A DNA stretch of 32,574 nt from Myxococcota bacterium (GTDB lineage: Bacteria; Myxococcota_C; UBA6777), in assembly GCA_023150835.1 (NCBI GenBank), contig JAKLKB010000075.1, forward strand, positions 1-32,574, in the 5' to 3' direction. Every line of letters begins with the position of its first letter. The first letter of the stretch is position 1. The notes under the pieces are model-generated. The model was not told the DNA's origin. It searched no databases and was given only the letters and a program-made list of their open reading frames with translations. The translations under genes and the position numbers were made by a program. Below, in pieces: positions 1 through 32,574 of this stretch.

Positions 1-1484
1 ATGCCTTGGAAGGGGTAGGGCTGTAGGGTGGGACGGCGACCTGCTGGACAGTTGGGGCGGGGGGAGGGTGGGCATTGGACGCGCTCGCAGCGGGTTCGGA
101 AACAAGTGAGACCTTGGTGGGTGTAGCGTTCTTTTCGGGGGACGGAGCCGTTGGGGCATCGGGGTTCGATGGATGGAGGGCAGAGGGCTTGTTCGCAGGC
201 TTCGCGCTCGCAAACGTTGCCTTGGAAGCGGTAGGTTTCGAGGACGATCCGCGCTCCGTGTGGGCATTGGAGGGGAGGGGGTTGTGGGCAGAGAGAGGGT
301 CGGCAGCGTTTGGCGAGGTAGGCCATGCCGCGCCAATCTCGGGGTTTGGTGATGACCCGTTCGCCGGGAGCGCATACAAGAGGGACACACATCAAGCGTT
401 CGCAGAGTTGGCCGTTGTGCCACTGTTGCTGCTTTTTAAGTGTTTCATCTTCGCCGTCACACGGGGGAATCGGCCATTCAGGGCATTGAGCGGCCATGCA
501 AGTCGTGCGTTGGCAAAGGCGGCCAAAGTGATCGTAGGTTTGGGTTTGGGGGGTGTAGCCATAAGCGCATCGGGTGATCGGATCGGGAGGGCAAGGCAGT
601 TCGGTGCAGGCGGTGGTCGTGCAAAGACGCCCACCCATGCGGTAGGTACGGGTGTTGGGTTGTGTCCCGGGAGGGCAAGAGACAGGGCCGGGATCGGGTG
701 GGCAGTTTCGTTCGGTGCAGATCTGCTTTTGGCAAAGGCGGCCTAGGTGGGCATAAGAGATCGTCTTGAGGTCTTCGTCTTCGTCGCAGTGTGGTGCTGG
801 AGAGGGCGGACATTCGGGCATTTTGCAGATGTAGCGGCTACAGTTTTTCCCGTTGTAGGGGTAGGTTTGAAGGGCGGGGGTGGCTCCGGGGGGGCAGCGC
901 GGGGCGAGCAGGGTGGGGCAAGTTTGGCGAACGCAGCGTAGGCGCATACAGCGCAAGCCTTCGAGGTAGTAGGGTTCGGTTTGTGTTTGAAAACCGGGCT
1001 GGCATCGGACGGGCTGTGGTGGCGGGCATTGTAGAGGTTTGCAGCGCACACGTTCACAGGTCTGGCCGTGATAGCGATACAGTTCGAGATCGGCAAATTG
1101 CCCGGGCGGGCAGGGCATCTCGCGAACGGCGGGGCATCGGGCAAAGACGCACCGAAAGCGTTTGCATCGCAAGTTGCCTTGGCGGTAGGTCGAGGCGCGC
1201 AAGGCAAATCCGCTGCGGCATCTGGGGCGTTTGGGTGCGGGGCAACGCGGTTGGATGCAGATCGTGCGATAGCAGACGTGGTTGAGGTGGAGAAAAGATT
1301 GGATGGTGGGGTATTCGTTTCGGCGGCAAGAGGGGGGGTTGTCGATGGGGCATGGATCGACAGCGGGTCCTTGAGAGGGAAGGGGGGAGGGTTGCCCGAC
1401 GGGTGGGGGTTGGTTTGGATCGTAGGGCGGTGGGGGTTGGTTCGGATCGTCGCAAAGAACACGGCGCAGGAAAAAAGTATCCAT
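1..1484 (-). CDS. Cysteine-rich 36-aa tandem-repeat protein, 3' end truncated by the window edge
   Basis: Translated by hand from ATG at 1484; open to base 1 with no stop, so absent from the ORF track. About 13 repeats of C-P-x6-C-x10-[YF]-x3-G-x2-C-x4-C-x4, e.g. CPPPQPVRCQPGFQTQTEPYYLEGLRCMRLRCVRQT. True start uncertain. Confidence 0.85.
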   Translation of the reverse strand, partial: MDTFFLRRVLCDDPNQPPPPYDPNQPPPVGQPSPLPSQGPAVDPCPIDNPPSCRRNEYPTIQSFLHLNHVCYRTICIQPRCPAPKRPRCRSGFALRASTYRQGNLRCKRFRCVFARCPAVREMPCPPGQFADLELYRYHGQTCERVRCKPLQCPPPQPVRCQPGFQTQTEPYYLEGLRCMRLRCVRQTCPTLLAPRCPPGATPALQTYPYNGKNCSRYICKMPECPPSPAPHCDEDEDLKTISYAHLGRLCQKQICTERNCPPDPGPVSCPPGTQPNTRTYRMGGRLCTTTACTELPCPPDPITRCAYGYTPQTQTYDHFGRLCQRTTCMAAQCPEWPIPPCDGEDETLKKQQQWHNGQLCERLMCVPLVCAPGERVITKPRDWRGMAYLAKRCRPSLCPQPPPLQCPHGARIVLETYRFQGNVCEREACEQALCPPSIEPRCPNGSVPRKERYTHQGLTCFRTRCERVQCPPSPRPNCPAGRRPTLQPYPFQG

Positions 1485-1611
1485 TTCATGGACGTTTCGG
1501 GACTCCGAGGTTATGTGTCGATCGAGTGGGTCGGCGTGAAGCGACGGGCAAAGTGATGTAGTGAGACGAAGCAAAGCAAGATATCTTCAACGAGCAGCGA
1601 TGACGGTGTCG

Positions 1612-2772
1612 TTATCGCCTACGATGGTGTATTTTCCGTCGGTAGTATCGAGTTTTTCGCCGTGTTTTTGGTCGCATTGAGCGTTTGCGATGGAGCTTGC
1701 GGCGTCTGTTGCGTATTTTTCGGCGAGGGTAGCGAGGCTTGCGTTGTGTGGTGTTCGTTTGGCGAGGGGGAGAGATCAAGACGCTTGGGACAGCGTAGCG
1801 TGGCGGAGGAAGCGGTAGAGAGCGGGTTTGGATAGAGGGAGCGGGCGGTGGTTGGTGGAGTGTGGTGGAGGCGGTCGGCCAAAAGAGCAGGACAGCTAAG
1901 AACAAAGTCCAGATCGCAAATCCCCATGCGAAGGGAGTTTGAGGCTTTGTGTAATCAGCGATCAGCAGCGTGGTGTTGTCTTTTCCGCCGTTGTGGTTGG
2001 CTGATTCGACCATGCGTTCGGCTGCAAGGACGGGATCAGACAGGTGGGTTAGAGTGTGGAGGATATCTTGGTTGGAGAGCATGGCGGTGAGGCCGTCGGA
2101 GCAGAGCAACAAGCGGTCGCCGTGTTGGAGCGCGATCGGTGAGGTGGGGGATTCAACGTCGACTTCGGGGAGACGGCCAAGAACGCGGGTGATCAGGTTG
2201 GTTTTGGCATTTTCTGTGGATTGGCCTTGTTGTTTCATTCGCTCGATGGCGGAGTGATCGCGTGTCACTTGGAGCAGCGATTGCTCGCGCAAGAGATAGA
2301 GTCGGCTATCTCCGACGTGTGCGACGTAGGCTTGATCTTCGATCACCAAAACAGCGACGACGGTGGACCCCATCTGCTTGAGTTTTTCTTGGGTTTTGGA
2401 GGCGCTATGGATGGCGAGATTGGCAGCTTGGATGGCTTCGCACAACACGGAGCGAGGTTGCCATCGGAGCTTGTGGTGGGCGGTTTCTACGGTGCGTGTG
2501 ATCGCTTCGATGGCGAGCTTGCTGGCGATATCTCCGCCTTGATAACCGCCCATACCATCGCAGACAACGCCTAAAAATCCGAGCGGGACGGAGAGGATGG
2601 TAAAAGCATCTTGGTTGCTTTTGCGTCGGATGCCGACATCGGTACGTGCAGCGATGCGGTAGGTGGGCGCGATCGTAAGCTGCTGGTGTTGATAAAAGCG
2701 TTTGGGTTCAAACGAGGTTGCAGGAGGCGATGAATCGTGTGTTTGGGATGTGTGGGGAAGAGGGGTCGCCAT
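1612..2772 (-). CDS. PP2C/PPM-family Ser/Thr protein phosphatase (Stp1/PrpC-like) with C-terminal TM helix and polybasic tail
   Basis: Motifs TDVGIRRKSNQD, VCDGMGG, HVGDSRLY, LLCSDGL, GGKDNTT; hydrophobic WGFAIWTLFLAVLLFWP; Arg/Lys-rich C-terminus. Confidence 0.93.
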   Translation of the reverse strand: MATPLPHTSQTHDSSPPATSFEPKRFYQHQQLTIAPTYRIAARTDVGIRRKSNQDAFTILSVPLGFLGVVCDGMGGYQGGDIASKLAIEAITRTVETAHHKLRWQPRSVLCEAIQAANLAIHSASKTQEKLKQMGSTVVAVLVIEDQAYVAHVGDSRLYLLREQSLLQVTRDHSAIERMKQQGQSTENAKTNLITRVLGRLPEVDVESPTSPIALQHGDRLLLCSDGLTAMLSNQDILHTLTHLSDPVLAAERMVESANHNGGKDNTTLLIADYTKPQTPFAWGFAIWTLFLAVLLFWPTASTTLHQPPPAPSIQTRSLPLPPPRYAVPSVLISPPRQTNTTQRKPRYPRRKIRNRRRKLHRKRSMRPKTRRKTRYYRRKIHHRRR

Positions 2773-2877
2773 CGTTACGCTGGCTCCGTCATGATCGTGC
2801 GGCTTCTGATGGGCATTGAGCGGATTTGGATCTTGGGGGTCGCCATCGTTGCGTTGGCTCCGTCATGATCGTGCGGC
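2762..2877. repeat. 42-bp direct repeat (2762-2803 and 2836-2877) duplicating the PP2C RBS and start codon
   Basis: ggggtcgccatcgtt(a/g)cg(c/t)tggctccgtcatgatcgtgcggc; 2 mismatches; 74-bp period. Confidence 0.9.
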
Positions 2878-2960
2878 ACGAAACCTTGTGGGGAACGGTT
2901 GCAAAAGTCGAGTGTAGACGCTTTTTGGGGGATTGGCTAGAAGTATGTGCGGGGGCGACG

Positions 2961-2989
2961 TTGACAGCGTGGGGCGTCCTGAATACAAC
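2961..2989 (+). promoter_or_regulatory. Putative sigma70 promoter of the TPR lipoprotein gene
   Basis: TTGACA-17 nt-TACAAC. Confidence 0.5.
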
Positions 2990-3055
2990 AAGGGGGCTTT
3001 GTTCCGCTCTTTTTCGCTATTCTTTTCTTTTCAACAAGCAAGGAGGACGTCGCTC

Positions 3056-4132
3056 ATGCAAAAGCGAATCCGACAGTCTCTGGTATGTTTTGGCTTTTTG
3101 GTGCTGTCGCTTGGATCGATGGGCTGCAACACCGAACTCAAACGTGCGCGTGAATCGGTACAAAAGAAAGACTTTGCCCAAGCTGCTGATCTGTATGAAA
3201 ACGTGCTGAAAAAAGATCCTGAAAACGAAGAGGCGATGCGCGAGCTGACGCAGCTTTACTGCGAAACGATCAAGAACAACTTCAAGTGTTCAACCAAAGT
3301 CGAAGATCTGTACAAAAAATTCCCTACAGATAACAAGATTAAAGGGTGGTACAAGGAGGCCGTGTTTGGCCGCGCCAAGAGCCTTTATATGCAGCAACAA
3401 TTGAAGGCCGCGATCGGTAGCCTTGAAGATTACACCAAGCTCGTGAAAGACGATGGTACGGCGTACTTTATGTTCGGCAACATCAAGTTCCGCCTCAACA
3501 AAAACCCGCCCTATACGAGCAGTCAGATCGACGAGCTCAAGAAAGCGGTGGATTATTTTGCGTTGGCGGTCAAACACTCGAAAACAACGGACAAGTTAGC
3601 CATGTTCGATGAAAATGTCGAAAGCTTGGTGCAATGGGAAGCCCACGTCCAAACAGGCGTGATCTACAAATCTTTTTTGATGGAAGACTTCAAAAAATTC
3701 CAAGCCGAGCAAGAGGGCAAAACGCCTGCGGCTCCGAGAAAACGCGGCAAAAAAGGTAAAAAAGGTAAGGTGGCCGAAGAAGAAGGTCCGAAGTTTGCCC
3801 CGAACAAAGAATACTTTGACAAAGCGGTGGCCGCGATGGAGGCCGCTGCAAAAGTTCCCCAACCCAACAAGCACAAAGCCTTTTTCCCTTATTTTGAGAT
3901 CGGTGTGATGTACACGATGCTCAAGAGTGATCCTGAAAAGGGCCTTGAGTGGTTGAAAAAAGCCTATGCCCTCAATGAGATCGATATGTCTGTAATCGGA
4001 AACCTCAAGATGGTGTACGATATGTTGGCTGAAAAGGCCGAAAAGGCGGACGAAAAAGACAAAAAGGCTGAATACGAAAAACTTTCCCAAGAGTACGCAG
4101 CCAAGATGGAGTCTTTGCAAGGAAAACGTTGA
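3056..4132 (+). CDS. TPR-like lipoprotein
   Basis: AGGAGG RBS at 3041 before ATG 3056; signal peptide ending LGSMG-C (lipobox); TPR-like helices (AADLYENVLKKDPENEEA, AYFMFGNI). Confidence 0.8.
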   Translation: MQKRIRQSLVCFGFLVLSLGSMGCNTELKRARESVQKKDFAQAADLYENVLKKDPENEEAMRELTQLYCETIKNNFKCSTKVEDLYKKFPTDNKIKGWYKEAVFGRAKSLYMQQQLKAAIGSLEDYTKLVKDDGTAYFMFGNIKFRLNKNPPYTSSQIDELKKAVDYFALAVKHSKTTDKLAMFDENVESLVQWEAHVQTGVIYKSFLMEDFKKFQAEQEGKTPAAPRKRGKKGKKGKVAEEEGPKFAPNKEYFDKAVAAMEAAAKVPQPNKHKAFFPYFEIGVMYTMLKSDPEKGLEWLKKAYALNEIDMSVIGNLKMVYDMLAEKAEKADEKDKKAEYEKLSQEYAAKMESLQGKR

Positions 4133-4141
4133 GGGGAGCGT

Positions 4142-4282
4142 GGGCGACTTGAGATGCTGTGTGATCTTTTGGCGTACAAGGCCGAAAAAGCAGGGGACAA
4201 AGACAAGCAGGCTCGATACGAAAAGCTCTCCCAAGACTACGCAGCCAAGATGGAGTCCTTGTTTGGGCACCACCGCCGCTAG
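4142..4282 (+). repeat. Diverged in-frame duplicate of the last ~42 codons of the TPR gene; possible 42-aa ORF 4154-4282
   Basis: MLCDLLAYKAEKAGDKDKQARYEKLSQDYAAKMESLFG versus MVYDMLAEKAEKADEKDKKAEYEKLSQEYAAKMESLQG; 144-bp period, same frame. Confidence 0.85.
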
Positions 4283-4387
4283 TGTGGGGATTTGGGATAG
4301 AGGGGCTTGCGAGCGGGGTGTCGTACAAAAGCGGAGGTGCCGCGTGTTTTCTGGATCGGCACAAAGCGATGCCGTCCGTGAGGATTG

Positions 4388-4751
4388 TACGAAATCCGCC
4401 CGTTGCGTGATCGTAAAGGTGTAGGGGCAGCCCCCATACGCGCCTTGTTAAGGTGGAAACCTCGTAGAGTCGGTCTTGATCGCCTTTTTTTTCTCCCCCC
4501 CCTCAATCCCCCCGTGAACGGGGGGAAGTTGGAACGGGCAGCGTCTGCATCTCGTGCATACAGCGTGCGTCACGAAAAAACAAAATCCCCGATGCTTCCG
4601 ACTTTCGCTCCCTCCCCTGTTCACGGGGGAGGGCTGGGGTGGGGGGCTTTCCTCCGCTTCACCTAACGCCTATGGGGGCTGCCCCCCGTGGCTGCCCAAG
4701 AATCGTGTACTTACGCACTCTCCTACGATCACAGAGCATTCGGGTATCGCA
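4388..4751 (+). mobile_element. REP-containing MITE-like element (family 1), interrupted by a nested palindromic insert
   Basis: Starts tacgaaatccg, ends cgggtatcgca directly against the mtnA stop; GTAGGGGCAGCCCCC ... GTGGCTGCCC core split by the insert. Confidence 0.75.
4436..4673. repeat. Nested palindromic element
   Basis: Inverted arms tccccccgtgaacggggg and cccctgttcacggggga; imperfect terminal inverted repeats (gttaaggtggaa / ttcacctaac). Confidence 0.65.
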
Positions 4752-5801
4752 TTATTTGTTGTTGTGTTGAACGAGTGGAGCGAGGGTGAAGGGATAAGGG
4801 GGGGAGGCGATACCGTTTTCGGTAATGATGGCGGTGACGTAGCGTGCGGGAGTGACATCAAAGGCGACATGACGGGCTCGTGCGCCATGCGGAGCGATCG
4901 GGGTGTTGCCGATGCGCGTCACTTCTTCGGCAGAGCGTTCTTCGATCGGGATGGAATCGCCGTTGGCAAGGCTGAGATCGATGCTGGAGGTGGGAGCCGC
5001 CACATAAAAAGGGATATCGTTGGCGTGAGCGGCGAGCGCCACCATATAGGTTCCGATCTTGTTGGCGACATCGCCGTTGGCAGCGGTGCGATCGGTTCCG
5101 ACGATGCAGAGATCGACTTCGCCTGATTTGAGAAAGTGCCCCGCCATATTGTCCGTGATGAGTTCCACATCGATCCCGTCCTGCATCAGTTCCCACGCGG
5201 TGAGACGCGCTCCTTGGAGGTAAGGCCGCGTTTCATCCGCAAGCACACGAATGGTTTTGCCTTGTTCTGCGGCGATGCGCATGACAGCGGTTGCGGTGCC
5301 ATAACCGCCCGTTGCAAGGGCTCCTGCGTTGCAGTGAGTCAGGATGGTGTCGCCGTTGCGAACGAAGCGTGCGCCATGTTCGCCGATGCGTCGGTTGAGT
5401 TCGATATCTTCGCGCAAGATGGTTTGGGCTTCTTGGACGAGGCGGTCTTTGAGATCGGAGATCGAAAGGGTGTCGATCTGGCGCTCGACAAGGCGCTTCA
5501 TGCGATCGATGGCCCAAAACAGGTTGACAGCGGTGGGACGCGTTTGAGCCATAATCTGGTTGATGTGTTCGAGCCCTTGGAGAAATGCGGTGCGTTCGTT
5601 GGGAAGAGTGATCGCGCCTTGCGCGATGCCCATCGCTGCGGCGATTCCGATAGCGGGTGCGCCACGTATCACCATCTTGCGGATGGCTTCGGCGACTTGG
5701 TGAAATTCATCGTAGACTTCATAGCGGATCTCGGCGGGTAGCAGGAGTTGATTGAGCATCTTGACCTTGCCATCTTGCCAAGCAATCGTTTCAAATGACA
5801 T
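4752..5801 (-). CDS. mtnA: S-methyl-5-thioribose-1-phosphate isomerase
   Basis: IRGAPAIG, RPTAVNL, LTHCNAGALAT, DETRPYLQGARLTAWEL, NGDVANKIGTY, FDVTP motifs. Confidence 0.96.
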   Translation of the reverse strand: MSFETIAWQDGKVKMLNQLLLPAEIRYEVYDEFHQVAEAIRKMVIRGAPAIGIAAAMGIAQGAITLPNERTAFLQGLEHINQIMAQTRPTAVNLFWAIDRMKRLVERQIDTLSISDLKDRLVQEAQTILREDIELNRRIGEHGARFVRNGDTILTHCNAGALATGGYGTATAVMRIAAEQGKTIRVLADETRPYLQGARLTAWELMQDGIDVELITDNMAGHFLKSGEVDLCIVGTDRTAANGDVANKIGTYMVALAAHANDIPFYVAAPTSSIDLSLANGDSIPIEERSAEEVTRIGNTPIAPHGARARHVAFDVTPARYVTAIITENGIASPPYPFTLAPLVQHNNK

Positions 5802-6047
5802 CGTGCGTTTCCTTTGATTGGGTAGGTATTCTCTCGTTGGGTCGGGGAAGATCGGCTATTTTAGGCGAACCGTCGGGGGAGGATATACCGCAAACAGCCG
5901 CAACTGTCCATCGTTTGGGCCATCGAAAAAAGATGGTGGGCCGCAGCAGCGTCGAAGTGGGAGGAATTTGCATTTGTGGTGGTGGGAACTTAGGATCACG
6001 GAGTCTTGAGGGTTTTGTGTGGCCTGTCAAGGAAACGGAGTCAATGG

Positions 6048-7064
6048 ATGGCAGAAAAGGTGTTGCAGATCGGGATGGAACGATCGTGGATGTTGGATGG
6101 GGTCTTGGGAGGGAGTGTTGCAGCGATCTCCTTCTTGTATGGTTTTGTGCATCTCCCGTGGGGACAACGAGCGTTGGCGGCGTTGAGTTTGGGGATGGGG
6201 TTGATGTTGTTTGCGCATTATTTTTTGCGGCGGTTTTTTTGGGGAAGTCGTGCGCCAAGCCGAGCGTCGATAGAGCGAGATCTTGCGCAATGGGAGGCCG
6301 ATACAGCGAAGCGTTCGTTTGAGACGGTTGAAGAAGAGATGGGGGCGCTGGAGCAGATGGGGGCGTTGGCGTTGGCGCTAGAGCATTGGTCAAAAGCGGC
6401 GATGTATTATCAACGCTTGGTGCGTTTGATGGAGAATTGGTCGGCGCGGCAGCCCGCATCGGTTCAGAAGGAATACTGGATAAGACGGCTGCACTTCCAA
6501 TTGGCGATCTCGTTTGCGCTGCTTGAAGAGGGCGATGCGAAGGAAGGTTTGGAAGTGTTGTCGCTGCTGCGAGAAGAGAGCCAAGCTTCGGAAGATATGG
6601 ATCTTCGGTTGTTGGTGGAGGTGTTTTATGCGCGAGCTCAGATCACGAAAGATCCCGAAAGTGCGGAATCATGGCTAGAAGCAGTGTTGGCGTATGCGCG
6701 GGGGGTGGATCGGTACGCAGAGGGGTTGCGGCGTGTCGCGGCGGAGTGGATCGAATTAAAGCAGCCCGAGCGGGCAGTGAAGTTGCTGGAGGAGGCGGAA
6801 GCGTGCTTGAAAGAAGCGGATTATGCGGATCGGGTCGAGCTGTTTTGTGAGGCGGTGTTGGCGTACAGCGCGGCAGGACGGTTGAAAGAAGCGGCGCAGA
6901 TGTACACGCGCTTGACGCGATCGTATCTACACACTAACCTTCCGCACCCCGATGTGTTGGAGCATCTTCGCCAAGACCTTTCGCAGCGTTTTGAGCGCAA
7001 GGCCTTGGCGACCGCATTACAAGAAGCCCAACGCGCCTCCCAAAAAGATGTGCGAACCTTTTAG
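6048..7064 (+). CDS. Hypothetical membrane-anchored helical (TPR-like) protein
   Basis: GGAG RBS before ATG 6048; two N-terminal hydrophobic segments followed by amphipathic helical repeats. Confidence 0.7.
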   Translation: MAEKVLQIGMERSWMLDGVLGGSVAAISFLYGFVHLPWGQRALAALSLGMGLMLFAHYFLRRFFWGSRAPSRASIERDLAQWEADTAKRSFETVEEEMGALEQMGALALALEHWSKAAMYYQRLVRLMENWSARQPASVQKEYWIRRLHFQLAISFALLEEGDAKEGLEVLSLLREESQASEDMDLRLLVEVFYARAQITKDPESAESWLEAVLAYARGVDRYAEGLRRVAAEWIELKQPERAVKLLEEAEACLKEADYADRVELFCEAVLAYSAAGRLKEAAQMYTRLTRSYLHTNLPHPDVLEHLRQDLSQRFERKALATALQEAQRASQKDVRTF

Positions 7065-7082
7065 GCACGATTTGTTGACAAG

Positions 7083-7209
7083 AAAACGCCGTGTTCGCGC
7101 CGCTTCGAGTGGTCGTGCTGTGGGTTTAAAAAACGTCTGTTCGCTCCGCCGGTACGGGGTCGAGGGGCCATTGGTCCCTTGTGGGGTGTGGGGCAACGCC
7201 CCAAAAAAC
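7083..7209 (+). repeat. Dispersed ~127-bp repeat family 2, copy 1
   Basis: Near-ungapped match to 15489-15617 (reverse) and 18718-18846: ccgtgttcg ... aaaaacgtct ... tccgcc ... acggggtc(g/a)agggg ... ggggYgYgggg ... cccca. Confidence 0.8.
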
Positions 7210-7247
7210 CGCCCAACAACGCCAATTTGATGAGAGAAAGCGTATCG

Positions 7248-7967
7248 ATGCCAGTTCTTTCGATGCACAAGATCGTAAAGGAGTTTCCGCAACGTCGGAT
7301 ACTGCGCGGGGTGGAGGGGGTGCTTCCTGCGGGGGTTCATGTGATGTTGGGTCCGAATGGGGCGGGAAAATCGACATTGCTGGGTGTGTTGTCGACGCAG
7401 AGTGTGCCGAGCGATGGGCATTTTGAGTTGGATGGGCTGGATTCGCGACGTGATCTGGAAGCCTTGCGCGCAAAGATCGGGACTGTGGGGCATCGCAGCT
7501 TTTTGTATCCTTCGATGACGCTGCGGGAGAATCTGTCTTTTTATGCAGAGTTGCATCGTGTCGAACGGGCTTCGGAAGTGATCGTGGCCTTGGCGCAACG
7601 GTTTGCGATGGAGCCTGCGATGGATGGGGTCGTGCGCTCATTTTCGCGGGGAATGCAGCAAAGAGCGGCCTTTATGAGAGCGTTGTTGCACGATCCACCT
7701 TGCTTGTTATTGGATGAACCTTTTACAGGATTGGACCCGAGAGGCGTAGAGATCGTGATGCGTCTTTTGGCGCAATGGCGGGAGGAAGGGCGCTTGGTCT
7801 TGTTGACAACGCATGATCTTCATCTGGCTGCGCGTTGTGCAACTCATCTGCTTTTGTTGGTCCGAGGCCGCTTACAAGCAGCAATCTCGGGTCCATTTTC
7901 TCTTGCGATGCTCGAAGACCTGTACCATCAACACTTCCCGTTGATAGGTGACGAAGCACCCGCGTAA
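7248..7967 (+). CDS. ccmA: ABC transporter ATP-binding protein, CcmA (heme exporter A)-like
   Basis: Walker A GPNGAGKST, signature FSRGMQQR, Walker B LLLDEPFTGLD, H-loop TTHD; GHRSFLY and FSRGM are typical of CcmA-like ATPases. Confidence 0.75.
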   Translation: MPVLSMHKIVKEFPQRRILRGVEGVLPAGVHVMLGPNGAGKSTLLGVLSTQSVPSDGHFELDGLDSRRDLEALRAKIGTVGHRSFLYPSMTLRENLSFYAELHRVERASEVIVALAQRFAMEPAMDGVVRSFSRGMQQRAAFMRALLHDPPCLLLDEPFTGLDPRGVEIVMRLLAQWREEGRLVLLTTHDLHLAARCATHLLLLVRGRLQAAISGPFSLAMLEDLYHQHFPLIGDEAPA

Positions 7968-8088
7968 TCCGATGCTTCGAGAGAAGTGTGATCGAAGGGT
8001 GGGTACGATCCGCTGTAGATGCCCTGTTGTTGGGCAGCCACAGGAGACTGCCCCTACATTTGGGCGCACATCTTGGGTGGATTTCGTA
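7968..8088 (-). mobile_element. MITE-like family 1 copy (reverse)
   Basis: Begins immediately after the ccmA TAA (7965-7967); core gggcagccacaggagactgcccctac; ends tggatttcgta. Confidence 0.7.
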
Positions 8089-8187
8089 TCATCCGCCATT
8101 TGTGTTGATGGGTGACGAAGAGCTTGTATCATCCGCCATTTGTGTTGATGGGTGTCGAAGCACTTGTATCATCCGCCGTTTCTGTTA
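8086..8187. repeat. 40-bp tandem repeat, ~2.5 copies, upstream of the rdgC-like gene
   Basis: gtatcatccgccatttgtgttgatgggtgacgaagagctt starting at 8086, 8126 and (partial) 8166. Confidence 0.9.
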
Positions 8188-8219
8188 TACCACATAGAAC
8201 AAACAAAAGAGGCCGAACG

Positions 8220-8846
8220 ATGGGCATTTTGACTGGGAATATCTCTTATCGCCGCTATTTTGTGGAAGGCGAACTACCCCCGAAGATGCGCGAAACTTTT
8301 CTTGAGCGCGTGCAGATGTACACGATCCCTGTTCTTGATATCGAAAGTGAAGAGGAACAAGCCCACGGATGGGCCACAACGCAAAGCGTCCTTGATACCG
8401 AGTTCACCTTGGAAAAGCTGTTTTTCAACGAGTATATGTTGTTCACTTTCCGCGTGGATGCGTGGAAACTGCCTACGAGCTTGATCAAAGCCTACGCGAC
8501 CGAAGAAGAGCGCAACTTGATCGCCGAAGAGGGGCGCGATCAACTGACCCGCAAAGAGCGCAAAGCTTTGCGTGAAGAAGTGCGTTTGCGGCTCAAACGC
8601 CAATTACTCCCAACCATCGCGACTTACGATGTCTGTTGGCACCCCGATCAAGGAGTCTTGCGCTTTTGGAATCACTCCAACCGCACCAACGAATTGTTTG
8701 TCGAGCTTTTTGAAAAGACCTTTGGCTTGCATCTGGTGATGCAATCGCCCTACACACTCGCCCAACACGCCGGACTCGAAGACGACGATCTGCAAAAGAT
8801 GATCGCCCTTGAGCCACTGCTGTTTGCACACCACTCCCACGAATAG
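8220..8846 (+). CDS. rdgC: RdgC-family recombination-associated protein (N-terminal-type half)
   Basis: MGILTGNISYRRY, HGW, FRVDAWKLPTSLIK, LTRKERKALREEV..L, LFEKTFGL recalled as RdgC-like; GAGG RBS before ATG 8220. Confidence 0.7.
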   Translation: MGILTGNISYRRYFVEGELPPKMRETFLERVQMYTIPVLDIESEEEQAHGWATTQSVLDTEFTLEKLFFNEYMLFTFRVDAWKLPTSLIKAYATEEERNLIAEEGRDQLTRKERKALREEVRLRLKRQLLPTIATYDVCWHPDQGVLRFWNHSNRTNELFVELFEKTFGLHLVMQSPYTLAQHAGLEDDDLQKMIALEPLLFAHHSHE

Positions 8847-8857
8847 GAAACGCTCTC

Positions 8858-9388
8858 ATGGATCGCTTGTTGGCTATCGAACAAACCCGCTTTTTGGGCC
8901 GTGAATTCTTGCTTTGGTTGTGGTTTTCTTCCGAAGAACAAAAAAGTATGCTGCGGCTAGAAGATGGCGCAGAGATCGAGCTTTTTTTAGATGATCGCAT
9001 CGTGATGGAACCCGTTCATGGCGAAGGCAACCGCCACCAGTTAAGCGGCCAAGATCCCGCAACTTCGCCCGAAGCGGCTGTTGCGTTGCGGATGAACAAG
9101 ATCCCCTCCGAGGTCAAGATCAAGATCGTCCGTCAAGCCCAAGCATGGGCTTTTTCGTTGCGTGGAGACGATCTACAGATCCGCTCGCTCAAGATCCCCG
9201 ATGTGCTGTCGGATGGTGGCGATGAAAAAGTCGCGGAACGCCTGTTCTTGATGGAAGAAGTCGAGGCGATGCTTGCCGGCCTGTGGACGGCCTTTTTGCG
9301 CGAACGCATCGGCCAAGACTGGTCGATGCGTCTGCTGCGCATCCAAGGCTGGATCGATGAAAAGTTTCACGCCACGCCCTTGTCCTGA
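8858..9388 (+). CDS. Conserved hypothetical protein, probable RdgC C-terminal-type partner
   Basis: Starts 11 nt after the rdgC-like stop; FLGREFLLWLW ... EAAVAL ... WAFSL ... SLKIP ... ERLFL pattern. Confidence 0.6.
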   Translation: MDRLLAIEQTRFLGREFLLWLWFSSEEQKSMLRLEDGAEIELFLDDRIVMEPVHGEGNRHQLSGQDPATSPEAAVALRMNKIPSEVKIKIVRQAQAWAFSLRGDDLQIRSLKIPDVLSDGGDEKVAERLFLMEEVEAMLAGLWTAFLRERIGQDWSMRLLRIQGWIDEKFHATPLS

Positions 9389-9590
9389 GACCCACAGCGG
9401 GGGACTTTCCTTTTCGCTTTGCTGGTAAGGTATGCCGCCTTGATGCCCCTTGCTCTGAGGCCCTTGCTCGGGGGACTTTTCTTTTGCTGTGCGGTGGTCT
9501 ATAAACGCGGCGACTCTCGCGGAGCCTTCGCTATCGAAACGAAAAGTGCGGGGCCTGCCTCCGATATCTCCACGCCGAAAGGAAAGTGCG

Positions 9591-10451
9591 ATGAGTGCGA
9601 TCTTGGATGGAAAAGCGCTTGCACAAAAGCTGCGCCAAGAACTCAAGTCCGAAGTGGATGCTTTGATCGCAAAAGGCTGCGTACCCGGCCTCGACGTGAT
9701 CCTTGTGGGCGATGATCCCGCCTCCGAAGTGTATGTGCGCAACAAGCATCTCGCCTGCGAAAAAGTCGGTATCCGCTCCACCGTCCACAAGCTTCCCGCC
9801 GATACCCCCCAAGCCGATCTGGAAGCCTTGATCCAAACGCTGAATTCGGCTCCAGATGTCCACGGGATCTTGTTGCAACTGCCCTTGCCTCTAGGTTTAG
9901 ACGCCGATCCTGCGCTGCGCATGATCTCCCCCTCCAAAGACGTAGATGGCCTTCACCCCGATAATCTCGGCTTGTTGATGGCAGGACGACCCGGCTTGCG
10001 GCCCTGCACTCCGCTCGGTTGTCTCGCTCTTCTCGATAGCATCCCTTTCGATCTGAAAGGCAAACACGCCGTTGTCTTGGGCCGCAGTATCCTCGTGGGT
10101 AAGCCTGTTGCGCTGCTCTTGCTAGAGCGCCATGCCACCGTCACCCTCTGCCATTCTCGAACTCAAGATCTGCCACAGATCATCCACCAAGCCGATGTCT
10201 TGATCGCTGCGGTTGGAAAACCTCACCTTGTCCAATCAAACTGGCTCAAGTCGGGGGCCATCGTGCTGGATGTCGGAACCAATCGCCTCGAAGATGGCCG
10301 CCTTGTGGGCGATGTCGACTTTCAATCCGCCCAAGAGATCGCTTCGTACATCACTCCTGTTCCCGGTGGTGTCGGACCGATGACGATCACGATGTTGCTT
10401 TTCAATACCGTCCAAGCCGCCAAGACGATCTTCTCTTTGGTGGCTCGTTGA
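9591..10451 (+). CDS. folD: Bifunctional methylenetetrahydrofolate dehydrogenase/cyclohydrolase
   Basis: ILDGKALA, VGDDPASEVYVRNK, HGILLQLPLP, KDVDGLHP, PCTP, GRSILVGKP, TPVPGGVGPMT. Confidence 0.97.
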   Translation: MSAILDGKALAQKLRQELKSEVDALIAKGCVPGLDVILVGDDPASEVYVRNKHLACEKVGIRSTVHKLPADTPQADLEALIQTLNSAPDVHGILLQLPLPLGLDADPALRMISPSKDVDGLHPDNLGLLMAGRPGLRPCTPLGCLALLDSIPFDLKGKHAVVLGRSILVGKPVALLLLERHATVTLCHSRTQDLPQIIHQADVLIAAVGKPHLVQSNWLKSGAIVLDVGTNRLEDGRLVGDVDFQSAQEIASYITPVPGGVGPMTITMLLFNTVQAAKTIFSLVAR

Positions 10452-10528
10452 GCCTCCTCTATCCGCCTTTTCACGCTTTTTGATGACGGGCGGTGATCTC
10501 ACCCCACCCCAAACCAGTAGGTTCGCGT

Positions 10529-12970
10529 ATGCTTTGGCTTCTCATCGCCGCCATCTGCACCGTACTCCTTGTGATGGTGCTTTCTCCTTTCCGACAACCT
10601 TATTCCTTCGATGAATCCGTCTTTGGTGACGCTACACACAAAGAGATCCACGCTCGTCCCGAAGACCCCGACCCTTCCGCCGTTTCCGATGCCGCAGAAT
10701 ATCCCGCAGACCCCACAGTCCCCGCAGCATCGAAAGGCAAATCACAAACCACAACAGAAAAGAAGTCCACCGAAAAAAAGCCCACAGAAAAGAAGTCCGC
10801 TTCGTTGGGCGTGGTCTTTGGGTTGCTTTGGGTGGGGTCTGCGTGGGGTGCTCCTCCGTCTTCTCTTCCTACATCGCACCCCCGCTCGATAAAGCCTCCG
10901 CAGGCAAGACACCTTGCACCCGCTTCTCGTGAGGCTTTGCATGGAAGACGCCTTGCACCCGCTTCTCGCGAGACTTCGCGCACCAACAACACACCCGCAG
11001 CCGAACGGACAGAGAGCATTAAGATCGACGAGCAAGGTCTTTTGCGCCACAACACCCAACGCATCGATCTTGCGAACATGGTGCGCCTTGGCTTTGCATG
11101 GAAACAACAACAGCCCGCCCCGACGCTACGCCTGTTGATCCATCCTCGCGCACCCTACGGCGTGATCCGCACCGTACAAAGTGTGTTGCGTGGAACGGGC
11201 CTCTCCTTTACCGAAGAAACAGACCTTTCTGTCCCTTCCATCAGACAACTTCCCCCCACTCCGATCTCGCCCACAGCATCGGCTGATCCGACGCCTACAG
11301 CAAAGCCACAGCCTTCTCCTGCGCAAGAGGATCCAAGTCAGATCGCATGGCACACCGTTGCTCTTGCGACAGAGGCTGAACTCAAAACCCCCGCCAATCT
11401 GGAGATCCGTGCGCAACTGGTCTCGCCCCAAGGCCAACCCATCCCGTCCCTTGCAACGGGCATTACGCGCTACGTCGGAAAGCGACGCCAACCACTCGCT
11501 CGCCAACGCAGCAACGCCCTCGGATTGGTCCGCTACGCCATCCTCCGCACCCCACAAGATCACCTCCGCATCGCTGTTCTTTCCCCCCAAGGCTATCTCG
11601 AATTCCCCGTCCCGCTCCAAGACGCCGCCCAAGGGATCCTCTACCTTCAAATCCCCATCTCTCTCGCTCCCGCACAAGCCTCTGTTTCCGCAACAAACGC
11701 TGCGCGAATTCCTACGCCCTCGGTATCAAAAACCAAGCAGCCGCCCGCAGCATTATCGACCTCGAAGTCCACAAACGCCCCACCCTCGGCATCGCAGCCC
11801 ACGCAAACTCCCGTATCCTCGACGCAACGCCCGACACAGGCTACCTTGGGGGCGCAACAGCCCACGCAGACACCAACTCCTGCGCGGCCTGTGCCATCCA
11901 ACAATGCAGAACAGGCGCGTTTGGCGCGTATCCGCCCTGCGGAGATGCTTCCGCCTTCTGCCTCCAACGATCCGCTGTGGCAAAGCGTCCCCTTGGGTCG
12001 AGCCGAAGACCTCCCTGCATTCGGCGGGATCGAGTTGCGCGGTCGGATCTTTCTTGCGGATGGAGCGCCCGCTGCCGATATGCCCACAGGCTTGTTGCTG
12101 CGACAAACAGAGCGCCATAAGCCCATCGGGCGTTCGCGCACAGACAAACAAGGCCGCTTTCGTTACCTTGTTTCTCCCGATCGGACGAGGCTTTATGACG
12201 TGGTGGTACTCTACGCGAACCGCCTGCACCTACAGTCTTTGCCGCTACCTGCCGAACCCAAGCCTCTCCCCGATTACGTCTTACGCCTCGATCTTCGGGC
12301 TTTGCACAAGCTGTTTGCAGAAGGTGTGAGCATCGTCGTAGAGCGCCTTTCTTCGGAGGCTTTGCGGGTGACCCAATTTGTTTCGCTGTTGTTTCATCAG
12401 AATGACGCGAACACCAAGGCCGAGATCGTCTTGCCCCTGCCCTCAAACCACGCCAAAGTTGAACTCGACAAACAGATCGCCGCGTTCAAACCCAACGTCT
12501 TGCCTCGTTCGATTCAGTTTACCGCGTCCATGACTCCCGGGCGAAATCGCTTTGCTTACAGTTATTTGCTTCCATTGCAAGATGGGCGCAGCCAGATCGA
12601 TCTGCTTGTCGCTTTCCCAAGCGAACAAGTGGCTCTGTTTTTGGACCCTGCGCTGCGTCTCGATCCGCAACGTGCTTCAAGAACCGTCAAGCTCGGAGAT
12701 CCCGGACAAGAGCGAAACTTCGCGATGTTCCAATTGCCCTCTCTCAACCGACCGGGCCTTGCGCTTGCGCTTTCCATCGCCGATCCCACCTATGTCCCGC
12801 AAAGTCGACTCATGGCTTGGTTGCGCGAATGGAAGCAACAACCCAATAAACGCAACAAACTTCTCGGTCTATCCGTCCTTTTGGTGCTTTCTTTTCTCGG
12901 AGCCTTTTTGCTCCTTGCAAGCCCTTCTCCCCGCCCTACCGAATCCGAACGCAAAACCAAAACCGCGTGA
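10529..12970 (+). CDS. Hypothetical multidomain membrane protein: ExbD/TolR-like domain, two carboxypeptidase-regulatory/Ig-like domains, C-terminal TM
   Basis: N-terminal TM; second signal-like segment ending SAWGA; IKIDEQG ... LLIHPRAPYGVIRTVQSVLRGTG resembles an ExbD periplasmic domain; repeated G.P ... RTDKQGRFRY-type units; TM LLGLSVLLVLSFLGAFLLL. Confidence 0.65.
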   Translation: MLWLLIAAICTVLLVMVLSPFRQPYSFDESVFGDATHKEIHARPEDPDPSAVSDAAEYPADPTVPAASKGKSQTTTEKKSTEKKPTEKKSASLGVVFGLLWVGSAWGAPPSSLPTSHPRSIKPPQARHLAPASREALHGRRLAPASRETSRTNNTPAAERTESIKIDEQGLLRHNTQRIDLANMVRLGFAWKQQQPAPTLRLLIHPRAPYGVIRTVQSVLRGTGLSFTEETDLSVPSIRQLPPTPISPTASADPTPTAKPQPSPAQEDPSQIAWHTVALATEAELKTPANLEIRAQLVSPQGQPIPSLATGITRYVGKRRQPLARQRSNALGLVRYAILRTPQDHLRIAVLSPQGYLEFPVPLQDAAQGILYLQIPISLAPAQASVSATNAARIPTPSVSKTKQPPAALSTSKSTNAPPSASQPTQTPVSSTQRPTQATLGAQQPTQTPTPARPVPSNNAEQARLARIRPAEMLPPSASNDPLWQSVPLGRAEDLPAFGGIELRGRIFLADGAPAADMPTGLLLRQTERHKPIGRSRTDKQGRFRYLVSPDRTRLYDVVVLYANRLHLQSLPLPAEPKPLPDYVLRLDLRALHKLFAEGVSIVVERLSSEALRVTQFVSLLFHQNDANTKAEIVLPLPSNHAKVELDKQIAAFKPNVLPRSIQFTASMTPGRNRFAYSYLLPLQDGRSQIDLLVAFPSEQVALFLDPALRLDPQRASRTVKLGDPGQERNFAMFQLPSLNRPGLALALSIADPTYVPQSRLMAWLREWKQQPNKRNKLLGLSVLLVLSFLGAFLLLASPSPRPTESERKTKTA

Positions 12971-12978
12971 GCTCTATA

Positions 12979-14079
12979 TCAATCAGCCCCAAGGTCTCGG
13001 GCTGTTGTGTGGTGTCGCATCCAAAGATCCATGATCACCAAAGCGGCCATCGCATCGACGATAGGGACTGCACGAGGCACAACACACGGGTCATGTCGCC
13101 CAGCAGCTTCAAGATCGATCCTTTCTCCTGCTTTGTTGGCGGTCTCTTGGCGCTTTCGGATGGTCGAGACGGGCTTAAAGGCCACGCGAAAATAGAGCAA
13201 CTCGCCTGTGGAGATCCCCCCCAGTGTTCCGCCCGCATGGTTCGTGATGGGGCGGACGGCACCTGTGGCGTCCACCCCAAAAGCGTCGTTGTGTTGGCTG
13301 CCACGCCACGCAACCCCCGCAAAGCCTGAGCCGATCTCGAAGCCTTTGACCGCGTTGATGCTCAACATCGCTTTGCCCAGCTCTGCGGGGAGTTTGTCAA
13401 AGACAGGCTCTCCTAGCCCCGCAGGGACGCCTCGGATCTCCCCTCGTATCACACCCCCGACAGAATCGCCTTCGGACTGGACTTCTTCGATCAACGCGAT
13501 CATCTCTGCGGCCTTCGCTGCGTCAGGGCAACGCACCATATTCGCTTCGATATCTTCGATGAAAAGCTTTCCAAGCGGAAGCTCCGCCACGATCGGGCCG
13601 ACTTGTTGCACGTAACTCACAAAAGACACGCCGCAGCGCTCTCGTAGGTATTTTTGCGCGATCGCTCCCGCAGCCACCCGCGCCAAGGTTTCACGCGCTG
13701 AGGCTCGGCCGCTGCCTCGCCAGTCTCGCAGGCCATACTTTTTCTCGTACGTAAAATCCGCATGGCCCGGGCGATACACCGAAAGCAGCGCGTGATAGTC
13801 CGAAGAACGGGCATCTTTGTTGTGTGCCAGCAACAGGATCGGTGTTCCTGTGGTTTTGCCTTCAAATACACCAGACAATATCTGGATCTGATCTTCTTCT
13901 TTGCGAGGCGTTGTAATCGAGCTTTGACCCGGTCTTCGGCGATCCAAGGCGGGTTGGATATCGGCTTCCGACAAATCCAGTCCCGCAGGGCAACCATCCA
14001 CCACCGCGCCCACGGCTCCACCATGCGACTCGCCAAAGGTGCTCACTCGAAACATTTGACCCCACGTATTTCCCGCCAT
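12979..14079 (-). CDS. aroC: Chorismate synthase
   Basis: TFGESHG, RRRPGQS, RPGHAD, GRASARET, GRHDPCVVPRA. Confidence 0.98.
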   Translation of the reverse strand: MAGNTWGQMFRVSTFGESHGGAVGAVVDGCPAGLDLSEADIQPALDRRRPGQSSITTPRKEEDQIQILSGVFEGKTTGTPILLLAHNKDARSSDYHALLSVYRPGHADFTYEKKYGLRDWRGSGRASARETLARVAAGAIAQKYLRERCGVSFVSYVQQVGPIVAELPLGKLFIEDIEANMVRCPDAAKAAEMIALIEEVQSEGDSVGGVIRGEIRGVPAGLGEPVFDKLPAELGKAMLSINAVKGFEIGSGFAGVAWRGSQHNDAFGVDATGAVRPITNHAGGTLGGISTGELLYFRVAFKPVSTIRKRQETANKAGERIDLEAAGRHDPCVVPRAVPIVDAMAALVIMDLWMRHHTTARDLGAD

Positions 14080-14661
14080 CTTGTGCCTCCGTCGGGCTTT
14101 TCTGCTTGCCTACATTTCAACGCTATCGTTTTGTCGCTCACCGTCGACGACAGCCGCTCCTGTGCGCCCTCTGCTTTAACGTTTGTTGCGTTTCTTGCAC
14201 AGTCCCCCTGTTCGGTATCTATCGAAAACTCCGGCACATCGGCGTGTTTTGTCTCCATCAACAGACTGCTTGTGCTGAAGCATACGAAAAATTCTTTGAG
14301 CGTGGAAAAAGGCGGGTGCAGATATCTTGTGAGGGCGAGGTTTGATAGACGAGACAATGGAAGCAAAAGCAACGCAGTCTATTTTGATTTACCTTGCGAA
14401 GAGCAACGTTTTCTCAGTCGAGGTTTCAGACTTCGCCTGACGATTGTCAGTTGCCGAAAGAGCAGCCTAGAGGCGGAGATTTGACGAAAAAAATTTTTCT
14501 TTTGGGGGATTGACTGCGAAGAATGGCTTGACAACAGGCGATACGTGTTATACAAGCCTTTGTGTGGCTGTCAAACTTGTCAGCAAACCTCTCTTCTTCA
14601 ACTAAGAAGAACATTAAACTTGCAAGACCGATCATCTTGCAATGGCTACAAAGGAGTGATT

Positions 14662-15357
14662 ATGTCGGATAAAGCGGCAAAGAAGAAGATTCGCGTGGTA
14701 TTGGTGGACGATCACACGTTGGTGCGGGATGCGTTGATTCGTTTGTTGGAATCGGACAAAGATATCCAAGTGGTTGCAGGCGGTGGAACCGCAGCAGAAG
14801 CACAAAGCTTGGTCGAAAAACACAAGCCCGATGTTTTGATTATGGACATCGAACTCCCTGATCAAAATGGACTTGTGGCTGGCCGCGATCTGTTGCTCGA
14901 AAACCCCAAATTGAATGTGATCTTTTTGACCATGCACCACCACGAAGAATACGCGTTGCGTGGTTTGCGTGCAGGCGCACAAGGTTACTTGCTCAAGACT
15001 TCTTCTCCTCAAGAGTTGATCGAAGCCGTTCGCTCGGTGTCCGTCGGTGGAACCTACATCACCCGCGAGATCATCGATCGCATCGCTCGTCACGTCGCTC
15101 GCAATGGCGGTCAGCACGCGTTCACACAACTTTCCGAGCGTGAATTCCAAGTGCTTCGTGGCTTGGCGATGGGCAAAAGCTGCAAAGAACTTGCAGAAGA
15201 ATTCGCTCTCTCCGTCAAGACCATCTACACCTACCGCACGCGATTGCTCGAAAAATTGGACCTCAAAAACGATATCGATCTGCTCCGCTATGTGTTGCGT
15301 CATAACCTGCTCGCAGGCGAAGACGAGCCCATGCCGCTCAACAACCCCGCCGAGTGA
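14662..15357 (+). CDS. NarL/FixJ-family (UvrY/GacA-like) response regulator, REC + LuxR HTH; no kinase in the window
   Basis: AAGGAG RBS; VLVDDH, LIMDIELP, FLTMH, GAQGYLLK; LSEREFQV ... LSVKTIYTYRTRLLEKL. Confidence 0.93.
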   Translation: MSDKAAKKKIRVVLVDDHTLVRDALIRLLESDKDIQVVAGGGTAAEAQSLVEKHKPDVLIMDIELPDQNGLVAGRDLLLENPKLNVIFLTMHHHEEYALRGLRAGAQGYLLKTSSPQELIEAVRSVSVGGTYITREIIDRIARHVARNGGQHAFTQLSEREFQVLRGLAMGKSCKELAEEFALSVKTIYTYRTRLLEKLDLKNDIDLLRYVLRHNLLAGEDEPMPLNNPAE

Positions 15358-15391
15358 TCGTGATCGAAACTTCTCGCTTGTTGTGATAACC

Positions 15392-15437
15392 AAAAAAGGT
15401 GCCCGTCTGAATGGATGTGCGCCTTTTTTCTTTTTTT
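15392..15437 (+). terminator. Intrinsic terminator after the response regulator
   Basis: aaaaaaggtgc ... gcgcctttttt hairpin followed by T tracts. Confidence 0.7.
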
Positions 15438-15488
15438 GGGGTAGGCGTGACGTGGTTGTGGCTGTTTCTGTCAACGAGTCTTTTCTCT

Positions 15489-15617
15489 GTTTTTGTGGGG
15501 CTTTGCCCCGCGCCCCGCCATAGACTGTCGCCCCTTGACCCCGTTTCGGCGGAGTGAATAGAGATTTTTCAAACCGACGACTGCACCGCTTGAAGCCTTG
15601 CGAACACGGGGGTTTTT
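15489..15617 (-). repeat. Dispersed repeat family 2, copy 2
   Basis: Reverse complement aligns to 7083-7209 and 18718-18846. Confidence 0.8.
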
Positions 15618-15748
15618 ATCCGTTGTGTATTGGGTGTGTAGTTAAGTTGTCATCAGTGTCATGTTTTCTATCCATGCAACAGGGGTAAAAAGCAAGGGAG
15701 TCTTTTTCGCTCACGTTGCTTCGGGATGGAAAATCAGATCAGACAAAG

Positions 15749-15764
15749 CGGCACGATCTTTGCC
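15749..15764 (+). promoter_or_regulatory. Putative sigma54 (-24/-12) promoter
   Basis: CGGCACGATCTTTGC: GG at 15750-15751 and GC at 15762-15763, separated by exactly 10 nt (consensus TGGCAC-N5-TTGC). Confidence 0.65.
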
Positions 15765-15774
15765 ATGTCGCCAA

Positions 15775-15954
15775 TCAACTCACGGAAAGAGCAAAGCACA
15801 AGGAAGTGCTTTGGAAGGCATGGATGCACAACTCGGATCAAGAAGAAAGCGCCGTTAGACGCCCAAGGATAGGGAAGGAAGCGGCAAGGTAGAGCAAAGA
15901 ACCACGGACGGTTCGACAAAAAGGCCCTCTCGGTAGAATCGGGAGGGCCTTTTT
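15775..15954 (+). ncRNA. Candidate CsrA/RsmA-sequestering sRNA (CsrB/RsmZ-like architecture)
   Basis: Nine GGA motifs before the terminator, seven of them ANGGA; loop-displayed in ctc-ACGGAAA-gag, caaagcac-AAGGAA-gtgctttg, gc-ATGGAT-gc, ccc-AAGGATA-ggg, gaacc-ACGGAC-ggttc; bounded by a sigma54-type promoter and a terminator. Confidence 0.65.
15918..15954. terminator. Bidirectional intrinsic terminator (candidate sRNA and SpoIID gene)
   Basis: aaaaaggccctctcg-gtagaat-cgggagggccttttt. Confidence 0.85.
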
Positions 15955-15991
15955 GCGTTTGTGCGTTAGGTGGTGGAGTGTGGGGGGCGAG

Positions 15992-18313
15992 TTAGAAGCG
16001 CTGGGAGGGAGCACGTTGTCGGACAAAGAGAAGGGCAAAGAGCAAGAAGAGGGCGAATGGAAGGGGGAAAGAGGTGGGTGGAGACGTTTGGCAGCTACAG
16101 CCTGCGCCTGTGGGAGCGAGTTTTGCTTTGCAGGCGGGATCTTGTGTGCAAGAGGGGTCGTTGCAGCGTTGAGAGCAGGGCGGGTTGAGGACGGTGGGTG
16201 CGGGCCAACAAGCGCTTGCTTGGAGGCAAGTGTAGCCTGTGGGGCATGCGCTATCGTTGGTACAAGGTCGCGAACAGCGGGAAGTTCCGCTGACTTCGGC
16301 GCAAAGATCGGTTTGGCAGTCGGCGTGTTGTGAGCAGATATCGCCGACAGGTCGTTTGTTGGTGGGGCAGGGCAGGTCGCCGTCTTTGCAGTCTTCGTCG
16401 ATGCCGTTGCCGCAGATCTCGGTGGCATTGGGGTGGATCTTGGGATCGTTGTCGTTGCAGTCTTGGGGGCCTTGGCAGTCGGGGCCGACACCATAGCCGT
16501 CTTTGTCTTTGTCTACGCAGTTCGTTGTACCGCAAGGACGGTCGCCTGCGGCGCAGTCTTCGTCGATGCCATTGCCGCAGATCTCAGGTGCGCCCGGATA
16601 GATCTTGGGATCGTTGTCGTTGCAATCGAAAGGCTCGGGGCATCCGACTTTTTGAGCGAAGTATCCGTCTTTGTCTTTGTCTTCGCAGGTGGGAGGGCAG
16701 GGCATATCGCCGTCTTTGCAGTCTTCGTCGATGCCGTTGCCGCAGATCTCGCGTGCACCCGGGTGGATCTTGGGATCGTTGTCGTTGCAGTCTTGGGGGC
16801 CTTGGCAGTCAGGGCCGACTCCGTAGCCGTCTTTGTCTTTGTCTACACAGTTGATCTTTGCAGAGACGGTGATCTCGATGGATAGGGCGGGTCCAAAGCG
16901 CTTGCCTTGTGCTTCGAGTTGCCAAGTGTTTTTGAAGGTTCCTGTGGTCGAAGGGGCTGTAAAGTTTGCTTGAAATGCCTTGGTTTGGCCGGTCTTGATC
17001 TGATCGGCAGAAGCGAGGTCGATGCGCGAGAGGCCGAGATCATCGCCTCCTGTGCGGACGAGCGCATAACCATCCGCACGAGACCACACGGTGGTTCCGA
17101 TGTTTTCGAGGGTCCATGTCTTTTGGAAGGCGTCGCCTGCTTGGACAGCGATGGGGTTGGGTGGGCTTTCTTGAGTGAGTTTGGCATCGTCGACGGGGGC
17201 GGCTGCGACATTTGCGATGTCGGAGCCTGTGTAATAATGGCGGATGATCTGTTCGGCTGTTTTTCCGCATTTGCCCATGGCTTCGGCTCCACGCTGACAG
17301 AGGCCGACACGATGCCCATACACGCCCCAACAAGTGCTGTTGCTGGGTTGTCCTTTGCAGATCACGGTGCAGGCTCCTGTCTTGTTTTCGATGCAGTCCA
17401 CAGACTGAAGGTAGGGAAGGGCTGTGGAAGACCACCCTGCGTCTTTGTTGCTGCGTGTGCTTCCGCCGCAGCTTGCGGCAAAATAGCCGCCCACAAGGGA
17501 AGTTCCGTGTACCGCGACTTGGGAGCGGGTTTCATCGACAGCGCGGGTGGTTGAGGCGTATTGGGTGGTTCCCCAGACTTGGCATTGTGTGGTGATGCAG
17601 ATCGCCTTGGTTCCGCCGCGTGTGTAGCTAACGGTGTAGCTTCTTGCGGCGATGGCTTGGGCTTTTTGGGCTTCGAGAGGAAAAGAAGATCCGATCTCTT
17701 TGGGCAGGACGCCTTTGAGGTATTCTTCGAGGGGCAGCTTGAGTTTTCCGCCGGGTGGAAGGGAAGTTCCGCCGACTTGGTAGGTGGTGGAAGTATTGTT
17801 TTCGATCTCGATGGTGGCAGGGACGGGATAGGTGGGGGCGTAAGGGATGGGGTCGAAAGGACGAGGGATATCCATCGGAGCAGGCTGTTCTTGGTGTCGG
17901 TGCTGGAGGGTTTCAGGAGCGCGGATCAGACGGTCTGCTTCGGCAAGCCGAGCCAGCGGTGGCAGCGCGATCAGGATATCACGGTGATGAGAAGGTGAGA
18001 GGTAGGCTTGGGTCGTACTCATATAACCCGCAGCTTCGGCGCGGATCGCGTAGCTGGATCGAGAAGGAGCCACAAACCGATGATGGCCGTTTGAGTCGCT
18101 GATTCCGAGGCGTTGGAGGCCGTCGATGTATAGCCTTGCGCCTACAATCGGCTGCTGCGTCAAGATATCGATCACGCGCACTTGCGTAAACATGGAGAGA
18201 TTGTCTGGGACACTGCGCAGCGGATGCGGAGTTCCCGCGCTGAGCAAGAGAGCCAAGCAAGCCCCCCCCAACCAAAGCAGACGTTTCAAGAAAAAACCAG
18301 CGTTCTGCATCAA
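15992..18313 (-). CDS. SpoIID/LytB-domain protein with carboxypeptidase-regulatory-like, NBR1-Ig-like and three MopE-like Cys/Asp repeats, and a MYXO-CTERM signal
   Basis: LEEYLKGVLPKE ... EAQKAQAIAARSY and GHRVGLCQRGA ... IIRHYY; FQKTWTLENIGTTVW; DKDKDGY ... DCNDNDPKIHPGAREICGNGIDEDC x3; GAGCSCQT + TM + RQR. Confidence 0.88.
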   Translation of the reverse strand: MMQNAGFFLKRLLWLGGACLALLLSAGTPHPLRSVPDNLSMFTQVRVIDILTQQPIVGARLYIDGLQRLGISDSNGHHRFVAPSRSSYAIRAEAAGYMSTTQAYLSPSHHRDILIALPPLARLAEADRLIRAPETLQHRHQEQPAPMDIPRPFDPIPYAPTYPVPATIEIENNTSTTYQVGGTSLPPGGKLKLPLEEYLKGVLPKEIGSSFPLEAQKAQAIAARSYTVSYTRGGTKAICITTQCQVWGTTQYASTTRAVDETRSQVAVHGTSLVGGYFAASCGGSTRSNKDAGWSSTALPYLQSVDCIENKTGACTVICKGQPSNSTCWGVYGHRVGLCQRGAEAMGKCGKTAEQIIRHYYTGSDIANVAAAPVDDAKLTQESPPNPIAVQAGDAFQKTWTLENIGTTVWSRADGYALVRTGGDDLGLSRIDLASADQIKTGQTKAFQANFTAPSTTGTFKNTWQLEAQGKRFGPALSIEITVSAKINCVDKDKDGYGVGPDCQGPQDCNDNDPKIHPGAREICGNGIDEDCKDGDMPCPPTCEDKDKDGYFAQKVGCPEPFDCNDNDPKIYPGAPEICGNGIDEDCAAGDRPCGTTNCVDKDKDGYGVGPDCQGPQDCNDNDPKIHPNATEICGNGIDEDCKDGDLPCPTNKRPVGDICSQHADCQTDLCAEVSGTSRCSRPCTNDSACPTGYTCLQASACWPAPTVLNPPCSQRCNDPSCTQDPACKAKLAPTGAGCSCQTSPPTSFPLPFALFLLFALLFVRQRAPSQRF

Positions 18314-18474
18314 AGCAACCTTTCTGGGCCGATATCGCGGAATGACCCACCGCCCTTTTTGCTCTTTGCGATGTCACCCACCAACATGCTTTGACTGCAC
18401 GCGGACGGTGGACATACGGCTCAAAACATCTAGCACATCTCGTTGGTTATCGGCAAGATCAACAAAAAAGAGTC

Positions 18475-18713
18475 CACGGAAAACACGGAAGGCACGGAAG
18501 AAGCGGAAGAATCGGAAGAAGCGGAAGAATCGGAAGAATCGGAAGAAGCGGAAGAAGCGGAAGAAGCGGAAGAAGCGGAAGAAGCGGAAGAAGCGGAAGA
18601 AGCGGAAGAAGCGGAAGAAGCGGAAGAAGCGGAGGAGGCGGAGGAGGCGGAAGAGGCGGAAGAAGCGGAAGAAGCGGAAGAAGCGGAGGAGGCGGAAGAG
18701 GCGGAAGAGGCGG
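18475..18713. repeat. 9-bp microsatellite (GCGGAAGAA)n, about 26 units
   Basis: cacggaaaa-cacggaagg-cacggaaga seed grading into gcggaagaa / tcggaagaa / gcggaggag units. Confidence 0.92.
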
Positions 18714-18717
18714 CCTT

Positions 18718-18846
18718 AAAAAAATCCGTGTTCGAGGAGGTTCAAGCGGCACCGTTGTTTGTTTGAAAAACGTCTGTGTGTTCCGCCAATACGGGGTCAA
18801 GGGGGCGGCGCTCCCTTGCGGGGCGTGGGGTGGAACCCCACCAACC
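18718..18846 (+). repeat. Dispersed repeat family 2, copy 3
   Basis: Aligns to 7083-7209. Confidence 0.8.
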
Positions 18847-18999
18847 AAGGGAAAAAAGGTGAGAGCGGAACCCCACCGATCAAGGGGGGAAAAGGTGTGA
18901 GTGGAACCCCACCAACCAAGGGAAAAAAGGTGAGAGCGGAACCCCACCGATCAAGGGGGGAAAAGGTGTGAGTGGAACCCCAGCAACCCAAGAAAAAAC
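18830..18999. repeat. 35/36-bp alternating tandem repeat (71-bp dimer x2 plus a partial unit)
   Basis: g(t/c)ggaacccca units start at 18830, 18865, 18901, 18936, 18972. Confidence 0.9.
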
Positions 19000-19084
19000 A
19001 GAGGGGTTTACCTCGACGGGAGGGAGGTCAAAAAGAGCGGATGATGGGGAGGTATAGAGAGGGGAAGGGAGAGAGGGGGGGAGA

Positions 19085-21358
19085 TTAAGCGGCAGCGTTG
19101 GCTTTGCGCAAGACGTTGAGGGCGGAACCTTCTTTGAACCACTCGATCTGTTCTTCGTTGAGGGAGTGTTTGAGGTCGATTTTTTCGGTGGATCCGTCAG
19201 GATGGGTGATAGTGGCGTGGACGAGGGCACCGGGAGCGAGCTTATCGAGGCCGTGGATGCTGATGCGATCTTTGACGTCGGTGATCTTGTTGTAATCGTC
19301 GGGTTTGGCGAAGGTGAGGGGGAGGACGCCTTGTTTTTTGAGATTGGTTTCAGCGATTCGAGCGAACGAACGAGCGATAGCGGCGGTGATACCGAGAAAA
19401 CGGGGTGAGAGCGCGGCGTGTTCGCGGGAGGAGCCTTCGCCGTAGTTTTCGTCGCCGATCATGACCCAGCCTTGGCCGCGTTTTTTGTAGTCGCGTGCGA
19501 TGGTGGCGAGGGTGGCTTCGTCGCCTGTGAAGACGTTGACGCCGTGTCCGGTTTTGTCGGAGAAGACGTTGGTGGCCCCGAGGCAGAAGTTATCGCTGAT
19601 CTTGTCGAGGTGACCGCGAAATTCGAGCCAAGGGCCGGCAGGGGAGATATGGTCGGTGGTGAGTTTGCCTTTGGCTTTGAGGATGATCACTTGGTCGTTA
19701 AAGTCTTTGCCGTCCCACGCTTCAAAGGGTTCGAGGAGTTGGAGGCGTTTGCTGTCGAGGCTGACGGAGACGGTGACTTTGCTTCCATCGGAGGCGGGGG
19801 CTTCGTAGCCGGGATCTTTGGCGGTAAAGCCCTTGGCAGGGAGTTCTTGGCCGACGGGGGGTTGGAATTTGAAATCGGTTCCGGGGACGTTGTCGGTGAG
19901 GGGGTTGAAGCTGATGGAGCCAGCGAAAGCCATTGCGGTGACGAGTTCGGGGCTGCCGATAAAGGCGTAGGTTTGGGGGTTTCCGTCGTTTCGGGCGCTA
20001 AAGTTTCGGTTAAAGGAGGTGATGATGGAGTTTTTCTCACCTTTTTTCACATCTTTGCGATCCCATTGACCGATACAAGGGCCGCAGGCGTTGGCGAGGA
20101 CTTGGCCGCCGACTTGGGTGAGGGTTTCGAGCTGGCCATCGCGGGTGATGGTGTCTTGGATCTGGTTGGAGCCGGGGGTGATCATAAAGAAGCTTTTGAC
20201 TTTGAGTCCGGCATCAGCGGCTTGTTTGGCGAGGTGTGCGGAGCGGCTGATATCTTCGTAAGAAGAGTTGGTACAGCTACCGATGAGTGCGCCTTTGAGT
20301 TCAGCGGGGTAGCCTTCTTTGGCGACGTCAGCGGCCATTTGAGAGATCGGTCGGGCGAGGTCGGGTGTAAAGGGTCCGACGACGTAGGGTTCGAGTTCAG
20401 AGAGATTGATATCGATGATTTGATCGAAGTATTTTTCGGGGCTGACTTCGACATCGGTGTCTGCGACGAGGAGTTCGGCGTATTGGTCGGCGAGGTCGGC
20501 GAGGTCAGCGCGGCTGGTGTTGCGGAGGTAAGCGCCGCTGCGGGAGTCGTAGGGGAAGATCGAGGTAGTTGCGCCGACTTCTGCGCCCATGTTGGTGATG
20601 GTGGCTTTTCCGGTGCCGCTGATGGAGCGGGTGCCGGGGCCAAAGTATTCGATGATGTGGTTGGTGCCGCCTTTGACGGTGAGGATACCAGCGAGTTTGA
20701 GGATCACGTCTTTTGCGGAGGCCCATCCGTTGAATTCGCCTGTGAGGCGAACGCCGATCAGTTTGGGCATGGTGACGGTCCATGCGAGTCCGGACATGAC
20801 TTCGGAGGCATCGGCTCCACCGACACCGATCGCGATCATGCCGAGTCCACCGGCGTTGGGTGTGTGAGAGTCGGTTCCGATCATCATGCCGCCCGGGAAG
20901 GCGTAGTTTTCGAGGACGACTTGGTGGATGATCCCTGCGCCCGGCTTCCAAAAGCCCATGCCGTATTTGTTGGCGGTGGAGCGGAGGAAGTCGTAGACTT
21001 CTTTGTTGGTGTCTTTGGCTTCGGCGAGGTCGAGATCAACGCCGTCACGAGCGCGGATCAGGTGGTCGCAGTGGACGGTGGTGGGAGCGGCGACTTGGGC
21101 GCGTCCGGCGAGCATGAATTGGAGGATCGCCATCTGAGCGGTGGCGTCTTGGAGGGCGACGCGGTCGGGATTGAGCAGGACGGTGGCCTTGCCGCGTGTG
21201 AGATCTTGGGTTTCTGGATCGGTCATGTGGCTGAAGAGGATCTTTTCGGAGAGCGTCAAGCCGCGACCGAGACGGCGGCGAGCGATCTCTGTGGTGCTCT
21301 TCATTTTTTCATAGAGTTTTTTGACGCTTGCAGCTTGGCTTTCAATCTTCTGGCTCAT
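19085..21358 (-). CDS. acnA: Aconitate hydratase (mitochondrial-type clade)
   Basis: DRVALQDATAQMA, HCDHLI, GIIHQVVLENYAFPG, GTDSHT, IGSCTNSSYED, NACGPCIG, TTDHISPAG, GEGSSREHAA; AAGGAG RBS supports the start at 21358. Confidence 0.96.
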   Translation of the reverse strand: MSQKIESQAASVKKLYEKMKSTTEIARRRLGRGLTLSEKILFSHMTDPETQDLTRGKATVLLNPDRVALQDATAQMAILQFMLAGRAQVAAPTTVHCDHLIRARDGVDLDLAEAKDTNKEVYDFLRSTANKYGMGFWKPGAGIIHQVVLENYAFPGGMMIGTDSHTPNAGGLGMIAIGVGGADASEVMSGLAWTVTMPKLIGVRLTGEFNGWASAKDVILKLAGILTVKGGTNHIIEYFGPGTRSISGTGKATITNMGAEVGATTSIFPYDSRSGAYLRNTSRADLADLADQYAELLVADTDVEVSPEKYFDQIIDINLSELEPYVVGPFTPDLARPISQMAADVAKEGYPAELKGALIGSCTNSSYEDISRSAHLAKQAADAGLKVKSFFMITPGSNQIQDTITRDGQLETLTQVGGQVLANACGPCIGQWDRKDVKKGEKNSIITSFNRNFSARNDGNPQTYAFIGSPELVTAMAFAGSISFNPLTDNVPGTDFKFQPPVGQELPAKGFTAKDPGYEAPASDGSKVTVSVSLDSKRLQLLEPFEAWDGKDFNDQVIILKAKGKLTTDHISPAGPWLEFRGHLDKISDNFCLGATNVFSDKTGHGVNVFTGDEATLATIARDYKKRGQGWVMIGDENYGEGSSREHAALSPRFLGITAAIARSFARIAETNLKKQGVLPLTFAKPDDYNKITDVKDRISIHGLDKLAPGALVHATITHPDGSTEKIDLKHSLNEEQIEWFKEGSALNVLRKANAAA

Positions 21359-21468
21359 GCCGTCTCCTTGTTCTCTCGTTTGCGATGCGTCCATGCAGAT
21401 GCTTTTGTTTTGGTGGACGTCTCGCCCCAGATGCTTGGGGCGCAAAAAGTAGCGATAAAGCGCGAAAA

Positions 21469-21497
21469 CAGATAGCGGAGAAGTGTCTTCGCGTCAA
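21469..21497 (-). promoter_or_regulatory. Putative sigma70 promoter of aconitase
   Basis: TTGACG-17 nt-TATCTG on the minus strand. Confidence 0.45.
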
Positions 21498-21682
21498 GAT
21501 GCGTTTTCAAGTTGTGCTAAGACACAGCACAAAGAGACGTGTTTCTCCCTTGTTTTGCAAGGATGTCTTGTGGTTGTGATGACGTAAGCTTGGGTGGGTT
21601 CTTGGGGTTTGTCAGGCGGAGTGAGTTTTCGGACTAGGGTGAGATCGAGATCGCAGGAGAGGGGAGTATGGATGGAGGGTTA

Positions 21683-21794
21683 TACGAGATCCGCAGGGCG
21701 TGTGATCGCAAAACGTAGAGGCAGACAGGTGTGGCTGCCCAACAATCGGGTGTCTACGTACGACCCTTCGCTCACACATCACACGGATATCGTA
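21683..21794 (+). mobile_element. MITE-like family 1 copy
   Basis: TTA | tacgagatccg ... cggatatcgta | TTA: 11-bp terminal inverted repeats and a 3-bp flanking duplication. Confidence 0.8.
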
Positions 21795-22778
21795 TTATTG
21801 GATGCGATCGAGGGGGATGTTGTGTTTTTGGAGGTCGGATTGGACGATGCGTGCGACGATGGGGAAGCGTTTGGCGTAGCGTTGGTAGAGCAGGCGGTAG
21901 ACCATGGCGGCGCGGCTTGGTTCGCCGGATTCAGCGAGGCGGCGTGCGCGTTCGAGTGAGGGGTAGATATCGCGAAACAGTTTCATGTGTTTGCGTGCGC
22001 GATCTTGCATGGGGCTTTCGGGGTTGGCCTTGAGCCAGCCTTGCAAGAGCCACCATTTGCCGCTGAGTTCGTAGCGTTCATAACGCATCACAAGGATCTT
22101 TTGGCGGGCGTCTTGGGCGTAGGGTCCGTTGGGGAATCGCTCCACAAAGAGGCGATAGTTGCGGATACTTGGGTTTTTTTGAACACGTTGCCACCAGAGA
22201 TTGTGATGTTTTTCGACGGCTTGTTGAACGAATCGCCCTTTGGGAAAGTGTCGGAGATAGGCTTCGAGTCCGCGAATGCTTTCAAATTGCAGGGCTTTTT
22301 GAAAGAACTTTTCTTCGATGCGTTCTTTGGCTTCGCGGGAAAACTGGCCGCGAGGGAAGCGTTCGAGAAAAGCGCGGTAGTTTTCGAGTGTATCGCGATC
22401 GCGTGCGCGCTGGTAGGCTTTGATCTCGATCTGTGTGCTGGCTTGGCGGCGGTAGCGGCCTTGGGGAAATTCGCGCAAGTAAGCCGAATAGCTTTCTTCG
22501 CTGTTTTCTTCGGAGGCTTTTTGAAACGCGAGGGTTTCGAGGCGCTCTTCGGCGGGTTTGCGGTCGGGGCTTTGAGGGTATTGGCGGATAAATTCGCGGT
22601 ATCCGTCCATCGTATCTTTTCGACGGACCTCGGTATAAGACGAGACACACCCTACCATCCCGCTTGCCCCGCCTACCGCGCTCATCCCGATCGTGTAGCC
22701 TAGCATCAAGAGGACGCCCCACATCGGTCTTCGTTTTCTGCTGTGTCTAAGCATCCTGTTACCGTTTGTCGAATCCAT
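21795..22778 (-). CDS. Probable lipoprotein with six 37-aa helical repeats
   Basis: Hydrophobic stretch ending GMVG-C; repeats such as YQRARDRDTLENYRAFLERFPRGQFSREAKERIEEKF. The ORF-track extension to 22850 lies inside a MITE copy; alternative start at 22754. Confidence 0.8.
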   Translation of the reverse strand: MDSTNGNRMLRHSRKRRPMWGVLLMLGYTIGMSAVGGASGMVGCVSSYTEVRRKDTMDGYREFIRQYPQSPDRKPAEERLETLAFQKASEENSEESYSAYLREFPQGRYRRQASTQIEIKAYQRARDRDTLENYRAFLERFPRGQFSREAKERIEEKFFQKALQFESIRGLEAYLRHFPKGRFVQQAVEKHHNLWWQRVQKNPSIRNYRLFVERFPNGPYAQDARQKILVMRYERYELSGKWWLLQGWLKANPESPMQDRARKHMKLFRDIYPSLERARRLAESGEPSRAAMVYRLLYQRYAKRFPIVARIVQSDLQKHNIPLDRIQ

Positions 22779-22788
22779 CGATTTTTCT

Positions 22789-22899
22789 TCCAGAATCCGA
22801 GTGATGTACACAAAGGAGAGTACGTAGACGCCCTGTAATAGGGCAGCCACAGGAGGCTGCCCCTATCTCTTTACGATCACACGACGGGCGGATCTCGTA
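22789..22899 (-). mobile_element. MITE-like family 1 copy (reverse)
   Basis: gggcagccacaggaggctgcccctat core; ends cggatctcgta | taa. Confidence 0.8.
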
Positions 22900-23149
22900 T
22901 AAGCCGTTGTTGTAGCGCGATACATGGCGCACAAAGGCTGCCTGCTGCCGCTCCCCCAAGCCTTTATCAGATCGTATCCAAAGACGCAAGTCGTGTGTCG
23001 TTGTGTTGCCTCATCGCGAGCCACACAAGGCCGATATCCGCGCAAAAAGGCGCAAAAAGTCCTTTCCTTTTCAAGTCTTACTTTACAAGAGTGCAGGTTC
23101 AACAGAGAAAAAGCCAGTCAAGTCCTTGTGCTGAGCGGTCAAAATAGTG

Positions 23150-23178
23150 TTGACACCCTAGATGATCCAGACTATACA
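23150..23178 (+). promoter_or_regulatory. sigma70 promoter of hup
   Basis: TTGACA-17 nt-TATACA. Confidence 0.65.
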
Positions 23179-23280
23179 GCGAAAGGCTTTGGTGTCTTTG
23201 CGTACGTTCGTTCTTCGGGGCAAGCCACGGCACGAAGGAGCGAACGCTGGAACGAACAACCATCATGAGGAGAGAGTCGG

Positions 23281-23562
23281 ATGACGAAAGCTGAATTGAT
23301 CGACAAAGTGATTGGTGAAGTGGGTGCTGACAAACTGACCAAGAAGCTGACCGAAGAGCTGATCGAAGCGACCTTCGAGGCGATGAAAGATTCCCTTTTG
23401 AAAGAAGGGCGTTTCTCTTATCCGAGTTTTGGTACCTTTTCGGTGAAAGAGCGCGCTTCTCGCAAGGGACGTAATCCCCAAACAGGTCAAGAGATCGACA
23501 TCCCTGCATCGAAAACTGTGTCTTTCAAGCCCGCGCCCAAGTTCAAAGAAGGTCTCAAGTAA
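23281..23562 (+). CDS. hup: HU-family DNA-binding protein
   Basis: MTKAELID, FGTFSVKERASRKGRNPQTGQEIDIPASKTVSFKP; GAGGAG RBS. Confidence 0.96.
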   Translation: MTKAELIDKVIGEVGADKLTKKLTEELIEATFEAMKDSLLKEGRFSYPSFGTFSVKERASRKGRNPQTGQEIDIPASKTVSFKPAPKFKEGLK

Positions 23563-23590
23563 TCCAATATCCTTTGCGTTTCGTTTTTTT

Positions 23591-23613
23591 GCGGTGGGCT
23601 TCGGCCCACTCGC
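23591..23613 (+). other. Stable cUUCGg hairpin 3' of hup
   Basis: gcggtgggc-ttcg-gcccactcgc; the T tract lies upstream, so not a canonical terminator. Confidence 0.5.
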
Positions 23614-23839
23614 AGAGCTTGCCCTTGCCTTGTCCTGCCTAGTCGATTCTTCACAAAGATTTCTTCATAAAATGTTTTTGGTTTCATCTACAGCGAACAA
23701 CCTCCATCGCGTGATGCGTTGTGTTCGTGCGTTTTGGGCGCTGCGGCGCAGAAAAATAGACGAGGCGATACTTTCTGGTCCAAATAAGGCAGACAAGGCC
23801 GAGAAGCCTTGCTGCATGGATGTTCAGAAGGAGGTCGAG

Positions 23840-24415
23840 ATGTTGGATGCGCGTTTGGGAGGATGGTTGGTCTTGGGGATCTTGTTGATGGCGGCCCAAG
23901 GGCCGTGTTCGCCGATGTGTCCCGATGGATCGGTGGCGACCGAATCGGGGTTGTGTATGGTGGAGTTGCGTCCGGGGCGAGGATGGCGCGCTCTTCAAAA
24001 CGGCGATATCTCGGTGCGCTTGGCGGAGCAGGGGAGAGACAGTTCGGGGTTGTATGGGTTTTGGTTGGTGGAGCTTCCCGAGGAATTGCGCGCAGAATCG
24101 GGGGTTCGGGGGCAGTTGGGAGCGTGGAAATTGGTGATCCGCCGAGACGGCGATCAGAGCTTGCCTGAGCAGATGTTGTTGCGTTGGCGCTTGTCGGGTC
24201 AGATCCCTCGTTTGCCTGCGCAAGACAGCGTGGCCTTGGTGGCGCGTTGGGTGGATGGTCACAAGCGTCATACACGCCAATTGATCGGGCATTTCGAGCA
24301 TCAGTCTGGTATCTTGCAGGTCAAACTGGAAAATTGGACGGCGGGAACACAGCAGGTTGAGTTGATCCCCGTCCGTTGGGCTGGAAAAACCAAACGCCAA
24401 GTGGCTCGTTTGTGA
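23840..24415 (+). CDS. Hypothetical exported protein
   Basis: AAGGAGG RBS before ATG 23840; hydrophobic N-terminus followed by CSPMCPDG ... C. Confidence 0.65.
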   Translation: MLDARLGGWLVLGILLMAAQGPCSPMCPDGSVATESGLCMVELRPGRGWRALQNGDISVRLAEQGRDSSGLYGFWLVELPEELRAESGVRGQLGAWKLVIRRDGDQSLPEQMLLRWRLSGQIPRLPAQDSVALVARWVDGHKRHTRQLIGHFEHQSGILQVKLENWTAGTQQVELIPVRWAGKTKRQVARL

Positions 24416-24642
24416 TGCGTAAAATTTGACTTGTATTTCTTAAAATGGTGAATAGTATTCTGTCGGTCTAGCGACGTTCGTTCAAAGATTGAGCAACAAA
24501 GGCTTTGTGGCCACAACAGCGGCCCAATGCTTCTTGTTGAATCGAAACGGGAAGCGCAACGTCCAATCGGCGCGAGATACGATAAAGAAAGAAGGTATCT
24601 CTTGTGTAGGTTTTTGTTTATTGCGTGAGAAGGAGAACGATC

Positions 24643-24801
24643 ATGAAGAAATTGGCTGCTATGTTCCTGTTGTTGTTCGCTGTGGGCTTCGCTTCTGTTG
24701 CGGTGACTGGCTGTCCTGCCCCCACCAACACCGAAAAAGCCGCTGAAGCTGCTGCAGAAACAGCAACCGAAGCAACCGGCGACGGTGGCGCAACCGATTG
24801 A
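24643..24801 (+). CDS. Small 52-aa lipoprotein (not in the ORF track)
   Basis: AAGGAG RBS; MKKLAAMFLLLFAVGFASVAVTG-CPAPTNTEKAAEAAAETATEATGDGGATD; lipobox VTGC; terminator downstream. Confidence 0.85.
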   Translation: MKKLAAMFLLLFAVGFASVAVTGCPAPTNTEKAAEAAAETATEATGDGGATD

Positions 24802-24914
24802 TGCGTTGACGCACAGTGGAACAGAGCGAGTGCTGCGGGTTGTGACACACAACGCACAGCGACGCCCACAAAACAAACAGCACAGACCTTTGGGTCTGGA
24901 TGTGTTCTGTTTTC

Positions 24915-24941
24915 AAAGGTCCGAAAGGGCCTTTTTTTTTT
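24915..24941 (+). terminator. Intrinsic terminator
   Basis: aaaggtcc-gaaa-gggcc followed by a long T tract. Confidence 0.8.
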
Positions 24942-25065
24942 GCCTTGGACTCGCTGGTTTGTTTGATCTTTGGGGGCGGATGCTTGATCCGATCAGATAG
25001 GGGTTGTGTTGGAAAAATCGAGAAAAGCCGAGGAAGCGATCAGAGAAGATGACAGAAGCAAATCA

Positions 25066-25419
25066 TACGATATCCGCCCGTTGTGTTATCGTAAAAATGT
25101 AGGGGCAGCAAGGCGTGGCTGCCCAAGAATCGGGCGGTTCGCGAACCGCCCCTACATGATTCGATCACACATCTCGCGGATATCGGATAATACGAGATCC
25201 GCCCGTTGCATTATCGTAAAAAGGTAGGGGCAGCCCCCTGTGGCTGCCCAGCAATCGGGCGTCTACGTACTCTCCTTTGTGTATACATCACTCGGACATC
25301 GGATAATACGAGATCCGCCCGTTGCATTATCGTAAAAAGGTAGGGGCAGCCCCCTGTGGCTGCCCAGCAATCGGGCGTCTACGTACTCTCCTTTGTGTAT
25401 ACATCACTCGGATATCGGA
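25066..25419 (+). mobile_element. Three tandem MITE-like family 1 copies (25066-25187, 25191-25303, 25307-25419)
   Basis: Copies separated by TAA; copies 2 and 3 nearly identical; GTAGGGGCAGCCCCCTGTGGCTGCCC hairpin; copy 1 also has gggcggttcgcgaaccgcccctac. Confidence 0.85.
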
Positions 25420-25503
25420 TAACGGCGCAACACGACCGAAGGGAGTTTCACTACAACGATACGGAAGCTCGGCACACAGCGAGAGATCGATCTCTCAGGG
25501 GAG

Positions 25504-26190
25504 CTAGGCACGTGGCGAAAGATCGAGCGCGAAAGGTTGTGGGTGCAGTTGGAGAGCGTGTGCGATGGCGTGTGCGATGGGTTGAGCGGCTTCTTTGGGG
25601 GAGGGGGCGTTGGGGAAGGTCTGTTGAAGGGAAGCGACGCCTTTGTGAGCGAGACCGCAGGGGACGATCAGATCGAAGAGATGAAGGGGAGTTTGAAGGT
25701 TGAGCGCAAAGCCGTGCATCGTCACACCTTGGTGGAGATGAAAGCCGAAGGCAGCGATCTTGTGGGAGTCGAGCCAGACCCCGGGGTACTCGGGATCATA
25801 GAAGGGATCAAGTGAAAAGCCTTGTAGATAAGAGATGATCGCAGCGGCGATCGTTTCAACAAAGGCGGGCAAAGAGAGGTTGCGTTTGCCGATATCGACG
25901 ATCAAGTAGCCGACGAGTTGGCCGGGGGCGTGCAGCGTCGCATCTCCGCCGCGATCGGAGCGGATCACGGAGACGCCTTGGGCGGCGAGGGCGGTGTTGT
26001 CTTGGCGGAGGCTTTGTTCTCCGCGCAGACGGCCCAACGTAATCGTGGGGGGATGCTCAAGCAGCAGCAAAGTATCGGGGATCTGGCCTTGGATCCGCTG
26101 TTCGCGTAGCTGTTTTTGGTGTTCCCACGCAAGCAAGTAAGGGACTGTGCCTGCATAGGTCCAGCGAAGATCGGCGGGAGGATGGGGCAT
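25504..26190 (-). CDS. lipB: Lipoyl(octanoyl) transferase
   Basis: LLLLEHPPTITLG, DRGGDATLHAPGQLVGY, GVW ... KIAAFG, HGFALN, IVPCGL. Confidence 0.96.
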   Translation of the reverse strand: MPHPPADLRWTYAGTVPYLLAWEHQKQLREQRIQGQIPDTLLLLEHPPTITLGRLRGEQSLRQDNTALAAQGVSVIRSDRGGDATLHAPGQLVGYLIVDIGKRNLSLPAFVETIAAAIISYLQGFSLDPFYDPEYPGVWLDSHKIAAFGFHLHQGVTMHGFALNLQTPLHLFDLIVPCGLAHKGVASLQQTFPNAPSPKEAAQPIAHAIAHALQLHPQPFALDLSPRA

Positions 26191-26386
26191 GGGGTCGCTC
26201 TCCGAGAGTGGGAGGTCTGGGGTCGCTCTCCGAGAGCGGAAGGTTCGGGGTCGCTCTCCGAGAGTGGGAGGTCTGGGGTCGCTCTCCGAGAGTGGGAGGT
26301 CTGGGGTCGCTCTCCGAGAGTGGAATGTCTGGGGTCACTCTCCGAGAGTGGGAGGTCTGGGGTCGCTCTCCGAGAGTGGAATGTCT
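26191..26386. repeat. 28-bp tandem repeat x7 abutting the lipB start codon
   Basis: ggggtcgctctccgagagtgggaggtct x7 with minor variants and no spacers. Confidence 0.95.
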
Positions 26387-26423
26387 GGCGCGCTAGGCGT
26401 GGAAAGATCGGTCGGATGGGGCT

Positions 26424-29400
26424 TTAGCGCTTGCCTCGGAGGATGTCGGCGACTTCGCTTTTGACGACTTCGTTGGGATCATTGACGAGGCGTGCAAGCA
26501 GATCGTGGGATTCGGGGGTGTTGATCTTGTGGAGGGCTTTGACAGCGCGCAAGCGGATCAGCCAGTTTTTGTTTTTGACTTCGCGTTCGAGGTGGGGGAT
26601 CGCAGATTCGCCGATACGAGCGAGAGCTTCGGCGGCGACTTCCCATTCGTCTCCGCTGCGCAGCCGCTTGATGATGGCCTCGATGGCGTGTTCGGAGCGC
26701 ATGGAGCCGAGGGCAAGGATTGCAGCCGCCCGTTGATCGGGGCGTGGCAAGTGCAGCCACGAAAGCAAGAGGGGTTCGGCTTCTTTGCCGAATTGTGTAA
26801 AGACTTCGGCAAACGTGCGGGCTTCTTGTTCTTCAAGCTGTGGAAAGATCGACGCGATCTGGTCGATGTGTTCGAGGTTTTCGGGGCGGCACAACGCAGC
26901 GGCGGCATCCATGCGGTTTTGTGGAGCTTGGAGAAGTTGTAGCAGATCCGAAACGGCCATCTCTTGGAAGTCTTCAAAGACCTCGAAGTCATCGACTTCT
27001 TCGGCCTCAAGATCTTGTTGGCTTTGTTCTTGGGCGTGTCGTTCGGCACGCGCTGCGAGTTCTTCGATATCACTGTCGATCTCGATGCTGTATCGGTCGC
27101 AATCATCGATCAGATGCTGCCAGTTTTCCAGATTGTCTGCGGCGCTTAGGTCGTTGGGTTGGCGGATCTGGAGGTTGGCTTCCGCAAAGTTGCTGAGGAG
27201 TTTTCGCAGAAGGTCTTGACGAGAGCTTCCGAATTGGAAAAGCACCGCAAGATCAAGCATATGATCGCGCAAAGCGATCCCAAAGTCGATACAAGCGCGC
27301 AAGACGCGCTTTTGGATCTCGCGGAAGTAAGTGAGCGCAAACGATTTGACGGAGATCAGGTAGTCTAGCTGTTCGCGTTCGGACCAGTAAGAGACGATGC
27401 CGATGGCGAGGCGCGCTGCGGCAGGTGAGGGGATATCGATAAAAGAGTCTTGTTGGAAGTTGTGGTTCATCTTGCCGAGGCGATCGTATTCTTCTTCTTG
27501 GAAGTCGTCGATGGCGGCGTCGAAGTCGCGCTGGTTGGCCGGCAGGGTGGCTTGCCAACGCCGCGCTTCATCAAGGACGTATTCGACGTTTTGTTCGAGC
27601 GGAAGGTACACTTGGAGATCGCGATAGACCAGATGTTGCTCGTTGCAGAGGTTGATCTGAAGGGTGAATTCTTGGCTGAGTAGATCGAAGAACATCACAG
27701 CTTGCGGATCGACCAGATCGACGGGACAAGCAAGGATGTGTTGAAGCACCCCGTCGCCATCTTCAAAGGCCAAAAGACACATGATGAGTGGATAGCTGCG
27801 CAATCGGTGGAGTTGGAGGTAAAAGTGCGCTTGTCCACCGCGATCGAGGATCCGCGACTGGCTCAGCGGGCAAAGAAAGTGGATCGAGGCGATCTGTTGG
27901 GCAGGATCGATGCTGTACCAGTACGATTGGCCGCTTTGTTGCCACGCTTTTTTGTCGGCGGGGGCGGCTTTGGGTGGGTGGATCTCGGCGGATGCGCTGA
28001 TGCCTTCGCCAACTGTCGTTCGGATGGCCGTTGCCGAACGCAGCTTGCTTTGGCGCATCTCGGCAAGGGATGACAGCGGGGGACGCGCAACGGTCGGGAT
28101 ATCGGGTATAAAGTCTTCACGGGTTTCCGCTACAGGATTGACGCCTCGTAAGGCCGGTCGTGTCATCGCTTCCGAAGGATCTTTGACGATCGGCTCTTCT
28201 TCGCCTAAGCCTAAAAGCGCAGACAATCGGTCTTGTTCGCGTTTTGGATCAAAGGCCCCGTCACCTGTGGGCTTGCTTGGAAACCTTGCAGATTCGGACT
28301 TGCTTGGAAAGCCCATGATCTTATCAAGGTTGGTTTCATCGCCTTGTAACTCGGAAAGCATCTTGGCGGCATCTTCGGAGAGTCGAGATATCTGGGTCGC
28401 AGGTTCGGATTCTTCGATCGATGGCAGTGGCGAAGCCTCGGTCGATTGGAAGTCCACGCCTCTCGCAGGGGTCGCCTCTTCGCCTTCGATACCGAGCAGG
28501 GCGCGGGCTTTGCGTTGATCTTCTTCGGATACAGGCACCATCAGCGTAGGTGGGGCATCGTCAAGATCGTCTTCTGCGACGATCTTTCCCACCACCACTT
28601 TGTCGGGCATCAGTTGCGCAAGAGAGGGTTTTTCGAAGGCGCTCTTGTCTAGGGCCACAGATGCAGGGGTCGATCTTTCCGATGGCACCGATGGTTTGAG
28701 CGATGCAAGCGGAGCCCCCGGTAGATTCGACAGCGACGGCGTCGAGGGCATCGCGCCTGTGGGAGGGACGGCGGTGTTGCGCCTTGGGACAGCAGGCAGC
28801 GAACCACGCGAGGGAGACGCCGATGCTTCCGTGACTTTGGAAGCTGTATGAGCTTCTACAAACGGCGCTTTGGAAGCTGTATGGGCTTCTACAAACGGCG
28901 CTTTGGAAGCTGTATGAGCTTCTACAAACGGCGCTTTGGAAGCTGTATGAGCTTCTACAAACGGCGCTTTGGGGAGAGATTTGGCTTCGATCGAGGGCAA
29001 GGAACTCGAAGAAGGAAAGCTCGGAGCCGAGGCGTTGAGTTGCTCTTGGGAGGGGGATGTTCGGCGGGGCGCAGCAAAGGCGCTTAAATCCCCAAGCGAT
29101 GGGGCTTCTGGAAAGGGCAGCCGGTTGGGTAAGCCCGAAGGAGGGGGCGAAGTGAGGGGAGCCGCCGTTGCAGGGGCCGAAGTGAGGGGGGCTGCCGTCA
29201 CAGGGGCCGAAGTGAGGGGGGCCGAATGAAGCGCCGTCGTTGTGGGAGACGTCATGGCAGGAGCCGTCGTTGTCGGGGCCGAAGTGAGGGGGGCTGCTGT
29301 TGCAGAGGCCGAAGTGACGGAGGCGGAGGTTGTCACAGCACTTTGTGGCGGGAGATGGGGGCCTGCAAGGAAGCTTTCGCGTTGGATCGCCGCAGCAGCT

Positions 29401-29852
29401 TGGTGCTGGACAAATTCGATGTGGGGCTGCATCGCATAAGACGGGAGCACCGAGCGCGGAGCGACGCTGAGGTATTCAAACCACCAACGCATCACCAAGG
29501 GGACACGATGCCGAAAAGCCTCGGGCAAGCGAAGGACGATGCGTTTTTTGGACTCGTCGTGGATCAGCAACGGGCGCAACAACGGCATCTCTTGCCCGGA
29601 GGTCGGGCAGATCACCCACTCGACTTTTTGAGGCGACGGATAAGACCGTTCGTCTTGGGCGCGAATCGAGCAGTGGACTTGGTGGGTGGAGACGACGCCT
29701 GTGTCGCTTATCAAGCGCAGTTGGGCTTGTTGGGTTTCAAACAGATCAGGGATGATCGTGGCGTGCGCAAAGAAGGTTGGCCCCGGTAGCGCTTGGGGTC
29801 CGTTGGTGGGGAGTCCGTAGGTTGGGCAAAAAGTCAGCATCGCTTTATCCAT
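26424..29852 (-). CDS. Large HEAT-repeat domain protein with a long disordered linker
   Basis: C-terminal RAAAILALG ... AAEALARIGESAIP ... IRLRAVKAL ... DPNEVVK HEAT-like repeats; Pro/Ser/Thr-rich middle; 1142-aa ORF. Confidence 0.85.
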   Translation of the reverse strand: MDKAMLTFCPTYGLPTNGPQALPGPTFFAHATIIPDLFETQQAQLRLISDTGVVSTHQVHCSIRAQDERSYPSPQKVEWVICPTSGQEMPLLRPLLIHDESKKRIVLRLPEAFRHRVPLVMRWWFEYLSVAPRSVLPSYAMQPHIEFVQHQAAAAIQRESFLAGPHLPPQSAVTTSASVTSASATAAPLTSAPTTTAPAMTSPTTTALHSAPLTSAPVTAAPLTSAPATAAPLTSPPPSGLPNRLPFPEAPSLGDLSAFAAPRRTSPSQEQLNASAPSFPSSSSLPSIEAKSLPKAPFVEAHTASKAPFVEAHTASKAPFVEAHTASKAPFVEAHTASKVTEASASPSRGSLPAVPRRNTAVPPTGAMPSTPSLSNLPGAPLASLKPSVPSERSTPASVALDKSAFEKPSLAQLMPDKVVVGKIVAEDDLDDAPPTLMVPVSEEDQRKARALLGIEGEEATPARGVDFQSTEASPLPSIEESEPATQISRLSEDAAKMLSELQGDETNLDKIMGFPSKSESARFPSKPTGDGAFDPKREQDRLSALLGLGEEEPIVKDPSEAMTRPALRGVNPVAETREDFIPDIPTVARPPLSSLAEMRQSKLRSATAIRTTVGEGISASAEIHPPKAAPADKKAWQQSGQSYWYSIDPAQQIASIHFLCPLSQSRILDRGGQAHFYLQLHRLRSYPLIMCLLAFEDGDGVLQHILACPVDLVDPQAVMFFDLLSQEFTLQINLCNEQHLVYRDLQVYLPLEQNVEYVLDEARRWQATLPANQRDFDAAIDDFQEEEYDRLGKMNHNFQQDSFIDIPSPAAARLAIGIVSYWSEREQLDYLISVKSFALTYFREIQKRVLRACIDFGIALRDHMLDLAVLFQFGSSRQDLLRKLLSNFAEANLQIRQPNDLSAADNLENWQHLIDDCDRYSIEIDSDIEELAARAERHAQEQSQQDLEAEEVDDFEVFEDFQEMAVSDLLQLLQAPQNRMDAAAALCRPENLEHIDQIASIFPQLEEQEARTFAEVFTQFGKEAEPLLLSWLHLPRPDQRAAAILALGSMRSEHAIEAIIKRLRSGDEWEVAAEALARIGESAIPHLEREVKNKNWLIRLRAVKALHKINTPESHDLLARLVNDPNEVVKSEVADILRGKR
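28835..28972. repeat. In-frame 33-bp tandem repeat x4 (KAPFVEAHTAS)
   Basis: ctttggaagctgtatg(a/g)gcttctacaaacggcg x4. Confidence 0.92.
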
Positions 29853-30098
29853 GATTCGGGTGGGAGAGCCAAACTGTTGGTGTCTTTCAGGGTTTGCGCT
29901 TGTTTGTTTTCGGTTGTATGCTGGGCGTTCTGTGCGCGGTAGATGGGTAGAAATGGGCGGGCGAAAGAGTTAACATAGCCCCCCTTGTACTGTCAAGCAG
30001 ACTCTTGGAATATGAGAACGCCCGTCATTCGGGCATTCTTGTTCGATGTCTGTCCTTGTTCTCAAACGCACAGTCACGCAATCGCCCGATAGGCCGAG

Positions 30099-31841
30099 GT
30101 GGAGGTTGGATTGACACCAGAATCGAGAACCCTTGCAGATTTTCCAGAGGCTTGGATCGCAGAGATCCACCAACGGCCTTTGTGCCAGTTTTTGCAGATC
30201 CAGATGCGCCATTACAAACAGGGCGCTGCTTCCGCACGGATGCGCTTGAGCCCCCAAAGCCTCGAACCCGATGGCCTTGTCTCCGAAGGCGCACTCGCAA
30301 CCCTCGGCAGTTGGACCGCTCAACTTGCGATCTTCACCCTTGTTGGACAGGGTCGTTCGATCGTGCCGTTGGAGCATCGCATCAGCCTGCTGCACACCGC
30401 ACGAGCGGGCGATCTGATCGCCAAAGCCCGCGTTGAACACCTGCGCGCCCGCCTTGCTCACTGCTCCTATCGCATCGTCGACCAAGACGGAGAAGTCGTC
30501 GCTGTCGGCGGCTTTCTGGCCGATGTCTTGCCCCGTGAGCCGATGCTCCGCACCACCGATCGCTCTCTCCCCGAAACTTCCCCTCCGTCGGATGACCCCC
30601 GCTGGGCCGAAGAAGGCGATGCCTCCTCCTTGGATGTCGCGTCGCCCCCCCCTCCGCACGAACACTCTTTTCCACACCAACATCCCTCCCCATTCCCGCC
30701 GGACGGCCCTTTGCAAACTGTTCGATCGCAAGCTTCTCACAAACACTCTTTCCAAGATGAACCCTCTTTCCAACAGGAACACTCCACCCAAGAACTCCAC
30801 ACACCACCGAACGATTCTTTCCAACACAACGAGGCTGTCGTTTCGATCGATGTCACCGATGATTCCGCTTCAACGCCTCTTTTCGGGCTTGCTGATCTTC
30901 CCGCCCCTGCTTCTTCACCAACTCTCCCCAAGGATACGCTCGTTTCTCAGTCCTCCCCCTTTGATGACGATGATTCCCTCGAAGAGACCGTACTTTCCTC
31001 TGTCGGAAGCCTCCTTCAAGGGCGTCCCCTCCCTTCTTCCTCGCTCAACACTTCCACCCCTCCCACCCGGCCCACCTCTGCTACCGCATCGCTACCCCCC
31101 GCCTCTTCGGTCTCTGCTACCGCATCGCTACCCCCCGCCTCTTCGGTCTCTGCTACCGCATCGCTTCCCCCCGCCTCTTCGGCCTCTGCCACAACATCGC
31201 TTCCCCCAGTACCTTCGGCCTCTTCCGCAGCATCGATATCCACTCACTCCCCAAGCACAGTTTCCTCGACCGTTGTACGTCCTTCGCACGCCTCGCCACT
31301 CCCGCCTCCAACGAACGTCGGGCGCATCACTTCGGAGTGGTCGTCTCCTTTTGTTCCCAAAGCATCGGCCTCTCCGACCTCTTCCATCGGAAACCCCACC
31401 CCCATCGTCCGAACTGGCGCGTACTCCGCGATCCCCGACCCCCTCATGCGCAAGGATTCCTCTTCTTCCCAAAACATCCCCACCCCACCCCACCCCACCG
31501 CCGAAGATACCGAAAAATACACACGCCCGTCTTTTTCGACCGAAGACACCGAAAAACACACACGTCCGCTCTTTTTGACCGAAAACACCGAAAAACATAC
31601 GCGCCCACCCCTTCCGACCGAAGACTCCGAAACCTATACCCCGTCTCTTTCCACACATCACGGCGCAAGAACCTTTGATGAACACCTCGACACGGGCGAA
31701 TTCGATAGCCCCACAGACACCCACACGATGCTTTCTTGGCGCGCCGCCCCCACCCCACCCAACAAAGAAGAACCCCCCTCGCCCTCTGTGATCGATGCTG
31801 ACTTTTTCGATGATGAACCCAAAACCCCAAGCCGACGCTAA
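30099..31841 (+). CDS. PaaI/hotdog-fold domain protein with a long disordered C-terminal tail
   Basis: FLQIQM ... GLVSEGALATL ... LEHRISLLHTARAGDLIAKARVEHL ... DGEVVAVG hotdog pattern; tail has SATASLPPASSV and TEDTEKHTRP repeats; start may be TTG at 30111. Confidence 0.75.
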   Translation: MEVGLTPESRTLADFPEAWIAEIHQRPLCQFLQIQMRHYKQGAASARMRLSPQSLEPDGLVSEGALATLGSWTAQLAIFTLVGQGRSIVPLEHRISLLHTARAGDLIAKARVEHLRARLAHCSYRIVDQDGEVVAVGGFLADVLPREPMLRTTDRSLPETSPPSDDPRWAEEGDASSLDVASPPPPHEHSFPHQHPSPFPPDGPLQTVRSQASHKHSFQDEPSFQQEHSTQELHTPPNDSFQHNEAVVSIDVTDDSASTPLFGLADLPAPASSPTLPKDTLVSQSSPFDDDDSLEETVLSSVGSLLQGRPLPSSSLNTSTPPTRPTSATASLPPASSVSATASLPPASSVSATASLPPASSASATTSLPPVPSASSAASISTHSPSTVSSTVVRPSHASPLPPPTNVGRITSEWSSPFVPKASASPTSSIGNPTPIVRTGAYSAIPDPLMRKDSSSSQNIPTPPHPTAEDTEKYTRPSFSTEDTEKHTRPLFLTENTEKHTRPPLPTEDSETYTPSLSTHHGARTFDEHLDTGEFDSPTDTHTMLSWRAAPTPPNKEEPPSPSVIDADFFDDEPKTPSRR

Positions 31842-31940
31842 CAACGCATCACAACACACGGAAAGAACAGTCCACGGACAACGACCAACGGGAGTTGCGC
31901 GCTTCGCAAAACACGGAACACACGGAAAAGGGGGCAGAAA

Positions 31941-32400
31941 GGGTGGGCGGATCGTGTGGATGACCTGTGGACGGGTGCTTTGACAGCGTGGGTGGTCTGT
32001 GGACAGGTTCTTTGACGATGTGGACGGCCTGTGGAGGGATGGGCTGACGACGTGCATGGTCTGTGGATGGATGGGCTGACAACGTGCATGGTCTGTGGAC
32101 AGGTTCTTTGACGATGTAGACGGCCTGTGGAGGGATGGGCAGAGCGTGTGGGTGGTCTGTGGAGGGATGGGCAGAGCGTGTGGGTGGTCTGTGGAGGGAT
32201 GGGCAGAGCGTGTGGTGGGTCTGTGGACAGGTGCTTTGATCGTGTGGATGGTCTGTGGATGGATGGGTAGAGCGTGTGGTGGGTCTGTGGACAGGTGCTT
32301 TGACCGTGTGGATGGTCTGTGGATGGATGGGCAGAGCGTGCGGGTGGTCTGTGTAGGGATGGGCAGAGCGTGTGGTGGGTCTGTAGATGGATGTTTTGAC
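31941..32400. repeat. Degenerate minisatellite with an exact 32-bp period, 14 units
   Basis: ctgtgga core at 31965, 31997, 32029 ... 32381, every step exactly 32 bp. Confidence 0.92.
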
Positions 32401-32495
32401 GGGAGGGGTCGGAGGGTGTTTGCGAAATAGCGAGATCTTTTGGACTGGTAGACAGAAACATCGGAGGAATGGACGTCTTGTGATGTCCCCTCTCA

Positions 32496-32574
32496 GACGA
32501 GATCCGCCCGTTGAGTGATCGTAAAAATGTAGGGGCAGCCCCCTGTGGCTGCCCAACCATCGGGCGGTTCGCGA
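32496..32574 (+). mobile_element. MITE-like family 1 copy, truncated by the window edge
   Basis: gacgagatccgcccgttg ... gtaggggcagccccctgtggctgccc ... gggcggttcgcga. Confidence 0.8.

Follow-up and report, generated by a model that had tools for sequence, protein, structure and literature searches.

A Conserved Small RNA Gene with Predicted CsrA-Binding Hairpins in a Lineage Labelled as Myxococcota

Csr/Rsm systems and the host lineage

CsrA is found in many phyla, whereas RNA sponges for it are known just from Gammaproteobacteria, with FliW regarded as the antagonist elsewhere (PMC4682653, PMC7652899). The preferred CsrA target is described as a hairpin exposing an unpaired ANGGA (PMC7366521). 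The CsrB family of sRNAs is described for Gammaproteobacteria (PMC4682653, PMC7652899, PMC7366521), and the usual antagonist outside that group is given as FliW (PMC7652899, PMC13407953). In the survey reported in PMC4682653, 340 of 346 CsrA genomes had FliW or BarA-UvrY, and the two were strongly anti-correlated. The same source reports BarA-UvrY as unique to gamma-Proteobacteria and describes UvrY/GacA activation by way of an 18-nt inverted repeat located upstream (TGTAAG-N6-CTTACA). The literature searched contained no CsrA-antagonist sRNA from outside Gammaproteobacteria, a statement that speaks for that search and not for all print.

The window analyzed here is the whole 32,574-nt stretch of contig JAKLKB010000075.1. 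For positions 15749 to 15954, the initial annotation proposed a sigma54-driven, CsrB/RsmZ-like sRNA beside a UvrY/GacA-like regulator, in a Myxococcota-like organism. The last attribution agrees with the labels under which the relatives are deposited, as MAGs of Myxococcota, Myxococcales or Deltaproteobacteria. In the genome collection, searches at family, order, class, and phylum scope all gave the same six genomes, and the lineage was therefore taken to be small, deep, and of phylum level. DNA runs containing the locus of this uncultured bacterium came from activated sludge and wastewater.

A CsrA, as the proposed circuit presupposes, is encoded in this genome (G000) by one canonical copy of 70 aa (G000:C52), which scored 79.8 bits against Pfam and passed both NCBIfam equivalog cut-offs (NF002469, 76.7 vs 73; TIGR00202, 71.6 vs 70.1). 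It was found in five of the six lineage genomes and was missing from one that is 64% complete. The proteins of the relatives are 96, 69, 58, and 54% identical to that of G000, and for this reason CsrA was regarded as native to the lineage and not as contamination. FliW, for which the initial annotation had also proposed a search, was found in none of the six genomes (completeness 64-94%), and neither was flagellin (0/6 for each); the FliW-CsrA module seems to be absent from the lineage.

A conserved, non-coding RNA gene

Four sequences were compared: G000, G001, and G002, which are three species of one genus, and L055, a metagenome strain resembling G001. The features of the candidate RNA are as follows.

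15775..15954, + strand: candidate sRNA body, with a conservation jump at 15775, covariance-model matches, and overlapping RNA-library contigs
15779..15791, + strand: hairpin 1, 3-bp stem with loop ACGGAAA, invariant in 4/4 sequences and predicted by RNAalifold; GGA unpaired probability 0.72-0.86
15792..15813, + strand: hairpin 2, perfect 8-bp stem with loop AAGGAA; GGA unpaired probability 1.0 in 4/4 sequences
15818..15827, + strand: hairpin 3, GCA/UGC stem with loop UGGA
15851..15885, + strand: hairpin 4, outer 6-bp stem and inner CCC/GGG stem (15862-15874) with loop AAGGAUA
15899..15914, + strand: hairpin 5, 5-bp stem with loop ACGGAC; unpaired probability 0.98-1.0
15917..15955, + strand: intrinsic terminator, 18-bp stem followed by UUUUU, bidirectional and common to the convergent SpoIID/MopE-domain gene

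The five hairpins first reported at 15779-15791, 15792-15813, 15818-15827, 15862-15874, and 15899-15914 all form with standard pairs and carry GGA in each loop. The motif counts were also reproduced: ten GGA lie in 15749-15954, nine ahead of the terminator and one within its stem, and seven of them are ANGGA. The + strand of G000 was predicted to fold at -64.4 kcal/mol (z -5.07 vs shuffles), and the homologue in G002 folded with a z of -6.94. Eight of the ten GGA in G000 had an unpaired probability of at least 0.62, and all six in G002 were unpaired with a probability of at least 0.86 (mean 0.95 vs 0.47 for all bases). The pattern by which a CsrA-titrating sRNA is recognized, several unpaired GGA or ANGGA on short loops and linkers, is thus present in this RNA.

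Conservation of the GGA loops in relatives, with compensatory changes in the stems, had been set as a test of the proposal and was observed. The motif A(N)GGA is kept in hairpins 1, 2, 4, and 5 in all four sequences, and the loops stay constant, as ACGGAA, AAGGAA, A(A)GGA, and ACGGA(C/U), on stems that vary. Two pairs of hairpin 2 are changed on both sides in the model alignment, and a third was recognized by eye in the 5-bp stem of G002. The place of hairpin 3 is occupied in G002 by a different small hairpin, GAUA-GGA-UAUC. Hairpin 4 holds a second AAGGA within its 3' internal loop and reads AGGAA on a GCCC/GGGC stem in G002, where the loop of hairpin 5 is ACGGAU. The strong terminator said to close the stretch was located at 15917-15955 as an 18-bp stem with a T-run; three of its pairs show two-sided changes, and its G.U pairs, seen in G000 and G002, form on the + strand only, which supports that strand. 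A simple terminator scan did not include it in its list, probably because the stem, extended by A/U pairs, takes up the T-run.

Identity between G000 and G001 is 56-64% at 15675-15749, the least conserved stretch of the region, 100% at 15775-15799, and 88-100% from there through 15949. The jump at 15775 was therefore taken to mark a functional 5' boundary near this position. Covariance-model scores were 238.4 bits for G001, 237.9 for L055, and 72.8 for G002 (E 1.9e-21), and 98.9% of the cells of the four-sequence model alignment were paired. Seven pairs carry two-sided changes, compared with 1.7 +/- 1.2 in shuffles (0/500 reach seven) and 0-1 in slid controls; these counts come from effectively two lineages (G000/G001/L055 vs G002) in an alignment fitted to the model. 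RNAalifold independently recovered hairpins 1, 2, 4, and 5 and the terminator; of its 43 pairs, 7 are compensatory.

In all four sequences that have the RNA, the response regulator gene immediately precedes it, and the synteny of the two is kept in three species. It is present in three of the six lineage genomes, all of one genus, and was not found with models R1 and R2 in those three of the five CsrA-bearing genomes that belong to the other two genera. Searches of G000 with blastn and the covariance model returned no second copy or paralogue. A 21-bit match at G005:C53 was rejected: it covers the last part of an ORF of 160 aa together with a terminator, and holds just one GGA hairpin. A metagenome scan with a 21-base pattern gave two loci, of which L055 is real and L056 was discarded as a chance match. 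A search for GGA clusters next to csrA and next to the orthologues of the regulator in G003-G005 gave nothing resembling an sRNA. As the initial annotation had suggested, Rfam was also scanned and no family claims the RNA: the window had no match at gathering score, and CsrB, CsrC, RsmX, RsmY, and PrrB_RsmZ were absent from the 11 weak matches at E <=10.

Motif counts were set against the genomic background (7.56 Mb). Windows with at least 9 GGA per 150 nt make up 1.2% of the genome (2432 regions), and at least 7 ANGGA per 150 nt occur in about 0.05% of windows (78 regions, mostly tandem repeats). The raw GGA density of the locus is moderately unusual and is weak evidence on its own. The case accordingly rests on conservation and structure and not on counts, since raw motif density is unremarkable: the conserved display of the motif on loops with covarying stems is above chance, and the rare promoter motif adds to this.

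The genome as a whole is rich in purine- and GGA-rich repeats. Its GGA-rich tandem arrays are species-specific and absent from the five relatives; for that reason they were rejected as part of the sRNA system and treated as a separate, young repeat family. Two further scans were dropped. A genome-wide search for GGA-loop hairpins with 3-bp stems was too permissive and gave thousands of clusters, and a non-coding mask built from 120-codon stop-to-stop ORFs retained just 1.3% of windows, the locus not among them.

Promoter region, neighboring genes, and transcripts

The DNA around the RNA gene contains the following features.

14529..14555, + strand: sigma-70-like promoter of the regulator gene (TTGACA, spacer, TG-extended TATACA), read from the sequence
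14662..15357, + strand: NarL/FixJ-type response regulator of 231 aa, REC plus GerE HTH
15392..15429, + strand: terminator-like inverted repeat after the regulator gene, 16-nt arms, 81% complementary
15513..15551, no strand assigned: 39-nt core of a dispersed intergenic repeat between the regulator and the RNA gene; 59 genome copies at <=5 mismatches
15635..15651, + strand: upstream box TGTGTAGTTAAGTTGTC, conserved, about 113 nt ahead of the -24 element; candidate binding site for an activator
15749..15763, + strand: sigma-54-type -24/-12 element, GGCACG-N4-TTGC, near-consensus
15992..18313, - strand: SpoIID/MopE-domain gene, convergent and downstream of the RNA gene

The -24/-12 motif CGGCACGATCTTTGC sits at 15749-15763, where it had first been placed. 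Promoters of this class read GG-N10-GC, with a sequence like TGGCAC-N5-TTGC. The pattern GGCACG-N4-TTGC occurs three times in 7.56 Mb on both strands, and the -12 GC lies 12 nt ahead of the start of conservation at 15775. In G001 and L055 the element is identical and its flanks have diverged: the site GGCACGATCTTTGC is the same in G000, G001, and L055, and G002 reads TGGCATACTTCGTGA (TGGCAT...GTGA), with the -12 GC lost. A sigma-70-like TTGGAA-N18-TATAAG with an upstream TG overlaps the site in G002 and would place the 5' end almost identically. The description of the RNA as sigma54-driven can therefore be kept as likely for three of the four sequences (G000, G001, and L055) and becomes doubtful in G002, because the -12 GC is lost there and a sigma-70-like element overlaps the site. 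RpoN, listed among the proteins to be sought, is present in the genome (222.3 bits), together with 32 matches to PF00158, 19 of which score at least 111 bits and were counted as strong enhancer-binding proteins (EBPs). No sigma-54 activator or kinase domain (HisKA, HATPase) was found in the 31 window ORFs scanned.

The upstream box is kept in G000, G001, and G002 as TGTnTAGTTnnGTTGTC and is unique in the genome at <=1 mismatch; it contains no palindrome of the UvrY type. The 18-nt inverted repeat of UvrY (TGTAAG-N6-CTTACA) had no match with <=3 mismatches in 15360-15780, and the rest of the window held five matches, against 5.0 expected by chance. The sole inverted repeat upstream of the RNA is the terminator of the regulator gene. 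The dispersed repeat at 15513-15551, at which contigs of the RNA runs break with loose ends, is absent from the shorter spacer of G002; it is inserted and is not part of the system.

The regulator gene starts at ATG 14662 behind the SD sequence AAGGAG, and three studies have RNA-library contigs that start at 14571, 14580, and 14593. Its product matches Response_reg (3.9e-26) and GerE (6.6e-14) in Pfam. The translation contains the acidic pocket DD, the phospho-acceptor Asp in VLIMDIELP, and the conserved T and K; the protein thus has the REC plus LuxR/GerE HTH architecture with a phospho-acceptor Asp. Orthologues were found in all five relatives (64-97% identity). The best match among 70 NCBIfam families was NF007018 (UvrY/SirA/GacA) at 165.5 bits, followed by MctR at 156.7. 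The neighbor may accordingly be called UvrY/GacA-like in domain architecture and best family match; it was not accepted as a UvrY/SirA/GacA equivalog because its score falls short of the cut-off of 280. A regulator of the NarL type cannot itself activate sigma-54.

Metatranscriptome contigs overlap the RNA in all four studies, as listed below.

X15 RNA contig: 15515-15859, depth 11.1
X17 RNA contig: 15515-15864, depth 3.9
X19 RNA contig: 15661-15899, depth 2.4
X20 RNA contig: 15641-15786, depth 7.6

Contigs cannot give ends, strand, or local level. All four also take in 115-260 nt upstream of 15775, and all stop short of the terminator. Sequence of the proposed RNA of about 180 nt is thus represented in 4/4 studies, in contigs that begin at least 115 nt upstream of its predicted start; a discrete transcript starting near 15775 is a prediction. 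In X15 the depth over the RNA is 11.1 and the convergent gene is almost uncovered. Positions 15900-15954 have no contig, and most of the convergent gene is uncovered in three of the four runs; these gaps carry no weight. The regulator-gene contig of X15 (14571-15543) crosses the terminator-like repeat at 15392-15429, which is apparently leaky, and shares its last part with the following contig (15515-15859), so that some read-through from the regulator gene into the RNA is likely.

Readings of the locus and comparison with known systems

The + strand of 15775-15954 is a non-coding, conserved RNA gene, and its product, of about 180 nt, is almost certainly a real, structured sRNA. By analogy with the known decoys, it is probably a CsrA-titrating sRNA of the Rsm/Csr type belonging to a new sequence family. 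The RNA would present five A(N)GGA in the loops of short hairpins and additional GGA in single-stranded parts. Several dimers of the CsrA of the same genome would bind it, so that free CsrA is lowered and drawn off mRNAs. In G000, G001, and L055, transcription would most likely start from the RNA's own sigma-54 promoter at 15749-15763 by way of some AAA+ activator, part of the transcript would be supplied by read-through from the upstream response-regulator gene, and the transcript would end at the strong intrinsic terminator. We infer the promoter in use, as we would any control by the neighboring regulator. More tentatively, a complete RNA-based Csr circuit may have arisen or survived outside Gammaproteobacteria, in a lineage without FliW or flagellum, with an unrelated sponge sRNA, sigma-54 plus EBP wiring, and coupling to, and partial co-transcription with, a GacA-like regulator.

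Two explanations would deny that the locus is a functional RNA gene. A small protein is suggested by + strand ORFs of 48-65 aa that overlap the RNA (15661-15858, 15716-15892, and 15726-15872). None of these is common to G000 and G002; the indels of G002 are not multiples of three, its + strand ORFs, of 27-91 aa, are all unrelated, neither of the two ORFs scanned, one per strand, had a Pfam match, and substitutions keep base pairs and not codons. The stretch had been described as lacking a convincing gene, and with no Pfam-bearing or conserved ORF in it a coding function is extremely improbable. The other explanation is that GGA-rich intergenic DNA arose here by chance, or that a repeat decayed, beside a bidirectional terminator. 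The 2432 GGA-dense regions and the species-specific tandem arrays show that such DNA is at hand in this genome, but the RNA locus is single-copy and has no tandem repetition, its identity of 88-100% contrasts with 56-64% just upstream (15675-15749), and its stems show compensatory changes at a position that is syntenic in three species. This origin, already disfavored, is very unlikely.

The remaining explanations accept the RNA and differ on its task or its manufacture. It could be a structured sRNA with another job, either a base-pairing riboregulator or the ligand of another protein, in which case the GGA loops would be seeds or SD-like sequences. Structure and conservation say nothing of the partner, the two other genera have CsrA but lack the RNA, and there is a precedent in Pxr, which lies downstream of a response-regulator gene, has a sigma-54 promoter, and is not described as a CsrA sponge in the account of PMC5568312. 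Against this, GGA is found in 5/5 hairpin loops and all GGA of G002 are unpaired, a specific signature of CsrA ligands, and CsrA is present with neither FliW (0/6) nor a canonical UvrY found; another job is thus possible but unlikely. How the RNA is made is a separate matter, and one answer would be that it forms the structured 3' part of the regulator mRNA, as a long 3'UTR or as a product of read-through that may be processed, with the sigma-54-like motif unused. The X15 contig 14571-15543 that crosses the weak terminator and overlaps 15515-15859, the sequence upstream of 15775 included in all four RNA runs, the mere 81% complementarity of the regulator's terminator, and the loss of the -12 GC in G002 would all fit this. 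Such an origin is nevertheless rather improbable, given that 15675-15749 is the least conserved stretch and yet the -24/-12 island is identical and conservation returns exactly at 15775, that the motif is one of three in the genome, and that the sigma-70-like TTGGAA-N18-TATAAG of G002 stands at the same place with nearly the same 5' end. It is also compatible with CsrA binding, the reading preferred here.

The lineage keeps CsrA without detected FliW, flagellin, or canonical UvrY, and the RNA, with its predicted binding, would be a candidate "sponge" for CsrA, the first from outside Gammaproteobacteria. If the binding is true, decoys of the Rsm type would be seen to evolve repeatedly from unrelated sequence and could also be sigma-54-driven, and searches by GGA-loop architecture rather than homology would be justified in other CsrA-bearing phyla. 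If the full circuit is true, it would be a convergent reinvention of Gac/Rsm logic and would contradict the proposal that CsrA-antagonist sRNAs are confined to gamma-Proteobacteria.

Among the known systems, the FliW-CsrA partner switch of Bacillus, Campylobacter, and Geobacter represents the usual antagonism outside Gammaproteobacteria, and its components FliW and flagellin were not found in the six genomes here. Pxr of Myxococcus xanthus offers a similar layout, with a response-regulator gene, a spacer of a few hundred nt carrying a sigma-54 promoter, and a multi-stem-loop sRNA with a terminator (PMC5568312). Its neighbor Nla19 is itself a sigma-54 activator, in contrast to the NarL-type neighbor seen here (PMC5568312). 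Pxr was compared by description only; it is given as 108 nt with three stem-loops, and that description ascribes to it no CsrA link or GGA-loop pattern (PMC5568312). As in BarA-UvrY and GacS-GacA, a REC+GerE regulator with UvrY/SirA/GacA as its best match adjoins the RNA gene in three species, and transcripts apparently run from the regulator into the RNA; unlike in those systems, the regulator is below the equivalog cut-off and the window ORFs scanned include no kinase.

The closest likeness is to RsmX, RsmY, and RsmZ of Pseudomonas and CsrB and CsrC of E. coli, which are likewise non-coding, expose unpaired A(N)GGA on short loops and linkers, and end in an intrinsic terminator (PMC7366521, PMC7652899). 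The genome of the candidate has CsrA without FliW, as do the hosts of these RNAs. The candidate differs from them in matching no Rfam family in sequence or structure and in its host, a Myxococcota-labelled phylum-level lineage of six genomes and not a gammaproteobacterium. Its promoter is of the sigma-54 type and not a UvrY/GacA-activated sigma-70 promoter, and it has no 18-nt UvrY repeat; it is single-copy, and its binding of CsrA is a prediction. On every testable feature the candidate appears to resemble RsmY, RsmZ, and CsrB, yet it falls outside their Rfam families. What would be new here is an unrelated RNA family with the decoy architecture of Csr/Rsm, in a new phylum-level host and with a different type of promoter.

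Regulator gene and neighboring sequences

The longest open reading frame of the NarL/FixJ-type response regulator directly upstream of the candidate CsrA-decoy RNA starts with GTG at 14545 and would encode 270 aa. This version was rejected because the RNA contigs start at 14571-14593 and an ATG at 14662 is preceded by a good Shine-Dalgarno sequence; the real regulator is therefore a protein of 231 aa. In the metatranscriptome run X17, the contig covering this gene (depth 105.5) stops at 15350, a few bases ahead of the stop codon, with sequencing-adapter sequence at its loose end; this hints at a defined RNA end at 15350 in that sample. Elsewhere in the window, the 825-aa ORF at 10493-12970 (+) gave no Pfam match at E values up to 0.01.

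Dispersed repeats

A dispersed intergenic repeat has its core at 15513-15551, between the regulator and the sRNA gene. It occurs 59 times in the source genome when up to 5 mismatches are allowed, and DNA-like and RNA contigs alike break at it. G001, another species of the genus, and L055, a G001-like metagenome strain, carry a copy at the equivalent position; the corresponding site of G002, a third species, lacks it.

Another repeat consists of the lead-in GTCCACGGAAnnCACGGAA followed by purine-rich tandem repeats that differ from locus to locus. Copies of the lead-in in the window:

18472-18490, + strand, with a GGA-rich tract at 18383-18798
31869, + strand

The copy at 18472 is antisense relative to both flanking genes. 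The lead-in occurs 66 times in the source genome, twice in G001 and not at all in the other four genomes of the lineage. With a slightly looser pattern, which yielded 69 copies in the source genome, 38 lay within 120 nt downstream of the end of a same-strand ORF; among 2000 random positions, 338 did so.

Tandem arrays of a 9-nt GGA-rich unit

The source genome also carries long tandem arrays of the 9-nt unit TACGGAAAG/CACGGAAAG, which come after a conserved lead-in roughly 70 nt long and in some cases are closed by a conserved 3' flank. Examples, with positions on contigs of this genome, are as follows:

C117, 9067-9617, + strand
C97, 11789-12278, - strand
C56, 17781-18124, - strand
Arrays at many contig ends: C2, C3, C28, C61, C101, C139, C142, C186, C192 and C231

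The pattern ACGGAAAGYACGGAAAGYACGGAAAG was counted 249 times in this genome versus 0 in the five other genomes of the lineage, and because they are species-specific the arrays were interpreted as a young repeat family. The unit equals the loop (ACGGAAA) of the sRNA's hairpin 1, which lies at 15779-15791. Read in the register GTAC-GGAAA-GTAC, an array could form 4-bp hairpins in tandem, each carrying GGA in its loop; it may be speculated that the arrays act as a CsrA sink.
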